Below, in pieces: positions 1 through 64,000 of a stretch of DNA of 64,000 nucleotides. Position numbers and translations under genes: made by a program. Origin of the DNA: a virus; IMG/VR virus record IMGVR_UViG_3300032116_000067, positions 1-64,000 of that record. One strand, given 5' to 3'. Positions within the stretch are counted from its first letter, which is position 1. Each line of letters begins with the position of its first letter. Under the pieces are notes generated by a model, which made no database searches, had not been told where the DNA came from, and worked only from the letters and a program-made list of their open reading frames with translations.

Positions 1-2728
1 CAGTAAACGTTGCAATGCCGCCCGTTGTACCGCTACCTGCCGTATTAAACATGTGATTGCCTTCCGATTGAGCATATGTTGTCGCCGAACCGTTTGATGT
101 ATATATTCCGTTTGTTCCGTCGTAATACATGTTTGATGCTAAATACAAATACTGACCTGTTGAGGCAATAAACGGAGATACACCCAGCTGCAAACTGGGA
201 GAAACGCCGCTCCATGAGCTTGGCGTGACGCCGATACCGACATGTCCAAACGCATTAACTCGCATCCGCTCAACGCCTCCATTAAAGAAAAACAGGTCAG
301 CCAAACCGGACGAGAAATTTGTTCCCGTCAGACCCATTCCCCACCTTGTGTGATCGTTAACCGACGACGCCCATGAAAAACCGATTGTACTAAATTCACC
401 AGTCGTGCTTCCGTTATAGTTTAGATTTATCCCCCCACCCGTTGCAGTTAAACTTGTTCTGTTTGGAGAGTAAACATGTAATCTGTTGACTGGGTTTGGG
501 TTTGCTATACCGACATTACCGGCGTTGAGAATCGACATGACCTCAACATCGCCAAAATTCGTGATTGCGAGGCGTTGATCATTTGTCGGTGATCCGGTGC
601 GAACGTTCTGAAATGAAAACGGTGCATCAACGTTACCGCCTTCGTATCTGCTTGAAACAAGTCGAAGACGCGGAGAATTTTTAGATGTTTGATCCCCCAG
701 CGTTGTCGGGGTGTTTCGTAAGTCGATGCCGTTGGTTGAGGTTGTAAATACATCGAGGCGTGTGACTGGGTTTGTAGTCCCGATGCCTACGTTGCCCGCA
801 TTAGTTAATGTTAATGTATTTACAGATGGCGCACCTCCTGTGCTACTACCATATCCTATAATAAAATTATTTTGTGTGTAGTGTGTCAAAAATGCATCAT
901 TTCCATTAAAACCAGTTCCATAAAAATAACCACCTATGGATTTCTGATGCACAATTCCGCTAACAGATTCTACTATTTGCAGTTTAGCGTTTATTGGAGA
1001 AGTAGTTCCTATTCCTACATTTCCAGCTTGAGTTATTCTCATTCTTTCAGAAGGATTTGCTCCTTCTGTATCAGCGTTAGTATAAAATCTCAGACTACCC
1101 ATGTAGGTATTGCCTTCATAGAAAGCACCTATTCTTGCTAGTTGAGCAGTAGAGGGGGTACTGTTACCAAAAGTAATTAAAGAACCATGAGTTCCACTAG
1201 ACATCGAGCCGTTGTACCCTATATGTAATACTCTTTGTACAGTATCTGTAGAAACTGGTACTATGCGTAGTGATGTTCCATCCGGGTTGGTTGTTCCAAT
1301 ACCTACATTACCACCACCTAAAACAGTAAATAAGTTTGTGTTAGTTCCACCGCTTGGTGTTCTCCATATACTAAACGCATCTTGCACGTATGTGAACCTA
1401 TCATAACCACCAAAGTCAAAATTCCAATTGGGAAGCGAATTAACCTGAGATGAGTTTACACTTATTAAAAATCCGTTATAGTTTCCACTAAGACCAGCAT
1501 TTGTAGCAAGCCTTGTCAGTCCTAAGTTATACCCCCGAAGGAACAGGTTTGTGTCTGCGCCATTGATACCAAAATATGCGCCCCCACTTACATCAAGCTT
1601 CGCGGCAGGAGTTGTAGTACCTATACCTACATTCCCTCCTGGAAGAGCATTTAAACCTCCTCCATCAGCTCTTGCAATTTTAACTATTGAATAACTCCCT
1701 ATTCCTACATATACTTGATCTGTATTATATCTTCCTACAAGAGTTCCGAAATCTGTAATAAGACCTGTTTCATTTTGTATTCTTATATTACCGACAACTT
1801 GTAATTTTTCAGCAGGAGAAATCGTACCTATACCAACATTACCGGCTGCGGTGATACGCATACGTTCACCTAATGAGGCACCATCATATGTTGAAAAAGC
1901 TAAATTACCAGTTGTAGCAGCAGTAACGCCTATTTGAGCATAACCTCCAGCACTATTTCCAAAAGCTATAGGGTTTGCACCATTTACACGCATTCTGCCA
2001 TTAACTACTAATAAGTCAGAAGGAGATGTATCCCCTATACCTACATTACCGGCAGATGTAATACGCATACGTTCAGTTAACGTAACGTTTGTTCCCGCTG
2101 TTCCAGATGGAGCAGTGTAAAACAAGTGTTCGCCACCAAAAAGGATAAACTGAGAAGCAGCGGCACTATTTGCATACTTCCACGCTCCGTTATAGTAGGT
2201 GTTCTGAGTAAGATACGTATTACCAACATCATAGCTAAGCAGACCATTACCTGCAGAACCTATAGACAAACTTTTGCCCAAAGTTGTAGCAAGCGGAACT
2301 ACACCAATTCCGACGTTTGTACCGTTATCAAAGATCTGAGAGTTCCCGAGTCCTGAAGTACTAGTAAATTTGGATATATAGTTGACAGCACCTGTACCCG
2401 CTACCTTAGCATCTAAGGCAGCTTGAAGATCTGTTTGGTTAAGTAATGTTCCAGTTATACCGCCCCATACAGTACCCACCGTAGGTGATACTTCTATGTA
2501 GGTAGTACCGCTCCAACGATAGATCTTATTACTATCTTGTGCTACATAGATCTTCCCCGCCTCCCCTGTAACAGGAAAGCCCGCGAGATTTGCGTACTCT
2601 AATACGTCATCTACATAAGAAGGAAGTTGAGTACTGGGTACTTTACCGTCTACCAGGTCTGCTTTTGAAGAAAGAGAAGCACCACTGTCCGATACTAAGT
2701 TGCCCGCTATAAGTGCTATGTTAGACAT
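1..2728 (-). CDS. Tail fibre protein with repeated 'ERMRI..GNVGIGTT.P' modules (3' end runs off the window)
   Basis: Not in the ORF track. ATG at 2728 gives MSNIALIAGNLVSDSG...KVPSTQLPSYVDDVLEY...; the segments I translated (start, and about 800 down to 1) are open and carry GNVGIG repeats like the upstream fibre gene. Confidence 0.85.
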   Translation of the reverse strand, partial: MSNIALIAGNLVSDSGASLSSKADLVDGKVPSTQLPSYVDDVLEYANLAGFPVTGEAGKIYVAQDSNKIYRWSGTTYIEVSPTVGTVWGGITGTLLNQTDLQAALDAKVAGTGAVNYISKFTSTSGLGNSQIFDNGTNVGIGVVPLATTLGKSLSIGSAGNGLLSYDVGNTYLTQNTYYNGAWKYANSAAASQFILFGGEHLFYTAPSGTAGTNVTLTERMRITSAGNVGIGDTSPSDLLVVNGRMRVNGANPIAFGNSAGGYAQIGVTAATTGNLAFSTYDGASLGERMRITAAGNVGIGTISPAEKLQVVGNIRIQNETGLITDFGTLVGRYNTDQVYVGIGSYSIVKIARADGGGLNALPGGNVGIGTTTPAAKLDVSGGAYFGINGADTNLFLRGYNLGLTRLATNAGLSGNYNGFLISVNSSQVNSLPNWNFDFGGYDRFTYVQDAFSIWRTPSGGTNTNLFTVLGGGNVGIGTTNPDGTSLRIVPVSTDTVQRVLHIGYNGSMSSGTHGSLITFGNSTPSTAQLARIGAFYEGNTYMGSLRFYTNADTEGANPSERMRITQAGNVGIGTTSPINAKLQIVESVSGIVHQKSIGGYFYGTGFNGNDAFLTHYTQNNFIIGYGSSTGGAPSVNTLTLTNAGNVGIGTTNPVTRLDVFTTSTNGIDLRNTPTTLGDQTSKNSPRLRLVSSRYEGGNVDAPFSFQNVRTGSPTNDQRLAITNFGDVEVMSILNAGNVGIANPNPVNRLHVYSPNRTSLTATGGGINLNYNGSTTGEFSTIGFSWASSVNDHTRWGMGLTGTNFSSGLADLFFFNGGVERMRVNAFGHVGIGVTPSSWSGVSPSLQLGVSPFIASTGQYLYLASNMYYDGTNGIYTSNGSATTYAQSEGNHMFNTAGSGTTGGIATFT

Positions 2729-2741
2729 ATATGATAAATGT

Positions 2742-5498
2742 TTATACTACAATTGCTAATGCTTTCCATCCGTTTGCGTTCGTATAGATCCAGAGACCTT
2801 CGTTTCCATCACTTTGATATACAACTAGTCCCACAGCTGGGCTAGTAATTGCTGCTCTTTGTGTTGCTGTCATCCGAGGCGGTAAGAAACCCTGGGTGGT
2901 AGATGTAATGTCAAGTTTTGCTGAAGCTACAGGCGATGCCGTTCCTATGCCGACATTGCCCGCTGATGTAATCGTCATTTTTCTCGTCATCGGACCACCA
3001 CTCACTCGCGTCCAAAAACTTAATGTACCAGCAGTGTTGTTTTCTGTACTATTTTCTTTGAGTCCGGCAATAGTCGCAAAATTGCTTACGCTTGTTCCGG
3101 CATTGTTTGTTCCACCGCCTAATGTTATTTGGGCACCCCTATCTATTGACTGAGCAGCGTTAGTATAAAATGCCGCATGCGCCTCTCCTGAACTTGGGTC
3201 TCTTACTACAGTCGTTCTGACATCTAGTCTTTCTGTAGGTGCTGTAGTACCTACACCCATATTACCGCTAGCATCTATCCTGACCCTCTCGGTAACATCA
3301 CTGGCTGAAAGCCTTGTACCAAACGTAAGAGCACTACTTGCGCTTCCTGTCCAAACACTAGATATTGTTGCAGCAGCTAAGCTAGAGTCTGCACCCATAG
3401 CATCAAGTCTTAATGTGGCTGCTATGTTATTTGTAACTCCATTGTTTGCTATATAGGTAGTAGTTCCAGAGGTGAGGGTATTGGTAGATACGTATGCTGT
3501 GGTGTTGTTGGAGACAACGTGAAGTTTTGCGCCGGGAGTCAATGTACCAATACCAACATTCCCCACTCCTCCAGAGTTAATGGTTATATTACCACTAACT
3601 CTTTCAAGAAGCATTGTGGAGTTGTTATTCCCGAGCTGAATATCGTAATCATTCGTGGATGTCAAGTAACCTCCAGACGTACCTAGTATTGTTTCAAAAG
3701 CAATGGTTGACCTATTTGCAAGTCTAAGCGTTTTGGTTGCGACAGTCGTGGTTCCAATACTTACGCCACCGCTTGTGGCAGCCAAGACACCTCCTGTGGT
3801 GTTGTATATAGCCCCCACCACCTGTAACCTATAATCGCCATAGTCTGTTGCTCCAGTGTTTATACCTACACGACCGTTAGCGAAGATGCGGAGACGTTCT
3901 GTTCCGTTGGTATAGAACGATTGAAAATATGCTCCACCACTTACGCCTGCCGCAATCCTCATTTCCGCTGTCCCATAATTAACGGACATAAACGCACGTT
4001 CCGCATAACTCGCTGCTGAAGGTCTAAATGATATTTTTGATGTCCCGTCTCCGCTATCGTCAATCGTAAATGTCGCAGAACTTGCACGAAGATGCAAAAT
4101 GGATGCAGGTGATGCCGTACCGATACCCACATCACCACTTGCAGTAATACGCATACGTTCAATAGCAGATGTAAAGAACCTTGCAGGTGTAGCTTCTGCG
4201 TTGTAAAAAAATGCATCATTGCCTGAGTTGATACCAACAAACAGACCATCAGCAGCTGTCGTTCCGCTGTTTGTATTCTGAAAAAACATGAACGCTTCAC
4301 CAGTACCCGTACTGCGGATGCGCGGATAGACGTTTGTAGAGCCAGCAATATCTAAGACGCTACCAGATACAGGGCTTGAAGTTCCTATAGCTACTAGTCC
4401 ACCAGCCAAGTTAATCAACACCGATCCACCGCCGCCAATATTGGTACCATAGCCGTCTGGGTCTATTACTACGCGGTCAGACGTATTCCGGCCAATTATC
4501 GAAAGGTTTGCGGTGTTTGCAGCATTTCGACTGGATAAATAATAAGCGTTAGACAGATTTATGTTTCCGATACTAACGTCCAATTTTGCCGTTGGACTTG
4601 AGGTTCCTACACCAACACTTGTACCGTTATCAAAGATCTGACTATCACCCACAGCAGAAGCTGAAGTGAATTTAGCCACTCTATTTACTGTACCACTAAT
4701 ACTAGTAGAGTTAGCTGGAGTGTATCCTAAGATAGTAGAAATACTAGCATTCTTCCAAAGATTAGTAGGACCATCTCTATAAAGAAAGTGTTTGTCACCA
4801 ACATCTGTGATTAAAACATTATGTAGTTCTTCAAGCTCATAACCGTTTTGAACCTTTACAAAAATTTCACCATTATTTTGTTGCACACGTGTAACAACAC
4901 CTATAAACACCGTATGAACTGGTGCAACAGGTTTATTAATAAGTCCGTATAACAATGTACCATTTGGACCTAACCAAACGGGATCACCTGCCACCGCACT
5001 ATTAGTATTTAAGCCACCTAGTAAACCTTCTGTCACTACAAACACTATATCATTTGTAGCTCCTCCGGTTACCAATAAACCAAGAGTTTTACTAGAAGTT
5101 GCTTCACTAGTATTAGATGCAGGACTAACTATCATGTTAGTTCCTGATTGACCGGTACTACCACTTACATAAACTGGAGTGCCCACTGTCATTGCGGACG
5201 CCAGTTTTACAAGATGTCTTACATTAGAAGTGTAGTTATCTATCCACTCTGCATTATAATTAGTGGCATCAATTTTTGCAAGTATTTGACCTGCTGTTCC
5301 ACCAGGAGGTAAACCAGCTGCGGCAGCTGCTGCACCTATATCAGAAAGCATTTGAGTTCCGGTGCGATACTTTACTACACCAGAATCAATTACTAAAAAC
5401 TTATCGGTATCTATAGTAGCATTAGCTACGTTATTCAGCGTAACTACGCCGTCAACTACTAAACCGGCTTTTGCTAGTATATCTGATAAGTGCCTCAT
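2742..5498 (-). CDS. Tail fibre protein (918 aa, GNVGIGT modules, C-terminal GFLPPRMT motif)
   Basis: Repeated G[VI]GT..P...LD[VI] modules; Gly/Thr/Ser-rich; GFLPPRMTATQR motif typical of Bacteroidota phage fibres. Confidence 0.85.
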   Translation of the reverse strand: MRHLSDILAKAGLVVDGVVTLNNVANATIDTDKFLVIDSGVVKYRTGTQMLSDIGAAAAAAGLPPGGTAGQILAKIDATNYNAEWIDNYTSNVRHLVKLASAMTVGTPVYVSGSTGQSGTNMIVSPASNTSEATSSKTLGLLVTGGATNDIVFVVTEGLLGGLNTNSAVAGDPVWLGPNGTLLYGLINKPVAPVHTVFIGVVTRVQQNNGEIFVKVQNGYELEELHNVLITDVGDKHFLYRDGPTNLWKNASISTILGYTPANSTSISGTVNRVAKFTSASAVGDSQIFDNGTSVGVGTSSPTAKLDVSIGNINLSNAYYLSSRNAANTANLSIIGRNTSDRVVIDPDGYGTNIGGGGSVLINLAGGLVAIGTSSPVSGSVLDIAGSTNVYPRIRSTGTGEAFMFFQNTNSGTTAADGLFVGINSGNDAFFYNAEATPARFFTSAIERMRITASGDVGIGTASPASILHLRASSATFTIDDSGDGTSKISFRPSAASYAERAFMSVNYGTAEMRIAAGVSGGAYFQSFYTNGTERLRIFANGRVGINTGATDYGDYRLQVVGAIYNTTGGVLAATSGGVSIGTTTVATKTLRLANRSTIAFETILGTSGGYLTSTNDYDIQLGNNNSTMLLERVSGNITINSGGVGNVGIGTLTPGAKLHVVSNNTTAYVSTNTLTSGTTTYIANNGVTNNIAATLRLDAMGADSSLAAATISSVWTGSASSALTFGTRLSASDVTERVRIDASGNMGVGTTAPTERLDVRTTVVRDPSSGEAHAAFYTNAAQSIDRGAQITLGGGTNNAGTSVSNFATIAGLKENSTENNTAGTLSFWTRVSGGPMTRKMTITSAGNVGIGTASPVASAKLDITSTTQGFLPPRMTATQRAAITSPAVGLVVYQSDGNEGLWIYTNANGWKALAIVV

Positions 5499-5506
5499 TC
5501 AAATGA

Positions 5507-6709
5507 TTATTTTTTGATCACCACACGATATGCATTAGAAGCAGGAGCTATAGCAAAGCTTACTGTAACTACAGTGGTAGAAGTAAGTACTACATCTGTA
5601 ATCACTTCTTCAAAAGTTGCATTATCGTAGATGGCCACGATCACGTCCCGGGTATTGAGTCCGTGAGTGAGTGCAAAAGACGTATTAGTACCGTTACCTA
5701 CGTTGGCAGCATAACCACCTACGTTGGCATCCAGAAAAGTCTTAAGTTTGAGCGGGGTGACAAAACGCTCATCGTCTGTACCTGTGTTTACCTCGGTTTG
5801 GGTAGCAATCTCTGCAATACCGGTCCGGGTTTCTGTAGCGGTACGACCTGCCAAGGTAGCCGGAGTTACCGCCTTCTGTGTGTCAGTACCCGTATTCACC
5901 TCTGTCTGAGTGGCCAAGATAATCAGACCCAGAACAGTAGTAGTAGCCTGGTCGCGGTTGACTTCCAACTGGATCCAGTCCGAAGCCAGGGTTGTAGAAG
6001 CGTTAGCTACTTTAGCAACGATGACGTCACCCACGTTAAAAGCTACACCACCTACCGTTCCGGCAGTCGTTACGTACCAATAGTCACCGGCTTTAGTACC
6101 AGCCGTAGGAGAAGATCCTACTGGAAAAGCACCAGATGCGGCACTCCACCCTCCTTCCAGATTACCAAGACCACCGACAGCGTTGTCAATGTAGTTCTTG
6201 ATAGACAATGAAGTAGCCAGGGTCGTAGAACTAGATGATGCAAGGTCTGTTACAATTACTACTTCAGCAACGTTAGCCGTAACTCCCGTGGTGTTACCCA
6301 GGACAGTAAGACTTCCGATCTGCTGCAGCTTTGGTAAAGTAACCGCGTTGGCATTAATCTTAATCGTAGTTACCGCACTATCTGCTAGTTTGCCAGTCGT
6401 GATTCCTAAGTCTTTAACCCGTACCGTATCAACGTTGATCTCTATGGTAGCATTATCTACATTGACATCTAGGGTTACTGCTCCTCCGGTTCCGCCACCA
6501 GTTAGGCCCGCGCCAGCAATCACTTCTGTAATATCACCAGAGATGTTCACCCACTTAGTGCCATCCCAAAAGTAGATAGCAGCATCGGCCGTGTTGTAGT
6601 ATATCTGACCTGCAACCGGGCTTGACGGAGCGGATGCCAGATTTTGCAACGCTACGTTGAGTATCTGGTTTTTAGCCAGGTCAAGGTTAGTTAGAAACTT
6701 CTTAGCCAT
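5507..6709 (-). CDS. Tail fibre/structural protein with T4 gp34-like ATxTxxG..IATQ.EV repeats
   Basis: Two repeats ATQTEVNTGTD...VTP..L; located in the virion module. Confidence 0.7.
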   Translation of the reverse strand: MAKKFLTNLDLAKNQILNVALQNLASAPSSPVAGQIYYNTADAAIYFWDGTKWVNISGDITEVIAGAGLTGGGTGGAVTLDVNVDNATIEINVDTVRVKDLGITTGKLADSAVTTIKINANAVTLPKLQQIGSLTVLGNTTGVTANVAEVVIVTDLASSSSTTLATSLSIKNYIDNAVGGLGNLEGGWSAASGAFPVGSSPTAGTKAGDYWYVTTAGTVGGVAFNVGDVIVAKVANASTTLASDWIQLEVNRDQATTTVLGLIILATQTEVNTGTDTQKAVTPATLAGRTATETRTGIAEIATQTEVNTGTDDERFVTPLKLKTFLDANVGGYAANVGNGTNTSFALTHGLNTRDVIVAIYDNATFEEVITDVVLTSTTVVTVSFAIAPASNAYRVVIKK

Positions 6710-6725
6710 AGGATTAGATTGATCT

Positions 6726-7262
6726 TTAGTTTATGTAGACTTTTCCGCTAAAAGCAGCAGAAAACGTTACTCTAAGTACTGTATCACTAACATGCTCTAC
6801 TTCTCCAATTACTTCCTGATCAGCACTATCTACAACACTTACCGAAGGAAACTTTCCCAGGTTATGCGTTATGTTCCACTGGCTGGCCGGAGTATCTTGA
6901 ACATGTATGTGAGAGAACTTGTAACTATCAAAAATAGTTGTGTTGTCTCGATAAGTAAGAGTTACAGTACGTTGGGTAGTGGTCTGGGTGACGTCAATAT
7001 TCATCACCGACCGGTTATACGCTTCCTGGATCTGCTGAAGTTGAGTAAGGGTAACCGAGATCTGGATCCACTGATTACCGTCCCATACAAAGAAAACATC
7101 AAGGTTTATATCAAATACCAACACACCCTCGTCACCAGAGTTATAGCTGGAAGCAAGAGCGGTTCGTTCAGCTGTAGTGACCGGATGAATCCGGGCATTG
7201 ATCAGCTTGTTAGTCGCTAGATCTATATCATGATAGTGAACTACTGATGTAGGAACAGACAT
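6726..7262 (-). CDS. Putative virion structural protein
   Basis: C-terminal 'W.I.HNLG..P.V.V.D' domain, shared with the neighbouring gene. Confidence 0.65.
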   Translation of the reverse strand: MSVPTSVVHYHDIDLATNKLINARIHPVTTAERTALASSYNSGDEGVLVFDINLDVFFVWDGNQWIQISVTLTQLQQIQEAYNRSVMNIDVTQTTTQRTVTLTYRDNTTIFDSYKFSHIHVQDTPASQWNITHNLGKFPSVSVVDSADQEVIGEVEHVSDTVLRVTFSAAFSGKVYIN

Positions 7263-7885
7263 TAGGATAAATAGGCTTTACCGGCAACCGGTTGGTTAAA
7301 GTATACCTTAAGTAGATTACTGTCTATGATCTCTATGATACCAACAATATCGTTTCCGTTTTGGTCTTCAGTAAAGACATTTGGAACTTTACCCATACCA
7401 TGGTTGATCACCCAAGATGTTGACGGTGTAGCCTGGGTAAACACAAACGATCCAACATTCTGAGTAATAGTAACAGCTGGATTAAGATTAATCCGGGTAA
7501 GACACCCTCCGCTGTTTACCTCAATAATGTTCTGACTAGCGTTACCATAGGTAAGACCTACACCTGCTGTTTGCGGACCATGGGGTGTGCCGCTATTATA
7601 GTAACCCGGGCCCCAGGCATTCTGAGTCGTATCAAACTGTACCTGGTTATCATTGCGATAGTTCACCGGTACAAACGTGGTGTAATTCATGTTGGTCCGG
7701 CACAGAGCATCTTCATCTTCGTTACTCTGCCAGTCTACCAGTTGTTTTCTGATAAAAGCCAACTGATCATCTACCAAAGACTTTTTGCAGGTGTCAATAC
7801 CATAACGAAGTTTTCGCACGGTCCTGAAGACCGAGTCGGCATACTCCTTATAGTACTTGTCTTTTTTAGCCAGTAGTGTTCTCAT
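7262..7885 (-). CDS. Putative virion structural protein (start refined to MRTLLAKK)
   Basis: C-terminal 'W.INHGMG..P.V' domain paralogous to 6726-7262. Confidence 0.65.
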   Translation of the reverse strand: MRTLLAKKDKYYKEYADSVFRTVRKLRYGIDTCKKSLVDDQLAFIRKQLVDWQSNEDEDALCRTNMNYTTFVPVNYRNDNQVQFDTTQNAWGPGYYNSGTPHGPQTAGVGLTYGNASQNIIEVNSGGCLTRINLNPAVTITQNVGSFVFTQATPSTSWVINHGMGKVPNVFTEDQNGNDIVGIIEIIDSNLLKVYFNQPVAGKAYLS

Positions 7886-8048
7886 CAGGATTGGATGAAT
7901 AGTATTGAGGTTTAGAAGACTGAGCTTCATCTACCAGTTTTTGCTCATAAAAAGCAATACAGTTGGTACAGATCTTGGCTCCGTTAGAAGCTGTTCTTAC
8001 TTGGCAGCCGCAGGTGATCTGGGCGTTACAATTCGGACAAGTGTTCAT
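7866..8048 (-). CDS. Small Cys-rich (Zn-finger-like) protein
   Basis: CxxC..CGC..CxxC pattern; collinear with the operon. Confidence 0.65.
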   Translation of the reverse strand: MNTCPNCNAQITCGCQVRTASNGAKICTNCIAFYEQKLVDEAQSSKPQYYSSNPDENTTG

Positions 8049-8069
8049 ACTATTTGGTTTTTAGGATAA

Positions 8070-8618
8070 TCAACATGCGCACTTAGCTGCATACTTGTTT
8101 AGCCTTTTCTGAGCGTAGAGTAGTAACTCCATACCGGCTTCCGGTTCATGGGCATACTCTACCTTAGCTTTGGCGGCATCAATAAAACCTTTGATCAGCT
8201 GAAGTTCTTCTAATTGCTCGCGTACATCAAAGTCAGGTTCACAAGCTCCCATCTCCAGTTCAGCCAAAAGGTTATTCCACTTATTAAGTGTCTGGACCAC
8301 ACGCAGATGATGGTACTCTACAAATACGTTGCTGTTAGGAGATACTGAATAGTTGATCTTGTAGATACCGTCGGGGATAATTTCTGAATAAGAACCGCAC
8401 CCGGACTGCTGCAAACCCAAAGAACATGCATTTAGTACCAGGTTAAAGTGTGGCAGTACATCTATGACCCGCGGCATATTAAAACCGGGAGGAGTAATGA
8501 GCAGTTTACCGCAGTCTACTGTAAGACCCTCAGCGTAAAAGCTGGTATCAAATAGGCGTAAAACCTTGATATTGTTAGTATCTGGCAGCTCTAAACTTAG
8601 CTGGTGTTTGCTGGCCAT
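8070..8618 (-). CDS. Hypothetical virion-module protein
   Basis: Clean ORF downstream of a terminator and a late-promoter-like motif. Confidence 0.65.
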   Translation of the reverse strand: MASKHQLSLELPDTNNIKVLRLFDTSFYAEGLTVDCGKLLITPPGFNMPRVIDVLPHFNLVLNACSLGLQQSGCGSYSEIIPDGIYKINYSVSPNSNVFVEYHHLRVVQTLNKWNNLLAELEMGACEPDFDVREQLEELQLIKGFIDAAKAKVEYAHEPEAGMELLLYAQKRLNKYAAKCAC

Positions 8619-8663
8619 AGGGTATAAACTTTATGAAGTTAGATGCGGATTGGATGTACAGGT

Positions 8664-8680
8664 TCTCAATAATAATATAC
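8664..8680 (-). promoter_or_regulatory. Late-promoter-like motif variant (GTATATTATTATTGAGA)
   Basis: Resembles the 17-mer at 29281 and 57827; lies upstream of 8618. Confidence 0.45.
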
Positions 8681-8700
8681 TGATTTTTCAGCAGTTCTCC

Positions 8701-8740
8701 AAAAAACAAAAGGGAGCAAGACCGTAGTCTCACTCCCTTT
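8701..8740 (-). terminator. Intrinsic terminator
   Basis: aaagggag...ctcccttt hairpin followed by a U-tract on the minus strand. Confidence 0.7.
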
Positions 8741-8758
8741 AAGGTTAGCAATAATGGA

Positions 8759-10120
8759 TTAGGCCTGGAAAGTCTCAAGCGTAACACTGTTGCTAGCAGC
8801 AGTGCAAGACTGAGTGATGAACGTAGTCAGATCCGAGGTGCTGGTTCCTTTAGGAACGTGTACCACCAGAAGATACTGATCGTTATCAAAAGTGCTGGTC
8901 GGGTTGTTGAAACGCGGCACATTGTGCAGGATCATCACCTGATCGTACAGAGCAGAGCGGGTTACCGCAGCCAGGGCCGGATCAGCTTCGATCTCACGCA
9001 TCCTCAGAGAGTCAACGCGAGAACTGTCAGGATAAGCATTCTGCAGGTAACGACCGTCGAGAATCAGTTCACGAAGAACCGTCTCACCAACACCAGAAGC
9101 CTGCTGCGGAGCCTGTGTTTCAGATACAGTGATGCACTCTACTTTGCAAGGCTCACCGGACTCATCAACTACAGAAGCATAGACAAATAGAGGCTCCAGG
9201 TCATACTTGTCGGTCGGAGTGAACGTACAAGTACCGAAAGTCGTGTCCACATAAGCAGTGATGATGTCCATGTGCGTGTTTACACTACCGAGGCTAGAAG
9301 TAGCCGGAGTGTAACCAGCTGTGGTAACAGCATCAAAGATAGAGGCGTTCACGTTGGTAGAGGCAGTAGCGGCTACAGAAAGTACAACGTTAGCGTTACC
9401 AGAGGAAGCAGAGTCAGCTGCACCAACAGATACAACAGTTGTTCCAGCAGGAATACCAGCAGCTTCAACCTTGTCACCTGCGGTGAATTTAGTACGGTCA
9501 GCGTTGGCAACAACAATCGTAGCAGAACCACTGGTCGGATCAATAGCAACACCGGTGAAAGCTTCTTTCCAAACTTTAGCCTGAATGAAGTCTTTCAGAA
9601 GCAGAGCTTCGTTGATCTGGTCAGCCCACTTCAGCAGAGCCACAGTGTGGTCGATAGGTGTGTTGGAAGTATCGCAGCAACCGGTGTAAGCGTCCAGGGT
9701 CTTGTAGAGCTGGTGGTTCAAGAAACGCAGAGCGGGAGAACCTTTAACGTCAACACGCAGGCGGATGGTGCTATCACAAGCCAGACCAGCACAAGCATTT
9801 GCTTCTACTTTAACGATCTGATTGCGAGCAGCTTTACCTTCAACCTTAATCAGGCGGCTGATGTACTTCGGATTGATCACTTTGGACTTCTTGGACTCTT
9901 TGTAACCACCGTGTACGGGGCCAATCTTGTCAGAAGCAAAGCGGCTACCTTCAGCCAGGATAAACGGAGCAGCTTGGGCAGTAGTACCCAGGGCAAGAAA
10001 AGTCTTGGCATCAAAGAAGCCAATCTGACCGGCTGTCAGAGCAGCGGTGCTTGTTCCGGTAGTAGCAAGAGTCGTGCTCGCAGGCAGGAAGCTCTTACGA
10101 AACGCATTAGGAAAATACAT
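8759..10120 (-). CDS. Conserved crAss-like structural protein (auxiliary capsid/decoration-type)
   Basis: 453 aa, Ala/Thr-rich; syntenic position downstream of the major capsid gene. Confidence 0.6.
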   Translation of the reverse strand: MYFPNAFRKSFLPASTTLATTGTSTAALTAGQIGFFDAKTFLALGTTAQAAPFILAEGSRFASDKIGPVHGGYKESKKSKVINPKYISRLIKVEGKAARNQIVKVEANACAGLACDSTIRLRVDVKGSPALRFLNHQLYKTLDAYTGCCDTSNTPIDHTVALLKWADQINEALLLKDFIQAKVWKEAFTGVAIDPTSGSATIVVANADRTKFTAGDKVEAAGIPAGTTVVSVGAADSASSGNANVVLSVAATASTNVNASIFDAVTTAGYTPATSSLGSVNTHMDIITAYVDTTFGTCTFTPTDKYDLEPLFVYASVVDESGEPCKVECITVSETQAPQQASGVGETVLRELILDGRYLQNAYPDSSRVDSLRMREIEADPALAAVTRSALYDQVMILHNVPRFNNPTSTFDNDQYLLVVHVPKGTSTSDLTTFITQSCTAASNSVTLETFQA

Positions 10121-10160
10121 AGGACTTGGGGTTTATGGGGTTAATAAAAACAAAAAATAA

Positions 10161-10577
10161 TTAGCTTAAGAACATCAGTTTATACTTGGTAGAAGCAATC
10201 AGACTTTTCATCTCGTCCAGCTGGTTGACAATCTCAGAAAACGGCATGATCTTCTGCAGTTCTATAATCTCGTTATACAGCTCTTTCATGTGTCCGAGAG
10301 CTTCCTGTACAGAACCGCACTTAATAGCAGGTACTGTGGGATAATCAAGAAGCTTTTCACGAGCTCCCTGGTATTGCTCAGCTACGGAGTCAACCAGTCC
10401 GGGTATTCCTTCATAAAAGTCACCTAGGGCTTTGTGAGCAGCGTAGGATCCAGGTCCAGAGATCTTAAGATGCAGCTGATGAATACTGGTCACCAACGCC
10501 TGCGCGTGGGCGATCATACCAGCTGTTTCCATACAAGGACCCATTGGAGCGGGTCGGGGTATCTTAGTTAGTGCCAT
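10161..10577 (-). CDS. Ferritin/Dps-like protein (DUF5856-type)
   Basis: H..HL....SYAAHKAL..FY.....LVD..AE.YQG motif, ending KYKL.FL. Confidence 0.75.
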   Translation of the reverse strand: MALTKIPRPAPMGPCMETAGMIAHAQALVTSIHQLHLKISGPGSYAAHKALGDFYEGIPGLVDSVAEQYQGAREKLLDYPTVPAIKCGSVQEALGHMKELYNEIIELQKIMPFSEIVNQLDEMKSLIASTKYKLMFLS

Positions 10578-11281
10578 TAGCTATTCTTTTGTACTTCTTG
10601 TGATTCACGTTGGTACTGGTTCATACTCTCTATGTCACCGGCAAGAATAGCAGCTGCCTGATCTACCAGGATTTCTGCGATATCGTCTTTGAACTCACAC
10701 TCCTGGTTAGCCGTAAAAGTCTGTCCAGTAGATGGATTAACACAACCCAGGAACTGTACGGTCCGGGGAAGCCGGTAGTAAACCAGCCCAATATCAGTGA
10801 TGTTAAACTCACCATTGGTATAGACCCGGATCTTGTCACCCACCAGCGTACTCAGAGTCTCAGCCCATTCAAAGCTGGGTCCTTTAGTATCACTAGTCAG
10901 TAAGACACCCATGTTGGCTTCTTCTGCTTCATAGACGACCATCTTACGTTTGTCCGGGCAGCATGTGCTATTTGCATAGACATCGGCCCGCACGTAGTAG
11001 AGATAGTCACCAGGAAGCGTAGCTTCAAAGAACGTTTTCTTGTCTGTGATCGGTAGAAGATCTACGCTCTTCATCAGAACACGCAGATCATCTACCAAGC
11101 CGGTTGACTGTTCGGATCCCTCTTTACGGGTATTGATCCCGTAGATCATCCTACGCACCCACTCAAGCTGAGCTTTGTTGAAAGCTTCCTGGACCATCCA
11201 GCACTCAAGGTTGTCATAGTCAAAACTGGCGAGTTTGTTAAGTCGCTGTTTTATCTTGATCTGTAAGAGGTTGTTATTCAT
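10577..11281 (-). CDS. crAss-like head-tail ring/neck protein (putative)
   Basis: Helical N-terminus 'FNKAQ.EW' and 'Y(Y)R.P' motif; syntenic position. Confidence 0.55.
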   Translation of the reverse strand: MNNNLLQIKIKQRLNKLASFDYDNLECWMVQEAFNKAQLEWVRRMIYGINTRKEGSEQSTGLVDDLRVLMKSVDLLPITDKKTFFEATLPGDYLYYVRADVYANSTCCPDKRKMVVYEAEEANMGVLLTSDTKGPSFEWAETLSTLVGDKIRVYTNGEFNITDIGLVYYRLPRTVQFLGCVNPSTGQTFTANQECEFKDDIAEILVDQAAAILAGDIESMNQYQRESQEVQKNS

Positions 11282-11287
11282 ATCGTA

Positions 11288-12301
11288 TTAAGCGTTCCAG
11301 TATTTTTCTACTTTCTTAGTGAGGTCTATCAGGATCTCCTCGTTCAGGGGATTCTTCAGATACTCCACCACATCTGTCGGTGTGCGACCCATCATCGTAC
11401 CAGTTTGCATGTGATAGATAAATCCATCTGCTTTGGTACTAATGAACTTGTAGTAAGAGCTGTCCTTGACGATCGAGCGGATCTTGAGGGTCTCCATATC
11501 GAGCCCGGCAGTATCCAGGAAACGCTGAGCGGTCTTGCGTTTGTCTTTCTCTATAAGATCTCCATTGATGTACTTATCCATGTTGTCATAGATAATATCA
11601 TTCGGAGTGCTCTTCTTGTACTGGGCCGAGTTGGGGTCCAGGACTTTAGCCACATAGAGCAGCTTGTTTTGGTTCTTATCAAAGAGCTTCTGCAGTTCAG
11701 ATAAAGCTTTGTTACGAAGTTTCTTCACCTCAGTTTGGATAGAAGCCGTTTCTTCCAGCTTATCCAGGTAGAACTTAGGCGGCACCGGCATACGTCGGGC
11801 TTCTTCCAGGCTTTTAGCTATGATAGAAAAACCACCAGTTTCTATTGCGTACATCCTGATCAAATCATACGGGTCTTTATCAGGCTCCAAATAAATAGGC
11901 TCGTTACCACAGCGGATCTTGATCTTATCCCAGAACTCAGCGTTATCCGGCTTCATGAGTTTAATCTTGTTCCAGAACTGCTCATCACTAGGATCCACTA
12001 CATTAGCAGCCAGTTCTTTTTCCAACTGAGCTACGATCTGGCGGATCTGCTTGATCTTGGCTTCTTGTTCATCCAGTGGAAGATCTTTGACTTCCGGGGC
12101 AAACTCATTGAGACCAGTGAGGTATCGTTTGATACCGTTGATTTCCAGACAAGCCAGTTGCTCTTCATGGAAAGCTCCGTCAAACAGACTTAGTCCGTAC
12201 TTCTGAAGTCCCATATTGTCCACGATCGGATCAAAATAAGGACGGATAGCGATCGTACTTCTCTTGTTCTGCGGGTACTTTTCTACGACTGTTACACTCA
12301 T
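11288..12301 (-). CDS. Conserved crAss-like capsid-module protein
   Basis: 337-aa ORF in the capsid operon. Confidence 0.55.
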   Translation of the reverse strand: MSVTVVEKYPQNKRSTIAIRPYFDPIVDNMGLQKYGLSLFDGAFHEEQLACLEINGIKRYLTGLNEFAPEVKDLPLDEQEAKIKQIRQIVAQLEKELAANVVDPSDEQFWNKIKLMKPDNAEFWDKIKIRCGNEPIYLEPDKDPYDLIRMYAIETGGFSIIAKSLEEARRMPVPPKFYLDKLEETASIQTEVKKLRNKALSELQKLFDKNQNKLLYVAKVLDPNSAQYKKSTPNDIIYDNMDKYINGDLIEKDKRKTAQRFLDTAGLDMETLKIRSIVKDSSYYKFISTKADGFIYHMQTGTMMGRTPTDVVEYLKNPLNEEILIDLTKKVEKYWNA

Positions 12302-12493
12302 CGTTTGGTTTTTTGGTTTTTAAGTATCCGGTTCTTCCGGATATTAGGACCTGTCGGAGTGGTAGGCTCCCAAGGGTACAATCCCAACAGGTCGGAGCTT
12401 AGATACGGAGACCTAAGCGGTGTTAAAAGACTCAGACTGGTGCGGGTGTTTTAGCCAGTAAAACTGGTAGCTGTTAACCGTTCTGAGTACTGT

Positions 12494-12679
12494 TTACTTA
12501 GAACTAGCGTCGGCCGCGTTACGTCCAAGAAGTGCACTAAGTACACCGGTGGCAATAACTGTCCAGTTAGTTTCTCCGGACTGCAGCAGCTGCTGTGTTA
12601 CAGTAAGAGCACAGATAGCATATCCAATAAGAGATGTTACCGGTGACTTACCAAAAAGAACTGATGTTAAGGTTTTCAT
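12494..12679 (-). CDS. Small two-TM membrane protein (holin-like)
   Basis: MKTLTSVLFGKSPVTSLIG... with two hydrophobic segments. Confidence 0.55.
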   Translation of the reverse strand: MKTLTSVLFGKSPVTSLIGYAICALTVTQQLLQSGETNWTVIATGVLSALLGRNAADASSK

Positions 12680-12695
12680 AAGGCTTGTTTTAAGT

Positions 12696-13652
12696 TTAAG
12701 CTGCCTCGGTTTCAGAGTCAGCAAACTCAGTTAAATACGTTTGGTACTTGCGGTCGAGATAGACGGTGGCGTCTTTGTAGAGGAGGGTGGCTATCTTTCT
12801 AGCATCCTGTCCGTAGTAAGAAACCCGATAAAAGTTTTTACCCGGTGCCTTGGTAGGATATTTTTCTTTTACACCTGCTGCTTGTGAGCAATACAGAATA
12901 AAATCAAATATTGTTTCTAAAGTACCACACAAAAAAATGTGCGAAATAGTTTTAGAACCTGACGGATGTTTATATAATCCACCATCACCATCTATACAAC
13001 CGCGCCAGAAGTCTCGAGATTGTTTAAGCAACTCGTGAGGAGCTATAGAAGTACTTTTATTAGAAGTAAATCCTAACTCGACCAGTCGGTCTCTAAGTCT
13101 GCGTGAGTTAACACGTAGTCTTTTAGAGTCATGACCATTGATTACTTTTCGGTTACATCCTAAAAACTGTCTAAACTTTTCCAGGTGGGGCTCGTCATTG
13201 TCATGTAAAGTAAGTTCTAATGAAGCTTCTCTAGTTTGACTTATATGACCATCTGTGTACATCATCCCTATCCAATACAACGCTTCAGGTGTTAACTCAT
13301 CAAAAGCCTGATGATTGATCTCTGTCGCGTGTCTGATGTGGTGCTGATCAGAAAGATCTCGATAATCTACACCGACCGACTTTAAAAGCTCCCGTATTGT
13401 TTTTCGGGTAAGCTTTAGCGTCTGCTCAATATAGATTTGAGATTTACCTTCCTGGTAGAGCTCTACAACTTTTTTCAGAGTTTCTTCTCTTGACTTTTTA
13501 CGGTCTTCATCGTAGTCAATACCAAACTGTGAAAGAACTTTTTTTACCGTCGGCTGGGAGGAAGATGTTAACTGAGTGATTTCAGTTAACATCTTTCCTT
13601 CTTTATACAGCCTTAGTATTTCTTCGGACTTAGTCTTCGTAGGGTTGTACAT
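12696..13652 (-). CDS. Free-standing LAGLIDADG homing endonuclease with N-terminal HTH repeats
   Basis: YWIGMMYTDG and FWRGCIDGDG motifs; start refined to MYNPTK, downstream of a TATATTTG box at 13672-13679. Confidence 0.85.
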   Translation of the reverse strand: MYNPTKTKSEEILRLYKEGKMLTEITQLTSSSQPTVKKVLSQFGIDYDEDRKKSREETLKKVVELYQEGKSQIYIEQTLKLTRKTIRELLKSVGVDYRDLSDQHHIRHATEINHQAFDELTPEALYWIGMMYTDGHISQTREASLELTLHDNDEPHLEKFRQFLGCNRKVINGHDSKRLRVNSRRLRDRLVELGFTSNKSTSIAPHELLKQSRDFWRGCIDGDGGLYKHPSGSKTISHIFLCGTLETIFDFILYCSQAAGVKEKYPTKAPGKNFYRVSYYGQDARKIATLLYKDATVYLDRKYQTYLTEFADSETEAA

Positions 13653-13726
13653 ATTGTAGATGTTTACTCTACAAATATACAACAAGTTCTACAAATTGTT
13701 ATACAAAATCCGATACTTTTAATTAC

Positions 13727-15352
13727 TCAAAACGAACCGCCAGTTACAGGGTTGCGCATGACTATCTTAAGGACTTTTGTTGGATCCTTAACCCAGATAG
13801 CAGGCATCGTCTGCGTCATGAATACGCGGTAGCCGTTGAAGTTTCCAGAAGACTGGAAGCCTTGCGTACGACCCATGTAGTCCATGGTACCGTTCTGGTA
13901 GAACCATTTCAGTTGGTTGTCCCAGCTCAGTTTCAGCATGAAGATGTTGTCATTGGTGTTCTCCGTAATGTCGAAGATGATGAAGTTGTAGCTGGACAGC
14001 GGGAAACCGTCAATGATTGGGTTCTCAATGTCATTGGTGTGGATGTTATCGAACGCCGGGTTCAGCACAAACTTCACGTTAGCCAGGAACGGAATAACGT
14101 ACTGAGTGTAAGCAAAACCGAAGTTCAGATCCATACCTTTGCCGGTGATTGCACCAATTTCAGAAGCATCAATTACCAAACCCGAGTTAACTGTCTCGCG
14201 TCGAATAGCTTCATTAACGAGTTTCATACCGCCAAGACCAGTTTGTACAATCAACTGACGCTTGGGATCCGGACCCTGAAACTCAACTTTACCATTGAAG
14301 AAATTGAAGATCTCACTCTTAAACAGATCCAGGTTGAATGAGCCTTTGTTGTAGATACGCTTGAACGAGTTGTCGAGCTGCTTCCACAGACCCACAGAGA
14401 GGCGGATATCATCCGGACCGTCCTGCTTTACTTTACCACCCTGACCCCACATGAGGTAAGTTTCGATATCGTTAGCAATCTTGGTCAGGTGAGCTGCTTC
14501 CAGGGTGGTCAAGAATGTGCGGGTAAGCTGGCCGGACTGGTAAGCCTTCTTCACGTAGTCCTTACCCATTTTAGAAGCCATGTTCTCAAGAGAATTGATA
14601 GAAGGATCTTTCAGAGCCTCGTTATCAAAGTTCCTCCAGAGCTCAACAACTGGTACGGTACCATCAGCCTTCATACCACCCTTCATCATCAGGTCAGCCC
14701 TGGACGAGATAGAGTAATGTACGTGGGCTTCTGCGCCACCAACATAGTTGTAGAACTCACGGAAACCAGCGGATACATTACCCAGGTCAGAGAAACGCTC
14801 GCCGTATTCACCACGGGCAGAACCCTTGCGGAATACTTTGGTTCCTACTTTCAGGTACTTGTTGTCCAGGTACTTGGCGTTGTCGTTGTTAACAAGCTGC
14901 ACCGTGTAGATAAAACCGTCACCGGCAGGGATGATATCATCAGCCGTGATATACATTTCAACACCGTTGTACTTGTCATAGGTGATGATATCACCATGTC
15001 CAAACGAACGCTTGTTTACTTTGATTTTGAAGCTCTGACCGTCGATGCCCTTAGTGGCATTAGCGGATTCTATATCTTCTGTGATATAGGGAAGATCCTG
15101 AGCAACAGGGATCTGCCATTTGTACTCACCTCTCGCATTATCTACAGAGATAATGTTCTTTCCTCCAAAGCTGGACATCTGGTACAAAGGCATTTCTACC
15201 TTTTGAGCCATGGCCCACAAGTCTACCGGACCGAGGTCGGTAGGCTCTGCACTCTTGAGGAGGTTTGACAGGTGGTACGAGTCTACGTGAGAGCTAGTCT
15301 GATAACTAGTATCCCGTAGAAAGATACCATTGTTCAAAACTGGAGTTGCCAT
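13727..15352 (-). CDS. Major capsid protein (crAss-like)
   Basis: 541 aa with strongly biased codon usage; order terminase-portal-acidic protein-capsid as in Crassvirales. Confidence 0.8.
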   Translation of the reverse strand: MATPVLNNGIFLRDTSYQTSSHVDSYHLSNLLKSAEPTDLGPVDLWAMAQKVEMPLYQMSSFGGKNIISVDNARGEYKWQIPVAQDLPYITEDIESANATKGIDGQSFKIKVNKRSFGHGDIITYDKYNGVEMYITADDIIPAGDGFIYTVQLVNNDNAKYLDNKYLKVGTKVFRKGSARGEYGERFSDLGNVSAGFREFYNYVGGAEAHVHYSISSRADLMMKGGMKADGTVPVVELWRNFDNEALKDPSINSLENMASKMGKDYVKKAYQSGQLTRTFLTTLEAAHLTKIANDIETYLMWGQGGKVKQDGPDDIRLSVGLWKQLDNSFKRIYNKGSFNLDLFKSEIFNFFNGKVEFQGPDPKRQLIVQTGLGGMKLVNEAIRRETVNSGLVIDASEIGAITGKGMDLNFGFAYTQYVIPFLANVKFVLNPAFDNIHTNDIENPIIDGFPLSSYNFIIFDITENTNDNIFMLKLSWDNQLKWFYQNGTMDYMGRTQGFQSSGNFNGYRVFMTQTMPAIWVKDPTKVLKIVMRNPVTGGSF

Positions 15353-15382
15353 AGGGCATCGGATTTAGGGGGTTAATAAGAA

Positions 15383-16663
15383 TTAGCGTTTGAATATGTT
15401 CTGAGGCCTGGAAATCTTACGACTTCTGGGCTCGTCATCATCTTGTTGGGTAGAGACGTTTCTACGACTCTGTTCTGTCTTTAACTGGCGTACTGTCTGT
15501 TCGACGGCTTGGTTCTTACCTTGTTTGACCAGGGTCTGACGGTACTCATCCGGATTAGAAAGCAACCAAAGGGCTTCTGCAATCAGCGGATAGTTAGGTT
15601 CTACAAACTGGTACTTCTCAAGTAAGTGTCCAAGCAGGTTGGTTGGGCGTCCACTAATTGAAGGATACTGGGGCTGAATCAATCCGGAGTACAGCTGGGC
15701 CTGAGTCTTTTTGTCCAACTTAAGACCATTGATCTCAGCAGGACGAAGAGCTTCAAACACGTTCTGCATGTAAGCTTGGGCGGCTTGCTCTTGCTGTTGT
15801 TTGCGGCTTTCTTGTTCTGCCAACTGAGCTTGGACGATCTCTTCCTGCATCTGGTCAAGCTTCGGCTTAAACTGCTTGGCTTTCTTCTCCAAAACACCCA
15901 GATCTTTCCACGTAGCCAGTTCTTCGTCAATTTCCTCATCGGTACCAAAACCGGTAGCACTGAGGTAAGAACGAACAATACCTTCCTGGTCATTTTCGTC
16001 GGTCGGATCTAAAGATCTAACCTGTTCTACCTGGGCGAGAGCCTGGAACAGACCTTTGAGATCTTGACCACCGTCCATTACGTACTTAGCTGCGTACTGC
16101 AGCTCATCAGGTAAAGACTCAAAGAACTCTTGTGGGGTCTTGGCAGCTACCTCTTGTTTGAGGTTATCCATGTTAGCTTGCCAGAGCTCCTCTATATCTT
16201 TTTCCGCGAGACTACCGAGGTAGTCATCGAGGGTTTGTTTGCTTTCATCGTAGTCATCAAAGGCAAACATCTCCTTTGACTCTATGCGTTTTTTCAAGAA
16301 CTCTACAAGACCAGACTTTTCCGTCTTGGGTCGGCCGCCCTTAGACTTGGTGTTGTCGTCTTGTGAATCATCATCGTTAGTCAGATCATCAAAGATGTCT
16401 GTAGATGTTCCACGGGAAACTCCACCTTCTTTGTCTTTGTTATCTCCTCCAGAATCATCTTTGGATGAATCTGTGGTCTTATCATCAGCATCATTGACTT
16501 TGTCAACAAAGCTCATGTCCATACCACCTTTAGAGAAGATATTTGGTTTAGCGGGTTCTGAATCTGGTAGCACAATGCTATCAGCACCCGGGGCACCCAG
16601 CCAGCTGTCTATATCAAGATCTACTTGTTGTACACTGGTCTGTACATTGGTTTGATTGTCCAT
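15383..16663 (-). CDS. Acidic scaffold-like protein upstream of the capsid gene
   Basis: Asp-rich disordered N-terminus plus coiled coil; lies between portal and capsid. Confidence 0.6.
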   Translation of the reverse strand: MDNQTNVQTSVQQVDLDIDSWLGAPGADSIVLPDSEPAKPNIFSKGGMDMSFVDKVNDADDKTTDSSKDDSGGDNKDKEGGVSRGTSTDIFDDLTNDDDSQDDNTKSKGGRPKTEKSGLVEFLKKRIESKEMFAFDDYDESKQTLDDYLGSLAEKDIEELWQANMDNLKQEVAAKTPQEFFESLPDELQYAAKYVMDGGQDLKGLFQALAQVEQVRSLDPTDENDQEGIVRSYLSATGFGTDEEIDEELATWKDLGVLEKKAKQFKPKLDQMQEEIVQAQLAEQESRKQQQEQAAQAYMQNVFEALRPAEINGLKLDKKTQAQLYSGLIQPQYPSISGRPTNLLGHLLEKYQFVEPNYPLIAEALWLLSNPDEYRQTLVKQGKNQAVEQTVRQLKTEQSRRNVSTQQDDDEPRSRKISRPQNIFKR

Positions 16664-16690
16664 AAGTTGTATTGGTTTTTACTGCTTAGT

Positions 16691-16708
16691 TCTACAATAA
16701 AAATATAC
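16691..16708 (-). promoter_or_regulatory. Late-promoter-like motif variant (GTATATTTTTATTGTAGA)
   Basis: Near match to the 17-mer, directly upstream of the scaffold/capsid genes. Confidence 0.55.
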
Positions 16709-16795
16709 AACTTTAAACCCTTAAAATTTAGAGAACTTAGTGTAGAGCTACCTGAAGTATGGATAATAGAGCTATGACTTACTCACCGAAAAAGT

Positions 16796-19549
16796 TTATT
16801 TTTCTTTGAGTTTGCCTGATGCCTTCAGTTCAGACTTTGTCTTGTTTTCTCGGGCAATCTGAAGTTGTTTCTCAGCTATCTCTTTTTGAGTCTGCAGCTT
16901 CTCTCTTTCAATCTGCAGTTTCTGACCACCTTGTTCTTTCTTAGTCAGCTCAGACTCTCGTTTGAGATTCATCTGATCCTGGTAGCGTTGTTCGCTACGC
17001 ATGCCTTCTATGAAATCCTGGTAGTCAGACTGCTGGTTCTTGTTAATATCAGCCATGGAACCATAACCAGCGGCCCGGATCTCAGCAACGGTGATGTCTT
17101 TTTGACGATCCAGCTCGGCTTGTTCAGCTTTGTACTCCAGATCCATTTGCTTCTGTTTCTCTTGGCTAGCAATCATCTCTTGCTGCAACTGCTGCTGCTG
17201 TTGAAGTTCAGCTTGTTTTTGAGCATTGGTTTTCTCTTCAGCATTTTTCAGCACGCCAGTAAGTTCGGCAATAGACTCAGACTTGATCACGTTACCAAGG
17301 TCATAGATAGAAGCACCGGTTGTGTTGTTGTTCAGAGCCAGTTGTTTAAGCTGCTCCATGACAGCGCGAGAGTTGGTCTTAGTCGTACAGAAGATATTCA
17401 GATCCCGAAGTAAGAGATCGGTACCGTTCATCTCAAAGTTGACCTTCTCATCTTTAGATGTGATGTATGAGAGACGTACGCTAGGCTTTTTAGAATGATA
17501 ATACTGAGCCAGGTCTGTACGCATCTGGTGCACCCGAGGCATCAGGTTATCACTATGTTGAATAAAGTACTGTTCAGTTTGAGCGTATGAAGCGTTCATA
17601 GCTTGCTCAATGCCGGTAGCAGTCTGCTGTTGAGCAATCTGCTGACCCATACGCTGTGGATTGAGACCTATCACCTCAAACGCTTGATTTTTAAAATACG
17701 TAGCCAGGTTGATCCTGGAAAGCAGACGGTTAGTCTGTTCCAGATTGAGCACCTGGTAGTGCTGGAAGTTCAAGGCGTTCTCAGTGTTCGTGATCGAGGT
17801 ATCCAGCGGCAACATCTGAAAGTTCTTCATAGCCACATAGGCTTTGGCCAGATTATTTTTACCCCAGTCTTCTCCCAGGGAGTGACGAGGTAAAGCGTTC
17901 TGGTCCAACATGATCACCGTACCGAGTTCATCTACCAAGATGTCCGCGATCTGGTTGTTCACGATGTTATAGCCGATTTGATAGGGCTTCATCAAATCTA
18001 CCAGTGAAATACTGCGGGTGTTACGATCACCAAATACAGCACCTTCCACCGGTAGCTTACAGCCATAGAGGGTAGCATCACCTTTAAACTGGAATGGAAT
18101 GCGTCCAGGTTTGCCACCGTTAAGTCCAAGATAGATCGGATTGATACCGCCGGGGTTATTCATACCCCAGAACGCAGGCCGGTTAGGACCAATCTTGATC
18201 CCGCCCCAGGTTTCGTTAATCCAAATCCACTCAATATGTTCGCCAAAGATCAGGTTGTCTTTGGTCTTTTGCTTGTATAATGCAGTATTGTAAAGAGGCT
18301 TATCTGAAATCTTGTAGCTTTCAGACACTATGTCTTGAATAATCTCACCTTCTTCTGTGATCTTGGTCAGATGACCCACTTTACGTTGACTTTTCCAATA
18401 GATGGTAGACACCCGTAAGAGATGTGTCTTACCAAAATCAATCGTGTCTTCAGAATCAGAAAGGATCCACTCGACGATGTCCCCGGTACCAAACTTGGTA
18501 TCGTAGACAGAGGTAAACTGACGATAAGCCAGCGACGGCATCTGGGTGTTCCACTCATGAGAGCGGGTGGGATCATAGTAAGTACCGTCGTTTTGGTAGC
18601 CCTGTATAGCATACCCGGCTGAACGGACAGGGTAGATGGCTTCCAGAGCTTCTAACTGTTCCTGGTTCATCATCCAGCCAAACTTGTCGATCACGTCAGA
18701 GACTGACATGAGATCCATCTTACCTACCCAGTTACCCTGGGAGATATACCGAACATCAGGACTCTTATGGTAAAAGGTGAGTAGTGGATTCCAGAGCTCT
18801 ACTTCGTAGTCATCCTCGTTCATCTTGAAGTGCCAAAACTCTCGATCCGTGATCAGCATGTCTCTGAATCCGCGCTCTTCGAGCTCTTGCATCTTGAAGC
18901 GTTCTTCGTCCACGCTCATCTGGTGGGTCGCCCACTCTTCCATCATAGACCGGTAGTCTTTACGGAAGAAAGCTTCTATCTCAGGTAGCTTCTGCAGGTT
19001 CTCAGTGGCCGTAGCTTTCTGCATCTCTTCAGAGTCCAACTCAACACCCATCCCTATCATTTCCATCATAACCCGACGTTCTGCATCTTCCAGCAGAACT
19101 TTCTCGACCATGGATCTTTTTTCCTCCATCATCTCGTTGTAAGAGATGTCGTCCACGGCTTTAAACATAATCCGGGAAGAACGCTTGGAAAACTCGTTAC
19201 AAAGAACGTTGATTACGTTAGGAACAATGGGATAGAACTTCAGCTCCAGGGCAGACTGATCTTCTTTGGTCAGGGTATCAATCAGATCCGCCATCTCGTT
19301 GTCTTCTTCTACAATGTAGTCAGTCTTGTCAATAATACCTTTGGCTAACTTGTAGTTCTTCATCAGACGACGTGCGTTACGTCGGAGCTGTTTCATCCCT
19401 TGAAACTCCAACCAATCCAAGTTCCAAGCGCGCCACTCTTCGTCTTTCTCCTTTTCAGGTAAAAACTGGATGGGTTGGGTAAGCGTACCCATCTTATTAT
19501 AGTCGGCCTTCTTTCCAGCCTTAAGATCGAGAGCGTTGTAAATCTGCAT
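16796..19549 (-). CDS. Portal protein (crAss-like)
   Basis: 917 aa; KLP..G..F, SLVDLMKPYQ..YNIV.N and Q-rich coiled C-terminus; follows the terminase. Confidence 0.85.
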   Translation of the reverse strand: MQIYNALDLKAGKKADYNKMGTLTQPIQFLPEKEKDEEWRAWNLDWLEFQGMKQLRRNARRLMKNYKLAKGIIDKTDYIVEEDNEMADLIDTLTKEDQSALELKFYPIVPNVINVLCNEFSKRSSRIMFKAVDDISYNEMMEEKRSMVEKVLLEDAERRVMMEMIGMGVELDSEEMQKATATENLQKLPEIEAFFRKDYRSMMEEWATHQMSVDEERFKMQELEERGFRDMLITDREFWHFKMNEDDYEVELWNPLLTFYHKSPDVRYISQGNWVGKMDLMSVSDVIDKFGWMMNQEQLEALEAIYPVRSAGYAIQGYQNDGTYYDPTRSHEWNTQMPSLAYRQFTSVYDTKFGTGDIVEWILSDSEDTIDFGKTHLLRVSTIYWKSQRKVGHLTKITEEGEIIQDIVSESYKISDKPLYNTALYKQKTKDNLIFGEHIEWIWINETWGGIKIGPNRPAFWGMNNPGGINPIYLGLNGGKPGRIPFQFKGDATLYGCKLPVEGAVFGDRNTRSISLVDLMKPYQIGYNIVNNQIADILVDELGTVIMLDQNALPRHSLGEDWGKNNLAKAYVAMKNFQMLPLDTSITNTENALNFQHYQVLNLEQTNRLLSRINLATYFKNQAFEVIGLNPQRMGQQIAQQQTATGIEQAMNASYAQTEQYFIQHSDNLMPRVHQMRTDLAQYYHSKKPSVRLSYITSKDEKVNFEMNGTDLLLRDLNIFCTTKTNSRAVMEQLKQLALNNNTTGASIYDLGNVIKSESIAELTGVLKNAEEKTNAQKQAELQQQQQLQQEMIASQEKQKQMDLEYKAEQAELDRQKDITVAEIRAAGYGSMADINKNQQSDYQDFIEGMRSEQRYQDQMNLKRESELTKKEQGGQKLQIEREKLQTQKEIAEKQLQIARENKTKSELKASGKLKEK

Positions 19550-19554
19550 GTTGC

Positions 19555-19878
19555 TTACGTATTTAGGTCAGCAGCTGAATTGATAGTAAAAATGCTATCA
19601 TTTGTAGTACTAATAGTACCGCTGATGGGTACATAAAACCGATAACTATCGCTGTCTACTGTGAGAGTAGAAAAAGACATCGGCATGATAATACTTTCAT
19701 AAGGTGGTATAAACTCCTTTACGGTATCCGTAGTAGCAGTTCCTATTTTCGGAGGATCCAGTTTAGCTAGATCATCTGTCTTCAGTAAAAGCAGAGCTTC
19801 TTCAAACGTGACGGCGTTCTCTTTTACCAACCGGGAGAGAAGCGTGACTTTCTGTTGGTACAGGGTACTGTTTTCCAT
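19555..19878 (-). CDS. Hypothetical protein
   Basis: Fills the terminase-portal gap and is coupled by a stop/start overlap. Confidence 0.55.
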   Translation of the reverse strand: MENSTLYQQKVTLLSRLVKENAVTFEEALLLLKTDDLAKLDPPKIGTATTDTVKEFIPPYESIIMPMSFSTLTVDSDSYRFYVPISGTISTTNDSIFTINSAADLNT

Positions 19879-22079
19879 TATCTTATGTTTTTAAAGGGGG
19901 ATCTGGGAGGTGCGGAACCTAAAGAACTCCCTTTAGAAGACCCCATGTGTCTGAAAGGTCTCCAATTTAATTTACTAAATTTCTGGGAGTTATCCAACTT
20001 TTCCTGACTAACTTCTACACGTTTAGCCAAACCTCTATTAGATTGCTGCACTTTAGCAAAGGCTACCAGGGCACAAAAAGCTACTAACCGGTCTACGTTG
20101 AGACCGTCCCGATAAGCTTGCATCTCTTTGAGCAACATCGGATCCGAAATCCGTTCTACCCCGTAGATGGTCTTGACGATCTCACCGTCCGCTTTAGTCT
20201 CGTGATCTAGCTCTTCTTTCAGAAACTCGATGCCGTAAGACAAGATTGTACCCTTAAACAGTGTACCGACGTTCTTCCAGCCGTATTCCTGGAAGACGTT
20301 ACGGTTGGCCCCGATGTCTTTTAAGAACAGAATCATGTCCTTGGGCACCAGGTAACGTTGCTTCTTGCGGCTGATCATGTACTGGATGAAAAGAGCCACG
20401 TTGTTTTCCACCACGGTCCAGGCGTTGTACCACTCGATGAGTAGCTCCAGCCGCTCATGGGTCTTATTAAGATCATCAAACCTACCGCACCATGACGCAA
20501 CAATCTTATCTCGTTCGATCGTGTTTGTGACTTTTCCGTTGCCGTCATCCTTGATGACTTCAACCGGGTTTTTGTAGATGTATATAGAACATAGTGATTC
20601 CGAAGTAGTGGTCTTACCCTCCCCTACCGGGTCCACAGAAGCATAGTACATCCCAAACGTAGGATCCTTGTGTGGGCGTTCGTACACACAAATCACTCCT
20701 TCTTTGTCTTCCGTCTTTTTCGAGATCGGGAACTCCATGATCGGAGTTTTTCGAGAGGGTTTGTCTATGATCTTTCCTTCTGCGTTACGGCTAAGTTCTA
20801 AGTACTCGACAGAGTATTCTTTGTCGGATATACGCTGCAGTTGTTTACTGATAAGATGGGGAGGAAACACAGAAACCTTTCTGGTAGCAAAGGCTTCTTC
20901 TATATTTCGGGGGTGCTGAGATACTTCCAGCTGATAAGCTTCGGGAGTTAGGTTTCGTTTGGCTTTTTCAAACTGTTCGTCTAGGGCTTTTAAAGCTTCT
21001 TCTACCAGGGAGTTACCAAACTGGTCAATAAAAGGAGGCATGCTCCACTGTTCTGGAATAAACAAACCGGTTATGCCAATCGTACCATCGCTGTCTAGAA
21101 GATTACTTTCTACACCAAAAAATCCGTTCTCTTCCGGATGCATGACGTATTCTTTCATCGGCTCACACTGATCCAGGTCACCCACGGATCCTGCGGCTAT
21201 AAACTGGCCGGTGATGATAAAACCACTCTTAAGTGCTGGTTTGATAAACCCGTAGGTGTCATTCATCTTGGGAGCCACACCAGCTTCCTCGTGAAAGAAG
21301 TACGTTACTGGACCACCGACACCGTTGGTCGGATCCTTCTCAAAAGTGTACCCAGCAATGGTTGACTTGAGTCCCTTGTAAGTGTCCCGGCCGTTAACCC
21401 TTACCTTGATTTTCTGTTCCCAGGCAAATACTTTGTCTGGTTCAGTAGGGCGGTACCAGGCGGTGTGTTCGTTTAGAAAGTTCTTGTACTCATTGAGAAA
21501 CTTCCAGGAACCCTTCTCGTTGATGTAGTCTTTAGCTGACGCTCCCATCTTCAGTACGGCCCCAGATTCAAACCAGAAGGTATTGATGAGCTTAGCCATG
21601 TGAAAATAGGAGGAAGCTATCTGACGTTTCTTTAGAATGATAGCATGCTTGTAGTTCAGTTCTGCCAGGTGTTCATACAGAGCCATGTGGTACTGGGCGT
21701 CACGTACTTTGGCAAAGTCAAAACGCTTTTCTTCCTTGTCATAGATGGGAAGAAAGTTCAGCCACATGTAGTAGTCCCGGCTTACATACCAGGTCTTATG
21801 ACCGCTCTTTACAATGATGCCTTTACGGCACTTGTTTTTCTGGTCATCCCAGTAGGAAATAAAGTCCTTGGTCTTAAATGGAGCTTCACAGTAAAAGCCC
21901 TGTTTCTGAAACTTTCTACCTTCTACGTTGAAGATTCGGGTTACCTCATCAAACTCGTACTTGCCTGGTTCTTTGAAGCAGGTACCTACGAAGTCCCGGA
22001 ACTCTTCCCGGCTATAGAAGGTAGTCACGTCCCAGTGACCGTTTTCATAAGTAGGGACTTCCAGGTACGGGGTAATCAT
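19878..22079 (-). CDS. terL: Terminase large subunit
   Basis: ILKKRQIASSY (Walker A type), FFHEEAG (Walker B), ASVDP nuclease motif, NVDRLV. Confidence 0.9.
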   Translation of the reverse strand: MITPYLEVPTYENGHWDVTTFYSREEFRDFVGTCFKEPGKYEFDEVTRIFNVEGRKFQKQGFYCEAPFKTKDFISYWDDQKNKCRKGIIVKSGHKTWYVSRDYYMWLNFLPIYDKEEKRFDFAKVRDAQYHMALYEHLAELNYKHAIILKKRQIASSYFHMAKLINTFWFESGAVLKMGASAKDYINEKGSWKFLNEYKNFLNEHTAWYRPTEPDKVFAWEQKIKVRVNGRDTYKGLKSTIAGYTFEKDPTNGVGGPVTYFFHEEAGVAPKMNDTYGFIKPALKSGFIITGQFIAAGSVGDLDQCEPMKEYVMHPEENGFFGVESNLLDSDGTIGITGLFIPEQWSMPPFIDQFGNSLVEEALKALDEQFEKAKRNLTPEAYQLEVSQHPRNIEEAFATRKVSVFPPHLISKQLQRISDKEYSVEYLELSRNAEGKIIDKPSRKTPIMEFPISKKTEDKEGVICVYERPHKDPTFGMYYASVDPVGEGKTTTSESLCSIYIYKNPVEVIKDDGNGKVTNTIERDKIVASWCGRFDDLNKTHERLELLIEWYNAWTVVENNVALFIQYMISRKKQRYLVPKDMILFLKDIGANRNVFQEYGWKNVGTLFKGTILSYGIEFLKEELDHETKADGEIVKTIYGVERISDPMLLKEMQAYRDGLNVDRLVAFCALVAFAKVQQSNRGLAKRVEVSQEKLDNSQKFSKLNWRPFRHMGSSKGSSLGSAPPRSPFKNIR

Positions 22080-22306
22080 GCGGTCGTGATCAGTTTTTCA
22101 ATAGCTTCCGGATCTCCTTTGGTACGCTGCAGGATCGACAGCAGGGTGTCCTTGTCTTTACTACGAAGCACACCCGGGAGATTGAAGTCACTCCAGTAGG
22201 CTTGGTAGAGTTCCCGGGGAATAGCAGCCCAGGTGTCTGAAAACATGTTGTAGTGAAACACCCAGTCGTGTAAATACGGAGTGCTGTTGTCGGTTGCGTC
22301 ACTCAT
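22076..22306 (-). CDS. Hypothetical protein
   Basis: ATGA overlap with terL. Confidence 0.6.
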   Translation of the reverse strand: MSDATDNSTPYLHDWVFHYNMFSDTWAAIPRELYQAYWSDFNLPGVLRSKDKDTLLSILQRTKGDPEAIEKLITTA

Positions 22307-22316
22307 AGGACAGTTG

Positions 22317-23156
22317 TTATAGAGTAATAGGATAAGTCATCAAAGCTGCAGCTACGCTGCTCCCTGCCGCTACAGCAAGCAGGGACCAACCAATCGTAGC
22401 CCAGGGTATTTTTCTAGAGGGTTTCTCTGGCGGCATCGGAGAGTAACCAAACATCTTGGTCTTACGGCCGTTCCAGTTCTTACCCATCTGTTTAAGATCC
22501 AAATCTTCAGAGTCCAGGTGGATAGCAATGACCTCAGGTATCAGGGCCCGGTACTTACGCGGCCACTTCTTAGCATGCAGTACATCGGTCCGGTCTGCTG
22601 CACCATGGGTTTCCGGGTATAGTGTGACACCGGACGTACCTGGGTGCCACATCTGGAAGAACCCGATGGGCTCATAGCCTTCACTCATAAACTCAGCTAT
22701 GCGTACGCCCATGGGAAAGATCGTAGGGTGGATATACACCCAGCCGGTATGAGTAGGTTTGGGTTTACTGATGTACTCGGCCCATGCTTCAAACGTAGGA
22801 CACATCATGCGGTCAAGACCGTAGATCGTGTTCTTGTCCAGACTGATTCGTTCCAGAATTCCCCGGGTGAGCGGGGGCAGATAGATATCAGCATCTATAT
22901 GTACCACCCAGTCTCGTTTAGAGAGATACTGCAATCCGACGTTGATCCCTTTGCCTTTGTTGAAAGCTTCCCCGTTGCTGGTCATCTCGCGGGTGATCAA
23001 ACACTCCACGTTGTAATGATTACATACCGCCTGGGTGTCTTTGTCCTCAGGTGTTGTGACGACGACCATGTGATCAAAGTGCTGCTTGTTGTGAGGTAGT
23101 GTGTGTGCTAAGAAGTCAGCATAGTTCACACATACTACTACGCATTCTATGTACAT
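22317..23156 (-). CDS. GT-A/GT2-like glycosyltransferase with C-terminal TM anchor
   Basis: FNKGKGIN.GL and HIDADI (DxD) motifs; hydrophobic C-terminus. Confidence 0.75.
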   Translation of the reverse strand: MYIECVVVCVNYADFLAHTLPHNKQHFDHMVVVTTPEDKDTQAVCNHYNVECLITREMTSNGEAFNKGKGINVGLQYLSKRDWVVHIDADIYLPPLTRGILERISLDKNTIYGLDRMMCPTFEAWAEYISKPKPTHTGWVYIHPTIFPMGVRIAEFMSEGYEPIGFFQMWHPGTSGVTLYPETHGAADRTDVLHAKKWPRKYRALIPEVIAIHLDSEDLDLKQMGKNWNGRKTKMFGYSPMPPEKPSRKIPWATIGWSLLAVAAGSSVAAALMTYPITL

Positions 23157-23387
23157 GTTATAGATTTAAGATGAGGTTTTCTGAATATTCATCTCTACTA
23201 AGAGGTGAGTAAAGAAATCCATCATGAGCTTCCAGCCATTGTCAAGAATCAGGAAGATCATGAGATAGATAACTACTGCCGCGATCAACATGATCTTGAT
23301 AATGTACCACACCATGGTCCAGATGTTCTTTGACTCAGACCTGCTTAGCTCCTCTTCTACCGGTTCGGAACTCTCAGGTCTTGCGGG

Positions 23388-23648
23388 TCAAATCAGGTCC
23401 AGGCTCAGCTTAAGCTGCTTCCAGGTGCCGGTCTTAAGATGCACAATCTTGAGCCTTCCAGTTTCGTTTAGGTTCTTGATCTTGAGATCGGAGTACTTAG
23501 AAATGAGATGCTCGACAAGCTGCTCTCGTTTCATAGGATCACTGGTAATTACTCCTTCTAGTGTTACCTCTACTAAGACATAGAGATCGTCATTGAATAA
23601 CGTGTCCATACGGATTGGTTTGGTTTGTGAAATGGTTAAGAAGTTCAT
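23388..23648 (-). CDS. Hypothetical protein (frame continues past TGA to 23166)
   Basis: Collinear ORF; see finding. Confidence 0.5.
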   Translation of the reverse strand: MNFLTISQTKPIRMDTLFNDDLYVLVEVTLEGVITSDPMKREQLVEHLISKYSDLKIKNLNETGRLKIVHLKTGTWKQLKLSLDLI

Positions 23649-23669
23649 AGTGACCTTCTTTATAGGGTA

Positions 23670-24026
23670 TTACTTACCGACCATAAAAGGCACTGCATAG
23701 TTTTTATCAATGAGTTCTTGGTTCAGATGCATGTCGAATCCCTCTCCGTAGAAGATATCTACCAGGGGTCGGCCGTACTTATCTAGGTCCCGGGATTTGA
23801 CTACGATCTCCGTACCCGGAGTCAGTAGTTCTGAGACAAACTTCTTGGCAGCCTGGGCTTTGGCTTTGATCTCAGCATCTTTGCTCTTCAGTTCAGGTGT
23901 ATTGACACCGTAGAACCGGCAGGAAGACTTCCAGTAGACAGTAAAGCCAAGGTCGATAGTGACTTTTAAAGTATCACCATCGACAACTCGGTCAACTGTA
24001 GCTTTATAGGTGTACAAATCTTTCAT
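23670..24026 (-). CDS. Staphylococcal-nuclease-like (thermonuclease) protein
   Basis: RVVDGDT, R..GVNTPE and DKYGRPL motifs. Confidence 0.9.
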   Translation of the reverse strand: MKDLYTYKATVDRVVDGDTLKVTIDLGFTVYWKSSCRFYGVNTPELKSKDAEIKAKAQAAKKFVSELLTPGTEIVVKSRDLDKYGRPLVDIFYGEGFDMHLNQELIDKNYAVPFMVGK

Positions 24027-24036
24027 ATTGTAAGGA

Positions 24037-24549
24037 TTATCCGTCGTATGCTAAGTTTTGTCCGCCTCTTACTTGGCTCTGCTGTTCTTCTTCCAAGTCA
24101 CGGAGAGTTCCTTTGAAGCTTTGGCGGATGGCTTCAAACTTTGCAGCTGCATTAACCAGTGCCGTAATATTACCATCACGCCCGTGCTCGATCTCTGTGG
24201 TCTCCATGTATTTGGCGAGCCGGTCGAGCATGCTCTTGATACCGGCATAGGCTCTGTACGTAGGGGTTTCATAGAGCTTCTTACAAAGCTTGATCGCGTT
24301 GTCCACAAGATCATCATCAGTTGAAAAGTCAGCATCAATCTCTCGAAGAATGAGTTCCTCTTTCTCGGCTTCTGGTACATCGAAGAATGGGTTTAAGTCA
24401 GGGTTGGGGCAGGTCATGTAAAAGATATACGCGTAGATCTTACTGCTCTCCTCCCCGTACTCGTCCATGATGTCTTTGAGAGACTTCAACGTGTAGCAGT
24501 GTTCCGTGGGAACCACCTTGCCTCCTTGTATATCAAATAGTCTGATCAT
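24037..24549 (-). CDS. Conserved helical protein (terminase small subunit candidate)
   Basis: 170 aa helical/coiled coil upstream of terL; function inferred from position only. Confidence 0.4.
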   Translation of the reverse strand: MIRLFDIQGGKVVPTEHCYTLKSLKDIMDEYGEESSKIYAYIFYMTCPNPDLNPFFDVPEAEKEELILREIDADFSTDDDLVDNAIKLCKKLYETPTYRAYAGIKSMLDRLAKYMETTEIEHGRDGNITALVNAAAKFEAIRQSFKGTLRDLEEEQQSQVRGGQNLAYDG

Positions 24550-24740
24550 GTTCTACCAAATGTTATGTTCTTCTTAGCTGTAATGTCTTTGTGTCGAAAC
24601 TGCCAGAGCTCTCCGGTCTCATTGATGATCACCGTGTAGATCGTATCGGTTTCATGTCCATAGTCTGTAACGAGCCATATGATTCCGTCTCCTTTTGGTG
24701 TACTCACTTCTACCCTATTCCGCGGCTCGTAAATCGTCAT
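24546..24740 (-). CDS. Hypothetical protein
   Basis: V.TPKG.G..W...DYG motif; ATGA overlaps on both sides. Confidence 0.6.
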   Translation of the reverse strand: MTIYEPRNRVEVSTPKGDGIIWLVTDYGHETDTIYTVIINETGELWQFRHKDITAKKNITFGRT

Positions 24741-25402
24741 AGGATCACCTGGATTTGATCGTCACGTAAACAGAGTTTCTTGTACAGTTCTACATCTTTA
24801 CTCCACTCAGATCCGGTCCACCACTCGAATCCACGGTGGTTAGCTTTGTATACACAGCAGCTCTCGTATCCACCCAGGATGTACACGTACAGAATACCCC
24901 GCATCCGGGCCACGCTACACTCAAAGTACTGGGCCAGATTACCCAGGGATAGTGACGGCGTCTCGTAGTCCCACACAAACTGTGTAGCTACAAGGGCGTC
25001 CGGGTATACATCTACCAGGGAATACCCGATAAGTTTACCCTCATGGTAGTACTTAAGAACCAGGTCCGACTTCAGTTGGTCCCAGGTAATCGTACGGGTA
25101 AACCCCTTAGCCTGGCAGTATTTCTCGTAGATGGTTTCATAGGCCAGATCCATCTTGAAGTTTTCTACTACACACTGGATTTTACTCAGGTTTTTCCTGG
25201 TAGTCTTCGTGGGAGAATGCAGTAGAGCATTGATCCTGACCGATCGAAGATTGTACCAGGCTCCATCCCAGGGTATCCACCCTTGGGCCAGGAGATCTTT
25301 GGGATTGTCACCGGGTTCTATGATCCCCATTGGGTAACCGCAGATAAAATCCTGGTGGCTTACTTTTCCAAATCCCTCTATATGGTCAAAGACGATCTTC
25401 AT
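24737..25402 (-). CDS. ATE1/Bpt-family aminoacyl-tRNA-protein transferase-like protein
   Basis: LLAQGW; YYHEGKLIG...D.YPD.L....F.WDY....LSLG.....E....R..G..YVY.LG.Y..C..YK pattern resembles the ATE_C domain. Confidence 0.7.
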   Translation of the reverse strand: MKIVFDHIEGFGKVSHQDFICGYPMGIIEPGDNPKDLLAQGWIPWDGAWYNLRSVRINALLHSPTKTTRKNLSKIQCVVENFKMDLAYETIYEKYCQAKGFTRTITWDQLKSDLVLKYYHEGKLIGYSLVDVYPDALVATQFVWDYETPSLSLGNLAQYFECSVARMRGILYVYILGGYESCCVYKANHRGFEWWTGSEWSKDVELYKKLCLRDDQIQVIL

Positions 25403-26046
25403 TTGTATTCGTAGTCCAGGATTTTACCCACTAAGTCGGAACGGTGATTGGTCTTCAGCTTGATCCATTTGATCTCCTCGATCTTCTTTGACAGTTCAAT
25501 GACATAGCTCAAACCTGTATACTCGTCCCGGATATCTCTTTGTTCGTTGTCGCCGTTGATGATGATCTTTCCTGTTTTACCGAGACGGGTGAGGATCGCC
25601 AGCATCTGACCCTTAGTGAGGTTCTGTGCTTCTTCTACGACGAGTACATCGTCGATTGTTTTACTACGTACAAACTGCACCGGGAATGCTTGCACTTTGT
25701 CGTCGTTCACCAGACCGTCAATCTTATTACGATCCAGACACTTGTACAGATTCTCCACGAAGGCTTCCATGTATGGATTGAACTTGTCTTTCAAACCTCC
25801 GGGTAGAAATCCCATGGATGCTCCCACTTCTACCATGGCCCGGGTGACGAAGATCTTGTCGATCATCTTCTGAGAGAGAAAATCCAGTGCTGCCTGTGCA
25901 CTGACCAGACTTTTACCGCAACCGGCTCTACCGGTGATTACGACAATCTGGTTTTCCCGAATAAGACGTTTAGCTTCTTTTTGCTCTTCGTTGAGCTCAA
26001 CTCCAAACTTGATCTCGTTCTTCCTGACTCTGTTGGGTTCTTTCAT
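25399..26046 (-). CDS. phoH: PhoH-family ATPase
   Basis: GRAGCGKS, GFLPG, EEAQN, LTRLG..K.I.GD..QRD and HRS motifs. Confidence 0.92.
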   Translation of the reverse strand: MKEPNRVRKNEIKFGVELNEEQKEAKRLIRENQIVVITGRAGCGKSLVSAQAALDFLSQKMIDKIFVTRAMVEVGASMGFLPGGLKDKFNPYMEAFVENLYKCLDRNKIDGLVNDDKVQAFPVQFVRSKTIDDVLVVEEAQNLTKGQMLAILTRLGKTGKIIINGDNEQRDIRDEYTGLSYVIELSKKIEEIKWIKLKTNHRSDLVGKILDYEYK

Positions 26047-26879
26047 CAGTGCGGCTTTATCTTTTTACGGTTGTCTTCTAGCCAGTGCATCAGTGTAATG
26101 ATCTCCTGCTTGAGATACGGCAGTTCATACTGCACGACATCTTTTACGATCGGATCTCCATTACTATCCAGGGCGGTAATCGGGTTACCAAACTTGTCTT
26201 CTCCTACGGTGTCAAACTGGATATGATGAATGATCAGTGATCCGGGTTTCAGCCGGGGGTTGTGCTTCAGGATCATGTACAGGTACATGCTTAGCTGCAG
26301 CGTATAGTGATTGAGGTTACAATCATCCAGGTGACTGACCGGAGCCAGCATCTTCTGAGTAACCCCTTGCCAGTTGGTATAGCCTTCCGTCTTAATCTCT
26401 TTGTTGGTCTTGTAGTCGGTGATGTGCACCTGACCATCTATGACTTCAACCAGATCTGACTGTCCACAGAGTCCGGCCGACTTGAGGTAGACCAGGTGTT
26501 CCGGATAGACTCCGTCAGTGAGTTTCTGTTCCGGAGAATACTTAATTCCTTCGATTTCGATGGGTTTAACCACCGGTACTGTTAATCCCATGCGTTCCAT
26601 GGTATCCAGTTCACAGATGTCTTTCTCCCGGCAGTTGTGATACCAGGTGCCCAGAGACGTGGCGCGGTTAGCTTCTGCTTTCCAGGCCGCCTTGATCTCG
26701 TCCGGTGTCATCCCATACCACTTTGACTTTCTGTTCTTGGCCGACTTAGCCGCTATGGTATCAGCGTCAAAGGGCTGTTTGAAGTTCCCAATAAAGCTGG
26801 TTACGGATATCCAGTCTTTCTCATCTTCTTTTTTTATGCTTGTGTACTTGTGGTCTTGTGGGGTGAATCTTAGTATCAT
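26046..26879 (-). CDS. PD-(D/E)xK exonuclease
   Basis: SVT, GT..H, GQSD, DYKT and Y.LQLS.Y motifs. Confidence 0.85.
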   Translation of the reverse strand: MILRFTPQDHKYTSIKKEDEKDWISVTSFIGNFKQPFDADTIAAKSAKNRKSKWYGMTPDEIKAAWKAEANRATSLGTWYHNCREKDICELDTMERMGLTVPVVKPIEIEGIKYSPEQKLTDGVYPEHLVYLKSAGLCGQSDLVEVIDGQVHITDYKTNKEIKTEGYTNWQGVTQKMLAPVSHLDDCNLNHYTLQLSMYLYMILKHNPRLKPGSLIIHHIQFDTVGEDKFGNPITALDSNGDPIVKDVVQYELPYLKQEIITLMHWLEDNRKKIKPH

Positions 26880-27258
26880 GGGTAAATCCGATTGAGTTTT
26901 TCACAGGGTTGGCCGATATAGCGTCTAACACTTCCTCGGGAGTGTGAAACGTAGCGTAGAATCGACCGGAGTATTTATCAAAGACCACCGAACGTTTGCG
27001 GCTGATCTGGTTCTTGCTGTTGACGTATTCTTCTATGGAGCTGATAGACTCCTTGACAAACCACTTCTTGACTTTGATCTGCTTAACAAGAACTTCTTTG
27101 CGTTCCGGAAACAGCTCACCGCCTCCCAGCTTTTGGTAGATGGTCTTTGTCTTGTACACAGAATGCACGACATTTAAGGATACGGCATCGTGTGGGTTCA
27201 CAGTCCAAGCTTTTGGTTCAACTGATCTTCCTCTTGTTGTGTAAGTACTGCTTCCCAC
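26821..27258 (-). CDS. Hypothetical protein (true start probably the GTG near 27201)
   Basis: Collinear ORF. Confidence 0.55.
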   Translation of the reverse strand: MGSSTYTTRGRSVEPKAWTVNPHDAVSLNVVHSVYKTKTIYQKLGGGELFPERKEVLVKQIKVKKWFVKESISSIEEYVNSKNQISRKRSVVFDKYSGRFYATFHTPEEVLDAISANPVKNSIGFTHDTKIHPTRPQVHKHKKRR

Positions 27259-27536
27259 TTGGCCCCTTTAGGATGGGGACAGTGACTGGACAGACTTCTT
27301 GTTTTAAACTTCAGAGAGCATCCGCAACCACCTTTCTCCTGGTTACAACAGGGTCCGGTCTTGGTAACCATGCATCCGTTGTCATCTTCAGTGTAGAGAT
27401 CGCAGGATGAGCATGTCTGCAGTCTTTCTGCAGCAATCTCCTCTACGTCTTCTTTCTTAAAAATGGAGTTAGTTACTCCTTCTATGATCTGACCTTTAGC
27501 TTTCCAGATCTTGATCATGTTCTTTTTTAGACTCAT
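27198..27536 (-). CDS. Cys-rich Zn-binding protein
   Basis: R...C..C ... CGC.L..K.RS....CP..KW motif. Confidence 0.7.
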   Translation of the reverse strand: MSLKKNMIKIWKAKGQIIEGVTNSIFKKEDVEEIAAERLQTCSSCDLYTEDDNGCMVTKTGPCCNQEKGGCGCSLKFKTRSLSSHCPHPKGAKWEAVLTQQEEDQLNQKLGL

Positions 27537-27900
27537 CGGCAGCTCGTTTATGCAACTTGATAAATTCGGCCCGTTGTTTTTCTTCTTCGATGACTTGCTT
27601 TAGACTACGCAAGTCATACAGGTTTTCTGCAGTTTTGAACCGGGCTGTCATCTGCTGCAGTCCTTTTAATCTACTCTTTTCTTCAAACTGTTCGAGCATC
27701 TGGATCTTCTCGTCAACTTTCCAGTGTTTGATCACAAAGTCTCCGAGATTGGTCAGGTGAACGCGGGAGTGTTTGAGTCCACTAAGACTCTTACGGACCT
27801 CTTGCCAGTAATAGGACAAGATGGTACTCACCGCCTCTTCGCTGACTTCCGTCTGCAGGGCTACTTCCGGGATAAACTCTTTAGCTTTCCGGGGACGCAA
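27496..27900 (-). CDS. IHF/HU-like DNA-binding protein
   Basis: EVA......E.V..I...Y...V...L......V.L.NLG.F fold pattern; TTG start. Confidence 0.6.
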   Translation of the reverse strand: MRPRKAKEFIPEVALQTEVSEEAVSTILSYYWQEVRKSLSGLKHSRVHLTNLGDFVIKHWKVDEKIQMLEQFEEKSRLKGLQQMTARFKTAENLYDLRSLKQVIEEEKQRAEFIKLHKRAADESKKEHDQDLES

Positions 27901-28252
27901 CGCAGAGGAATTTATAGTCCAGCAATATGTTACCCGACGCACTGACCTTTAGATCCGGATGGATATAGATCTTCTTCTTGTTCTTGCCTTCCTTTTTGAT
28001 CAAGTTCTTCTTCTCTGCTTTAGTCAGGCAGTTACGCACCGACTGGGTAGAAGAAAAGATCTTCTTATCGTAGGCTTTGTTACAGAAACTCGTGAGTTCC
28101 TGGTCTCCTTCGATCGCCAGTAGAGTCAGGCAGTTTAGATCCGCCTCACTGATCGGTATGTCGAACAGGTAGCAGTGCGTAAGGATCTGGTACTTGACAA
28201 CCTGCCAAGTACTCATCCGCACTCGTTTCTCTACCTGGTTTACTATGGCCAT
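27881..28252 (-). CDS. Winged-HTH-like protein
   Basis: S.QSVRNCL.K..KK.LI.K helix-wing pattern. Confidence 0.55.
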   Translation of the reverse strand: MAIVNQVEKRVRMSTWQVVKYQILTHCYLFDIPISEADLNCLTLLAIEGDQELTSFCNKAYDKKIFSSTQSVRNCLTKAEKKNLIKKEGKNKKKIYIHPDLKVSASGNILLDYKFLCVASPES

Positions 28253-28683
28253 TATATGTTGAGTTTAAAGCTGATGTAGTCCTCTCCGGTTCTACACCAA
28301 TTATTATGTACTAAGATTTGCTCGGCCCCAAGCATTCGAAAGATGTTCCAGGAAGGTCCTTTGCGAGCCTCACCAATCATGTAGTAGTATTCAGCTTCTT
28401 TGGCCCAGTCCAGAGCAGCGTCTACGATCTGGGTGCCGATACCCTGGTTTCTATGACTGGGTAAAACCGTGAATCCTTCTACGTGGACTACGTTGTCAGA
28501 ATTCCATGTCAGGATGATTTCAGCTATCAGGTCTTTTTTATCCCTGAACCAGATACCCTGGCACTCTTTGTTGTGCTCTAACATGAAAAGCTTGTATGTC
28601 TCGTCCCAGCGTAGTTCTTTGGGATGCTCTTGCTCAAATACCAGGGTTTCCCGGTAATCTCTCAGCTTGTAGACCGGCGTCAT
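28252..28683 (-). CDS. GNAT acetyltransferase
   Basis: V.PSHRNQGIG acetyl-CoA-binding motif A. Confidence 0.85.
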   Translation of the reverse strand: MTPVYKLRDYRETLVFEQEHPKELRWDETYKLFMLEHNKECQGIWFRDKKDLIAEIILTWNSDNVVHVEGFTVLPSHRNQGIGTQIVDAALDWAKEAEYYYMIGEARKGPSWNIFRMLGAEQILVHNNWCRTGEDYISFKLNI

Positions 28684-28940
28684 TACTTTTCTTTTTTCAG
28701 GGACCTGGAACGTTCTCCGGCTTCTTTGTTTTCTTCGGTGCCTTCTTTAGGCTGCTGGGTAATGGTAGCAATAAAGCTCAGGGCTTTTAATTCTTCGGCC
28801 CGGGCTACTGCCAGTGCAGCATTGATCTCCTGGAGCTCCAGCTGTACTTTCTTGACTTCAATCTGCTCTTGGAAGAAAGCAATGATCTCTTCTTTACTGG
28901 GAGCCTGCTGCTCCTCTTGGTTCAGGTTTTCGGTACTCAT
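28683..28940 (-). CDS. Hypothetical coiled-coil protein
   Basis: Coupled ORF. Confidence 0.65.
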   Translation of the reverse strand: MSTENLNQEEQQAPSKEEIIAFFQEQIEVKKVQLELQEINAALAVARAEELKALSFIATITQQPKEGTEENKEAGERSRSLKKEK

Positions 28941-28958
28941 AAGGTTTGGTTTATTGAA

Positions 28959-29264
28959 TTAAAAGTTGGGTTCGTCATCGTCGTTGTCAGACAGTGGTTC
29001 CGTGGCATGGTAATCCCGGAACATCCGCAGAAACTCTTTGTAGGGAGTATCCAGGATGTACGTATCATTGTGATCAGTAAATACAGTGGTGCAGTTATGG
29101 GTATCCTGGTTTTCTTCGTCGCTGGTAAGCTTACAAGCTATCACGACATCCATGTGGAAAGCAAAAGGCATCCACTTACCCTTAGTCTCTTTGCCCTCGT
29201 AGAAGTCACTCATCTCGTCGGAGTTGTCCAGTGCGTGACAGTATATGTTACAGGAATGGATCAT
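28959..29264 (-). CDS. Hypothetical protein (first gene of the leftward late unit)
   Basis: Directly follows the promoter motif at 29281. Confidence 0.65.
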   Translation of the reverse strand: MIHSCNIYCHALDNSDEMSDFYEGKETKGKWMPFAFHMDVVIACKLTSDEENQDTHNCTTVFTDHNDTYILDTPYKEFLRMFRDYHATEPLSDNDDDEPNF

Positions 29265-29280
29265 AGGATATTAAAGTTGG

Positions 29281-29297
29281 TCTACAATATAATATAC
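29281..29297 (-). promoter_or_regulatory. Putative phage late promoter GTATATTATATTGTAGA
   Basis: Identical 17-mer heads both the virion and the lysis (57827) transcription units. Confidence 0.65.
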
Positions 29298-29654
29298 CTC
29301 AAAGGTTTAAACTCTCCAAATTTACTTATAGAACTGTAGAGGTTTCAAGGTAAGTTATCAACCAGAGTGTGTAAAACGTACAAAGACGCCTGTTATGGTA
29401 TAAGGTGCTGTAGAATAGATTTTTACCGGTGAGATAGTTGCCTAGTTACCAAATGGTAACTATCCCCCCGGGTACTTAGTTCTACAGGTAGTCCCCCGGT
29501 CGTTTCTCCAGGATAACTACCCCCTCCTTGTCTACGGTAAGAAAAGTGTGCACCACGGTAACAGAACTAGTGCGTGTTGGAGGGTGTGATGGATGCCCCA
29601 ACCAACCACCCCTCCGAAATTCTTGGCGGATATAACCCCCCGCCACATACAGCC

Positions 29655-29954
29655 ATGAGCGCATTCTTCATTGGCGGAAACGCAACGCTGCAGGCGGCAG
29701 CATTCAATCCGCATCCCACGTCAGAAAACGTACTCGTTGTCACGTTCACAAACGGCAGCAAAGCACTCGTGACCAAAGCCCTTGACAAGGGCTACGTCGT
29801 CGAGGCAAAGGACGACCAGGGTCGTCCAGGGCTGCTGCCCGCATTCATCGACCTAGAAACCGGGTTCCTGCGCCCGGGCTTCGAAGTCAGAAGTATCAGC
29901 GGTACGCCGTGGATACAGAAGACCGGCAACGGCGGCGGCCTGAAACTCCCATAA
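29655..29954 (+). CDS. Hypothetical protein, GC-rich, first rightward gene
   Basis: MSAFFIGG...; hairpin overlapping the stop codon. Confidence 0.6.
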   Translation: MSAFFIGGNATLQAAAFNPHPTSENVLVVTFTNGSKALVTKALDKGYVVEAKDDQGRPGLLPAFIDLETGFLRPGFEVRSISGTPWIQKTGNGGGLKLP

Positions 29955-30035
29955 GGGAGTTTCGGCCTTTTTAGCAGGTCACCTTCCAAGGAGGTCAGCA
30001 GGTTCTTTATTTGTTCACCCTTTAAACTAACGATC

Positions 30036-30182
30036 ATGCGGAGTAAGTCTCTCATGTTTCGTACCTGGGAACTCTTCCGTAGCTGGTACGCCGCTACTAA
30101 GAAGAGATTCGTGACACTGAAGCTTACGTTTGTACGCTTCACGCCCGGGTACAGTCAAGTCTTTATCACAGTTACCTACTAA
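30036..30182 (+). CDS. Small hypothetical protein (48 aa)
   Basis: MRSKSLMFRTW...VTY, preceded by an A-rich leader. Confidence 0.4.
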   Translation: MRSKSLMFRTWELFRSWYAATKKRFVTLKLTFVRFTPGYSQVFITVTY

Positions 30183-30728
30183 AAAGTAGTGTAACTCGTT
30201 GATAATCAGGTGTGTATGTGATTGGTAGGAACACGTACACACCTTTTTCTCTTTCTCTCCTACCTCTTAATCCGCTCTATTTGACGCGGATAAGATCGCT
30301 ATATATTCTTTACGGTTGATAAACCGTGACAAGCCTGTGGGGCTACGATGTTGTTCTCTCATATAAGGGTGAGAGTATCAAGCAGAGGTTAATTCCTTTC
30401 TCTGTAATGACACGTTAGTGCAGACTTTAAAACCAGGCAGTCTACTTATTGTACGGTGTTGGGTACGTATGATGAGAGACTTTAAAGTGTGGTAACACAC
30501 ACAGTCCAACTTTGTAGACATAAAACCACTTGTCTACTTTCTCCTAGGTTTGTGGTAAACCTAAAAACATTAGGGTTCTGGTAACACTTGTTTACCGACC
30601 CGGCCCTATCAGTTGACATGGAGATGTTAGCTATGCACTAGGCGGTGTGTAGTTCTGATATGGGTTTAAAACTAAAAACAAGGGGGCTAGCCACCCCCGA
30701 AGTCCTCACCAAAAAAAAAACTATTGTT

Positions 30729-30983
30729 ATGAGTCTAGATTACTTAGAGCCTTTCATGGCTCAGTCCGTAGTTAAAGAAACCGCACGGGGAACCCGTAGG
30801 TATTTTCCTATTACAGCCAAGCGTAAGCGTGGCTGGAAATGGCTATACCAAACGTTTTTCATAATCTATGGTAGGGAACCCAAAGAGCGTGCGGAAGTTG
30901 GGTTTGCTATCCTGTCTCAATCTCTTGACAAGTATGTTGAGAGGTTTGACGGTAAGCTGTGGGTACGCACCGTTGCTGTCTAA
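30729..30983 (+). CDS. Hypothetical protein
   Basis: A-rich leader; terminator at 30993-31030. Confidence 0.6.
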   Translation: MSLDYLEPFMAQSVVKETARGTRRYFPITAKRKRGWKWLYQTFFIIYGREPKERAEVGFAILSQSLDKYVERFDGKLWVRTVAV

Positions 30984-30992
30984 ACGTCTTAT

Positions 30993-31030
30993 TGGTGAAC
31001 TGGACTCTTAGGAGTCTGGTTCACCTTTTT
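30993..31030 (+). terminator. Intrinsic terminator
   Basis: ggtgaactggactc/gagtctggttcacc stem plus U-tract. Confidence 0.75.
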
Positions 31031-31053
31031 GTTTACTCTTAAATCCTTTGTAA

Positions 31054-31278
31054 GTGACCAAACAGGAAGCTATGGATAAGACCGTTAGAAGGTTTACGAA
31101 CCTCCTTGACGGTAAGATCCTCTCCGGGGTTTCTGTTAGTACTGTTATAGAGTACTATGAAGCACTTATGAGAGGTGTAAGAGTCCACCCGCCCGCCAGA
31201 ACAATGGGTGGTATTGAGCAGAACTTCTTCAATGATCAGATCTCTGCCATAGAAGAAGATCTTTACGATAGTAACTAA
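31054..31278 (+). CDS. Hypothetical protein
   Basis: ORF track. Confidence 0.5.
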   Translation: MTKQEAMDKTVRRFTNLLDGKILSGVSVSTVIEYYEALMRGVRVHPPARTMGGIEQNFFNDQISAIEEDLYDSN

Positions 31279-31397
31279 CTGCGTCAGATGTAAATAACCG
31301 CCGGGGAGTTTTTGACCTTTGCACTCTAGGCACAATACGGTTTACATACTTAGCATATAGTGATATATGCTTTGAGGGGGTTTCTGAACGCTAAGCA

Positions 31398-31550
31398 AAG
31401 TTGTAATGCACCATAACTCACTTCCCAAGGGTGAGCAGTTGTAATGTGTAATGTATTAAGCCAAGTCATGCTTGTATTGAACAGTGTGTTCCACATTAAC
31501 AAGGTAATACCTTGAGTCTTTACCATTACAACTGAGTGCAGAGGGACCTC
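31398..31550 (+). ncRNA. Twister-ribozyme-like RNA with long P5 insertion
   Basis: UAA-UGCA-CC...CUCAC-UUCCCAAGG-GUGAG-[CAGUUGUAAUG...CAUUACAACUG]-A-GUGCA-GAGGG; P1 weak. Confidence 0.65.
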
Positions 31551-31682
31551 TTAACCCGTGAAGAGTATTACACGGGAGTTAATCCGAGTAACCCGAAAAA
31601 GGGTGCATCTATAGTCCTCGGAGAGTCAGAACAGGGATGTTGGGTCTGACACTTTTTTCTTTCTCAATCAATTCATCACTAT

Positions 31683-31895
31683 ATGGGATTACACAAAGAT
31701 GAGGGAGAACCTGCCGCGGCTTTAGCCGAAGAGTGCGGTGAAGTAATCCAGATCATCTCCAAGCTCTATAGGTTTGGAGGTAACTGGAACGAAGTACCAC
31801 CTGGTAAGACCCATACCAGGTTTGAGGAGTTAGAGAGTGAAATGCAAGATCTGCTCTATCAGTGGGAAAGATTGAAGAAGGAACGCTCTCAGTAG
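31683..31895 (+). CDS. MazG-like NTP pyrophosphohydrolase
   Basis: LAEECGEVIQ..SK..RFG...LE.E..DL acidic motif. Confidence 0.7.
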   Translation: MGLHKDEGEPAAALAEECGEVIQIISKLYRFGGNWNEVPPGKTHTRFEELESEMQDLLYQWERLKKERSQ

Positions 31896-32137
31896 CGTTC
31901 TTTCTTTATTTTTGTGTTTTTAACACACCATTCTCACGTGGACATGAAGACTTCTCATGATGAATTCAAGCAGGATAATCTCTCACAGTAATGTGTATGG
32001 AGATAGAATGTGTCCTAGTTCGGTACAGTTGAAAGACTGTATTAAGCGGATAATTTGTCTAAAAGATGTGAAACCACACTGATTAGAAAATTGGTAGAAA
32101 TACCAAAGGGAAATGTCAAACCACATGCCCTAATCAG

Positions 32138-32300
32138 TTTCCCAAGAGTGAGCAGTTGTAATACCGATGTGAAAATTGAAACATATTTTCTTTGAGGTGT
32201 AACCTATGGAAAAATAGAAGTAAAAACACTAAGAGTAGTTTCACAAACTATGCTCAAAACGTGTATAATATGTCTATGTATTACAACTGAGTGTGGAGGG
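32138..32300 (+). ncRNA. Partial second copy of the twister-like element
   Basis: ttcccaagagtgagcagttgtaat...attacaactgagtgtggaggg; no canonical 5' cleavage strand found. Confidence 0.4.
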
Positions 32301-32566
32301 GAAAACCAGAGTAGTAGAGCGCAAAACCTGGGTGAGCCTTACGGTTCATGAAAAACGCACAGGTCTCTGGTCTTTTTTGTCATTAAAGATTTTCAAATAG
32401 CTAGCACAGTGTGTTGTCCGAACATCTCACCACAGGACTATACTGTTAAAAAACCAGCCACTGTATCCCACAGGGAGGCGTGGAGGTGTAGGGCTTCAAC
32501 CTGCCAAACGGTACAGAGGGGGTAACCAGTCCTCTCTTTTTTTTGTCACCAATCAATCATCATCAT

Positions 32567-32776
32567 ATGAAAGTCGTAGGTAAAGTGGGCGACATTGACA
32601 ATGTCACCGCCCAGGAGAAAGCCAAGTACTTTCTCCATCAGGAACCGGTGATCGACCACACAAGCTGTTCCTGCCAGTTTGGGTACGCTTGTGATCAAGA
32701 GATTGATCATCATCAGCGGATCGTAGACTGGGTTGACGCAAATACTGTATCTCAAACCAATAAACCGAGTATATGA
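32567..32776 (+). CDS. Hypothetical protein
   Basis: ORF after a terminator hairpin. Confidence 0.5.
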   Translation: MKVVGKVGDIDNVTAQEKAKYFLHQEPVIDHTSCSCQFGYACDQEIDHHQRIVDWVDANTVSQTNKPSI

Positions 32777-32907
32777 AGTACTTCTTAATAGTGGTACTAC
32801 TTCTAAGTAGTTGTAGTACTGTTAAGAGTCATCGTTGTGATGACTCCACACATGAAACCTGTGATGGATCCTGTATCTGTGACGGCTTTGAGTGTCCAAA
32901 AAGATAA
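32773..32907 (+). CDS. Small Cys-rich lipoprotein
   Basis: MKYFLIVVLLLSSC lipobox followed by five more Cys. Confidence 0.55.
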   Translation: MKYFLIVVLLLSSCSTVKSHRCDDSTHETCDGSCICDGFECPKR

Positions 32908-32938
32908 ACCATCGTTCTAAACCATCAAACATCGAATC

Positions 32939-33133
32939 ATGAAGTATTTTCTAGCAATCATCTTGTGGACCATAGCCGCGGTCCCGTTTTTTATCTGGGA
33001 GATCTTAGTCTGTATCTGGACATTTCGTACAAGTGGGTTACAGGAAACCTGGGAGGGTTATACTGACCATATCGACAGGGCTTACCGAGCAGCCTGTAGA
33101 GCACGTAGATACGGTAAACCCTCAAAATTCTAA
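32939..33133 (+). CDS. Small membrane protein
   Basis: Hydrophobic N-terminus. Confidence 0.55.
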   Translation: MKYFLAIILWTIAAVPFFIWEILVCIWTFRTSGLQETWEGYTDHIDRAYRAACRARRYGKPSKF

Positions 33134-33136
33134 GTT

Positions 33137-33337
33137 ATGAAAGGAACTATTATGATGTTAGGATTTATCGTAGCCACCCTTCTTACCTGGCTTCTGTTTG
33201 CGGGTATAAACTACTTCGTATCAGAAAACATAACGTTTCAGCAAGCAGCTGGTAGTAACGCCGTCTTGTTTTTTATGATAGTGATCGGCTGGCTTCCGGG
33301 TATCGTCGTCTGTAATGACATCGACAACAAGCTCTGA
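33137..33337 (+). CDS. Small two-TM membrane protein
   Basis: Two hydrophobic segments. Confidence 0.6.
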   Translation: MKGTIMMLGFIVATLLTWLLFAGINYFVSENITFQQAAGSNAVLFFMIVIGWLPGIVVCNDIDNKL

Positions 33338-33346
33338 CCAACTTTC

Positions 33347-33432
33347 TAAGGTACCACTGGTGATACCATATAACATACCATATAGTACTCTTATTACTAT
33401 ACTATGTTATAGGTACCACTGGTGGTACCTTA
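33347..33432. repeat. Nested imperfect palindrome with 14-bp direct repeat
   Basis: taaggtaccac/gtggtacctta, tataacata/tatgttata, tatagta/tactata; aggtaccactggtg occurs twice. Confidence 0.75.
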
Positions 33433-33450
33433 TGAACCTGATTTTGATTC

Positions 33451-33502
33451 GGATGGTTAGCCCCAAAGTCTTCGGACCGAGGGGCTGACTGTCTATCTTT
33501 TT
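33451..33502 (+). terminator. cUUCGg-capped hairpin/terminator
   Basis: ggatggttagcccc...gtcTTCGgac...ggggctgactgtct plus T-tract. Confidence 0.6.
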
Positions 33503-33538
33503 ATAAACCCCATTCTCTAATCTTTAAAGCTTAAAAAC

Positions 33539-33898
33539 ATGCTGAAAAGAATCATCCCCAATCTGTTGATCATCTTCGGAATCCTGGTCATTATCACAGG
33601 ACTTGTCAAAATCATGAACATCTCTACTGGACCTGATATCAACCCGTCTGACCGAGATGGTATCATTATGTTCCTGGCAGGGTCTACACTGACTTTTATC
33701 GGCTTCTTTATTTCAGCCTATGAAGACCGCACCCAGAAACCTGAAGACCGCTCCAGGAGAATCTCTGCAAGTCTGGTGGCATTTTTCTTTTCTGTTATCA
33801 TCCTGTTTCTGATCCTAGGTACCACATCTTGTACCACACAGGGCTACGGATGTAAGGGTAACAGTAAAAATATGCTTCGAGTCCCGCACTATTATTAA
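33539..33898 (+). CDS. Three-TM membrane protein
   Basis: Hydrophobic segments. Confidence 0.6.
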   Translation: MLKRIIPNLLIIFGILVIITGLVKIMNISTGPDINPSDRDGIIMFLAGSTLTFIGFFISAYEDRTQKPEDRSRRISASLVAFFFSVIILFLILGTTSCTTQGYGCKGNSKNMLRVPHYY

Positions 33899-33916
33899 TC
33901 TCATAAACCTGGAAAC

Positions 33917-34270
33917 ATGAGAATCTTTCGTATTAAGAGCCCCTTTACGAATACGCATTACGAGGTTGTAATCCAGAAAAAGCAGTATAGTAACGGCCGC
34001 CCAGCCTTGATACTTCTAGACTTTGAAGATGGATCTCCTTATGCTGTTGCCACTGTAAATCTTCCAGAGTTAAACCTGGAGGATAACCAAACTTTTGTAA
34101 AAAGTTACAGTGAGAATGCTGGTATGTTGGAATTCCTGGTAGAAAATAAAATTGTCAAGTACACCGGTAAACAAGTCTCCAACGGTTTTGTAACCGTAGA
34201 TGTGGTAGAACTCGTACCGGAAACTAACTGGGGTAATATCCCTAAAGATGGTGAGGCTAGCGTAAGCTAG
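33917..34270 (+). CDS. DUF4313-like protein
   Basis: Y.NGRPAL.L....G.PY..ATVNL...F.K.YSEN.G...FL pattern. Confidence 0.6.
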   Translation: MRIFRIKSPFTNTHYEVVIQKKQYSNGRPALILLDFEDGSPYAVATVNLPELNLEDNQTFVKSYSENAGMLEFLVENKIVKYTGKQVSNGFVTVDVVELVPETNWGNIPKDGEASVS

Positions 34271-34515
34271 CGTGGGCACGTTCTTGTCCGAACCCTGGAA
34301 TTAGGATACTGATCAACCATGAACTGACACGGGGGGAATAACACCCTGTCGTAATGAGGGTTGCAAAAGAGGTTGGATTCAATCTTAAGTAGTTATACAA
34401 TACTGAACCTAGCAGCTGAGCTGTTTAGATCTAGGAAACCTCGCCATGCCCGGTACGTTAAGCCGGGCTTCTCTTTTGCTTCATCATTCATCTATAATCA
34501 AAAAAAACCTCAAGC

Positions 34516-35100
34516 ATGAAAGCTTTTGCTAATCACCAGATGAGTCACGACTCTGATAAGTTTCATGAATCACTGAACATTGGTGAAGAAACGCGGCTTC
34601 TTTGCCGTGAACGTATCTTTTTTGTCTCGTTTTCCCACGTTTTGTGGCGTAAAATCTTTGAAGATACCGCTCCCAAAGAGTTTGGCACTATGAGCGGCGA
34701 CCTGCAGCGTACTTTACGCATGATCTCTGATCCGTTGGAGTATGAGTTTACTCTTTTGATCTTTATGCACTACCAAGAAATGTGTCAAGACGCTACTGGG
34801 TATTACAACTTTCTTCAGCAGTCCGAACAAGATCCTGAACTGAAAGCAAAAGTTGAAATACTCAAAATGCTCCAGAAGATCAAGGCTGATGAAGAATATT
34901 CTTCTGAGCCGTTGATTGACCAGCTTAACCGGGATACTCTGGCAAAACGTATTGATATGGTACAGCAAAGTAATCACAGCTTTGCAGACTACCTCAATAT
35001 TCTTAACGGGTGGGCTGGTAGTGATATCTACGTTAAGAAAAAAGATACCCAGTACGCAGATAATCTGCTGAGCAACATGTCATTTGACGATCAAGAGTAG
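34516..35100 (+). CDS. Hypothetical protein
   Basis: 194-aa ORF with terminator-like hairpin downstream. Confidence 0.7.
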   Translation: MKAFANHQMSHDSDKFHESLNIGEETRLLCRERIFFVSFSHVLWRKIFEDTAPKEFGTMSGDLQRTLRMISDPLEYEFTLLIFMHYQEMCQDATGYYNFLQQSEQDPELKAKVEILKMLQKIKADEEYSSEPLIDQLNRDTLAKRIDMVQQSNHSFADYLNILNGWAGSDIYVKKKDTQYADNLLSNMSFDDQE

Positions 35101-35197
35101 GGTTTAGGGAAGTATCGGGGGCCTGGATTATCCAGGTTCCCCGGTACAATAATTTGTAGAACTCAAACAAGTTCTCTAATATTGTAACTCTAAATCC

Positions 35198-35488
35198 ATG
35201 TCAGTTGTACAAAATACCCGTCTTACAGGTGGTTTCGGACAGTGCACCAGTGCTGTGATGAGAGATCCGGGTATTAGTGTACGGGAGAAAGCAGTATATG
35301 CTTACCTCTGCACGTTTGCTGATAGTCAGTCTAACCAGCTGAATGTCAGCGTGTATTGTATGGCGGCAGAACTGAACATTTCTAAGCAAACGATACTCAG
35401 ATCTTTGAAACAACTGGAATCTTTAAACATCATCACAAGAGCTTCTTCGGGCCGCGGTCGAGCTAAGATCACGGTCCTTCTTAAATAA
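35198..35488 (+). CDS. Winged helix-turn-helix protein (HTH_36/replication-initiator N-terminal type)
   Basis: D..IS..EKAVYAYL...A......S...MA.EL.IS..TI.R.LKQL....II.R. Confidence 0.75.
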   Translation: MSVVQNTRLTGGFGQCTSAVMRDPGISVREKAVYAYLCTFADSQSNQLNVSVYCMAAELNISKQTILRSLKQLESLNIITRASSGRGRAKITVLLK

Positions 35489-35868
35489 CTGGTTGTTCCT
35501 CAGGGGTGACGTTCTTTTCAGTCATCAGATAACGCCCGCAAAACGTTATGCTGGTGTCAGTCTTGAAGCCACCCCGTGAGGAACTAACTTATAAAGGTCT
35601 GATCTGAAGAGCCAGTCAGTAGGTCTAATTCGTTCTAGCACGAGTCAGCAATATGAACTTAGTAGTACGACATGATGATAGGGCCCCGTCAAACGAAGGG
35701 TTATGAGCTAAAAGTCAATGATCGGCTGTACTGAAAGCTGTCCTTCAGATAGACCTTTAACTTGCTGATACAGGTGTCCCCAATACACCTCAAAACCACG
35801 GGCGGATTACCGTATGTGTTCCGTATAAACAGATGGGATGTGGGTATGCATCACAATCATATCCGGAT

Positions 35869-35955
35869 GGTCAGGTGGTGGAGCTGGTTTAACACAAGGT
35901 AAGACACCTTTTACAGGTGGCTCACCTATCACAGGTTCGAATCCTGTCCTGACTA
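35869..35955 (+). ncRNA. tRNA-like RNA 1 (extended anticodon arm)
   Basis: Acceptor ggtcagg/cctgact, D-arm gtg..cac, T-arm acagg-TTCGAAT-cctgt. Confidence 0.7.
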
Positions 35956-35970
35956 CTTAAAATTAAGATT

Positions 35971-36228
35971 ATGAAAAATAAAAAAGAACTTGTTGATGTA
36001 CTCGAAAAAAGTGGGGTAAAAATAATTAAAACAGGTAAGAACTACGATTGGGAAGAAATATATTTTGATAATAGCAACTTAACTGTTGAAAAATTACAAA
36101 CAATAAGTTTAATTGTTAAAAATTTCTTTTATGTAGAAGATAAATTTACACACAATCTACCAAAGTTTATTGGAAAAGATGGTTATGTATGTTTAATTTT
36201 TGATAAAAAATTAGTAACTGCAATTTAA
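35971..36228 (+). CDS. AT-rich hypothetical protein
   Basis: Lies between tRNA-like 3' ends. Confidence 0.6.
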   Translation: MKNKKELVDVLEKSGVKIIKTGKNYDWEEIYFDNSNLTVEKLQTISLIVKNFFYVEDKFTHNLPKFIGKDGYVCLIFDKKLVTAI

Positions 36229-36237
36229 AATATCAAT

Positions 36238-36264
36238 ACAGGTTCGAATCCTGTTCTGACTACT
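36238..36264 (+). repeat. Isolated 3' half of the tRNA-like element
   Basis: acaggttcgaatcctgttctgactact, one mismatch to 35931-35957. Confidence 0.8.
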
Positions 36265-36285
36265 AAAACATTAAAAATAAATAAA

Positions 36286-36486
36286 ATGAGTGAATCACAC
36301 GAAAAGTACAAAGAGTACAAGAAAGCTCAACAAGCTAGAGAAAACGCAGCAAGAAGAGGGTCTCAGTATGTAAATGATTACAAACAAAAAGAACGTATTG
36401 CTGAACTTGAGTATAAGTTAAAAGATAGAGAAGAGAAAGAAGATAATGATAGAGCATATAGGCTTCTTTCTGATTATGAATATTAA
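36286..36486 (+). CDS. AT-rich charged hypothetical protein
   Basis: Lies between tRNA-like repeats. Confidence 0.6.
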   Translation: MSESHEKYKEYKKAQQARENAARRGSQYVNDYKQKERIAELEYKLKDREEKEDNDRAYRLLSDYEY

Positions 36487-36492
36487 ATGGTT

Positions 36493-36617
36493 AGTCAGGT
36501 GGCGAAATTGGTAGACGCGAGTGGTGTGTTAAATGTGGGAATAGACATAATCCCTAACCCTATAAAAAGGGCTGACCGCTTGTCTCTTAGTTGCAGGTTC
36601 GATTCCTGTCCTGACTG
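36493..36617 (+). ncRNA. tRNA-like RNA 2 (anticodon loop replaced by two hairpins)
   Basis: agtcagg/cctgact; Leu-type D-arm tggcgaaattggtagacgc; T-arm gcagg-TTCGATT-cctgt. Confidence 0.7.
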
Positions 36618-36632
36618 CTAAAAATAAAAGTT

Positions 36633-36815
36633 ATGAGAAAAAATAAAAATAAAACAATGAATAAAATTGAGAAAGCGATTTACGATGTAAAATTACACAT
36701 CAAAGAAAAGGAAAGGCAGTTATTAATTTGTCAAACAGAACTTAAATCTTTAAAAGATCAATTAGATACATTAGAAGTAATTCAAAACGATGAGTCAATA
36801 CCTCATAGTTCATAA
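36633..36815 (+). CDS. AT-rich coiled-coil protein
   Basis: Lies between tRNA-like repeats. Confidence 0.55.
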   Translation: MRKNKNKTMNKIEKAIYDVKLHIKEKERQLLICQTELKSLKDQLDTLEVIQNDESIPHSS

Positions 36816-36828
36816 ATAACAGCGTAAC

Positions 36829-36968
36829 AGTCAGGTGGCGGAATTAGTAGACGCACAATGGGATGCACGGTGTGACTCCGTGGAAGTGCTCCTCAAAAGG
36901 TTGAGCTACCCGTTGTAACAAAGACCCGAAGTACAAGGGTTGTGCCGGGGCAGAACCGGCCTTGACTA
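36829..36968 (+). ncRNA. tRNA-like RNA 3 (two-hairpin anticodon domain plus variable arm)
   Basis: agtcagg/cttgact; tggcggaattagtagacgc; acaatggg/cccgttgt; T-arm gccgg-GGCAGAA-ccggc. Confidence 0.65.
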
Positions 36969-37290
36969 CACTATCTCCTTTTTAGTTTATAATTCATAAG
37001 TATCGACTGAAAAGACGAACTAACGTTCCGGGTGTGCCACCGGATAGTATGCCCTATACGATGAGAAGTACGCTGGCTGCGTACATGGGTAAGTGGCGGT
37101 TACTTGGTAACAGCAGGCTGATCACCTGAACATCGACAATGTGAACGATCTATTCCTAACCCACCTAGAAAATATAGCAGAGAAGACACCGAAAGTCTTC
37201 TGTGGGGACAGCCGCAACACCTGTAAGTTGGATAGATTAGGGTGCTTTCTTCTATTTTCTTCAAACACTCACTTATAAACTTCTCCATTC

Positions 37291-37500
37291 ATGTCTGGTA
37301 AAGTATGGTACAAGACAGAAATCAGTTTAGATGCTGATCAAAATGTAGAAATATACCCCGATGAAGGCTATGGTGGTATAGTAATCAAGGGTAAAGAAAT
37401 TGAAAGCACTGACTCTTACCGGATCTATCTTAACCGGGCCGAGATGGAACTCCTCATTAGCAAAATGAGAGAGATGATGGATCATGTAGAGAAACCTTAA
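37291..37500 (+). CDS. Hypothetical protein
   Basis: ORF track. Confidence 0.6.
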   Translation: MSGKVWYKTEISLDADQNVEIYPDEGYGGIVIKGKEIESTDSYRIYLNRAEMELLISKMREMMDHVEKP

Positions 37501-37523
37501 CTTTTTTCTATCGGTGGGGCTGA

Positions 37524-37587
37524 AGCCGATCGTACAAGGGTAGTACACTGTAACACGTAGGATGTCCGTTCGACCCGGACAGAGCTG
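37524..37587 (+). ncRNA. Degenerate tRNA-like remnant
   Basis: D-arm gtac-aagggta-gtac and T-arm gtccg-TTCGACC-cggac; acceptor stem and anticodon arm poor. Confidence 0.45.
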
Positions 37588-37657
37588 AAGCCCTAGGTCA
37601 TACGCCCTACGTTTCTACGTCGGGGCTCTTTCTTTTTACCACTAAACACGATTCACC

Positions 37658-38080
37658 ATGAAGATGGTTAAACTATCCGAAGACCACTACATAGTGGTAG
37701 ATGACACTCATAAGGAAATGTACACAATACCAACCTCACAAGCCAAAGAAATCCTTGGTGGGATAGATGTGTATAAGAAAGCTTTGGTATTCACAAAAGA
37801 AATAGGTGGCACACATGAACAGGGTCTTGGTTACATTAATGGCTACTATCATGCCCTTGAAGACAACAAGGAGCGGAAGTATACAGAGGAGGATGTTATC
37901 TCTTATCTAATGCAATCTATGATACAATATGGTATATGGTTAGAAAACGAAGATGATATTACTCCTGGTAAGATTGTTAATAAGATGGAAGAAATACGCA
38001 ACAAAGCTCGTGCTTCCCTACAATCCAAAACAGAATGGGAAGTTGAGTTTGTAGATGGTAAACTAAAGCTCAAATCATGA
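37658..38080 (+). CDS. Hypothetical protein, paralog of 38077-38631
   Basis: Shared KLSEDHY, EDNKE.KYTE.D and TEW.VEFVDGKLKLKS blocks. Confidence 0.7.
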   Translation: MKMVKLSEDHYIVVDDTHKEMYTIPTSQAKEILGGIDVYKKALVFTKEIGGTHEQGLGYINGYYHALEDNKERKYTEEDVISYLMQSMIQYGIWLENEDDITPGKIVNKMEEIRNKARASLQSKTEWEVEFVDGKLKLKS

Positions 38081-38631
38081 CACTGATAAAACTATCCGAA
38101 GACCACTACGTACTAACGGATGATTCTGATATCAGTATTGGAAATATAGTAGCAGAGAAGCTACTTACGGGTAAGTATGAGCTATTTACAATCCATACTC
38201 TGAATGATATAGATAACCTAACACAGAAGAAAGTCACCCACTCAACAGAACTAATAAATGAAAGTACACAACCTAACACTGAATTTTATTGGAATACTGT
38301 AAATAAACTTTCTCTATCAGAAGTAAAAGAAGTTCTTGGTATAGTGGATGTCAGGAAGAAAGCGTGGAAGTATAACCCGGTCAAAAAACTGGACGCTGCA
38401 TTCATTAGAGCTGCTTACATATGTGGTTACAACGAAGCTCTTGAGGACAACAAGGAGCAGAAGTACACAGAGAAGGACCTAAGAGCTGTCTTTATGCACG
38501 GATTTCTATTAGGTGTAGATAGGGGAGATTACTCTTTAGATATGGAAAACAGAGCATTGTCAACTTACACTCAACCTCCAACAGAATGGCAAGTAGAGTT
38601 CGTAGATGGTAAACTAAAACTCAAGTCCTAA
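38077..38631 (+). CDS. Hypothetical protein, paralog of 37658-38080
   Basis: Same shared blocks as 37658-38080. Confidence 0.7.
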   Translation: MTLIKLSEDHYVLTDDSDISIGNIVAEKLLTGKYELFTIHTLNDIDNLTQKKVTHSTELINESTQPNTEFYWNTVNKLSLSEVKEVLGIVDVRKKAWKYNPVKKLDAAFIRAAYICGYNEALEDNKEQKYTEKDLRAVFMHGFLLGVDRGDYSLDMENRALSTYTQPPTEWQVEFVDGKLKLKS

Positions 38632-38645
38632 AAACACAACACACT

Positions 38646-38867
38646 ATGAAGTATCTATTATTAGCTATCATTTTATTAGTATCATGTGGACAGCCCACTG
38701 TAGAGAAAAAGCCTACCACTTATGTTGTAGACGCTGTTCATCCAGCTCTTCAACTTATATCCATAGACAGCTGTGAATATTTGTACGGAGACTGGGGAAA
38801 CGCAACAGTATTTACCCATAAAGGAAACTGTACCAATCCTATTCACCCTAAACACTTACGTCGATGA
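38646..38867 (+). CDS. Small lipoprotein
   Basis: LLVSC lipobox; IDSCEYL...THKGNC.NPIH. Confidence 0.7.
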   Translation: MKYLLLAIILLVSCGQPTVEKKPTTYVVDAVHPALQLISIDSCEYLYGDWGNATVFTHKGNCTNPIHPKHLRR

Positions 38868-39076
38868 GTCAGGTACCAGAGTGGGTCTATACCCGGCTGT
38901 GTTACTACGACCTGCGTAATCCGGACGGGGTGAGAGATGTCTTGGATATCTACGACGAAGAAGATAAGGTCAGCTTCGGTACACATAGTAAACCCGAGTG
39001 CAGTTGTGACAACTGTTTCTACGGACGTTCTCTTTTAGCCAACTATATTATTGACAACGTAAAACCTACATCATGA
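38864..39076 (+). CDS. Small Cys-containing protein
   Basis: LCYYD.RNPD...C.CDNCFYGR. Confidence 0.65.
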   Translation: MSQVPEWVYTRLCYYDLRNPDGVRDVLDIYDEEDKVSFGTHSKPECSCDNCFYGRSLLANYIIDNVKPTS

Positions 39077-39357
39077 TCAAGTTCATTCGTGAAAACACAC
39101 TAGCCTCTGTACTCTGGGCTATCCTTATTTCAATGGTACTATTTTTCTTATTCTTTACTGAGATCGTAGAATACGAACGCACCGGCAGAGTAATAGAACA
39201 CAACGTCATAGGTGATAAGTATGGTCACAACATTACTTATTTCACAGTCGTACATTTTGGTAACGAAATAGAGTCTATAGAAGGGCTTCAGTATTACGTT
39301 GTACCTGTGGGTAGTACGGTGACCGTTACGTTTAAGAAACTCTTGATTAAATTATGA
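39073..39357 (+). CDS. Membrane-anchored hypothetical protein
   Basis: N-terminal TM segment; ATGA overlaps. Confidence 0.6.
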   Translation: MIKFIRENTLASVLWAILISMVLFFLFFTEIVEYERTGRVIEHNVIGDKYGHNITYFTVVHFGNEIESIEGLQYYVVPVGSTVTVTFKKLLIKL

Positions 39358-39542
39358 GCGGAGATATAGAAAGAGGTATCTGTGACTTCTGTCATGAAGT
39401 TAAACCTGTACAGCGTATGTATCTGGAACCTTCAAAGTACATCAAGTCAAAAGATCCTGTGGTAAACAAAGAACTTCATAACGAAGGTGACTACTTCATT
39501 ATCATTCGGACTTGTCATGACTGTGGAACACCTAAAACATAA
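39354..39542 (+). CDS. Small Zn-ribbon protein
   Basis: CxxC...CxxC. Confidence 0.6.
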   Translation: MSGDIERGICDFCHEVKPVQRMYLEPSKYIKSKDPVVNKELHNEGDYFIIIRTCHDCGTPKT

Positions 39543-39545
39543 ACT

Positions 39546-39944
39546 ATGGAAAAAGAGTTTGTTCCTTATACTGAGTCACTTGAACTCAAGCAACTGGGGT
39601 TTGATGAACCTTGTTTAGGTGCATGGGCAGAACATGGTTTTATGACACCTAATGATGTTTCTACCTTACAAGATGATGTTACTATAGAAGATATAAAGAA
39701 TACACAGGATGAAAATATGTGTCTATCTCCACTTTATCAACAAGCCTTTCGTTGGTTTAGAGAATATCAAGACTGGCCCATAGAGTCTTGGATACAACCA
39801 TATTTATCAGATAAGCCCCGGCAGCATGAAGCATTTTATTGGAGGCGTGGTGAAACTATATCTATCGGAATCTTTTCAACTTATGAAGAAGCAGAACTTG
39901 CTTGTCTGCGTAAACTCATAAATCTGGTAAAACAGAAACCATGA
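39546..39944 (+). CDS. Hypothetical protein (FVPY..SL.LK.LG family)
   Basis: Paralogous to 40956-41366 and 42222-42569. Confidence 0.7.
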   Translation: MEKEFVPYTESLELKQLGFDEPCLGAWAEHGFMTPNDVSTLQDDVTIEDIKNTQDENMCLSPLYQQAFRWFREYQDWPIESWIQPYLSDKPRQHEAFYWRRGETISIGIFSTYEEAELACLRKLINLVKQKP

Positions 39945-40273
39945 CAGAAGTACAAGAACGTATCTACTCTGCTGCTATCTGGTACAAAGACCTAGCAGTC
40001 CCAGACTGGGTAGGACTATCAAACGCTCCTGATATGCGTGGTATCGTAATCAAGGGTCACAGACACGCTGATATTATTCATACGGTGTATACGCTTATTG
40101 GTAAACGCACCTGTTGTAACGGATCCGACTGTGTTGGAGAATTTGAATAGGGCTTTGTCACCAACAAGGGTCGGTTTGTAGACAGACAGGAAGCTATGGT
40201 GATAGCACGGGCCGCTGATCAGGTCATATCTGATACTACCTCTGATACACTTTATTCTGAAGACTTATACTAA
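39941..40273 (+). pseudogene. Phage protein interrupted by an in-frame TAG (40148-40150)
   Basis: ...GEFE*GFVTNKGRFVDRQEAM.IA...Q......LYSEDLY continues in frame. Confidence 0.7.
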
Positions 40274-40536
40274 CTCTGTGATGGTTTTCTGTGGAAAGCG
40301 TAAGCACCTAACAAAACCTTGTGGTAGCCGTTGGACTGCAAGGGTAATACGGGAAAACAGATGACGACTCGGAAAGACGAGTACCTTTTTTTGCTCCGGG
40401 GATCACACCATCCGTTAAACTGGTTGTGTTAAAACTCTTGTTAATTGATGTCCGTCTCCCGACCTCGTAGAGTGAGCTTCTACAAATATTGGTTGGGGAG
40501 ACGAGCCATCATTCTATTAACCTATCAATCCGAATC

Positions 40537-40677
40537 ATGAAAGAAGCGTTACAAGTAATCTTTCTGTTTAAGAAACCTTCCTGGGACTATTATACCCGGT
40601 GGCCTTATATAGGGTTTGGTATTGTAGCCTGGACAGAAGTTCTTCTTGTTCTTATTGCTTTACTCCTAAGCTTATAA
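40537..40677 (+). CDS. Small membrane protein
   Basis: C-terminal TM segment. Confidence 0.45.
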   Translation: MKEALQVIFLFKKPSWDYYTRWPYIGFGIVAWTEVLLVLIALLLSL

Positions 40678-40681
40678 AACC

Positions 40682-40945
40682 ATGTCTACAGAGATAAAGA
40701 CTATCCGCGGCACCCATCATGTGCATAAAAGCATCTTTACGTTTGAAGTAGAACGTCCGCCGGCCGATATTCATGTAACCCGGTTCTACAACGGTAAAGA
40801 GTTAGGCACCCAAGTTCAGATTACCATTCAACAGTTTCAAGGTAATGGGTACACTTCATATATTCACTTGAGTGAGGAACAGTGTAAAGAACTAGCCCAG
40901 ACTCTTCTGGAAGCCTTTGATCATAACAAGTATCCTTCAGAGTAA
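40682..40945 (+). CDS. Hypothetical protein
   Basis: ORF track. Confidence 0.65.
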   Translation: MSTEIKTIRGTHHVHKSIFTFEVERPPADIHVTRFYNGKELGTQVQITIQQFQGNGYTSYIHLSEEQCKELAQTLLEAFDHNKYPSE

Positions 40946-40955
40946 AAAGATCATA

Positions 40956-41366
40956 ATGGAAGAACTTTTTGTACCGTATCAGGAATCCCTAAATCTTAAA
41001 GAACTAGGGTATAACGAGCCCTGCTTTGCGTACTACGGGGAGATCAACGGTGGCGAGATAGAACTGTTCTACAAGCGTCACTATGATACAGAAGCCAGGT
41101 ATCTGTTAGCCCCGACGTTTTCCCAGGCTTCCCAGTGGATCCGTGATACATACGGTATTCATTCCTGGATAGACTGGATGACACGTAGTACACTACACTC
41201 TGGATACTTCGTATGCTTCCGCGGTATGGATCACAGGCTCAACGATGACAACTTTGCGTTCATACCGGGTGATCATGGTTCAGGGCATTACGTTTTTCCT
41301 ACGTATTATGAAGCCGAGGTTGCTCGTATTCAGCATCTTATTACTATGGTAAAACAAAGACAATGA
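40956..41366 (+). CDS. Hypothetical protein (FVPY..SL.LK.LG family)
   Basis: Paralog of 39546-39944. Confidence 0.7.
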   Translation: MEELFVPYQESLNLKELGYNEPCFAYYGEINGGEIELFYKRHYDTEARYLLAPTFSQASQWIRDTYGIHSWIDWMTRSTLHSGYFVCFRGMDHRLNDDNFAFIPGDHGSGHYVFPTYYEAEVARIQHLITMVKQRQ

Positions 41367-42220
41367 AAAACGTACACGTTATTCCAACAGACAAGCCAAG
41401 TAAAATAGGTCAATCTATTTTTGATGAGTCTTTACATTTTAATCCAATTTTTAATTATAAATTAGAAAAGGAAAGGGTTATACCTCAAAACATCTACATC
41501 ACTTCTAATGAAGAAATTAAAGAAGGAGATTGGATTATTTGGAATAATAAAGTTGTAAAAGCTATTGATACTGCTTATTACTCTGCGAAAAAAATTATCC
41601 TAACAACAGACCAAGACTTAATCAAAGATGGTGTACAAGCTATTGATGATACATTCTTAGAATGGTTTGTTAAGAATCCAAGTTGTGAGTGGGTTGAGGT
41701 TGAAGAATTTACTGTTAAAGTAGATTTGTTGGAATATAAAACAAGTTACAAAATAATCATTCCAAAAGAAGAACCTAAACTAGTCAATAACTGTTTTAAG
41801 TGTGGTTTAGATTTAGTCATAAAAGAAACTTCTGTACCAGTTTGTACAGATATTGATTGTCGTGGTATTATACTTAGTAATGAAACATTAAGAGAGTGGG
41901 CATTACAAAGAGAAAGACAAAAGCAACATCTCATTGACATAATGAAAGGAGATGAAGAGTTGGGGTTATATGATGAAGAACCTAAACAAGAACCCACTCT
42001 TGAAGAAGCAGGAGTAATTGCCGCTGGTTTATGCCAACATTTAGAAGCAAAAGAACAAGCTATGTTTATTGCAGGTTTTATTGAATGTGCTAAATGGCAA
42101 GCAGAAAGAATGTATAGTGAGGAAGATATGGTTAATTTTGCTTTATTTTTAGAAATACATTTACCTATGAAACCTAGAAAAACTCATCGTCAATTACTTG
42201 AACAATATAAAAAGAAATGA
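41363..42220 (+). CDS. AT-rich mosaic hypothetical protein
   Basis: MKN.H..PTDKPS, KIILTTDQDLIKDGVQAIDD and MYSEED blocks. Confidence 0.7.
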   Translation: MKNVHVIPTDKPSKIGQSIFDESLHFNPIFNYKLEKERVIPQNIYITSNEEIKEGDWIIWNNKVVKAIDTAYYSAKKIILTTDQDLIKDGVQAIDDTFLEWFVKNPSCEWVEVEEFTVKVDLLEYKTSYKIIIPKEEPKLVNNCFKCGLDLVIKETSVPVCTDIDCRGIILSNETLREWALQRERQKQHLIDIMKGDEELGLYDEEPKQEPTLEEAGVIAAGLCQHLEAKEQAMFIAGFIECAKWQAERMYSEEDMVNFALFLEIHLPMKPRKTHRQLLEQYKKK

Positions 42221-42221
42221 C

Positions 42222-42569
42222 ATGAACACACCTGTAAGCTTCCCGTTAGCAAAGCTGTGTAAAGAAAAAGGGTTTGAAGGTAATTACTTCCACTATTGGA
42301 ATAGGGTAAGTTATTCAGGAGAATGGGAAGTAGACACAAGAATATGGGATACCTCTGTTGATTATATTGAAGCACCAACCATAGCAGAAGTCTGTATGTG
42401 GCTACACAAGGAACATAAAATATGGATAAGTGTTGACCCTGACAATGACACTGACACATGGTTCTACACTATATCTCATGGGACATCTACGACGGTCTTT
42501 GGTAATTACAGCGGTCCAATAGAAGCCTACGAGGGTGCTATTGAACACGTCTTAACACATCTCATCTGA
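42222..42569 (+). CDS. Hypothetical protein (distant FVPY-family paralog)
   Basis: VSF.LAKL.KEKGF...APT.....WL...H.I.I...EA.E.AI. Confidence 0.65.
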   Translation: MNTPVSFPLAKLCKEKGFEGNYFHYWNRVSYSGEWEVDTRIWDTSVDYIEAPTIAEVCMWLHKEHKIWISVDPDNDTDTWFYTISHGTSTTVFGNYSGPIEAYEGAIEHVLTHLI

Positions 42570-42602
42570 GTCAGTACTCTTTTACTTTCAATAACCAATC
42601 CG

Positions 42603-43190
42603 ATGATCAAAAGGTATTATCCTTTGCGTCTTCCCGACGATACAGCTTGGGAAAGACGAAGGTGGCTACGTTATGTACCCCGCCCTCTAAAGAACCTTGT
42701 ACAAGGAATCTACAACATCATCCGCTGGATACCAACGATCTATCGGGATCGAGACTGGGATCATGCTTTTCTCAACGATATGCTTCAGAAGAAACTGGAG
42801 TATATGAGAAAAGAGCTGGTCTACGCTAACCGGCACCAAGGCGTATGTGAAATCAACAAGGACTTAACCTTGGCTCTCAATCTGCTTCAGCGGATAAAAG
42901 AGGATTATTATGACATTGAGATGTATGACTACTACAAAGTAAATCATACGTTCAAACCGGTGGGCGCAACAGGTGACTACCTGACCATCGAAGAAACTAT
43001 CGTAGAAAATAGACTGGCCGGATACTTATTCAAGTACCGACGAATAGCTGATAAGCTACGTAAAGAACACAACCTGAGCTATAAAGACAACGCTACTCTG
43101 GCAAGACTGGTAGCGTATCATAATCAGGACCGTTGTGCACGAATCTTTTGGAAACTTCTTTATTACAAACAAAACCAGTGGTGGGACTAA
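42603..43190 (+). CDS. Hypothetical protein
   Basis: N..RW.P.I..DRDWD...WWD. Confidence 0.7.
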   Translation: MIKRYYPLRLPDDTAWERRRWLRYVPRPLKNLVQGIYNIIRWIPTIYRDRDWDHAFLNDMLQKKLEYMRKELVYANRHQGVCEINKDLTLALNLLQRIKEDYYDIEMYDYYKVNHTFKPVGATGDYLTIEETIVENRLAGYLFKYRRIADKLRKEHNLSYKDNATLARLVAYHNQDRCARIFWKLLYYKQNQWWD

Positions 43191-43201
43191 AATCAACAGT
43201 T

Positions 43202-44236
43202 ATGAACAACGTATGGGTGCAGTCAGCTAACAACTTTATGCTTCGTGAAGTATCTACTCAGAAGCAACTATTACCTAAAGGTGTATACAAGTTTCAACTG
43301 GATCAGTTTGAAAATCCTTATCTAGCCCAGGTACAAGAAGAGTTTGTCTTCCCGTATAAGATCTACGGGGTAGAAACAGACTTTGTAGACCGCGTCATCC
43401 GCTCCTGGGAACATACTACCGGCAACTTCGGTATTCTTCTGAACGGGCTAAAGGGTACAGGAAAGACAGTAACTGCAGAACTGATTGCCAACCGTTTAGA
43501 GTTACCGGTCATTATCGTGTCTTTTCACAGTGGTAAACTGATCAGCTTTTTGAACGAGATCCAGCAAGATGTTGTTGTCTTTGTAGACGAATTTGAGAAG
43601 ATCTACGACGGTTATGAGAACTCTTTGCTTACCATCATGGATGGAGCACTGAAGACCCAACACCGGTTGTTCTTCCTGCTTACTACCAACGAACTCCGGG
43701 TAGACAAGAATCTGCTCCAGCGTCCCAGCCGGGTGCGTTACGTAAAGACCTTCTCTGATCTGACCCTACCGGTCATCATGGAAGTCGTTAAAGACAAACT
43801 GGTTCATGATCACTGGTATGACGCTACGGTAAAGTTTATCAGTGAGCTGCCCATTATCACCATGGACCTGGTTAAATCCGTAGTAGAGGAAGTTAACATT
43901 CACGATGAAAGCCCGGAGAACTTCAAAGATGTCTTCAACATTCACGCAGACAAGACCGACATGTACAACGTGTACAAGCTGGTAGATGGTGAGAAACAAG
44001 AGGTTAACACCTATGTCAACGTTCATCCGGACTATATCACCGAATATAGCGTTAACTCAAACTTGCATATTAATCACAGACACGTTGGTATCATTACTAA
44101 AGTAATCTCTGAAGATCAGTTTGTTATCAAAGAGTACGATGAAAAGACAGATGAGTATACTGATGAGGTTGTCTACATCCGAGAAAAAGCCGTAAGAACC
44201 CACTTGTCCTTTGTGAACTCTGGCCTCGTATTCTAA
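43202..44236 (+). CDS. AAA+ ATPase
   Basis: GLKGTGKT, VFVDEFEK, LLT.MDG, TTN, RPSR. Confidence 0.9.
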   Translation: MNNVWVQSANNFMLREVSTQKQLLPKGVYKFQLDQFENPYLAQVQEEFVFPYKIYGVETDFVDRVIRSWEHTTGNFGILLNGLKGTGKTVTAELIANRLELPVIIVSFHSGKLISFLNEIQQDVVVFVDEFEKIYDGYENSLLTIMDGALKTQHRLFFLLTTNELRVDKNLLQRPSRVRYVKTFSDLTLPVIMEVVKDKLVHDHWYDATVKFISELPIITMDLVKSVVEEVNIHDESPENFKDVFNIHADKTDMYNVYKLVDGEKQEVNTYVNVHPDYITEYSVNSNLHINHRHVGIITKVISEDQFVIKEYDEKTDEYTDEVVYIREKAVRTHLSFVNSGLVF

Positions 44237-44247
44237 ACCCTTTTTAT

Positions 44248-44790
44248 ATGACTGATCAATCGTATCAGGAACTTAAGAAAACATACCTGGATAACATAAC
44301 CAGGATGATGACGGATATGGGAGGTATGCCTGCTCATATTGCGATCTTTGGCGTTCATAAGGATGAGTCGATAGACGTCCGGGACGCTATTATTCATATT
44401 GAGATCCCGAGCTCTATCATGAAATCTGACCGCGGGAAAGACCTCTTTCTAGACAAGATGATACCCGGTATTGCTACTAAGATCCGGGATAAGATCACTC
44501 CGCACGGGGTAGCCTGGACTTCAGAAGCTTATCTGCGTACCGCTCCTATAGATGGGGAAGTCCCGGAAAACTGGAAGGATCTTCCGATCCAAAAAGAAGT
44601 ACTGATCATCAATATGGAGTTTGAACATGTCACAGAGACCCTTATCTATGAGATTGTTCGAGATGGTCAACAGGTAACTGAAGATGGTGACCTGGTAGAT
44701 CAAATTAAGCTTCAAGAGATCGAGGGTATGAAAAGTCCCGAGATGGTCAGCGGCCGCTTTACCGGGCTGTATCAAAAGTTCAAAGACTAA
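44248..44790 (+). CDS. Hypothetical protein
   Basis: ORF track. Confidence 0.7.
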   Translation: MTDQSYQELKKTYLDNITRMMTDMGGMPAHIAIFGVHKDESIDVRDAIIHIEIPSSIMKSDRGKDLFLDKMIPGIATKIRDKITPHGVAWTSEAYLRTAPIDGEVPENWKDLPIQKEVLIINMEFEHVTETLIYEIVRDGQQVTEDGDLVDQIKLQEIEGMKSPEMVSGRFTGLYQKFKD

Positions 44791-44866
44791 GTAGTCCTTT
44801 TTTTTAATCCTCAATGAAGCGTGGTAGAGTATCACGCTTTTTTATTCACGTCAATTAACACAAGTC

Positions 44867-45217
44867 ATGACCAGCGTTAAGAAACTCCCCCAAGACGAGC
44901 TAAACAAACTGCACACTCTGCTGATCAATGGGCACGGTCTTACTAAGATTTCCAAGCAAACAGGTCTTCCTTACAGCCTGGTACAGAGTGTAAGAAAAAG
45001 AATGGTTGAAGCAGGTATAGTAAAACCGCTGTATAAAACATCAGGTAAAAAGCGTGCAAGCAGAAAGCATCGTATCCCTGCAGAAGCCCCGGCCGCTGAT
45101 ATTGCGGTGGCTCAAGATATGCCGCAGTTTACTCTGATGATCAATGGCACCCAGATTGATCTGAAGAATGTGAAGTCCGTGTTTATCTCTCCGGAGTTGG
45201 TTGATGTCAAATATTGA
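44867..45217 (+). CDS. HTH DNA-binding protein
   Basis: G.GLTKISKQTGL.YS.V..VRK helix-turn-helix pattern. Confidence 0.6.
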   Translation: MTSVKKLPQDELNKLHTLLINGHGLTKISKQTGLPYSLVQSVRKRMVEAGIVKPLYKTSGKKRASRKHRIPAEAPAADIAVAQDMPQFTLMINGTQIDLKNVKSVFISPELVDVKY

Positions 45218-45223
45218 GTTTGT

Positions 45224-45391
45224 ATGATCAAGCTATTGCGTAAAGTGTTCTTTAGAACCGAAGATCAAACCGAGGAACTGAAAACCAGGGTCAAGCAGCT
45301 TGAAACCAAGTTGGCAGAGCGTCAAGAGGTCATTAATAAGACCAATGCCTACTGGAAAAAGAGGCTCCGTGACGCCACTCGTAAGTCTTAA
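45224..45391 (+). CDS. Small coiled-coil protein (55 aa)
   Basis: MIKLLRKVFF...INKTNAYWKKR; below the ORF-track cutoff. Confidence 0.55.
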   Translation: MIKLLRKVFFRTEDQTEELKTRVKQLETKLAERQEVINKTNAYWKKRLRDATRKS

Positions 45392-45481
45392 GCCCGGAGT
45401 ATAGCCCTATTATCCGCCTAATATCTTGTAGACCTTTGTAGTATAATATATAGAACTTAGTTTTATATAAATACTACCCTG

Positions 45482-45745
45482 ATGTTGTATCAACTTCCCA
45501 CGGGACGGGTGATTGAGATCAGCACAGAACAGTACCTAGAGATGTCCGATGAAGAACTGGAATACCTTATTGCTTACAACTACGGAGATACCTTGGAAGA
45601 CCCATGGTTTGGATCCGTCTTGCATAAGAAAGAACCGGTAACCCACTCAGAAGACCCACCCGATGTGCTGCCTGACCTGACTGATATACCTGACATAGAC
45701 AAGATAACGTATACGGATATAGACTACGATCCGGATGAAGAATAG
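45482..45745 (+). CDS. Acidic hypothetical protein
   Basis: MLYQLPTGRVI.IS.EQYL.MSDEEL. Confidence 0.7.
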   Translation: MLYQLPTGRVIEISTEQYLEMSDEELEYLIAYNYGDTLEDPWFGSVLHKKEPVTHSEDPPDVLPDLTDIPDIDKITYTDIDYDPDEE

Positions 45746-45769
45746 TCCCCTAGATGGTGTTAACCCACC

Positions 45770-45807
45770 GAGCCCCCACGGAAGAACTCCTGGGGGCTTT
45801 TTATTTT
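45770..45807 (+). terminator. Intrinsic terminator
   Basis: gagccccca...tgggggcttt plus U-tract. Confidence 0.7.
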
Positions 45808-45829
45808 CTCACAATCAATACCTTAAACA

Positions 45830-46306
45830 ATGGGTAAAGTAGTAGTAACTGCCGACAAGAACGGCAACGTAATTAGTGTATCTGAAAACAACCCCGAATA
45901 CGGTTACGTACGGGTAGAGCAAACTGGTTCATTCATCAATGATCAAGGTTGGCTGAGGATTAGCCGCCGTTCTGCTCTGATCAAGGGTCTCGTTAAAGAC
46001 CTAGTAGAAACTGGTTTTACAGAAGGTCAAGAAATGCCCGGTAAGATCGTCGTAAAAGAGTCCCTGAGTCCGTTCAATCCGGAAAACCCCGACCGTGATC
46101 TGAAGATTGCCGGTGATTCCGGTGTAGTATGCCGCCTGGATGATCAACCGATCTTCCGTCAGACGTTCTATACCACGAACGAAGCAGCTCAAGATCAGTT
46201 CATTGCACATACCAATACGGAAGAAATCCGTGAGGTGCAGGCAGCCCAGAGAGCCATGGTGTCTCTGAAGATGAGGCCGCAGATGAACCAGGTCGCAGAG
46301 ATCTAA
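45830..46306 (+). CDS. Hypothetical protein (beta-rich, possible ssDNA-binding fold)
   Basis: Strong codon bias, flanked by terminators. Confidence 0.65.
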   Translation: MGKVVVTADKNGNVISVSENNPEYGYVRVEQTGSFINDQGWLRISRRSALIKGLVKDLVETGFTEGQEMPGKIVVKESLSPFNPENPDRDLKIAGDSGVVCRLDDQPIFRQTFYTTNEAAQDQFIAHTNTEEIREVQAAQRAMVSLKMRPQMNQVAEI

Positions 46307-46328
46307 CATTGAATAATCTAACACAGCA

Positions 46329-46366
46329 AGAGGCCTGAACCTGTAGAGGTTTGGGCCTCTTTATTT
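46329..46366 (+). terminator. Intrinsic terminator
   Basis: agaggcctgaacct/aggtttgggcctct stem plus T-tract. Confidence 0.7.
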
Positions 46367-46414
46367 GTAGAACTGAGACATATTGTATACCTTCACCTAT
46401 CTAATTTGTAGAAG

Positions 46415-46936
46415 ATGCCTTACAATCCGAACAAAACCATCACGGCTAACTCTAAGGGTATTATCATATCCTTTAGAGACGACAACAAACCCAAGTACAT
46501 TCCGTACAAGAACAAAGAAGTAGATAATCTGCAGCATCTTGGACGTAGTCTGTACCAGACGTTTGACCTGCCCGCTTTCAACAAGATTCAACAGAAGCTG
46601 TATGCCGAAGCTCTTTATGGTATCAACGCTTATGATCAATCTGAGATTATGACGCTGACTCATAAAGATATTCTGCGGATCACTGCTCTGCATCGCCGCG
46701 TTCAGTTCTTTTTGAACCGGTGGAAACAAGAGATCATGGACTGTAAAGTAGATGCTTTGCTGTCTAAACTCTTTCCCCACTCTAAAGTCGTAAAAGACAT
46801 GAGCACTGTTAAAGGGTACAACCGGGCGTTCACTGCCAGGTATTCTTTCAAAGAACTGGGACTTACCCAGGAAGCTGTCGCTAATAAGCTGGTAGAGATG
46901 GGTTTTCTACCACAAAATTTTTTTCAGTTAACGTAA
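46415..46936 (+). CDS. Hypothetical protein
   Basis: ORF track. Confidence 0.7.
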   Translation: MPYNPNKTITANSKGIIISFRDDNKPKYIPYKNKEVDNLQHLGRSLYQTFDLPAFNKIQQKLYAEALYGINAYDQSEIMTLTHKDILRITALHRRVQFFLNRWKQEIMDCKVDALLSKLFPHSKVVKDMSTVKGYNRAFTARYSFKELGLTQEAVANKLVEMGFLPQNFFQLT

Positions 46937-46942
46937 TCACTC

Positions 46943-47164
46943 ATGGAAGCAATATTTGTTAGTAATGGGGAAACCCAGTTAATACTATCTCCCGAAGACG
47001 AGCTGGAACGAATGTTACTTAATAAACTCCTGAACTCCGGCCCTGTTGAGTTTCAGTTGATTAGTCAACCTGTTGGTGTACTAGGTAAGTCTGTTAAAGA
47101 TGCAATGATCATCAGACCTAAAACAAACTACGTAAGTGATACAGACAAAACTGAAACTTTGTAA
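46943..47164 (+). CDS. Hypothetical protein
   Basis: ORF track. Confidence 0.55.
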   Translation: MEAIFVSNGETQLILSPEDELERMLLNKLLNSGPVEFQLISQPVGVLGKSVKDAMIIRPKTNYVSDTDKTETL

Positions 47165-47525
47165 TGGTTGCAAGGAGCTCAAACACATCTGGAAGAGCCA
47201 TGAAAAAGCGAAGTATTGCAAAGAGTGTTGGTATAAGATAGAAAAACCAAAGAAACTCAAGCCCGTGTCTGCTAAACAAAAAACAGCACTGGACGAGTAC
47301 AGCAAGAAACGCATGCTCTTTTTGATAGCCAATCCAGTATGTCAGGCTAAACTGGTCGGATGTACTGGGGAGGCTACCGATGTGCACCACACAGCAGGTC
47401 GTGTAGGAGATAATTATCTAAACATGTCTAAGTGGAGAGCTCTGTGTCGTAACTGTCATACCTGGGCTGAGAATAATCCAGAAGAAGCTAAAGAATTAGG
47501 ACTATCAGAAAACCGATTAACATGA
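47136..47525 (+). CDS. HNH-type nuclease with Zn fingers
   Basis: CxxC..CxxC, then DVHH..GR...LCRNCH. Confidence 0.75.
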   Translation: MIQTKLKLCNGCKELKHIWKSHEKAKYCKECWYKIEKPKKLKPVSAKQKTALDEYSKKRMLFLIANPVCQAKLVGCTGEATDVHHTAGRVGDNYLNMSKWRALCRNCHTWAENNPEEAKELGLSENRLT

Positions 47526-47842
47526 ACGTTACAGAGAATACTACCCAGGAGATCGTAAACGCCTATACCCGGGACATCAATGACTGGTTAGCTCGTAATA
47601 ACTATACAGCTAATGCATTTGTTAAGGTACAGATACTGAATCTATTGTTGGGAAGAGACAGACGTCTTCTTTGCAACAGTGCGTTTGTAGAAGCTGTATT
47701 GAAAAATGATCTGCAACGTACCATAGGTTATGCAGACAAAGAGACCATGGCTAACCTTAAGCTGATCTATCAGGCGTATTACAACATTGATCCTCCGGTA
47801 GAAACCTGGACTCCTGTAAAGAAAGAAAGATTTGAATGGTAA
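47522..47842 (+). CDS. Hypothetical protein
   Basis: FV.AVL.NDL......AD..T..NL pattern. Confidence 0.6.
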   Translation: MNVTENTTQEIVNAYTRDINDWLARNNYTANAFVKVQILNLLLGRDRRLLCNSAFVEAVLKNDLQRTIGYADKETMANLKLIYQAYYNIDPPVETWTPVKKERFEW

Positions 47843-47845
47843 GCT

Positions 47846-47956
47846 ATGAGTAAACGTAATGAGATCCAGGATCAAGCCCTGGAGATAGCCTTCAGGCATC
47901 AACGCTGTGGCTTGGGTATCTCGATGGGTTTGTTTGTAAAAGTTCTACAATATTAG
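47846..47956 (+). pseudogene. Orphaned original 5' end of the SF2 helicase gene
   Basis: MSKRNEIQDQALEIAFRHQRCGLGISMG aligns with the helicase start TRDSIQADAIEVALNHKCCSLALSMG. Confidence 0.8.
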
Positions 47957-47972
47957 TATATTATATTATAGA
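47956..47972 (+). promoter_or_regulatory. Late-promoter-like motif upstream of the GIY-YIG gene
   Basis: GTATATTATATTATAGA, one mismatch to the 17-mer. Confidence 0.55.
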
Positions 47973-47987
47973 ACAAATCTAAACCCT

Positions 47988-48650
47988 ATGAAAATTCCAA
48001 GGTCTTTTGGTTTAAAAACTTGTGGTATATACTGTATAACTAATACTAGTAACAAAAAACAGTATATCGGTAGTAGTAAAAATATATACCATAGGTTAAA
48101 ACGGCATCAGTCAGAGCTGCGACGAGGTATTCATGCCAACCCGCATCTTCAAAACAGTTATAATAAGCATGGTAAAAACTGCTTTGAGGTCTCAATTCTT
48201 GAAGAAGTTCCTGTAGAACTTTTAGTCCAAAAAGAACAGGAGTATATTAATAATCTAGAACCAGCATATAATATCACACTAGAAGTTATTAGAAATACTC
48301 CTTCTCAAGAGTCTAGAAGAAAAATCTCAGCTACTCTAAAACAGCAAAAGTTAATGGGTTTATTAAAATATCCTACGCATGATGATAAAAAAAAACCAGT
48401 GACAATATACGATATAGACTGTAACTGTTTTGGAACTTATGAATCTGAGCGGGCTGCTGCTAAAAAGTTAGAAGAGCTTTATCCCGGGCTAAAGTACTCT
48501 CAATCCGTAGTCAACAGTACTATAAACTTAAAAAACAAAAGAGTAGTTAGTAGATATAAAAGGCATTTCTTGCTTAGACCTGAACAGAAATGTATTACTA
48601 AAAAAGAGCTATGTGAAACAAAAAAATACAAGAGACAGTATACAAGCTGA
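47988..48650 (+). CDS. GIY-YIG homing endonuclease
   Basis: CGIYCI.N..N.K.YIGSS..I..R...H, H.N..LQ, EQ.YI, YNI; NUMOD-like C-terminus; AT-rich. Confidence 0.92.
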   Translation: MKIPRSFGLKTCGIYCITNTSNKKQYIGSSKNIYHRLKRHQSELRRGIHANPHLQNSYNKHGKNCFEVSILEEVPVELLVQKEQEYINNLEPAYNITLEVIRNTPSQESRRKISATLKQQKLMGLLKYPTHDDKKKPVTIYDIDCNCFGTYESERAAAKKLEELYPGLKYSQSVVNSTINLKNKRVVSRYKRHFLLRPEQKCITKKELCETKKYKRQYTS

Positions 48651-49755
48651 TGCTATAGAAGTTGCTTTAAATCACAAATGTTGTTCGTTAGCCTTAAGCA
48701 TGGGGGTCGGTAAAACCCTCATCGGACTACGATACTTGGACCATTACCAGCAGTCTAACATGTACAAGCTCAATGTGCTGGTAGTGGCTCCAAAGCTCAG
48801 CATATTTCAGAGCTGGCAAGATGACGCAGTAAAGTTTGGCCTTCCCCAGGAACTCCTGGAGAAGGTCACCTTTACCACGTATCTATCACTAAACAAACAT
48901 AACCCGCATCACTATGACATAGTGGTGTTGGACGAGTGTCACAGTCTTTTAGAGTCCCATCAAACTTTCCTGGCTAACTACCACGGTAGAGTACTGGGTC
49001 TGACGGGTACTCCGCCCCGGTATCACAACAGTGAAAAAGGCAGGATCGTCGGTAAGTACTGTCCTGTGATGTTTAAGTACATCACCGATGACGCGGTAGA
49101 TGATCAGATCCTGAATGATTACCGGATCATCGTACACCGGATGCCATTAAGTACCCAGAATACGATACCGGTAACTATGAAGAACAGTACGTTCATGACC
49201 TCTGAGCGTAAAAGCTATGACTACTGGAGCAAACGTATCATGGAAGCCCAGAGTAAAAAGCAGGAACAGATCTCGTCCGTTATGCGAATGAGGGTCCTGA
49301 TGGACTTTCGAACCAAAGAAGACTACGCCAAGTATCTACTGGAAGAAATAGAAGAAAAGTGTATTGTCTTCTGTAACACCCAAGCCCAGGCAGATCGTGT
49401 ATGCAGTCACTCGGTACACTCCGAGAACCCAGACGCAGAAGCAAACCTTGACATGTTTAAGAAAGACCAGATCGACAAGCTATCCTGTGTACTGCAGCTC
49501 AACGAGGGTATCAATATTCCAAACCTTCGGGCCGGGATCATTATGCATGCATACGGCAACGAGCGCAAGAGTTCACAGCGTATCGGACGTCTGCTTCGTC
49601 TGAACCCAGACGACACAGCGGTGGTGCACATACTCTGCTACCAGAATACGGTAGACGAGCGGTGGGTCACGGAAGCTTTAAAAGACCTGGACCAGAACAA
49701 GATCAAGTATCACGATGTAAACATGAGTAGTCATGAATCTTCATTTCAACGGTAA
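48613..49755 (+). CDS. SF2 (DEAD/DEAH-like) helicase
   Basis: MGVGKT, DECH, GLTGT, EGINIP, QRIGRLLR. Confidence 0.92.
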   Translation: MKQKNTRDSIQADAIEVALNHKCCSLALSMGVGKTLIGLRYLDHYQQSNMYKLNVLVVAPKLSIFQSWQDDAVKFGLPQELLEKVTFTTYLSLNKHNPHHYDIVVLDECHSLLESHQTFLANYHGRVLGLTGTPPRYHNSEKGRIVGKYCPVMFKYITDDAVDDQILNDYRIIVHRMPLSTQNTIPVTMKNSTFMTSERKSYDYWSKRIMEAQSKKQEQISSVMRMRVLMDFRTKEDYAKYLLEEIEEKCIVFCNTQAQADRVCSHSVHSENPDAEANLDMFKKDQIDKLSCVLQLNEGINIPNLRAGIIMHAYGNERKSSQRIGRLLRLNPDDTAVVHILCYQNTVDERWVTEALKDLDQNKIKYHDVNMSSHESSFQR

Positions 49756-50128
49756 GTATGTCAAACGTAACGGCCGCCTGGAGTTTGCTTCACTGAGTGC
49801 AGCTAAACAGTACGAGCTGTTTGTATCACATATTCCGGAGGGTCAGATTGTAGAGTTCTTTTATGAGGAGCAGCACGATGATGGTACACTCCCGCAGCTG
49901 GCTAAACTGCACGTTCTAATCAAGCAGTTAGCTATGCATATCGGAGAGACGGTAGAGAACATGAAGATCTTAGTCAAAGATAAAGCAGGACTCTGTATAG
50001 CCAGGGAAGTATCCGGTAAAGAATACTTCCTGGCTAAGAGTTTTGCTGAGTGTTCTAAAGATGAGCTAAGTCTGGCTATTCAAGCAGCCATGGAGATCGG
50101 AGAAGAAGTAGGACTTATGGTTTGGTAG
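49733..50128 (+). CDS. NinB/YbcN-like protein
   Basis: Q...H..I..LA...G...E.MK...K...S...SK.E....I pattern. Confidence 0.5.
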   Translation: MNLHFNGKYVKRNGRLEFASLSAAKQYELFVSHIPEGQIVEFFYEEQHDDGTLPQLAKLHVLIKQLAMHIGETVENMKILVKDKAGLCIAREVSGKEYFLAKSFAECSKDELSLAIQAAMEIGEEVGLMVW

Positions 50129-50399
50129 GCTGTTCTTTATTGAGATCTTCTAAAGTAGCCAATCCTTTTTCAGATGCTGTTTTTTCAAGATACTGGATCA
50201 TATAAGCCAAGAAAGCGTAGTGCTGGATCCACTCTTCTTCAAAGTCTTTGTTGATGATCTTTTGATAAGCCTCTTGGATCTCTTCTTCAGTTTTGTCAGC
50301 AAGCAAAAATAACAACAGCTTCTGTAGACTAATAAGTGTGTTTCCACCAACGGTAATATCAAAAGTAACATCAGCCTTGATTGTCGTGTATGTAGCCAT
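50115..50399 (-). CDS. Hypothetical protein on the opposite strand
   Basis: Own TAAATTTG -7 box immediately upstream. Confidence 0.65.
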   Translation of the reverse strand: MATYTTIKADVTFDITVGGNTLISLQKLLLFLLADKTEEEIQEAYQKIINKDFEEEWIQHYAFLAYMIQYLEKTASEKGLATLEDLNKEQPTKP

Positions 50400-50431
50400 A
50401 AGATACGTTTCCTACAAATTTAGAGAACTTT

Positions 50432-51148
50432 ATGACACAAACTGTAGATCTTGCTGAAATCAAAAGCAAGCTGATCGAAAAGCTAACACCGTCCGGCTGG
50501 GCGGTAAAACTCCGGGGGTTTATTCAGAGTTCTGACTTTGATAAGATCCTCGAGAACCTGCTAAAGGAGCGAGATGAAGGTAAGCGATTTACGCCACCAT
50601 TGAAGTATGCTTTCCGGGCTTTTGAAGAATGCCCGACGAGTGATCTTAAAGTAGTAATTATTGGACAAGATCCCTATCCGCACTTTGGTGTGGCTGATGG
50701 GATTGCTTTCTCATGTGGACTTACTGGTAAACCGCAGCCCAGTCTCAAGAACCTGTTCGAGGCTATAGAGCAGACGGTATACCAGGGATATCCCACACAC
50801 ATGGATCCGGATCTATCCCGGTGGTCTCAACAAGGCGTATTGCTTCTTAACACAGCACTAACTACCCAGGTAGATAAAGTGGGTACCCACTATGACATCT
50901 GGAAAGACTTCATCATGTATGTATTAGACATGTTGAGTCTGACTAACTCAGGACTGATCTTCATCTTACTGGGAGCTAAAGCCCAGGAGTTAGAATCAGT
51001 CATCGGTCAGAATCATTACATCTTAAAAGCCAGCCACCCTGCGTCGGCTGCGTACACAAAAACAACGTGGGACTGTAACGATGTGTTTAACAAGACCAAT
51101 GAAATCTTGACACAGAACAACGGTCCCCAGTTTCAAATCACTTGGTAA
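50432..51148 (+). CDS. ung: Uracil-DNA glycosylase (family 1)
   Basis: VVIIGQDPY, GIAFS, QGVLLLN.ALT, SHP motifs. Confidence 0.95.
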   Translation: MTQTVDLAEIKSKLIEKLTPSGWAVKLRGFIQSSDFDKILENLLKERDEGKRFTPPLKYAFRAFEECPTSDLKVVIIGQDPYPHFGVADGIAFSCGLTGKPQPSLKNLFEAIEQTVYQGYPTHMDPDLSRWSQQGVLLLNTALTTQVDKVGTHYDIWKDFIMYVLDMLSLTNSGLIFILLGAKAQELESVIGQNHYILKASHPASAAYTKTTWDCNDVFNKTNEILTQNNGPQFQITW

Positions 51149-51169
51149 AACTTTTTAATCAATACAACT

Positions 51170-51604
51170 ATGGCAGTAAAGCAAGTAGATCTGTATGTAT
51201 CTCAGATCCTCGAAGACCTCAACAACGGCCTCACATGGCTGAAACGTGACGACCTTGGGTATGGTAATATCCAAGACAAGTATGGTGCTAAAGACCAGCA
51301 GATTGCAATGATCCGTAAACATCCGGCACTTAAAAACGCCGAGACCAACGTCACAGTATTCAACATCATTGACGACACAAAGAAGACTGATGAACCAGCC
51401 GCCGTTCCCGTTAGTAACTCCAAAGATGATGGAAGTGTGGCAAGGGTATCAAAACCTGTTGAAGACCCAACACCAAAGTACTCATCTGTTGATCACACAG
51501 ACCGCAGTGACAATACTGGAAAATCTGTATCAGAAGTACCAAAAAGAGACAGCGAGTTCTCTACCGGAGAAACCGCAGAGCTCGACGCCTTTGCCAACAT
51601 CTGA
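51170..51604 (+). CDS. Hypothetical protein with disordered C-terminus
   Basis: ORF track; A-rich leader. Confidence 0.65.
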   Translation: MAVKQVDLYVSQILEDLNNGLTWLKRDDLGYGNIQDKYGAKDQQIAMIRKHPALKNAETNVTVFNIIDDTKKTDEPAAVPVSNSKDDGSVARVSKPVEDPTPKYSSVDHTDRSDNTGKSVSEVPKRDSEFSTGETAELDAFANI

Positions 51605-51611
51605 TCTTACT

Positions 51612-53249
51612 ATGGATAAGAGTAAGAGACCCAGCCCTACGTATAGTGCTACCATCTATAAACCAGGTACACAAAGAACCGGTAATGATGGGAATACCTG
51701 GCAAGTTCAAGTGAACTCAGCGGGTATCCATCGTTGGGTCAAAATAAGTACATCTGCTGCACTGTCCAATCCTCCACAAAGTCCGAGTAGTATGATGACA
51801 TATAAGTTCCAACCCGGTGATCTGGTTGAGATTATAACAAGTGGTTATGGGTGCAATCCCAATACCATAGGTAAACTGGTGACTATTGAAAGTCAGGGTA
51901 AGTATAGTGACAGACCCGGTTATAGTATAAAAGAAAAAGACCTTGCGACCAACAGTAAGCCTAACGATGTTGGTAATCTTGCCTACGGAGGAATGATTGG
52001 GGAAGCATCTTTTGTACTTGTGAAAAGCGCACAACAATTAGCTGGTACTACCGGCTCAGTAACTATTCCTGCTATGGCAGCAGATGATCGTGTCAAAACC
52101 AGTGTTAACAAACTAAACAAATCTATCGTGAAGACAATCACTAAGAAAAGTGCACAAGACGTACGTACCATTGAAACTTCTTTGATCAACAAAGAAGAAG
52201 TGTTTAAAATGCTGGCCCTGGCAGAGTCTACCGGACTTCCTTGTTTGCTCATCGGTGAACCCGGTGTAGCAAAGACCAAAACTGTCATCGAGTACGCTAA
52301 AGCCTGGCTCAACCGTGACGGAAAAATGAGCCCGAAAGACTTTGCTGAGAAGATCTATATCCTGGAAACAGACGAGGGTACCAAGGCTTCAGAAGTCAAG
52401 GGTATGCCGGATCTTTCAAAGCTTTTTACCGAGAACAAGTATGAGCTCTCCACTCCCATTGCCGATGCAGAGATTGTTGTCATCAACGAGGTAGATAAAG
52501 CTTCTTCTGCTATTCGTAACGCCATGCTGGGTGTGATGAACGAGAAGTTCCTGTTCAACGGTAAGCACAAGATCCCCTGTAAGTGGAAGCTGTTCATTGC
52601 TACCTGTAACGAGATCCCCAAGGATGAGCAAGACTCTCCGTTCTGGGACCGCTTCATGTTGAAGATGACAGTTAACCGCGTATCTGCCGGTGAGATGGTC
52701 AAGTACTACAAGAAGGGTGCCCGTAGCTACCGTGAGAAGTTCTCTATCGGTGTACCCAGTGGTGCAGAAATTGATCAGCTGGAGATCCCGGTAAACAAAC
52801 TGGAGAAGTATCTCGAAGTAGGTTACACTCACAGCTCTGACCGTACGTTGACTTTTGTACCGAAGCTGGCCAAAGCCGTAAGTTATGTCTGGGATATCTC
52901 TATTGACAAAGCCCTGGTAAAAACGGCCCAGATCATGATCGGTCAGTCTGCCGGTTCAGAACTGCAGAATAAGCTGATGAGTCCGGAAGTAAAGGCTGTT
53001 ATGTCCAAGGTAGAGATGCTGCACAGCTATACTACCAACGAGCAGCTGGAGCTCTCTATTGCAGACATCGAGTCCCTGATCAATACTTATGTTACCCGTG
53101 GTATCATGGATGAAACCCAGGTAGAAGAGATCGAACTGTCTATGCAGTATATCCTGGCTAACCACCCGGCCCGTTCTCAAGCTACGTCTGCAGACTTTGA
53201 CGCCATGATGAGTGAAGCTCCTCACGAGGCTGTTAACCTCCCTTTCTAA
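51612..53249 (+). CDS. MoxR/RavA-like AAA+ ATPase with N-terminal extra domains
   Basis: GEPGVAKT, INEVDKA....N..L..MNE, F.DRF; start refined to MDKSKRP. Confidence 0.85.
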   Translation: MDKSKRPSPTYSATIYKPGTQRTGNDGNTWQVQVNSAGIHRWVKISTSAALSNPPQSPSSMMTYKFQPGDLVEIITSGYGCNPNTIGKLVTIESQGKYSDRPGYSIKEKDLATNSKPNDVGNLAYGGMIGEASFVLVKSAQQLAGTTGSVTIPAMAADDRVKTSVNKLNKSIVKTITKKSAQDVRTIETSLINKEEVFKMLALAESTGLPCLLIGEPGVAKTKTVIEYAKAWLNRDGKMSPKDFAEKIYILETDEGTKASEVKGMPDLSKLFTENKYELSTPIADAEIVVINEVDKASSAIRNAMLGVMNEKFLFNGKHKIPCKWKLFIATCNEIPKDEQDSPFWDRFMLKMTVNRVSAGEMVKYYKKGARSYREKFSIGVPSGAEIDQLEIPVNKLEKYLEVGYTHSSDRTLTFVPKLAKAVSYVWDISIDKALVKTAQIMIGQSAGSELQNKLMSPEVKAVMSKVEMLHSYTTNEQLELSIADIESLINTYVTRGIMDETQVEEIELSMQYILANHPARSQATSADFDAMMSEAPHEAVNLPF

Positions 53250-53357
53250 CAAACGGTCGTAGAAGATACATTGGTATAAAACCTCCTGAAAAAGAGATCC
53301 CGGTAATAACGCCGGGATCTCTCCAGGAGCTCTACGATCTGTTATTAAACCTCTAAT

Positions 53358-54884
53358 ATGGCTGCTGGAAAACAATACAAGAACGTATACACGATTCTTG
53401 AGAAAGTAAAAAAAGGTGAGATCAAAACTCACTATAAACAAAGTGAAGGTCTCTTTGGTAAACTGGACTTCTATAAGAAGCCGGATCTGATCAAGCCGTA
53501 TTTACACTACATTGATCAAAGTAAAATCGACCACATAGTTGAAACTGGTATTCGGGACACCCGTCAAGTACAAACAGAGTTTGCTCATTTTGCTCAGTCA
53601 TCAAAGTTTAAAGCTTTAGAAGCTGATAAGAAACCTGACTTGCAGCAGTTTCATGAGAAGCTCAAAGAGAACTATGAAAAGTTTCCCAAGCATCTGAAGC
53701 ATGACATCTTTAAGATGTACTACCAGAAGATGCAGAAGCTTGATTTTGTAGAGCGTACATCTGGTAATGAAACCAAATACCGGTTCCTAGAAAAAGCCAA
53801 CAATCCGGTCGGTAAGATCATGACGGAAGGGTCTAACATGAAGTCAGCCATCTTCGCCCGTAACATGATGATGTATTACCTGATGCAAATGACGCAGCTG
53901 GAATACATAGATCCGGAAGCTCATGATCAAATGCAAAAGGGTCTTAACGGGAACGAAGAGTCTGACTTTGACAGTGAAGCTGCCCAGAAAGCCTTTGATA
54001 AGATGACCGATTCGGCTGCTTCTAAGAAAGCCATGGACCGGGCGTTAGATCAAGCTCAAGAGACCTGTAAAGCTATGGATGAAAACATAGACAAAGACAT
54101 TCAGGAAAAGATGTTTGATCAAGCTAATAAGCCTGGTAAAAATGACGGTACACCGGAGGCTGGTAAGATGAGTCCGGAGTATATCCGCACCATTGCAGCC
54201 AAGCTCTCTGAGATCAAGCTCTCTATGGGTGCGTTGAAAGATAAGCTCAAGAAGCTCCTGGATAAAAGTGCAAGCTACTTCTCTTCCCGGAAGATCACAA
54301 CGTACGAGGATTTGTTCAACGCCACGGATATATCTGGTCTTGAAGACTATGAACTGCTTCATCCCAAGCTCAGAAAGATCTTTGCTGAAGACGTACAGGT
54401 CAAAGACACCAAAAGTGTGGGTAAGATCGACGTGTACATAGATATCTCAGGCTCTATGTCTTCTGGTTGTGGTGTACAAGATCTAAACGGTAGGGATGTT
54501 AGCCGGATACAGTTTGCCAAATCTATGGTAGCTAAGCTCAAAGAGATGGACATGCTCAACGATGTATATCTATTTGATACCCGGCTTAAAAAGTATCGTA
54601 ACGATATGATCTCCATTTCTATGATTGACACCGGAGGCGGTACTACCATTGACGTAGCGGTGCAGAACATAGCCCGGGTAGATCGTAACGGCATCATCAT
54701 TACAGATGCAGAAGACAGGTGTCATACATTTACTGACAGAGCTTTCTTTATAGGTCTTAACGGGGCCCGGTTCTCCTCTTTTGATGACGATGTTATTGCA
54801 CAATACTCACGCCGGAACCAGGTTGTTGTCTTTGATGGAAAGACAATCAAGAAAGTAGATAGTAAAGGGCATGTGGTAAAATAG
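53358..54884 (+). CDS. vWA-domain protein (ViaA-like partner of MoxR)
   Basis: DISGSM MIDAS, GGGT, IITD. Confidence 0.85.
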   Translation: MAAGKQYKNVYTILEKVKKGEIKTHYKQSEGLFGKLDFYKKPDLIKPYLHYIDQSKIDHIVETGIRDTRQVQTEFAHFAQSSKFKALEADKKPDLQQFHEKLKENYEKFPKHLKHDIFKMYYQKMQKLDFVERTSGNETKYRFLEKANNPVGKIMTEGSNMKSAIFARNMMMYYLMQMTQLEYIDPEAHDQMQKGLNGNEESDFDSEAAQKAFDKMTDSAASKKAMDRALDQAQETCKAMDENIDKDIQEKMFDQANKPGKNDGTPEAGKMSPEYIRTIAAKLSEIKLSMGALKDKLKKLLDKSASYFSSRKITTYEDLFNATDISGLEDYELLHPKLRKIFAEDVQVKDTKSVGKIDVYIDISGSMSSGCGVQDLNGRDVSRIQFAKSMVAKLKEMDMLNDVYLFDTRLKKYRNDMISISMIDTGGGTTIDVAVQNIARVDRNGIIITDAEDRCHTFTDRAFFIGLNGARFSSFDDDVIAQYSRRNQVVVFDGKTIKKVDSKGHVVK

Positions 54885-54900
54885 AACATACCTAATATAC

Positions 54901-54937
54901 AAAAAGCCGGTAGATTCTTCTACCGGCTTATCTTTCT
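54901..54937. terminator. Bidirectional terminator between convergent units
   Basis: aagccggtaga/tctaccggctt stem with flanking A- and T-tracts. Confidence 0.8.
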
Positions 54938-55516
54938 TTATTGTGGATCCAGGATCTTACCACATTTCAGACACTCTAGGTCTCCGTCCTGATCACTATC
55001 TCCCCAGATATGATCACACTGTCTATGACTAAAGTATTCGTCGATCTTTCCATCATCGTCATGATCGAGACCATCAGCTGAACCGTCATTATCTTCATCT
55101 ATTTCTTTACTAGCTAGCTTAGCTCCCATCAGGGTAGCCAGCACCGGATCTATAATTGGTTCCGGAACTGCAGCAACCGGTGCCGGAGGAGGATTATTAC
55201 TAAAGTCATTGGCTTTAGACATAGCAGTACCGTCTTCCTCGTCCATCTTCTGTACCAGGATCTTGTCTTTGTCGTTATCAGAAAACCAGTAGTCGATGAT
55301 CTTACCATAGCTGCCGATAAAAGCACCGAGCATAAGGAGCAAGAGTTCTTTCCACTCACCCGCTATCGAGCTGTCTAACTCAATGGCTGTAAAGATAGCG
55401 GCTACAATAAGGATGAACGCACCCAGTACCATGGCAGTGATCATCCACCGCTTTCTCATAATAGAGTGCAAAAGTCTTTCAAAACCAAGCTTACTTGATT
55501 CTATTTCGTTACTCAT
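54938..55516 (-). CDS. Two-TM membrane protein with DxDxDG repeats
   Basis: ELLLLMLGAFIGSY.KIIDYWF; D.DNDG, D.DDDG and D.DQDG repeats. Confidence 0.7.
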   Translation of the reverse strand: MSNEIESSKLGFERLLHSIMRKRWMITAMVLGAFILIVAAIFTAIELDSSIAGEWKELLLLMLGAFIGSYGKIIDYWFSDNDKDKILVQKMDEEDGTAMSKANDFSNNPPPAPVAAVPEPIIDPVLATLMGAKLASKEIDEDNDGSADGLDHDDDGKIDEYFSHRQCDHIWGDSDQDGDLECLKCGKILDPQ

Positions 55517-55532
55517 AACTGTAAAGTTTTAG

Positions 55533-55658
55533 TTAGCGTCCCTGTCCGCGATACTTGGACATCCGCTTTTGTTTCGGTCCCTGGTTCTTAGCAGCTTGAC
55601 CTTTCTTACGCTTTCCGAAGGTGATCTTGTGAGCACCTCCGCCTTTACCTTTACCCAT
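55533..55658 (-). CDS. Small basic protein (41 aa, ends KYRGQGR)
   Basis: MGKGKGGGAHKITFGKRKKG...; below the ORF-track cutoff. Confidence 0.6.
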   Translation of the reverse strand: MGKGKGGGAHKITFGKRKKGQAAKNQGPKQKRMSKYRGQGR

Positions 55659-55679
55659 GGTCTATGTTTTAGATTGCTG

Positions 55680-56285
55680 TTAACTCAACAGTGCATGAAA
55701 CTTCTTGAAATACTTAAGACGGTCAGCAAGACCGTTGGTTCCACCGTTGACCCGTTTGGTAACGGCAGTAACATGAGCATCAGTAGCTCCCTTATCTGCC
55801 AGTGCGTTCAGATTATTCTTACTCCAGAACCATGCTGCACTAAGCAGTGGGTACTTTGTAGCTACCAGATCTGGATTCTCTATGATATTATCGGGTACCG
55901 ACGCATCAAAAGTTAGATAGTTTGATTTACCAGTGAGCTGGATATATCCCCTACCCCGATATCTATACCCATCCCCTGAACTTTCTGGACCGTTACCCAT
56001 ACGGTTACCATATACTTTATTGGCTATCTTAACCGGCTGCCGGGCATAAGCTGCAGCCAAAGCTTCCGTAGAGAAGTACTTCTTAAAGACAGATAAAAGA
56101 CCTTTGACAGAATAATTTAGGTTCTCTTGAACCAGTTTAAACCCACCAGACTCATGTGCACACTGTGCCAGGAAGTGAGCCAGGCGTAACGGGGTGTTTA
56201 CTCCCATTTTCTGGACTACATCCGGGATCTGTGCGATCACAGCATCGGGTACATACCCTTTAAGTTTATCAAGCTTAAGGTTCAT
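55680..56285 (-). CDS. GH19 chitinase-like endolysin
   Basis: HFLAQCAHESG, ENLNYS, YRGRGYIQLTG..NY, VNGG.NGL.DR. Confidence 0.93.
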   Translation of the reverse strand: MNLKLDKLKGYVPDAVIAQIPDVVQKMGVNTPLRLAHFLAQCAHESGGFKLVQENLNYSVKGLLSVFKKYFSTEALAAAYARQPVKIANKVYGNRMGNGPESSGDGYRYRGRGYIQLTGKSNYLTFDASVPDNIIENPDLVATKYPLLSAAWFWSKNNLNALADKGATDAHVTAVTKRVNGGTNGLADRLKYFKKFHALLS

Positions 56286-56302
56286 GAACGTCAGAGCTTG
56301 GA

Positions 56303-56527
56303 TCAACCGTTGCTTTTCTTCGGCTTGGGCTTGTAATACCTCTTTTTTTTTGGAGTAGTCTGATCTGTTGCTGCAGGTGTCAGCACAGCTTTAACGTCAG
56401 AAATCGCAGGCTTAACTTCAACAGGCTTCGGAGCCTCTTTGATCTCTTGCAAAATGGTTACCGGGGTTTCAACTACGGGCTTCTTCTTCTTGAGCAGCCC
56501 TAACAAAGTACTGATTATGTTTTTCAT
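56303..56527 (-). CDS. Small basic protein
   Basis: Lies within the lysis cassette. Confidence 0.55.
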   Translation of the reverse strand: MKNIISTLLGLLKKKKPVVETPVTILQEIKEAPKPVEVKPAISDVKAVLTPAATDQTTPKKKRYYKPKPKKSNG

Positions 56528-56540
56528 ATGGGATTAGGTA

Positions 56541-57179
56541 TTAGTTATTCTTCTTGCCGATCTTCCAGTAAGACTGGAATCCGTAATAAACCTGCCGGTT
56601 GATATCAGAGCCGATCTTAAGTCCGTAGAGATGATCGCGTTTTGTCTTGAGCATCAAACCCGCCTCTAGAGAGAAAGGCACAAAGACTTTAAAAGTATTG
56701 ATGCCGCCTCCAATATAAAGTTCGTTACGCTTGACTTCGGGTTTTACGATTGTGACTGTTTCTGTTACTTGAGGAATCTTATACGAATACGTAAAAGCCC
56801 TGTTGTTCAGGGTATTATGCTGTACAGTGTCCGTTATTGTAACATAACCGATACTGTCAATCATAATCGTGTCTCTATAGATGTTCTTAGAGAGAAACAG
56901 CTGCACTAACGTCTCGTACTGCGCTTTAAGTTTGGGATAGTTTGTATCCGGAATATACTGGGGCGGAAGAGTATCAATATCATAGATCGTTTCCGTGACA
57001 ACCATCTCTTTATAAATGATGCTATCCCGGACCAGCCAGGTAGTATCATGCACGATCACCGTATCAGCGGTAGGCTTCTTAAAGCACTGAACTACTTTTC
57101 TGCACCCGGCCCTTGTCAATATAACCAGCAGGATGAGCAGCAGTATGATCGTAATAAGTTTGAGAGCTTTGAGAGACAT
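56541..57179 (-). CDS. Membrane-anchored lysis-cassette protein (spanin-like candidate)
   Basis: N-terminal TM, DT-rich repeats, C-terminal beta strands. Confidence 0.5.
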   Translation of the reverse strand: MSLKALKLITIILLLILLVILTRAGCRKVVQCFKKPTADTVIVHDTTWLVRDSIIYKEMVVTETIYDIDTLPPQYIPDTNYPKLKAQYETLVQLFLSKNIYRDTIMIDSIGYVTITDTVQHNTLNNRAFTYSYKIPQVTETVTIVKPEVKRNELYIGGGINTFKVFVPFSLEAGLMLKTKRDHLYGLKIGSDINRQVYYGFQSYWKIGKKNN

Positions 57180-57207
57180 AATAACTTGTGGTTTTTATAC
57201 TTGCGGG

Positions 57208-57504
57208 TCAAGACTTCTTACCGGAGTCTCTACCTACCCTGACCTCATTGGTGGGAACCAGGGCAAACTTGGAGAACCAAACCGCGTTGTCTTTCTTAGG
57301 ATCATTCGGCACACTCGTAATCTGCCCATACACCTGCCTTTCCAGGTTGTCGATCCGGGTCTTGTCAATGTTACTCTGGGCCATAAGAGCCTTGATGTCA
57401 GACTTTATTTCTGTGACATCATTCCAGATCAGTAGTCCAATGATGGACACTAAGCTTGGAAACAACCAAAGCTTCAGCGTGTTAGCAGAACTCTCCTTCA
57501 TCAT
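57208..57504 (-). CDS. Single-TM coiled-coil protein (holin-like candidate)
   Basis: TM followed by coiled coil, in the lysis cassette. Confidence 0.45.
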   Translation of the reverse strand: MMKESSANTLKLWLFPSLVSIIGLLIWNDVTEIKSDIKALMAQSNIDKTRIDNLERQVYGQITSVPNDPKKDNAVWFSKFALVPTNEVRVGRDSGKKS

Positions 57505-57506
57505 GA

Positions 57507-57782
57507 TTAGCTAGCTTTTACAAGTTTGAACTCGTATACATTTCCAGCGGGCTTTTTCAGACTGATAATCAGACTGTTAGGAATAATATTTCCTTTTTCA
57601 TCCTTACGAACAAAATAGCGAAGCTTGCTAGGATGAATGATTACGGTCTCACCTGCACCAGCAGTAACATCTTGGGCAGGAATCTCAATGAGATTAGCCG
57701 GTACCTTTGTACCACTCATCATGGTGCTAGGAATAGGCCACCCCAAAGCATCTTTTTGGGCGTAGAACTTCTTTGTCATCAT
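57507..57782 (-). CDS. Hypothetical protein with internal duplication
   Basis: Y.QKD..G.PIP and Y.RKD..G.IIP repeats. Confidence 0.65.
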   Translation of the reverse strand: MMTKKFYAQKDALGWPIPSTMMSGTKVPANLIEIPAQDVTAGAGETVIIHPSKLRYFVRKDEKGNIIPNSLIISLKKPAGNVYEFKLVKAS

Positions 57783-57826
57783 ATAAGATTTACGTAAACT
57801 TTAAAACTGTAGAATCTAGACCGACC

Positions 57827-57843
57827 TCTACAATATAATATAC
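57827..57843 (-). promoter_or_regulatory. Putative late promoter GTATATTATATTGTAGA
   Basis: Identical to 29281-29297. Confidence 0.65.
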
Positions 57844-57864
57844 AACTTTTTTAGAGAACTTGTC

Positions 57865-57872
57865 TATATTTG
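57865..57872 (+). promoter_or_regulatory. Bacteroidota-type -7 box TATATTTG
   Basis: Matches TAnnTTTG, upstream of the replication unit. Confidence 0.55.
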
Positions 57873-57892
57873 TAGACCCAAATAAGATCACT

Positions 57893-58429
57893 ATGGAAAG
57901 TAAGACCTATGCCTTACAGCTAGAAAAAAAGCTGATTGAACAGTTTAGAGAAAACTTCTTTGACAAGTTAGGGTACTACCCTACTGTTATGACTGCAGCT
58001 CAGGTAAACACAGATGTAGCTATCCCTTACATGCATCTTTCTGTACTAAAAAAGTGTTTTGATCTTTTCCTTCCAGAGGTTGCAGGGTTTATTCTAAACT
58101 TAGAATCTCGTTCACGATCCAGAGAACTAGTAGAGCTCAGAAGTATTTACTGCTACTTGGCTCGTGAGATGCGGTATAGTCTTACAACGATCGGTAAAAG
58201 TATAGGTAATAGGGATCATACTACAGTAATCAACAGCGTTACAAACTTTAAAAACTGGATCGAAACAGATGAAAACTTTCGGCATAAGTATTCAGCTATT
58301 CTTAGTCATATAAAGCAACAATATGAGTCATCAGTTATGGCAAAGCTTGATCAAGTACAATGTGAGTCCGAACCAGTTATACTTCCTGGACTCGTGCCGA
58401 TACAAGATCAAGCCCACCAGCATCATTAA
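57893..58429 (+). CDS. DnaA domain-IV (Bac_DnaA_C)-like HTH protein
   Basis: SR.RE.V..R....YLAR.....SL..IG...G.RDHTTV..S. Confidence 0.85.
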   Translation: MESKTYALQLEKKLIEQFRENFFDKLGYYPTVMTAAQVNTDVAIPYMHLSVLKKCFDLFLPEVAGFILNLESRSRSRELVELRSIYCYLAREMRYSLTTIGKSIGNRDHTTVINSVTNFKNWIETDENFRHKYSAILSHIKQQYESSVMAKLDQVQCESEPVILPGLVPIQDQAHQHH

Positions 58430-58904
58430 TTTAGATGCTGAACGTCTAGTAGCAGAAAGCAGAGGTCACATTGACTCAAATGGAAATCTTACCCCAGGAG
58501 CAATCTTTATTCTGGATGAGTTTGAAACGCTTTTAGTCAAGACTAAAAAGAAGGTTGCTTCAGAACTGTTAGGTACAGATGCACTTACTCACATCAAAAC
58601 ATACCGGGAGCTTTTTCCGGCAAAACGGGTTCCTCGTGTCGGACTACTCCGGCAGACAGTTCAGGAACTCAAAGAGAAGTTTATCTGGTTTTTTAAGACT
58701 TACCCGGAATATGACTGGGCCCTAGTACTGGATGCTACAGACTACTATATCTACACCAAGACTAAAGAGAACTTGGAGTACATGACCACCAGCAGTTACT
58801 TTATCCAACGTACGGATAACTTCACCAAAGCTTCCCGGTCTCTACTGGCAGACTACTGTCAGATGATCCTAGACAACCCCGAGATCCTCAATAACGAGGC
58901 ATAA
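58323..58904 (+). CDS. Hypothetical replication-region protein
   Basis: Y.E.FP...W..V..AT..Y...YM....YFI; upstream of DnaB. Confidence 0.65.
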   Translation: MSHQLWQSLIKYNVSPNQLYFLDSCRYKIKPTSIINLDAERLVAESRGHIDSNGNLTPGAIFILDEFETLLVKTKKKVASELLGTDALTHIKTYRELFPAKRVPRVGLLRQTVQELKEKFIWFFKTYPEYDWALVLDATDYYIYTKTKENLEYMTTSSYFIQRTDNFTKASRSLLADYCQMILDNPEILNNEA

Positions 58905-58974
58905 TATTGTAGAAATTATTTTGGAGTTCTATAACAAGTTCTCTAAATTTACACCCCACAAAACACAGAAGCAC

Positions 58975-59172
58975 ATGTCTACAGTATCCACAACCCTCAG
59001 AGAGTTCTTTGACAAGTTGCCAGATGCTGCTTTCTCTGACACTAAAGACTACAAGATTATCAGCTTTCCGATGTTAGAACACATAGTCAACAAGCTGGTC
59101 TATGAAGCCGAAGTTCGAGGAGAAACGCGCATCTTAAACAACATAGACGTATTGTTGGAGAGTACACTCTGA
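58975..59172 (+). CDS. Hypothetical protein
   Basis: Start refined to MSTVST. Confidence 0.55.
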   Translation: MSTVSTTLREFFDKLPDAAFSDTKDYKIISFPMLEHIVNKLVYEAEVRGETRILNNIDVLLESTL

Positions 59173-59191
59173 AGTAACCTTCATCTCCTGT

Positions 59192-60244
59192 ATGGAAGTA
59201 CCTCAGAATATCGGCCGACGGAAGACATACACGTCGGTATTACGAAAAGGTCTCAAGTATGTCGAGAAACGACGAAACGGGGACATCAAAAGTCTTAAGA
59301 CTCCATGGCCCAGTTTCAATACCGCTGGCGTAGGCGGTCTGGAGTGGGGCTCAATGTTAACGATCGGAGCCCGTCCTGGTGCAGGTAAAACGATGATTGT
59401 ATCCCAAATGTTACGGGAAGCTCATCGTCAGAACCCGGACCAGAAGTTTAATATCCTGGAGTTTCAGTTCGAGATGGGTGACGAGCAGTACGCTTCCAGG
59501 CAGTTTGCCGGGGAAGTAGCTCAAGACTACGGAGTAATCCTTAGTACCAATCAACAACTTGATGACTTCATCCTGGATCAGATCAAAGAGTATATCAATG
59601 TCTGTGACATGATGGAGAAACAGGGTATTAAAAGAGACATCATCTCTGAGTCTCTTACTCACCAAGAGATGGAACAAGAGATCAAACAAGCGTATGTAGA
59701 TGGTGGGGCCAAGCCCCTGATCGTTACGATCGACCACAGCTGGTTGATCAAACGCAGCAGTTCCGAGAAAGACAAGTTTGACGTCTTATACAACACCACA
59801 GAGATGTTGATGAGTCTCAAACGTAAGATCCCGGTTATTATCATCATGATTACCCAGATGAACCGTACCATGGAAGAAGCTATCCGTAAGGTTCCTTCCA
59901 GTATTGCTAACTACCCGACCAGTTCTGACATCTTTGGCGGTGACGCCCTGATGCAAGGATCCGACATGGTAGTAGTACTATCCCGTCCTTACAAGATGGA
60001 TATTAAGTCTTACGGTCCGTACGCGTACCGGGTAGAAAAAGACGACGTCTTTATGCATCTACTCAAGATCCGTAACGGTAGTGAAGACAACAGTATCATC
60101 TTTATGAAGATGGACGGTAAAAATCAACGGATGATCGAAGTACCACCGGCGGTCCCGGACCGCCCTGATGGTTCGTTCACAAGATTATCTCAGCGTACCG
60201 GTTTTTCAAGAAACGTATCCGCACCTATCGGTGAAGAACTTTAA
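59192..60244 (+). CDS. dnaB: DnaB-like replicative helicase
   Basis: GARPGAGKT, FEM, IDH, QMNR, D.V, LK.RNG. Confidence 0.9.
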   Translation: MEVPQNIGRRKTYTSVLRKGLKYVEKRRNGDIKSLKTPWPSFNTAGVGGLEWGSMLTIGARPGAGKTMIVSQMLREAHRQNPDQKFNILEFQFEMGDEQYASRQFAGEVAQDYGVILSTNQQLDDFILDQIKEYINVCDMMEKQGIKRDIISESLTHQEMEQEIKQAYVDGGAKPLIVTIDHSWLIKRSSSEKDKFDVLYNTTEMLMSLKRKIPVIIIMITQMNRTMEEAIRKVPSSIANYPTSSDIFGGDALMQGSDMVVVLSRPYKMDIKSYGPYAYRVEKDDVFMHLLKIRNGSEDNSIIFMKMDGKNQRMIEVPPAVPDRPDGSFTRLSQRTGFSRNVSAPIGEEL

Positions 60245-60256
60245 ACTACAATTCCC

Positions 60257-60883
60257 ATGTTTACAACAGCACAGTACCAAAACGCACGAAGACGACTCTC
60301 GTTTGATGAGTTTAAGTCTCTGTCACCTGATGACCAAAAACAATACAAAGCTCAGGTCCTGGAAGAAATACGAGCTTTCCACGCTCCCATGCTGGAAGAA
60401 CTCGGTGCTACCAGACTGGACTTTCAGATCAAGATCCCATTTTACGACAAGCAAGCTCGTAAAGTAGTCGGCATCTTTGCTTCTGAGTTTAAAAGAGAAA
60501 ACGGTTTTTACTTTGAACTTACAAGTAGAGAGTTTGAGCCGCTGGATACCAACAGAACAGTTTACAAAGTATCATATAATCCATCGTTTGATGAAGAGTA
60601 TGAGATGAACGAGAAAGGTTCTTACCTCGTACCTTTAGAAGAACTACGTATGGTTACACCAGCCAGCGTAGCAATCAGCGGACCTTCTGCTTTATTAGAT
60701 CAGCCCAGATCTAAAGCTGTTACTTCAACACCCCAAAAGAATACGACATCATATAGAGCTCCCGAGCCTATAGCTGATGCACCATATTCAGAGATGACAA
60801 TCCGTGACTACTATGCTATTCATACCGGTAAACCGGTTAGCACCAAGTTATGGCTTAACGAACTGATAAGAACAAACAAGTAA
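60257..60883 (+). CDS. Hypothetical protein
   Basis: C-terminal MTIRDYYAI motif. Confidence 0.7.
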   Translation: MFTTAQYQNARRRLSFDEFKSLSPDDQKQYKAQVLEEIRAFHAPMLEELGATRLDFQIKIPFYDKQARKVVGIFASEFKRENGFYFELTSREFEPLDTNRTVYKVSYNPSFDEEYEMNEKGSYLVPLEELRMVTPASVAISGPSALLDQPRSKAVTSTPQKNTTSYRAPEPIADAPYSEMTIRDYYAIHTGKPVSTKLWLNELIRTNK

Positions 60884-60884
60884 T

Positions 60885-61568
60885 ATGGCACAAGGCATCC
60901 TAGTTATTGCAGAGTCCGGCTCTGGTAAGTCTACCAGTATTCAATCTCTCGATCCTAACGAGACATTTATCATCAACGTGGCTAACAAGCCCCTGCCTTT
61001 TAAAGGCTGGAAGAAAAAGTATATCCTGTGGAGTAAAGACAATCCCGCAGGTAACCTGTACAGCGGATCTACCGCTCAGCAGATAGAAGCGTGTTTACGC
61101 TATGTCAACGAAAAACGACCCGAGATCAAGACTGTTATAGTGGATGACTTCCAGTACATGAGTTCCTTTGAGTTCTTTGACTCAATAGACGAAAAAGGCT
61201 ACGAGAAGTTCACCCGTATCGGTGCACATCTGGCTCGTATTGCCCGTCTTCCCAAAGACCTCAGAGATGATTTGACTGTCGTGTTTCTTACGCATGCTGA
61301 AGAGTCCACTGACATCGAAGGCAAACGTAAAGTCAAAGCAAAGACGATCGGCAAAATGGTAGACGAAAAGCTTTCCCTGGAAGGTCTGTTCTCCATCGTG
61401 CTGTTTGGCAAAGTCAAGAAAGAAAAAGAGGGCGGCGTACGCTACGTGTTTGAAACCACCAACAACGGTGAGAACACTTGTAAAAGTCCCTGGGGTATGT
61501 TTACAGATACTGAGATCCCCAACGATCTGGCATTTGTGAAGAAAGCAATTCACGAATACGAAAACTGA
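60885..61568 (+). CDS. AAA_24/Sak4-like ATPase
   Basis: AESGSGKST, VDDFQY, KTIGKM, KSP.GMF, IPNDL. Confidence 0.85.
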   Translation: MAQGILVIAESGSGKSTSIQSLDPNETFIINVANKPLPFKGWKKKYILWSKDNPAGNLYSGSTAQQIEACLRYVNEKRPEIKTVIVDDFQYMSSFEFFDSIDEKGYEKFTRIGAHLARIARLPKDLRDDLTVVFLTHAEESTDIEGKRKVKAKTIGKMVDEKLSLEGLFSIVLFGKVKKEKEGGVRYVFETTNNGENTCKSPWGMFTDTEIPNDLAFVKKAIHEYEN

Positions 61569-61600
61569 GTTTTCATCCTTAACTATAAAAAACAGACAGT

Positions 61601-62209
61601 ATGTTTAGCACTCAAGGACAGGAAGTCAAGACCGGCGGTACTTCTAAGTCATTACAAGCAGGGGTAGTTTATGCCCACATTAACAGCGGCCAGCTCAGAA
61701 CCTCCAGCAAAGGAGACAAAAAAGTACTGGAGCTCTATCTCGAGGGACCTGAGTTGGATAACTTTGAAGGTTGGCCCATCAGTAAAGATAACCCGGAAGG
61801 ACCTAAGCACAAGGGTCAAACAGCACGCGTTGCTGCTACCATCTGGACGGATGAATTCAACAATCCCAACGTATCTCGTAACGAGATCATGTACAAGCTG
61901 AGCATCATTGCTACCGAACTCGGTCTGCGTGACCAGCTCAACCAGATCCAGGCCAACTCTATCGAAGAGTGGGTATCCAAAGTCCTGAACCTGGTAGAAG
62001 GCAAGAAGATGTACTGGTTCCTCAAAGGCACCGAAGAAGAGTACAACGGTAAAACCATCATCAAGCTGTCTTTGCCCAAGTATAAGTTTGCGTCTGTAGA
62101 CGAAACCAAGCTGGACAAGTTTGATAAGAACAACAAGTATCACTACAAAGCTCTGGTCACTAAGCCGGTAAGCAGTTTTGAACCTGCGACCGACGACTTT
62201 GACATGTAA
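61601..62209 (+). CDS. Putative ssDNA-binding protein
   Basis: Follows the Sak4-like gene; acidic-aromatic tail DDFDM. Confidence 0.55.
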   Translation: MFSTQGQEVKTGGTSKSLQAGVVYAHINSGQLRTSSKGDKKVLELYLEGPELDNFEGWPISKDNPEGPKHKGQTARVAATIWTDEFNNPNVSRNEIMYKLSIIATELGLRDQLNQIQANSIEEWVSKVLNLVEGKKMYWFLKGTEEEYNGKTIIKLSLPKYKFASVDETKLDKFDKNNKYHYKALVTKPVSSFEPATDDFDM

Positions 62210-62239
62210 AAAAGCTTTCTTTTCATAGCTGTACATAAC

Positions 62240-62268
62240 GGGGGGTGTTTCTACACTCCCCTTCTTTT
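62240..62268 (+). terminator. Intrinsic terminator
   Basis: ggggtgt/acactcccc stem plus T-tract. Confidence 0.6.
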
Positions 62269-62287
62269 ATCTTCTAATCCCAGTACT

Positions 62288-63256
62288 ATGTTCAAGACTA
62301 AAAACTTGGTACATGACATCAAAGATGTACCTGTACCGTGGATTTTTGAGCACTACTGTAAGCTCAAAGAAAAGTTAACGGGTGATGATGTGAAGATCAA
62401 GAGCTTGTTTACTAAGGAACGCACGCCTTCTATGTGCATCTACTTTGACAATGCTCGTCAAGTATATAAGTTCAAAGACTTCTCTTCCGGCAAGTGGGGT
62501 GACGCTATTGATCTGGTAAAAGAGATCACACAGAAGCCCTATCATCAAGCCTGTCAACAGGTCATCGAAGAGTTTAACGACTTTGTACTGCATAACAACG
62601 GCGGGTATAACGTACAAGAGTTCAAACAGTCCAGCCGGTATAAAGTCAGCTCGATCGTTACCCGGTCCTGGTCTACCCAGGATCAGACTTATTGGACCAA
62701 ATTTAACATAGGCAGTAAACTACTTAGTGAACACCGGGTAGTTCCCCTGGAGTATTACTGCATGGAAAAAGATGGTAAACAGCTGACTATCCGGGGTCTG
62801 TATCTATACGGGTATTTCAAAGCCGACGGTACACTATACAAGATCTATCAACCCAAGACACAGGATAAGAAGTTCATCAAAGTTTCAGACTATGTCCAGG
62901 GTTCTGAGCAGCTAAAAGATCACCGGTTCCTGGTGATCACAAGCTCACTGAAAGACATCATGGCCCTAAAGAGCCTGAAGCTATCAGTAGACTACATTGC
63001 TCCTGACTCTGAGAACAGTCTGATCCGTAAAGAACTGATGAACGAGTACTTTAAAAAGTATGAGAAGATCATCGTTCTTTTTGACTTTGACGAAGCCGGT
63101 ATCAAAGCCATGGAACGTTACAAAGAACTCTATCCTGATATCCTGACAGCCGTTCTACCTATGAGTAAAGACCCATCAGATTCTATCCGGGATTATGGAG
63201 CCAAAGAGGTTCGTAACCGACTGGTTCCAATCCTGAACAAAAAGCTAGAGAACTGA
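62288..63256 (+). CDS. DNA primase (TOPRIM), crAss-like
   Basis: ERTPS, KDFSSG..GD, ITSSLKD, FDFDEAG, KDPSD. Confidence 0.85.
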   Translation: MFKTKNLVHDIKDVPVPWIFEHYCKLKEKLTGDDVKIKSLFTKERTPSMCIYFDNARQVYKFKDFSSGKWGDAIDLVKEITQKPYHQACQQVIEEFNDFVLHNNGGYNVQEFKQSSRYKVSSIVTRSWSTQDQTYWTKFNIGSKLLSEHRVVPLEYYCMEKDGKQLTIRGLYLYGYFKADGTLYKIYQPKTQDKKFIKVSDYVQGSEQLKDHRFLVITSSLKDIMALKSLKLSVDYIAPDSENSLIRKELMNEYFKKYEKIIVLFDFDEAGIKAMERYKELYPDILTAVLPMSKDPSDSIRDYGAKEVRNRLVPILNKKLEN

Positions 63257-63296
63257 AGATGTTCTACAGTATATTTGTAGAACTCAATGCTCTTCT

Positions 63297-63749
63297 ATGA
63301 ATTCTTGGTTCTACAACAATAGAAAGATCTCCTGCGTAGAAGACCTTCCAAACCATGAAAACCTTTACGGTTTTATTTACATGATCCAGGATACTGAAAC
63401 TCTCAGATCCTATGTAGGTAAGAAGGTTTTATACAACACCCGCAAAAAGAAGATCTCTCAAAAAGTAAAAAAAGCCACTGGTACTCGGAAAACATTTGAG
63501 TACCAGGTGAAGGAATCTGACTGGCAGATATATCATGGTTCTTCTAAAGAGCTGCTGGCAGATATCACCAAGTACGGTGCAGGTAGATTCAGAAGAGTCA
63601 TCTTGGAACTATGCTGCACTAAAAAGTATCTGTCTTATGCAGAGCTGGCCTGGCAGATCAAACTTGATGTACTCAAGTCAGACAGCTACAACGGTAACAT
63701 CCTGGGCCGTTATTATACCAGGGATATGCAAAACTGTTCTAAAAAGTAA
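63297..63749 (+). CDS. GIY-YIG (Seg-like) nuclease
   Basis: GFIY.I.......YVGKK...W..Y.GSS...F.R.IL...E...YN.NI. Confidence 0.8.
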   Translation: MNSWFYNNRKISCVEDLPNHENLYGFIYMIQDTETLRSYVGKKVLYNTRKKKISQKVKKATGTRKTFEYQVKESDWQIYHGSSKELLADITKYGAGRFRRVILELCCTKKYLSYAELAWQIKLDVLKSDSYNGNILGRYYTRDMQNCSKK

Positions 63750-63753
63750 AACC

Positions 63754-63969
63754 ATGTCAGACGAAGAATTTGAAGCAATGATCCAAGAAGTACCCCCGGT
63801 ATATGAGGAAGATTATGTACCCCCTATTATTGATGAGCTAAACAAAGCCAACAACAAGATCAAAGATCTGTATCACTTTATAGAGATGACAGAAGCTTTG
63901 ACCTACGATAATGCTACCCGAGTACGTATTCGATCTTTTCTTAAAGAAGAAGGCATATGGAAATCATAG
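63754..63969 (+). CDS. Hypothetical protein
   Basis: Start refined to MSDEEF. Confidence 0.55.
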   Translation: MSDEEFEAMIQEVPPVYEEDYVPPIIDELNKANNKIKDLYHFIEMTEALTYDNATRVRIRSFLKEEGIWKS

Positions 63970-64000
63970 AGTTACAAGAACACATTCAAGAGCCGTCTCC

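Follow-up and report, generated by a model that had tools for sequence, protein, structure and literature searches.

Organization of the transferase locus

The window analysed here comprises the first 64,000 nucleotides of IMG/VR virus record IMGVR_UViG_3300032116_000067, which spans 100,264 bases and is rated 77% complete; its source is an uncultured tailed phage of ~100 kb. Replication genes are found on the plus-strand arm of the record, and the genes for tail fibre, major head protein, portal and large terminase lie on the minus-strand arm. An open reading frame on the minus strand (24737–25402), running from ATG to TGA, encodes a 221-aa protein that the Pfam ATE_C family, ATE1 sequences of the PDB and an AlphaFold2 model all relate to the ATE1/Bpt aminoacyl-tRNA transferases. 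The gene is positioned 2.7 kb upstream of the terminase–portal–capsid genes on the same strand, a gene order that makes its membership of a late operon plausible. It overlaps both of its neighbours. The ATGA at 25399–25402 joins the stop codon of a PhoH-like ATPase gene (25399–26046, minus strand; Pfam PhoH, 167.5 bits) to the transferase start codon with four shared bases, and a second ATGA at 24737–24740 joins the transferase stop to the ATG of its downstream companion, orf64 (24546–24740, minus strand), which encodes a conserved 64-aa protein predicted to be a small β-barrel. The transferase gene is under strong purifying selection, with a dN/dS of ~0.07 against an 86%-identical relative (L018).

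The phage protein shares the sequence and fold of ATE1 and Bpt

A reading of the window from sequence alone had claimed an ATE_C-like pattern together with an LL.QGW motif. Both are legible in the translation, which contains DLLAQGW, KYYHEGKLIG, VDVYPDAL, FVWDY, SLSLG, YVYILGGY and CCVYK, and Pfam ATE_C (PF04377) matches residues 97–175 (24878–25114, minus strand), which make up the core of its GNAT-type catalytic domain, at 40.7 bits, above the cut-off of 25 (E = 4.4e-10). The same family is matched by all 47 clade members that were aligned. In phmmer searches of PDB sequences the protein finds yeast ATE1 (E = 3e-7) and Kluyveromyces lactis Ate1 (klAte1; E = 2e-5), and hhalign pairs phage residues 52–202 with Aeromonas Bpt at 93.7% probability (E = 1.9e-7). 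This Bpt, the canonical comparator used throughout (L113), was taken from the aat-bpt-infA-clpA locus of Aeromonas caviae.

The AlphaFold2 model, built from 47 relatives, has a pLDDT of 85.7 and a pTM of 0.84. Its top Foldseek matches are the human, yeast and K. lactis ATE1 structures (E = 1.9e-9 to 1e-7), and MprF, FemX and the L/F-transferase follow at lower ranks (E = 2e-6 to 4e-5). The structural check proposed with the sequence-only reading, which turned on whether an unrelated GNAT came out best, therefore returned ATE1. With VIA-align, ATE1 structures align to the model at Z 13.5–14.9 over 211 residues, so that model residues 1–216 pair with residues 11–333 of klAte1 and 12–451 of human ATE1 (Z 13.8–14.9 for these partners), while MprF and FemX align over ~145 residues of the GNAT part only (Z 11–13). 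An N-terminal lobe sits on the GNAT domain of the predicted model as it does in the solved ATE1 structures.

The relationship does not extend to every family profile. ATE_N (PF04376) gives no match to the transferase at E values up to 1 and none to the 47 members at E values up to 0.01, and the first 80 residues searched alone match no ATE1 chain in the PDB. The best score against the NCBIfam equivalogs (PRK01305 set) is 36.1 bits, below cut-offs of 170–358; Pfam returns no Fem, MprF, L/F-transferase or DUF2156 match for the transferase and the 47 members, and PHROGs holds no family for the transferase. As judged from these profiles and the predicted fold, we are dealing with a genuine homologue of the ATE1/Bpt fold, a variant rather than a canonical member.

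Active-site cleft and donor pocket

Trp144, Tyr185 and Lys186 of the phage protein align with Trp260, Tyr303 and Lys304 of klAte1, the codons for the Tyr–Lys pair (TAC AAA) occupying 24845–24850 on the minus strand. Among 218 full-length relatives, which divide into 120 near and 98 far members, Lys186 is present in 217 and position 185 is Tyr or Trp in 214. By these alignments the phage protein preserves both the Tyr–Lys pair and the Trp found in the active-site cleft of ATE1.

In klAte1, Ser255, Ser273, Glu277 and Tyr289 make up the donor pocket, which in the Leu-specific Vibrio vulnificus Bpt consists of Ala168, Ala185, Gln189 and Leu201 (PMC9351520). Glu277 has been placed in the pocket that receives the Arg side chain of Arg-tRNA; replacing it by Ala or Lys nearly or fully abolishes activity, and E277D behaves as wild type (PMC9351520). 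The corresponding residues of the phage protein and its near subgroup are Ala139, Ala157, Glu161 and Val173. Glu161 (codon GAG, 24920–24922, minus strand) aligns with Glu277 of klAte1 and with the Gln of Bpt, and is found in 196 of the 218 relatives (120/120 near, 76/98 far); in the more distant clade members the pocket reads Ser/Ser/Glu, like that of ATE1. Because this residue is Glu, as in ATE1, and not Gln, as in Bpt, an Arg-type donor is favoured over Leu, and the Leu donor implied by a Bpt-style reading of the sequence is not supported. We hold the Arg-type assignment tentatively, at somewhat less than an even chance. The near-subgroup pocket resembles that of Bpt at three positions, two being identical (Ala/Ala) and the third similarly hydrophobic (Val versus Leu), and as such the donor may be hydrophobic.

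The N-terminal lobe lacks the Cys cluster and the GFRRSG arginines

Residues 1–75 (25178–25402, minus strand) form the N-terminal lobe that stands in place of ATE_N, as delimited by the model alignment and by clade-invariant columns at Phe5, His7, Gly10 to Lys13, Gly41, Trp42, Trp45, Trp49, Arg53 and Arg56. When Aeromonas Bpt is added to the clade alignment with MAFFT --add, its LTAGFRRS-GNDIYR, an 8-residue Cys loop and CQSLRI fall opposite LLAQGWIPW-DGAWYN-LRSVRI of the phage protein. The Bpt loop with the Cys pair has no counterpart in the phage protein, and Leu52 stands where Bpt has the final Cys of the cluster. Seven cysteines remain in the phage protein (positions 21, 77, 96, 162, 182, 183 and 209), and no CxxC occurs anywhere. 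In this alignment the Cys cluster (CxxC plus CC/CxxC; a Zn or Fe-S site) is deleted from the phage protein, and the absence of an N-terminal Cys cluster that had been noted from the translation is borne out.

The segment GWIPWDGAWY (residues 41–50; 25253–25282, minus strand) is the counterpart of GFRRSGxxxY in Bpt and ATE1, as placed by the same MAFFT alignment and by residue tallies among the relatives. Both arginines of GFRRSG are replaced, by Ile43 and Pro44, which turns the motif into GWIPW. At position 43, 119 of the 120 near relatives have Ile and the far ones mostly Leu or Ile, so that nearly all of the 218 carry Ile or Leu there; Arg is absent from the residues tallied at this position across the 218, and GFRR occurs in none of the 186 clusters into which the relatives fall at 50% identity. 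In klAte1, Arg80 lines a positively charged pocket for acidic N-termini, the R80E mutant loses activity and is inactive on Asp/Glu peptides, and Tyr87 follows Arg80 by seven residues (PMC9351520). From this spacing we infer that the first Arg of GFRRSG corresponds to Arg80, an equivalence that, like the others in the N-lobe, is one of motif-level alignment and residue spacing rather than of superposed coordinates. The residue that recognises acidic N-termini thus appears to have been lost across the clade, which argues against the proposal that the enzyme tags Asp/Glu N-termini in the manner of Bpt. Either of two clade-invariant basic residues, Lys13 or Arg53, could occupy the place of Arg80 in space.

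A basic stretch comprising Lys66, Arg69, Lys70 and Lys74, with a predicted helix at 66–72, aligns with the basic stretch that follows the Bpt Cys loop, and alignment and model together show a predicted basic helix at the site of the tRNA-binding helix of ATE1.

Distribution of the clade

Relatives of the transferase fall into 236 clusters at 90% identity, with lengths of 221–248 aa among those listed, and the 186 clusters at 50% identity come from a set of 1.84 billion representatives. Some of these relatives carry the automatic JGI name 'arginyl-tRNA--protein-N-Asp/Glu arginylyltransferase'. Close relatives are encoded on 149 IMG/VR contigs; searching with more distant clade members gives 294 contigs, some shared with the 149, and these include contigs of 160–221 kb. 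Neither tblastn nor megablast finds a match among the deposited phage genomes of INPHARED. A pattern-limited search of cellular genomes, one per species for 185,579 species, yields a single match, on a phage-like contig of 117.8 kb that was binned with a Chitinophagaceae metagenome-assembled genome (MAG). The clade is virus-restricted and is spread over hundreds of uncultured contigs. We found no paper on the clade or on any viral enzyme of this kind.

An origin from a Bacteroidota host gene was considered and rejected, since the cellular ATE_C protein of this Chitinophagaceae MAG reaches only 8% in hhalign, compared with 93.7% for Aeromonas Bpt. As a host clue, the Bacteroidota −7 box TAnnTTTG is not enriched (51 sites versus 46 expected), and a scan for sigma-70 promoters gave matches at chance level.

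Gene neighbourhood and the downstream companion orf64

Translational coupling to PhoH had been read from the sequence, and the 4-base overlap is indeed present in this genome. As a functional partner, PhoH can be set aside: of 81 related loci only 10 place it next to the transferase, and it is adjacent in 7 of 80 orf64 loci. An exonuclease, orf170 and TerL are transferase neighbours in 35–38 of the 81 loci. The constant neighbour is orf64, which lies directly downstream of the transferase in all 81, usually overlapping it, while the outer flanks of the pair show at least five different arrangements. The adjacency recurs in 55 of 55 further assessable loci in which the transferase is at least 37.7% identical to this one, contigs of 206–221 kb included. 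In 24 loci with a transferase at most 36% identical orf64 was not found, and PurA-like and NrdB-like genes are among those inspected downstream of the transferase there.

Orf64 is conserved more strongly than the transferase, with 68–93% identity among relatives and a dN/dS of 0.03. Its model is a five-strand small barrel (pLDDT 65.7) with weak SH3/KOW/Tudor-like matches; the best of these (VIA Z 5.7, Foldseek E = 0.16) identify a generic small barrel only, and a more specific fold assignment was rejected. No Pfam or PHROG family matches orf64, and the Atlas gives viral hypothetical clusters only. The gene is found on 369 viral contigs. Among the 80 best orf64 loci, 39 have no transferase upstream and place orf64 among Lys-rich small proteins, and seven complete genomes carry orf64 and no transferase at all. 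A single alignment column consistently separates the orf64 sequences of phages with a transferase from those of phages without one. Complete phages without the transferase conserve orf64 just as well, so the enzyme is not needed by orf64. A functional coupling between the two proteins is slightly favoured in our assessment, and their adjacency could also reflect a gene order passed on by descent or a cassette that they share.

ClpS-like genes and tRNAs in related phages

The sequence-only reading had linked the transferase to degradation by ClpS/ClpAP. Five transferase-bearing relatives, namely the contig from the Chitinophagaceae MAG and four others, encode a short ClpS-like protein without a long N-terminal extension, and in three of the five the gene lies ~10.5 kb from the transferase. 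No ClpS is encoded in the 100 kb of this record or in four relatives rated 99–100% complete, and none is found in 11 related phages without the transferase. Larger phage contigs that encode this type of ClpS number 16, and 15 of them have no transferase, two of these 15 being complete. From this pattern of occurrence ClpS is an accessory gene that the phage group carries independently of the transferase, and a link between the two was rejected on these grounds; the presence of ClpS lends weak support to a degradation role.

Two tRNA-like elements are present in the window, with normal acceptor, D and T arms and expanded anticodon regions. Relatives carry tRNA-Leu(CAG), tRNA-Arg(TCT), tRNA-Asn or no tRNA near the transferase, and similar long tRNA-like elements occur in relatives that lack it. 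Given that tRNA identity varies and that the long elements are equally present in transferase-free relatives, a dedicated donor tRNA was rejected.

A candidate mechanism and its alternatives

The conserved cleft, the acidic pocket residue and the predicted fold make it probable that the phage protein is an active tRNA-dependent transferase. In the mechanism that we put forward, a charged host tRNA would supply a basic amino acid, with Arg the likeliest, and the enzyme would join it to an acceptor protein at one of the amino groups of that protein. This acceptor would be other than the canonical Asp/Glu N-terminus, because Ile–Pro takes the place of both arginines in the recognition motif. The transferase would be made together with the product of the overlapping downstream orf64, which may serve either as its targeting or docking subunit or as the acceptor itself. 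That the protein is an active, minimal aminoacyl-tRNA-dependent transferase of the ATE1/Bpt lineage, made with orf64 and directed at a non-acidic protein acceptor, is to us an even call. The fuller proposal of a two-gene viral protein-aminoacylation module, probably for arginylation, that acts via or on the SH3-like orf64 and modifies host or phage proteins at sites other than acidic N-termini, by a new acceptor rule, is possible but doubtful. Were it true, viruses would for the first time be seen to encode a system for tRNA-dependent protein tagging.

A Bpt-like maker of N-degrons would instead place Leu or Arg on Asp/Glu N-termini of host or phage proteins and send the products to ClpS/ClpAP. 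Its closest families, ATE1 and Bpt, do just this, ClpS-like genes occur in five transferase-bearing relatives and in 0 of 11 related phages without the transferase, and the Chitinophagaceae MAG that holds the related phage-like contig has a ClpS and an ATE_C protein of its own. Against it stand Ile43–Pro44 in place of both GFRRSG arginines, with Ile or Leu at position 43 across the clade and klAte1 R80E inactive on Asp/Glu peptides, and the ClpS gene that is missing both here and from the four relatives rated 99–100% complete and that, on larger phage contigs, mostly occurs without the transferase. In the bacterial pathway, moreover, N-terminal Arg is no more than a secondary destabilising residue and requires Aat, which was not found in the incomplete MAG of the one candidate host. 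With the recognition residue lost and the pairing with orf64 constant, a simple role as a degradation tag is unsupported; we consider a Bpt-like activity unlikely, and an N-degron as the eventual outcome only slightly less so. An acceptor that is not a protein, such as a cell-wall precursor, a lipid, a small molecule or a nucleotide, would be in keeping with the loss of the canonical residue for protein N-terminus recognition and with the fold superfamily, in which FemX, MprF and the streptothricin peptide synthases carry out tRNA-dependent aminoacylation of non-protein acceptors. FemX and MprF match the GNAT part at the Z scores given above, but full-length alignment, N-lobe included, is obtained with ATE1 only, and the Fem, MprF and DUF2156 families are not matched. 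Nor do the 81 loci have a conserved neighbour for cell-wall, lipid or nucleotide modification: a glycosyltransferase-like gene 1.6 kb downstream of the transferase in this genome, itself with sub-threshold Pfam matches only, adjoins the transferase in one locus of the 81. We regard a non-protein acceptor as improbable.

The same low probability attaches to orf64 as the acceptor in the strict sense, whereby the pair is self-contained and an optional enzyme aminoacylates a core phage β-barrel protein to alter its activity. The overlap of the two genes, the stronger conservation of orf64 and the one-way dependence (orf64 after every transferase at least 37.7% identical, and orf64 alone in 39 of 80 loci and seven complete genomes) all point in this direction. 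The single consistently different column between orf64 sequences with and without the enzyme argues against it, as does an N-terminus of Met followed by Ile, Thr or Met, which offers no obvious processed acceptor. A non-catalytic binder of tRNA or aminoacyl-tRNA, which might, as a decoy or shield, counter host defences that target tRNA, would account for the retained basic helix and is consistent with the tRNAs and odd tRNA-like elements carried by phages of this group. These elements are equally common in relatives without the transferase, however, and binding alone would not call for so strong a conservation of the Tyr–Lys pair, Trp144 and the pocket Glu, which makes such a binder very improbable. 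The proposed transfer to a non-acidic protein acceptor remains our preferred reading, and the strict pairing with a 64-aa protein provides a concrete, testable handle.

Comparison with known systems

To our knowledge, tRNA-dependent protein aminoacylation is known solely as a cellular activity, carried out by ATE1 in eukaryotes and by Bpt and Aat in bacteria. The phage clade is large, spanning hundreds of uncultured phage contigs of 100–220 kb, and is strongly conserved while being altered at the residues for acceptor choice. If active, its members would allow phages to rewrite protein ends or side chains using charged tRNA of the host, and they would offer a compact, metal-free enzyme of 221 aa in which to study how the family chooses donor and acceptor.

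The phage protein has in common with FemX/FemABX, MprF and the L/F-transferase (Aat) a GNAT-type domain that uses aminoacyl-tRNA. It differs from FemX and MprF in that only ~145 residues align, no sequence family is shared and its N-lobe is ATE1-like. Bacterial Bpt, as represented by the V. vulnificus enzyme and Aeromonas caviae L113, is of similar size (~235 aa) and has the same domain order, the same Ala/Ala at two donor-pocket positions with a hydrophobic residue at the fourth, and a basic stretch following the RI motif. Unlike the phage protein, Bpt retains the Cys cluster and GFRRSG, where the phage sequence has an 8-residue deletion and GWIPW, and it has Gln in the pocket in place of Glu; the phage protein scores 36 bits where the NCBIfam equivalogs demand 170–358, and its gene is not beside aat, clpA or clpS.

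Relative to eukaryotic ATE1 (K. lactis 7WFX/7WG1, Saccharomyces cerevisiae 8E3S/7TIF, human 8TZV), the viral protein is less than half the size and lacks the C-terminal domain and the inserts, a Pfam ATE_N match and the four-Cys metal site. The inferred Arg80 counterpart is Ile, and in this phage subgroup Ser255, Ser273 and Tyr289 become Ala, Ala and Val. What it shares with ATE1 is the ATE_C sequence match, counterparts of Trp260, Tyr303, Lys304 and the acidic Glu277, and a two-lobe fold that is predicted to extend over the whole 221 residues.

Genes surrounding the transferase

Several further minus-strand genes lie near the transferase gene, encoding a PD-(D/E)XK exonuclease (26046-26879), a staphylococcal-nuclease-like protein (23670-24026), a GNAT acetyltransferase (28252-28683) and a weakly matching GT2-like glycosyltransferase (22317-23156), and among these four only the exonuclease gene often neighbours the transferase. 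Upstream of the exonuclease, a minus-strand gene at 27198-27536 encodes a protein of 112 aa that is rich in Cys, contains several pairs resembling CxxC and has no assigned family; this synteny is kept in 30 of the 81 related loci.

The gene of the 64-aa small β-barrel protein, directly downstream of the transferase in the window, also occurs in phages that lack the transferase (L127-L190), where it sits around position 1500 amid a series of small proteins with a very high Lys content; many of these start with MATIKK or MATVKK. No Lys-rich small proteins of this type are encoded in the window.

The Aeromonas caviae record that supplied the canonical Bpt, NZ_AP026896.1, comes from a plasmid collection and carries a plasmid label; its annotation is nearly absent. 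Because it spans 4.94 Mb and contains the chromosomal aat-bpt-infA-clpA locus, it is probably a mislabelled chromosome.

Structured RNA elements

Two plus-strand tRNA-like elements (35869-35955 and 36493-36617) have good acceptor, D and T arms, with the central 13 model positions, corresponding to the anticodon stem-loop, replaced by 27 nt in the former and 64 nt in the latter. ARAGORN calls the former an 88-nt tRNA-Val(gac), and the D arm of the latter is of the type seen in tRNA-Leu sequences. Long tRNA-like elements of a similar kind are found in related phages both with and without the transferase. Separately, the divergent region between both gene arms holds a full-length plus-strand match to the Hatchet ribozyme (Rfam RF02678) at 30306-30438, with a score of 78.1 bits where the gathering threshold is 51 bits.

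Phage ClpS-like proteins

Related phage contigs encode ClpS-like proteins of 79-86 aa (L016, 1489-1743; also L017 and L098-L100), a short type without a long N-terminal extension that is present on 183 IMG/VR contigs. Such proteins might block or redirect host ClpA/ClpC, as opposed to supplying it with substrates. They retain the ND motif, while the position of His66 in E. coli ClpS is variably His or Asp.

Follow-up and report, generated by a model that had tools for sequence, protein, structure and literature searches.

In a phage-derived sequence, viral record IMGVR_UViG_3300032116_000067, a stretch of about 150 bases raises two questions: whether it encodes a self-cleaving twister RNA and, if so, whether its cleavage can be switched on and off. 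The window analyzed here is the whole 64,000-nt stretch, positions 1 to 64,000 of that record, and all coordinates refer to it. A preliminary description had proposed a twister-like element with a long P5 stem and a built-in alternative pairing, situated upstream of a MazG-like gene. The UAA, P2, P4, L4, the pseudoknots T1 and T2, and the 11-bp P5 stem with its 77 enclosed nucleotides are all present where that description had placed them (Table 1). From its structural hallmarks and from its relatives, the stretch very probably encodes a genuine self-cutting twister RNA.

Table 1. Positions of the twister-like element, its parts and the neighboring features in the window.
Feature	Position	Strand	Remarks
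Hatchet ribozyme	30306-30438	+	RF02678, 78.1 bits (gathering score 51), E 2.1e-14; precedes the twister by ~1 kb
Upstream module M	31282-31392	+	~110-nt three-way-junction RNA starting just after a stop codon; in 13 viral contigs
P1 5' strand position, AAGUUG	31398-31403	+	No proper partner after GAGGG; final bases of the M tail and first part of the 10-mer
Cleavage strand, UAA	31404-31406	+	AA almost invariant in the family; base 5' of the predicted cut varies (U, C or A)
P2 5' strand, UGCA	31407-31410	+	Pairs with UGCA 31537-31540; adjoins the cleavage strand
L2 dinucleotide CC, T2 5' half	31411-31412	+	Pairs with G31430 and G31429
P4 hairpin	31417-31435	+	CUCAC 31417-31421, L4 UUCCCAAGG 31422-31430, GUGAG 31431-31435
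P5	31436-31534	+	11-bp stem, 31436-31446 with 31524-31534; 77-nt insert 31447-31523 with three small hairpins
3' core, A-G-UGCA-GAGGG	31535-31545	+	P2 3' strand 31537-31540, G31541, A31542, T1 3' strand G31543-G31545
Module X	31546-31658	+	Structured 31546-31651, hairpin 31625-31650, U-run 31653-31658; before the MazG-like ORF
MazG-like ORF	31683-31895		MazG Pfam E 4.6e-4, just under the cut-off
Solo twister 5'-half fragment, UUAACACACCAUUCUCAC	31920-31937	+	Direct repeat of 31402-31421
Degenerate second twister-like copy	32116-32307	+	R1 21.4 bits, E 0.0011

The scissile phosphate of the predicted structure is followed by the conserved adenine, A31405. T1 joins CCC 31424-31426, in L4, to GGG 31543-31545, inside GAGGG. 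Directly 3' of P2 stand G31541, the candidate general base, and A31542, which are invariant or nearly so in an alignment of 62 sequences. The L4 7-mer of the window, UCCCAAG, is the rice twister P4/L4 sequence quoted in PMC11662667. An unconstrained minimum-free-energy (MFE) fold recovered P2, P4 and P5; the native nested fold is this MFE fold, with pair probabilities of 0.81-0.83 for P2 and 0.98-1.0 for P4 and P5. The element thus has the N-AA step cut after N, the four-pair P2, P4/L4, T1, T2 and the G-A of a type-P1 twister, while the closing stem P1 is not formed in the window copy. Because P1 is the one structural feature lacking and the rest match the published type-P1 definition, we would file the element as a twister by its architecture. 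A minus-strand ORF overlapping it (31350-31526, 58 aa) is not credible, given the RNA-type compensatory changes described below and the hypervariable insert.

Both the occurrence of twisters in phage and metagenome sequences and P5 as an optional stem are already known. The order of parts in the family described here is that of type-P1 twisters such as rice Osa-1-4 and env22 (reviewed in PMC5408937 and assayed on a large scale in PMC11662667): P1, the N-AA step, P2, L2, P4/L4, an optional P5, P2', G-A, the T1 strand and P1'. The likeness extends to the four-pair P2, the 3-bp T1, the 2-bp T2 and the base 5' of the cut, which is likewise variable in known twisters (PMC5408937), as well as to an intergenic position close to other ribozymes and phage genes. 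By contrast, P3, found in ∼80% of known twisters (PMC5408937), is absent from the window element and from the family. Published examples of P5 are few and mostly accompanied by P0 or P3, whereas P5 stands alone in this family and is large, at 99 nt in the window. L4 has one extra U relative to the known twister, and P1 is often weak or absent in the family. Finally, the L2 dinucleotide is a conserved GC in known twisters (PMC5408937), and T2 is GC/GC in published twisters as opposed to CC/GG here. Relative to the rice sequence this amounts to a compensatory change of G-C to C-G (PMC5408937, PMC11662667), and CC fits the 'NC' descriptor of PMC11662667.

The preliminary description had offered a match to the Rfam twister models as a check, and this check was negative. 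At gathering thresholds, Rfam found no twister in the window; the only matches were the Hatchet ribozyme and one tRNA. Twister families gave no match at E ≤ 10 on untrimmed 31000-31900. Nor did RF03160, RF03154 or RF02684 match, at E ≤ 10, any relative tested, including minimal ones of 62-79 nt and the short-P5 relatives L043 (40 nt), L201 (13 nt) and L236 (10 nt); the searches with minimal copies (P5 of 10-13 nt) used windows of 81-181 nt. The models probably miss the family because P3 is absent, P5 is added and T2 is changed, and we read the result as a limit of the models rather than as a refutation of a twister. A blastn search of 30200-32200 against a phage collection returned no match. 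The tRNA hit (36493-36617, + strand, 37.3 bits) spans 125 nt for a model of 71 positions and is therefore a tRNA-like gene with a large internal insert.

Relatives of the element were found by way of the MazG-like neighbor, which pointed to two related contigs carrying the same element upstream, with compensatory changes in P4 and P2. Two pattern scans of IMG/VR loci raised the number of distinct copies known from public viral contigs to at least 163, and the window copy agrees with the family consensus at every core position. Covariation was evaluated in the 62-sequence alignment with 500 shuffles and slid partners as controls. The predicted partners were paired in 90.1% of cells, as compared with 81.3% in the shuffles and 30-48% for slid partners, and the covariation score was 0.286 versus 0.127; none of the 500 shuffles attained 0.286. 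All five P4 pairs covary, with 99.4% of cells paired. P2 is 99% paired and has three pairs with changes on both sides, including C-G to U-A and A-U to G-C. Changes on both sides also occur at all six P1 positions and at three distal P5 pairs; the search pattern prescribed the first eight pairs of P5, which are therefore uninformative for covariation.

The pseudoknots were followed in a model-based alignment of 95 matches. T1 carries two independent compensatory double changes at two different pairs: C-G to U-A in L147 (7445-7609), where UUUCCAAGG accompanies GAGGA, and C-G to A-U in L156 (3221-3401), where UUCACAAGG accompanies GAGUG. No single-sided change in T1 was seen in the intact copies of this alignment. 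The T2 pairs are CG in 85 and 92 of the 95 rows; six rows have a UG wobble, and no compensatory change in T2 occurs within these rows. A covariance model, R1, built from 26 short-P5 relatives and excluding the window, scored 31392-31557 at 72.2 bits (E 8.6e-19). The twister layout of the window is far beyond chance. Overall, the compensatory changes in P1, P2, P4, P5 and T1 indicate selection on RNA structure, beyond identity at the DNA level. The fold of a twister-type RNA with a long P5, as originally described, is thus backed by covariation among at least 163 copies.

A poor P1 and a long P5, as in the window copy, are normal for this phage twister family. As the preliminary description had noted, P1 pairs poorly: two of its six positions pair, just one of them contiguous with the junction, so that the stem is essentially absent. 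At most one contiguous P1 pair is also found in 65 of the 163 family copies listed. P1 is phylogenetically conserved in known twisters, yet it is reported to be dispensable for cleavage (PMC5408937; PMC11662667). According to published work, P5 is well tolerated. P5 ranges from 13 to 288 nt across the family copies listed, with a median of ∼85 nt, so the 99 nt of the window P5, whose arms are 100% complementary, is typical. The inserts are hypervariable: 157 of them fell into 131 clusters, and that of the window is a singleton. With P5 unspecified in the search pattern, ∼60% of copies began P5 with CAGUUGUA, and the remaining stems were different and self-complementary, down to a 13-nt hairpin. 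Since copies lacking CAGUUGUA carry other self-complementary stems, P5 is an ordinary covarying stem, as illustrated under the unconstrained search by CAAUUACAAG/CUUGUAAUUG and by CCGC/GCGG.

Of 99 family copies, 98 are intergenic, and ORFs on the same strand lie much closer to them than those on the opposite strand (median distance to the next ORF start, 205 versus 844 nt). Bacterial genomes yielded 120 pattern matches, of which three were real copies, all on contigs from metagenome-assembled genomes (one bacterium, Sediminibacterium and Phycisphaerales); the others were at chance level. Many viral contigs hold two to four copies within 1-2 kb, together with truncated or internally deleted ones. 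Such arrays were observed in L206 (four copies), L065/L214 (three) and L196, L210, L147, L156, L192 and L181 (two each), and some of their copies have lost the P2 5' strand together with part of L4 through internal deletion; 5' halves fused to unrelated 3' sequence also occur. Some copies are not under selection, as is evident from decayed ones in the same genomes. In the window, the degenerate copy has the same P5 base and GGAGGG, lacks UAA, and has a broken P4, an L4 ending in GA and a different insert of ∼130 nt; no further twister copy was found in the rest of the genome.

Two further observations concern individual family members. In L065, which is the same contig as L214, positions 4367-4761 have a GOLLD-like match (RF02032, E 2.8e-25) at 100.8 bits, below the gathering score of 150; a twister core (4759-4848) begins ∼10 nt after this match, and two more twisters lie within 1.1 kb. 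In L132 and L089, GAGGGG of the T1 strand can, by eye, be paired with UCCCC further downstream, which precedes a U-run. Such a hairpin would be terminator-like and would compete with T1 in these few members.

Immediately upstream of the window twister lies module M, for which Rfam has no match. The contigs that carry M include L177, L064, L344, L345, L033, L339, L338 and L340, among others. Its consensus fold is accompanied by compensatory changes; the closing helix ACAUCAAC/GUUGAUGU becomes GCGUCAGA/UCUG-A-ACGC in the window, base for base. The 3' tail of M, ...AGCAAAG (31394-31400), runs into the ribozyme, and the four bases that end it are GUUG, GUAG, GUCG or GUUA, depending on the homologue. 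Directly 3' of M there is a twister in five loci and a Hatchet ribozyme in five others (79-82 bits in Rfam). In the remaining M loci, ∼100 nt precede a twister in two and a solo twister fragment is present in one. Twister and Hatchet both start at the same M junction, and in an alignment position 1 of the M-linked Hatchet coincides with the start of the Hatchet in the window, which sits in a largely ORF-poor stretch (∼29340-30645).

Hatchet (RF02678; PMC6561176) resembles the twister in occupying the same slot directly after M, in five contigs, and in having its cleavage site at the 5' edge of the motif. It differs from the twister in its unrelated fold and conserved nucleotides, and it is recognized by Rfam. 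That two unrelated ribozymes cutting at their 5' edges occupy one slot argues that selection acts on cutting at the M junction. The arrangement of these loci points to cutting at that junction as the function.

We conclude with considerable confidence that the element represents a constitutive type-P1 twister belonging to a phage-borne subfamily that lacks P3 and has an expanded P5. Cleavage would very likely occur between U31404 and A31405, as judged from the structural hallmarks and the family covariation, including the compensatory changes in T1. According to this model, the + strand transcript would fold into P2-P4-P5 with T1 (C31424-26/G31543-45) and T2 (C31411-12/G31429-30). The backbone would then be cut at the predicted site, with G31541 acting as the general base and A31405 as the general acid, as in known twisters. 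This cut would free an upstream RNA comprising a small ORF and M and ending in a 2',3'-cyclic phosphate. The downstream RNA would bear a 5'-OH and keep the folded ribozyme at its 5' end, followed by X. We infer catalysis, the site of cleavage and the purpose, namely an RNA end defined at the boundary between M and the ribozyme, from sequence. No RNA repair or ligase genes (RtcB, RNA_ligase) were found in this record, which is estimated to be 77% complete.

A role in processing the transcript upstream of the MazG-like gene, as initially suggested, is plausible; the suggestion was incomplete in that X, ∼105 nt with a hairpin and U-run, intervenes. The MazG-like gene would be included in the downstream RNA if the hairpin and U-run were read through. 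The conserved ∼105 nt of X are 78% identical to L345 8768-8877. Because this homologue is without the U-run and is placed elsewhere, upstream of M, a terminator role for X is uncertain. Reviews hold that cuts of this kind may split polycistronic transcripts into pieces that differ in stability or translation, and we infer such a purpose here. Further downstream, a recurrent motif consisting of a T-run, GTCA(C/T) and an AATC/AAAG-like sequence precedes small genes starting in TATATGG (window 32372-32385 and 32535-32560; L001 ∼2715-2745; L002 ∼2715-2742). In this phage group, the motif may act as a terminator/promoter or as a translation-start module.

A broader reading of the locus is that of a modular system in which M needs a self-cleaving ribozyme, twister or Hatchet, at its 3' side. 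The ribozyme would generate either the exact 3' end of M, with its 2',3'-cyclic phosphate, or the 5' end of the RNA that follows, and the repeated cores would in addition serve as joints for swapping cassettes such as the MazG-like gene. We put this forward as a tentative possibility, and one we consider rather unlikely as a whole.

The joints might also be the primary role. According to this explanation, which we judge improbable, the repeated twister cores provide homology for cassette swaps at the DNA level, and RNA cleavage is secondary. Repeats 31402-31421 and 31920-31937 bracket a block of ∼500 nt comprising the rest of the twister, X and the MazG-like gene. L345 is without this block and jumps from window position 31414 to 31918 at the repeat, which suggests gain or loss of a cassette by recombination between ribozyme repeats. 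Homology breakpoints at ribozyme ends and the many contigs with multiple copies and fragments fit the same explanation. However, the bracketed block is a single indel, the compensatory changes in P1, P2, P4, P5 and T1 reflect selection on RNA structure, and the roles of cutting and recombination can coexist.

It is quite improbable, in our assessment, that the element is a non-catalytic twister-shaped scaffold, displaying a variable P5 'cargo' or having another structural role, or else a decaying relic. Hypervariable P5 inserts around a nearly invariant core would suit a scaffold, and the frequency of truncated and deleted copies, the degenerate copy 570 nt downstream, and the lack of P1 and of an Rfam match in the window would suit either. 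Nevertheless, the invariant positions are those that catalysis needs (the A 3' of the cut, G-A, T1, T2 and L4). They are lost in clearly decayed copies, whereas the window copy fits the consensus throughout its core. Moreover, a scaffold role would not predict the replacement of the twister at the junction by Hatchet, which has another fold and the same chemistry.

The switch itself was proposed on the strength of a 10-mer, AGTTGTAATG, which occurs at 31399-31408 and again at 31437-31446. The repeat is real, and the P5 3' strand therefore complements its first copy at 100% as well. In principle, then, 31524-31533 could pair with 31399-31408 instead of with the P5 5' strand and hold the ribozyme off until some signal or the timing of transcription released it. 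Inhibition of twisters by their flanks and by P0 stems has been reported (PMC11662667), and one relative, L182, has a 9-nt match. Among the 163 copies listed, however, the window is the single maximum, and the repeat is peculiar to it. A match of 4-5 nt is typical because UAAUG is common to the core and to many P5 stems. The best alternative fold has −39.5 kcal/mol versus −48.1 kcal/mol for the native fold, 8.6 worse even with the tertiary pseudoknots T1 and T2 uncounted, and the alternative pairs have probabilities of ∼0. Although transcribed later, the competing P5 5' strand is closer, which favors the native stem. In addition, the upstream copy of the 10-mer is the end of M, and bases −4 to −1 vary among M homologues; as this tail is variable and belongs to M, the 10-mer is a chance overlap of the M tail with the core UAAUG. 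The 10-mer repeat is incidental and the apparent on/off switch is a coincidence of neighboring sequences; a switchable twister is accordingly the least credible of the explanations, and we regard it as highly improbable.

Inhibition by flanking sequence was also considered more generally. The upstream 10-mer and 31316-31326 could each pair with ribozyme strands, as in P0- or flank-inhibited twisters (PMC11662667 and its reference 53). Unlike in those systems, neither pairing is conserved in the family or enriched over a downstream control, and the alternative fold is much less stable. A conserved upstream 'anti-ribozyme' (31316-31326 with 31534-31544, 11 bp) was rejected, as upstream complementarity equalled that of the downstream control in 155 copies; the complementarity between these two segments occurs only in loci with M. 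The idea that the upstream 10-mer is left over from a second twister in tandem on that side was likewise rejected, the local alignment score of 25 being equalled by 40 of 300 shuffles.

The window thus contributes one more well-supported copy to a large branch of twisters, confined to phages, that Rfam's three twister models miss. Since these models miss the family, phage annotation pipelines overlook the predicted cut sites. The absence of riboswitch-like control avoids a false lead. The interchange of twister and Hatchet after M is the part worth following, as it gives a concrete context for the unsolved question of what ribozymes do in phages: they may define RNA ends.

What the first reader, a model, noticed from the sequence alone, without database searches (positions are those of the whole stretch)
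35869..36968. Family of tRNA-like RNAs whose anticodon loop is replaced by extra structured domains
Seen: three elements (35869-35955, 36493-36617, 36829-36968) share an acceptor stem RGTCAGG/CYTGACT, a D-arm and a 5-bp T-arm. Copies 2 and 3 have the tRNA-Leu-like D-arm tggcg.aatt.gtagacgc. The T stems covary (acagg/cctgt, gcagg/cctgt, gccgg/ccggc), and copy 3 has a non-canonical GGCAGAA loop. None has a normal anticodon arm. Copy 1 has an elongated arm. In copies 2 and 3 a 7-8 bp stem (gagtggt/accgctt; acaatggg/cccgttgt) closes a junction of two hairpins unrelated in sequence. Inference: structure kept despite sequence divergence argues for a functional non-decoding tRNA mimic rather than decay. 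Candidate roles are decoy for anticodon nucleases or tRNA-sensing defences, RNase P/Z processing signal, or aminoacyl donor.
Basis: partly seen in the sequence, partly recalled or inferred. Interest (0 to 1): 0.85.

Follow-up and report, generated by a model that had tools for sequence, protein, structure and literature searches.

The report
Phage tRNA-shell RNAs carrying swappable inserts
This uncultured phage carries three genes (plus one remnant) for RNAs that keep the upper body of a leucine tRNA but hold folded inserts where the codon-reading arm should be. They belong to a large phage-borne family in which the inserts are exchanged like cassettes, and whose job has not been tested.

Summary
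All three elements have a 7-bp acceptor stem, a D-arm and a 5-bp T-arm, and none has a usable anticodon arm.

They are members of a large family:
- 258 elements in about 137 uncultured-virus or MAG contigs.
- A near-constant shell, AGUCAGG...ACAGGUUCGAAUCCUGU-CCUGACU-A.
- About 200 unrelated inserts of 20-140 nt.

The shell pairs covary. The inserts of copies 2 and 3 have homologues with compensating changes. The flanks are tRNA-like (U at -1 in 78%, C74 in 95%). Related phages differ by insert swaps that break exactly at the shell halves. Elements alternate tightly with small ORFs.

The best reading is a tRNA-Leu-derived chassis that host tRNA-processing enzymes cut out, giving stable RNAs that display a cargo and also punctuating the transcript. 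What the cargo does is unknown.

I found the family in no paper and in no Rfam family other than tRNA. The nearest precedents are the "tRNA-like stable RNAs" of phages T5 and T4. One member sits unannotated in the cultured Bacteroides phage BS-TP2. This scan had already noted the same family on other genomes.

The parts
35869..35955 (+). Copy 1: an 87-nt tRNA-shell RNA. Acceptor GGUCAGG/CCUGACU, A73, canonical T-arm, a D-arm that is not Leu-like, and an elongated arm or 5-nt loop in place of the anticodon arm.
   Evidence: R1 56.1 bits. Rfam tRNA 40.3 bits with an oversized middle. ARAGORN's picture shows a weak stem and A33. Fold. No homologue of its D-arm or insert in IMG/VR.
35971..36228 (+). 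Small AT-rich ORF of 85 aa. It starts 15 nt after copy 1 and ends 9 nt before the half-element.
   Evidence: no PHROG match, no homologue in the fetched loci
36238..36262 (+). Orphan 3' half of a shell: T-arm ACAGG-UUCGAAU-CCUGU, then UCUGACU and A73. There is no credible 5' half, because the upstream sequence is the end of the 85-aa ORF.
   Evidence: R1 35.3 bits over 36164-36262, with mismatched acceptor and D pairs. Rfam tRNA 21.4 bits, below threshold. Pattern match.
36286..36486 (+). Small ORF of 66 aa. It starts 23 nt after the half-element and ends 6 nt before copy 2.
36493..36617 (+). Copy 2: a 125-nt shell. AGUCAGG/CCUGACU, G73, tRNA-Leu D-arm. A 5-7 bp stem closes an invariant core hairpin and a variable second hairpin.
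   Evidence: R1 61.8 bits. Eight distinct homologues with four different acceptor stems: 12 of 31 pairs compensated, and a 39-nt core that never varies.
36633..36815 (+). Small ORF of 60 aa. It starts 15 nt after copy 2 and ends 13 nt before copy 3.
   Evidence: A homologue with 54% identity lies in L058.
36829..36968 (+). Copy 3: a 140-nt shell. AGUCAGG/CCUUGACU, A73, a Leu D-arm with A in place of G18. An 8-bp stem closes two hairpins, followed by a variable-arm hairpin. The T-loop GGCAGAA is non-canonical.
   Evidence: R1 31.5 bits. Against L008: 9 compensated pairs, 2 one-sided changes and 0 broken, out of 36. Fold.
37022..37250 (+). A neighbouring structured non-coding RNA of about 215-230 nt. 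In six other phage loci it directly abuts the 3' end of a shell, and a further shell often follows it.
   Evidence: conserved blocks, and a hairpin with compensated pairs. No Rfam hit.

Best explanation
The three elements are genes for non-decoding 'chassis' RNAs derived from a phage tRNA-Leu.

Shown:
- They keep the acceptor/T-arm minihelix, and usually the tRNA-Leu D-arm, under RNA-level selection.
- They have lost the anticodon arm.
- They carry structured inserts that are themselves conserved with compensating changes.
- They belong to a family of hundreds of elements with about 200 unrelated inserts, found on contigs classed as viral or on MAG contigs.
- They sit head to tail with small ORFs.
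- Related phages differ by insert swaps whose breakpoints lie at the junctions between shell and insert.

Inferred:
- The elements are transcribed within an early or accessory operon on the + strand.
- Host RNase P cuts at the 5' end (U at -1), and the host tRNA 3'-end pathway trims at or after C74 and adds CCA.
- This releases a stable L-shaped RNA that displays its insert. It is a natural version of the laboratory 'tRNA scaffold'.
- The same cuts separate the flanking small mRNAs and neighbouring non-coding RNAs.
- The insert, not the shell, carries the specific activity, most likely binding a host or phage macromolecule.
- The constant shell halves also serve as short homology arms through which inserts and adjacent ORFs are exchanged between phages.
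For: Family and shell:
- There are 258 elements, 238 of them unique. AGTCAGG is present in 211 and A73 in 209 of 238.
- T-stem pairs carry compensated double changes in 20, 15, 14 and 5 sequences, with 1-5 breaks per pair.
- The acceptor stem covaries fully in the copy 2 class, which was gathered without reference to the acceptor.

Inserts are functional:
- 236 unique elements fall into 203 insert clusters.
- Insert folding z-score averages -0.87 against -0.30 for same-length genome controls, p = 1.3e-4.
- Compensated pairs are seen in the inserts of copy 3 and copy 2. The copy 2 core of 39 nt is identical under four different acceptor stems.

Processing:
- U at -1 in 78% and C at +74 in 95% of elements, as in host tRNA genes.
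- In other phages the elements lie inside real tRNA clusters.
- T5 RNA1, which has the same architecture and a Leu-type D-arm, is annotated as a stable RNA.
- The tRNA-scaffold technology shows that such chimeras are processed and accumulate (PMC3753655, PMC3401473).

Punctuation:
- An ORF starts 10-29 nt downstream of 35% of elements, against 11% for random positions.
- An open frame ends within 14 nt upstream of 64 of 254 elements.
- In the window the gaps are 15, 9, 23, 6, 15 and 13 nt.

Exchange:
- 17.7% of homology breakpoints lie in or within 10 nt of an element, against 3.5% for random positions.
- L072 and L110 share the upstream DNA and the 5' module but have different inserts. L006 and L046 share the 3' module and the ORF but have different inserts.
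- This phage encodes a Sak4-like annealing protein.

Not a host tRNA: the 3' module occurs in only 18 contigs among genomes of 185,579 species, all of them MAGs.
Against: - I could get no expression or end-mapping data.
- No target or activity is known for any insert.
- No protein partner is conserved nearby. The commonest neighbouring protein family occurs in 10 of 120 loci.
- The apparent constancy of AGUCAGG comes partly from how the loci were collected. In the copy 2 class, gathered through the insert, 3 of 8 sequences have other acceptor stems.
- A closing stem is not a general feature, so the geometry of 'display' is not uniform.
- Copy 1 has no homologue, so selection on its middle part is not shown.
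- Deleted and half elements exist: L049 against L062 and window 36238-36262. Some copies are therefore decaying.
Confidence: 0.6

Rival explanations
1. Pure punctuation. The shells are only cis-acting processing signals for RNase P and RNase Z that cut a polycistronic transcript into small mRNAs, like the t-elements of plant mitochondria. The inserts are neutral filler.
For: Tight ORF-element-ORF packing. tRNA-like flanks. The 215-nt RNA is bracketed by shells in other phages. The t-element precedent (PMC1920247).
Against: Inserts are conserved with compensated pairs, and one has an invariant 39-nt core. Inserts are more structured than controls. A plain hairpin would be enough for punctuation, yet inserts reach 140 nt.
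Confidence: 0.15
2. Leucine-accepting tRNA mimic. The shells are charged by host LeuRS, which does not need the anticodon. They then act as an aminoacyl donor, a sink for LeuRS or EF-Tu, or a decoy for defences that sense or cut tRNA.
For: The D-arm is identical to host tRNA-Leu. A73 is present in 88%. E. coli tRNA-Leu lacking both the anticodon arm and the variable arm is still charged, and charging depends on A73, G18:U55, G19-C56 and U54:A58 (PMC9976931, read).
Against: Only 125 of 258 elements keep the Leu D-arm, even though the loci were collected through it. Copy 2 has G73, which is an anti-determinant for LeuRS in E. coli. Copy 3 has A18 and a GGCAGAA T-loop. The discriminator varies within the copy 2 class. 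Almost no insert has an anticodon-like loop, so decoys for anticodon nucleases are unlikely. A CCA-adding enzyme family is found in only 3 of 38 records.
Confidence: 0.1
3. DNA-level cassette boundaries. The conserved halves exist mainly as recombination sites for shuffling small accessory genes, comparable to the PeSL cassettes of T4-type phages. Any RNA made from them is incidental.
For: Breakpoints are enriched at elements and swaps are exact. An orphan half lies in the window. The cassettes have lower GC (0.33 against about 0.44). orf60 and orf69 have homologues in other element-bearing loci.
Against: Compensated changes keep the T and acceptor helices intact. U at -1 and C74 are conserved. 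All copies in a genome lie on one strand. These are RNA-level constraints that a DNA site would not need.
Confidence: 0.08
4. Ordinary or decaying tRNA genes. Copy 1 would be a working tRNA-Val(GAC), and copies 2 and 3 tRNA-Leu pseudogenes with junk insertions.
For: ARAGORN calls copy 1 tRNA-Val. Copies 1 and 2 pass the Rfam tRNA threshold. Some family members are visibly deleted.
Against: Copy 1's called anticodon stem has only 2 Watson-Crick pairs, and it has A33 in place of the near-universal U33. The inserts of copies 2 and 3 are under structural or sequence selection. ARAGORN finds no tRNA at their homologues.
Confidence: 0.04

Closest known systems
Phage T5 RNA1 and RNA2 (NC_005859 misc_RNA T5s03 30501-30644 and T5s06 32959-33083, annotated 'tRNA-like stable RNA with unknown functions')
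   Same: Both lie in a phage tRNA cluster. Each has an acceptor-like end pairing and a canonical T-arm. RNA1 has a tRNA-Leu-type D-arm (CCGGAAUUGGUAGACGG) and about 100 nt in place of the anticodon region. RNA2 has the T-arm GCAGG-UUCGAAU-CCUGU. Their function is unknown.
   Different: The acceptor stems and inserts are different. The family model R1 gives 22-23 bits, no better than ordinary T5 and T4 tRNAs. They are therefore analogues or very distant relatives. They are single genes in one phage group, and no swapping of inserts is known for them.
Phage T4 species 1 RNA (rnaC, NC_000866 70908-71046)
   Same: A 139-nt stable RNA at the end of the T4 tRNA cluster. It has a CCGGG-UUCGAAU-CCCGG T-arm, paired ends and a large structured middle (z = -4.6). 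Its function is unknown.
   Different: It has no Leu D-arm, and its end pairing is irregular. R1 gives 20.4 bits. It is not in Rfam.
Class II bacterial and phage tRNA-Leu (Rfam RF00005)
   Same: The D-arm, U8, A73, T-arm and C74 flank match genuine Bacteroidota tRNA-Leu genes. Copy 3 keeps a variable-arm hairpin.
   Different: There is no anticodon stem-loop. The acceptor AGUCAGG, with A1-U72, was not seen in the host tRNA-Leu genes I examined. The 3' module is absent from all isolate genomes scanned.
Engineered tRNA scaffold for recombinant RNA (Ponchon and Dardel; PMC3753655, PMC3401473)
   Same: A foreign structured RNA replaces the anticodon arm, while the shell provides processing and nuclease resistance.
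   Different: The scaffold is man-made and uses tRNA-Lys or tRNA-Met shells. Whether the natural family works the same way is inferred, not shown.
Plant mitochondrial t-elements and the mascRNA of MALAT1
   Same: These are tRNA-like structures that RNase P and RNase Z use to form the ends of neighbouring transcripts (PMC1920247).
   Different: They are eukaryotic or organellar, carry no cargo, and are not exchanged as a modular family.

Membership tests
Canonical decoding tRNA (Rfam RF00005 / ARAGORN) | 7-bp acceptor stem with a discriminator, and a 5-bp T stem | tested here: met
   All three copies.
Canonical decoding tRNA (Rfam RF00005 / ARAGORN) | Anticodon arm: 5-bp stem and a 7-nt loop with U33 and a purine at 37 | tested here: not met
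   Copy 1 has a weak stem and A33. Copies 2 and 3 have 64 and about 105 nt in its place. ARAGORN is silent on copies 2 and 3.
Canonical decoding tRNA (Rfam RF00005 / ARAGORN) | Score at or above Rfam's gathering threshold of 29 bits | tested here: inconclusive
   Copy 1 scores 40.3 and copy 2 scores 37.3, but only through the shell, with the middle skipped. Copy 3 gives no hit at E<=10.
Canonical decoding tRNA (Rfam RF00005 / ARAGORN) | Canonical T-loop UUCRANY | tested here: inconclusive
   Met in copy 1 (UUCGAAU) and copy 2 (UUCGAUU). Not met in copy 3 (GGCAGAA).
Phage tRNA-Leu-shell family (defined here by model R1, built from 45 elements of other phages) | Significant score with R1 | tested here: met
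   61.8, 56.1 and 31.5 bits, plus 35.3 for the half-element. The next hit in the window scores 12.9.
Phage tRNA-Leu-shell family (defined here by model R1, built from 45 elements of other phages) | Shell sequence AGUCAGG...CCUGACU-A, followed by C74 | tested here: met
   Copy 1 has G1. Copy 2 has G73. Copy 3 has a G6.U67 pair. All are followed by C.
Phage tRNA-Leu-shell family (defined here by model R1, built from 45 elements of other phages) | tRNA-Leu type D-arm GGCGRAAUUGGUAGACGC | tested here: inconclusive
   Met in copy 2. Met in copy 3 except for G18 changed to A. Not met in copy 1. Only 125 of 258 family members keep it.
Phage tRNA-Leu-shell family (defined here by model R1, built from 45 elements of other phages) | The insert has homologues that preserve its structure | tested here: inconclusive
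   Met for copy 2 (8 sequences) and copy 3 (1 homologue). Copy 1 has no homologue.
T5 RNA1/RNA2 and T4 rnaC stable RNAs | Detectable sequence or profile relationship | tested here: not met
   R1 gives 20-23 bits, the same as ordinary tRNAs in those loci. The resemblance is one of architecture only.
T5 RNA1/RNA2 and T4 rnaC stable RNAs | Accumulates as a discrete stable RNA during infection | not testable with these tools
tmRNA | tRNA-Ala-like ends, a tag reading frame and pseudoknots | tested here: not met
   ARAGORN finds no tmRNA. There is no Rfam tmRNA hit.
Bacterial Y RNA (YrlA) and other Rfam tRNA-like families | Match to the family model | tested here: not met
   At E<=10 there is no hit other than RF00005, apart from chance-level matches to unrelated small RNAs.

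The most novel reading that the evidence does not exclude
The inserts are a horizontally traded library of small RNA effectors, for example aptamer-like sponges or inhibitors of host defence or host RNA-handling proteins. Bacteroidota phages would express them from one universal tRNA chassis and exchange them by recombination at the chassis halves, making an RNA counterpart of protein anti-defence gene cassettes.
Probability: 0.25. Interest if true: 0.9.

Novelty: new variant of a known kind. Interest (0 to 1): 0.66.

Why it matters
Isolated tRNA-like stable RNAs have been known in T4 and T5 for decades, and their function is still unknown. This work shows that the same architecture is a large modular system in uncultured phages. 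The evidence for hosts points to Bacteroidota. One constant tRNA shell carries about 200 different structured inserts, with copy numbers up to 13 per genome and cassette-like exchange between phages.

If the shells are cut out by the host's tRNA enzymes, phages have a general way of making many stable small RNAs. The inserts would then be a large untapped set of natural functional RNA modules.

The family is missed or mislabelled by standard annotation. ARAGORN calls copy 1 tRNA-Val, and Rfam calls copies 1 and 2 tRNA. A member in the cultured Bacteroides phage BS-TP2 makes the question testable at the bench.

Tried and rejected
- BLAST of the 2-kb region against GenBank phages found no match. 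With one element as query, cultured phages matched only through the generic tRNA-Leu D-arm. BS-TP2 proved to be a real member only when tested with R1.
- Relatives of this phage sought through the 194-aa neighbouring protein: none found.
- Copy 1's D-arm pattern in IMG/VR: 0 hits.
- A motif from the copy 3 insert: 23 hits, but only L008 and L109 (identical to each other) are homologues. The rest are chance matches in coding DNA.
- A conserved neighbouring protein: none found.
- A phage-encoded CCA-adding enzyme as partner: found in 3 of 38 records, and in none of 12 complete genomes.
- Bacteroidetes-type promoter directly upstream: none in the window. Across the family it occurs in 6.7% against 2.3% for controls.
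- Known Rfam families for the inserts, ribozymes included: none. A likeness I recalled between the copy 2 core and pistol ribozymes was not borne out by Rfam, so I dropped it.
- Reading copy 2 as a tRNA with an intron: no splice would give a plausible anticodon loop (inspection of the sequences).
- Anticodon-loop mimicry in the inserts: rejected.
- A general closing stem: rejected.
Full report
**What is in the window**

The record is a tailed-phage contig of 100 kb, estimated 77% complete. Structural genes lie on the minus strand up to about 28.7 kb: tail fibre, major head, portal and terminase. Early and replication genes lie on the plus strand beyond it: AAA ATPase, GIY-YIG endonuclease, helicase, UDG, DnaB, a Sak4-like annealing protein and primase. 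Between them, from about 29.0 to 37.3 kb, there are only small ORFs and non-coding sequence.

The finding sits in that stretch. The layout is as follows:

| Feature | Coordinates | Gap to the next feature |
|---|---|---|
| Copy 1 | 35869-35955 | 15 nt |
| 85-aa ORF | 35971-36228 | 9 nt |
| Shell 3' half | 36238-36262 | 23 nt |
| 66-aa ORF | 36286-36486 | 6 nt |
| Copy 2 | 36493-36617 | 15 nt |
| 60-aa ORF | 36633-36815 | 13 nt |
| Copy 3 | 36829-36968 | |

The block containing the ORFs has GC 0.33, against about 0.44 elsewhere.

**Checking the observation**

- ARAGORN reports only copy 1, as tRNA-Val(GAC). Its drawing needs an anticodon stem of A-U, A-U, G.U, G.U and a U/C mismatch, and puts A at position 33. 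That is not a credible decoding arm.
- Rfam's tRNA model passes copy 1 (40.3 bits) and copy 2 (37.3 bits). It does so only by aligning the shell and skipping 27 and 64 nt where 13 are expected. Copy 3 gets no hit at all.
- The D-arm of copies 2 and 3 is letter for letter that of real tRNA-Leu genes in Bacteroidota MAGs. None of those genes has the acceptor AGUCAGG.

**A very large family**

Nearly all of them have AGTCAGGTGGCGGAATTGGTAGACGC at the 5' end and ACAGGTTCGAATCCTGTCCTGACTA at the 3' end. The middle is 20-140 nt and cannot be aligned between members.

I then searched again from the 3' module. This gave 258 elements, 238 of them unique, in these loci, in 18 MAG contigs and in the window. 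Main properties:
- AGTCAGG is present in 211 of the 258 elements and A73 in 209 of the 238 unique ones.
- Only 125 of the 258 keep the Leu D-arm.
- Copy number is 1-13 per record. In all records but one, every copy lies on one strand. The reversed control pattern gave no match at all.
- L053 holds 13 elements in 5 kb, interleaved with small ORFs, a real tRNA and GC-rich non-coding stretches.

The 3' module occurs in only 18 contigs among genomes of 185,579 prokaryote species. All 18 are MAG contigs, and nine of them are from Bacteroidota lineages: Chitinophagia, Sediminibacterium, Flavobacterium, Saprospirales and others. So the shell is not a host tRNA, and it appears to be carried by phages.

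A covariance model, R1, was built from 45 elements of other phages. Run over the whole window with filters off, it finds copy 2 (61.8 bits), copy 1 (56.1), the half-element (35.3, with mismatched 5' pairs) and copy 3 (31.5). Nothing else scores above 12.9 bits.

**Selection acts on the RNA**
- In the T stem, which was only partly used to collect the elements, four of the five pairs show compensated double changes in 5-20 sequences, with 1-5 breaks each.
- Copy 3 has one distinct homologue (L008, identical to L109). Of 36 predicted pairs, 9 are compensated, 2 have one-sided changes and none is broken. The compensated pairs include three in the 8-bp closing stem and pairs in both hairpins and the variable arm.
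- The copy 2 insert has eight distinct relatives. All seven acceptor pairs covary, because four different acceptor stems carry the same insert. Pairs of the second hairpin and the T stem also covary. The closing stem and the first hairpin, 39 nt in all, are identical in every sequence. That invariance says nothing about their pairing, but it does point to a sequence-specific partner.
- Across the family, inserts fold better than shuffled versions: mean z is -0.87, against -0.30 for same-length pieces of the same contigs (p = 1.3e-4).
- 236 unique elements form 203 insert clusters.

**How it probably works**

*Processing.* The flanks look like those of tRNA genes. Position -1 is U in 78% of elements, and the base after the discriminator is C in 95%, followed by an A-rich run. 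CCA itself is encoded in only 6 of 240. The host tRNA genes I examined also carry C74, mostly without a complete CCA. U at -1 is the preferred context for bacterial RNase P. That last statement is my own knowledge and was not tested here.

*Punctuation.* An ORF of at least 30 codons starts 10-29 nt downstream of 35% of elements, against 11% for random positions. An open frame ends within 14 nt upstream of 64 of 254 elements. In other phages the elements lie inside real tRNA clusters.

Together these results fit excision by the host's tRNA-end enzymes. Excision would both release the shell RNAs and cut the transcript between the small genes. That is inference, because I could obtain no RNA data.

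*Precedents.* The T5 record annotates RNA1 as a 'tRNA-like stable RNA'. It has a Leu-type D-arm, a T-arm and about 100 nt of other structure. The laboratory tRNA scaffold shows that such chimeras are processed and accumulate (PMC3753655).

**Exchange between phages**

Internal ends of homology between related loci fall in or within 10 nt of an element in 17.7% of cases, against 3.5% for random positions. Three examples:
- L072 and L110 are 81% identical upstream and through the 26-nt 5' module. From there on they have unrelated inserts.
- L006 and L046 share the 3' module and the following ORF at 94% identity, but have different inserts.
- L049 has a 65-nt deletion that removes part of an element which is intact in L062.

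The half-element in the window looks like a scar of the same kind. orf60 and the next gene, orf69, have homologues in other loci that carry elements.

**Roles I consider less likely**
- *Leucine charging.* This is attractive, because E. coli LeuRS needs neither the anticodon arm nor the variable arm. [quoted passage not shown] But copy 2 has G73, copy 3 has lost G18 and U54-U55, and about half the family lacks the Leu D-arm.
- *Decoys for anticodon nucleases.* Only 11 of 238 inserts contain an anticodon-like hairpin. Most of those are nested T-arms or real tRNAs that share the shell.
- *A DNA-only recombination site.* This does not explain the compensated helices, the single-strand orientation or the conserved -1 and +74 positions.

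**Comparison with what is known**

No paper in the held library describes the family. A survey of 10,006 candidate viral RNAs mentions only five candidates that overlap tRNA predictions (PMC10690425). Rfam has nothing for these elements beyond tRNA.
- T5 RNA1 and RNA2 and T4 rnaC share the architecture, but R1 scores them no higher than ordinary tRNAs.
- The cultured Bacteroides phage BS-TP2 has an unannotated element between two genes. It scores 55.8 bits with R1, ARAGORN does not call it, and its acceptor is GGUAUCG/CGAUACC. It is followed after 19 nt by a gene start.

Earlier notes of this scan describe the same family in at least a dozen other genomes. The T5 lead came from those notes, and I checked it myself. 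Their claim about SPP1 and phi3T I did not check.

**Verdict**

I rate it a new variant of a known kind, namely phage tRNA-like stable RNAs. The new aspects are the constant shell, the hundreds of swappable inserts and the punctuation of small-gene arrays. The mechanism (excision, stability, display) is inferred with moderate confidence. What the inserts do is unknown.

Noticed in passing
window 30306-30438 (+): A full-length Hatchet self-cleaving ribozyme (RF02678, 78.1 bits against a threshold of 51). It lies 5.4 kb upstream, on the same strand and in the same ORF-poor stretch.
   Followed up: no
window 37022-37250 (+); also L021, L035/L108, L049/L062, L054, L102: A recurrent non-coding RNA of about 215-230 nt. 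Its conserved blocks are ACGUUCCG..CGGAUAGUAUGCCC.AUACGAUGAGAA, UAUUCCUAAC and GGACAGCCRCAACACCUGUAAGUUGGAUA..AGGGUG, and one hairpin shows compensated pairs. In the other loci it starts directly after a shell's 3' end, and another shell often follows it. It has no Rfam match.
   Followed up: partly
window 31401-31445 (+); L043:9202-9246; L099:7108-7147: A 45-nt stretch that is 100% identical in two otherwise unrelated phage contigs. It is a hairpin (CUCAC/GUGAG) between two GUUGUAAU repeats.
   Followed up: no
L195:395-502 (Bacteroides phage BS-TP2, PQ571275.1 about 19550-19657): An unannotated family member in a cultured phage with a known host, B. salyersiae BG8. R1 gives 55.8 bits and ARAGORN calls nothing. 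It lies 19 nt upstream of the NinG/Rap gene.
   Followed up: partly
L053:7183-12207: An array of 13 shells in 5 kb. It also carries repeated Bacteroidetes-type promoter sequences (TTTG..TAnnTTTG), one of which ends about 14 nt before a shell.
   Followed up: partly
L007, L010, L025, L178 (3' ends of elements): In some members the 3' acceptor strand is interrupted or replaced after CCUGUC. The extra piece is a hairpin of about 45 nt with a GUAGAAAU loop, or a CCUCGGCU-type end. This could be a small inserted element or a recombinant with another shell type.
   Followed up: no
L053:9135-9190 and L191, directly after its element: A third recurrent sequence, CCAAGUUAACC.CACUAAGAC.AGAAACG.., directly follows shell 3' ends in two loci.
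   Followed up: no
window 47988-49755 (+): A GIY-YIG homing-type endonuclease gene lies immediately upstream of a helicase ORF. The helicase's ResIII match begins at profile position 33, so the helicase gene may have been split by the endonuclease.
   Followed up: no
window 36829-36968: In copy 3, the D-loop change of G18 to A occurs together with a T-loop that has G in place of U55. These two positions normally pair in tRNA, so the changes may compensate for each other.
   Followed up: no
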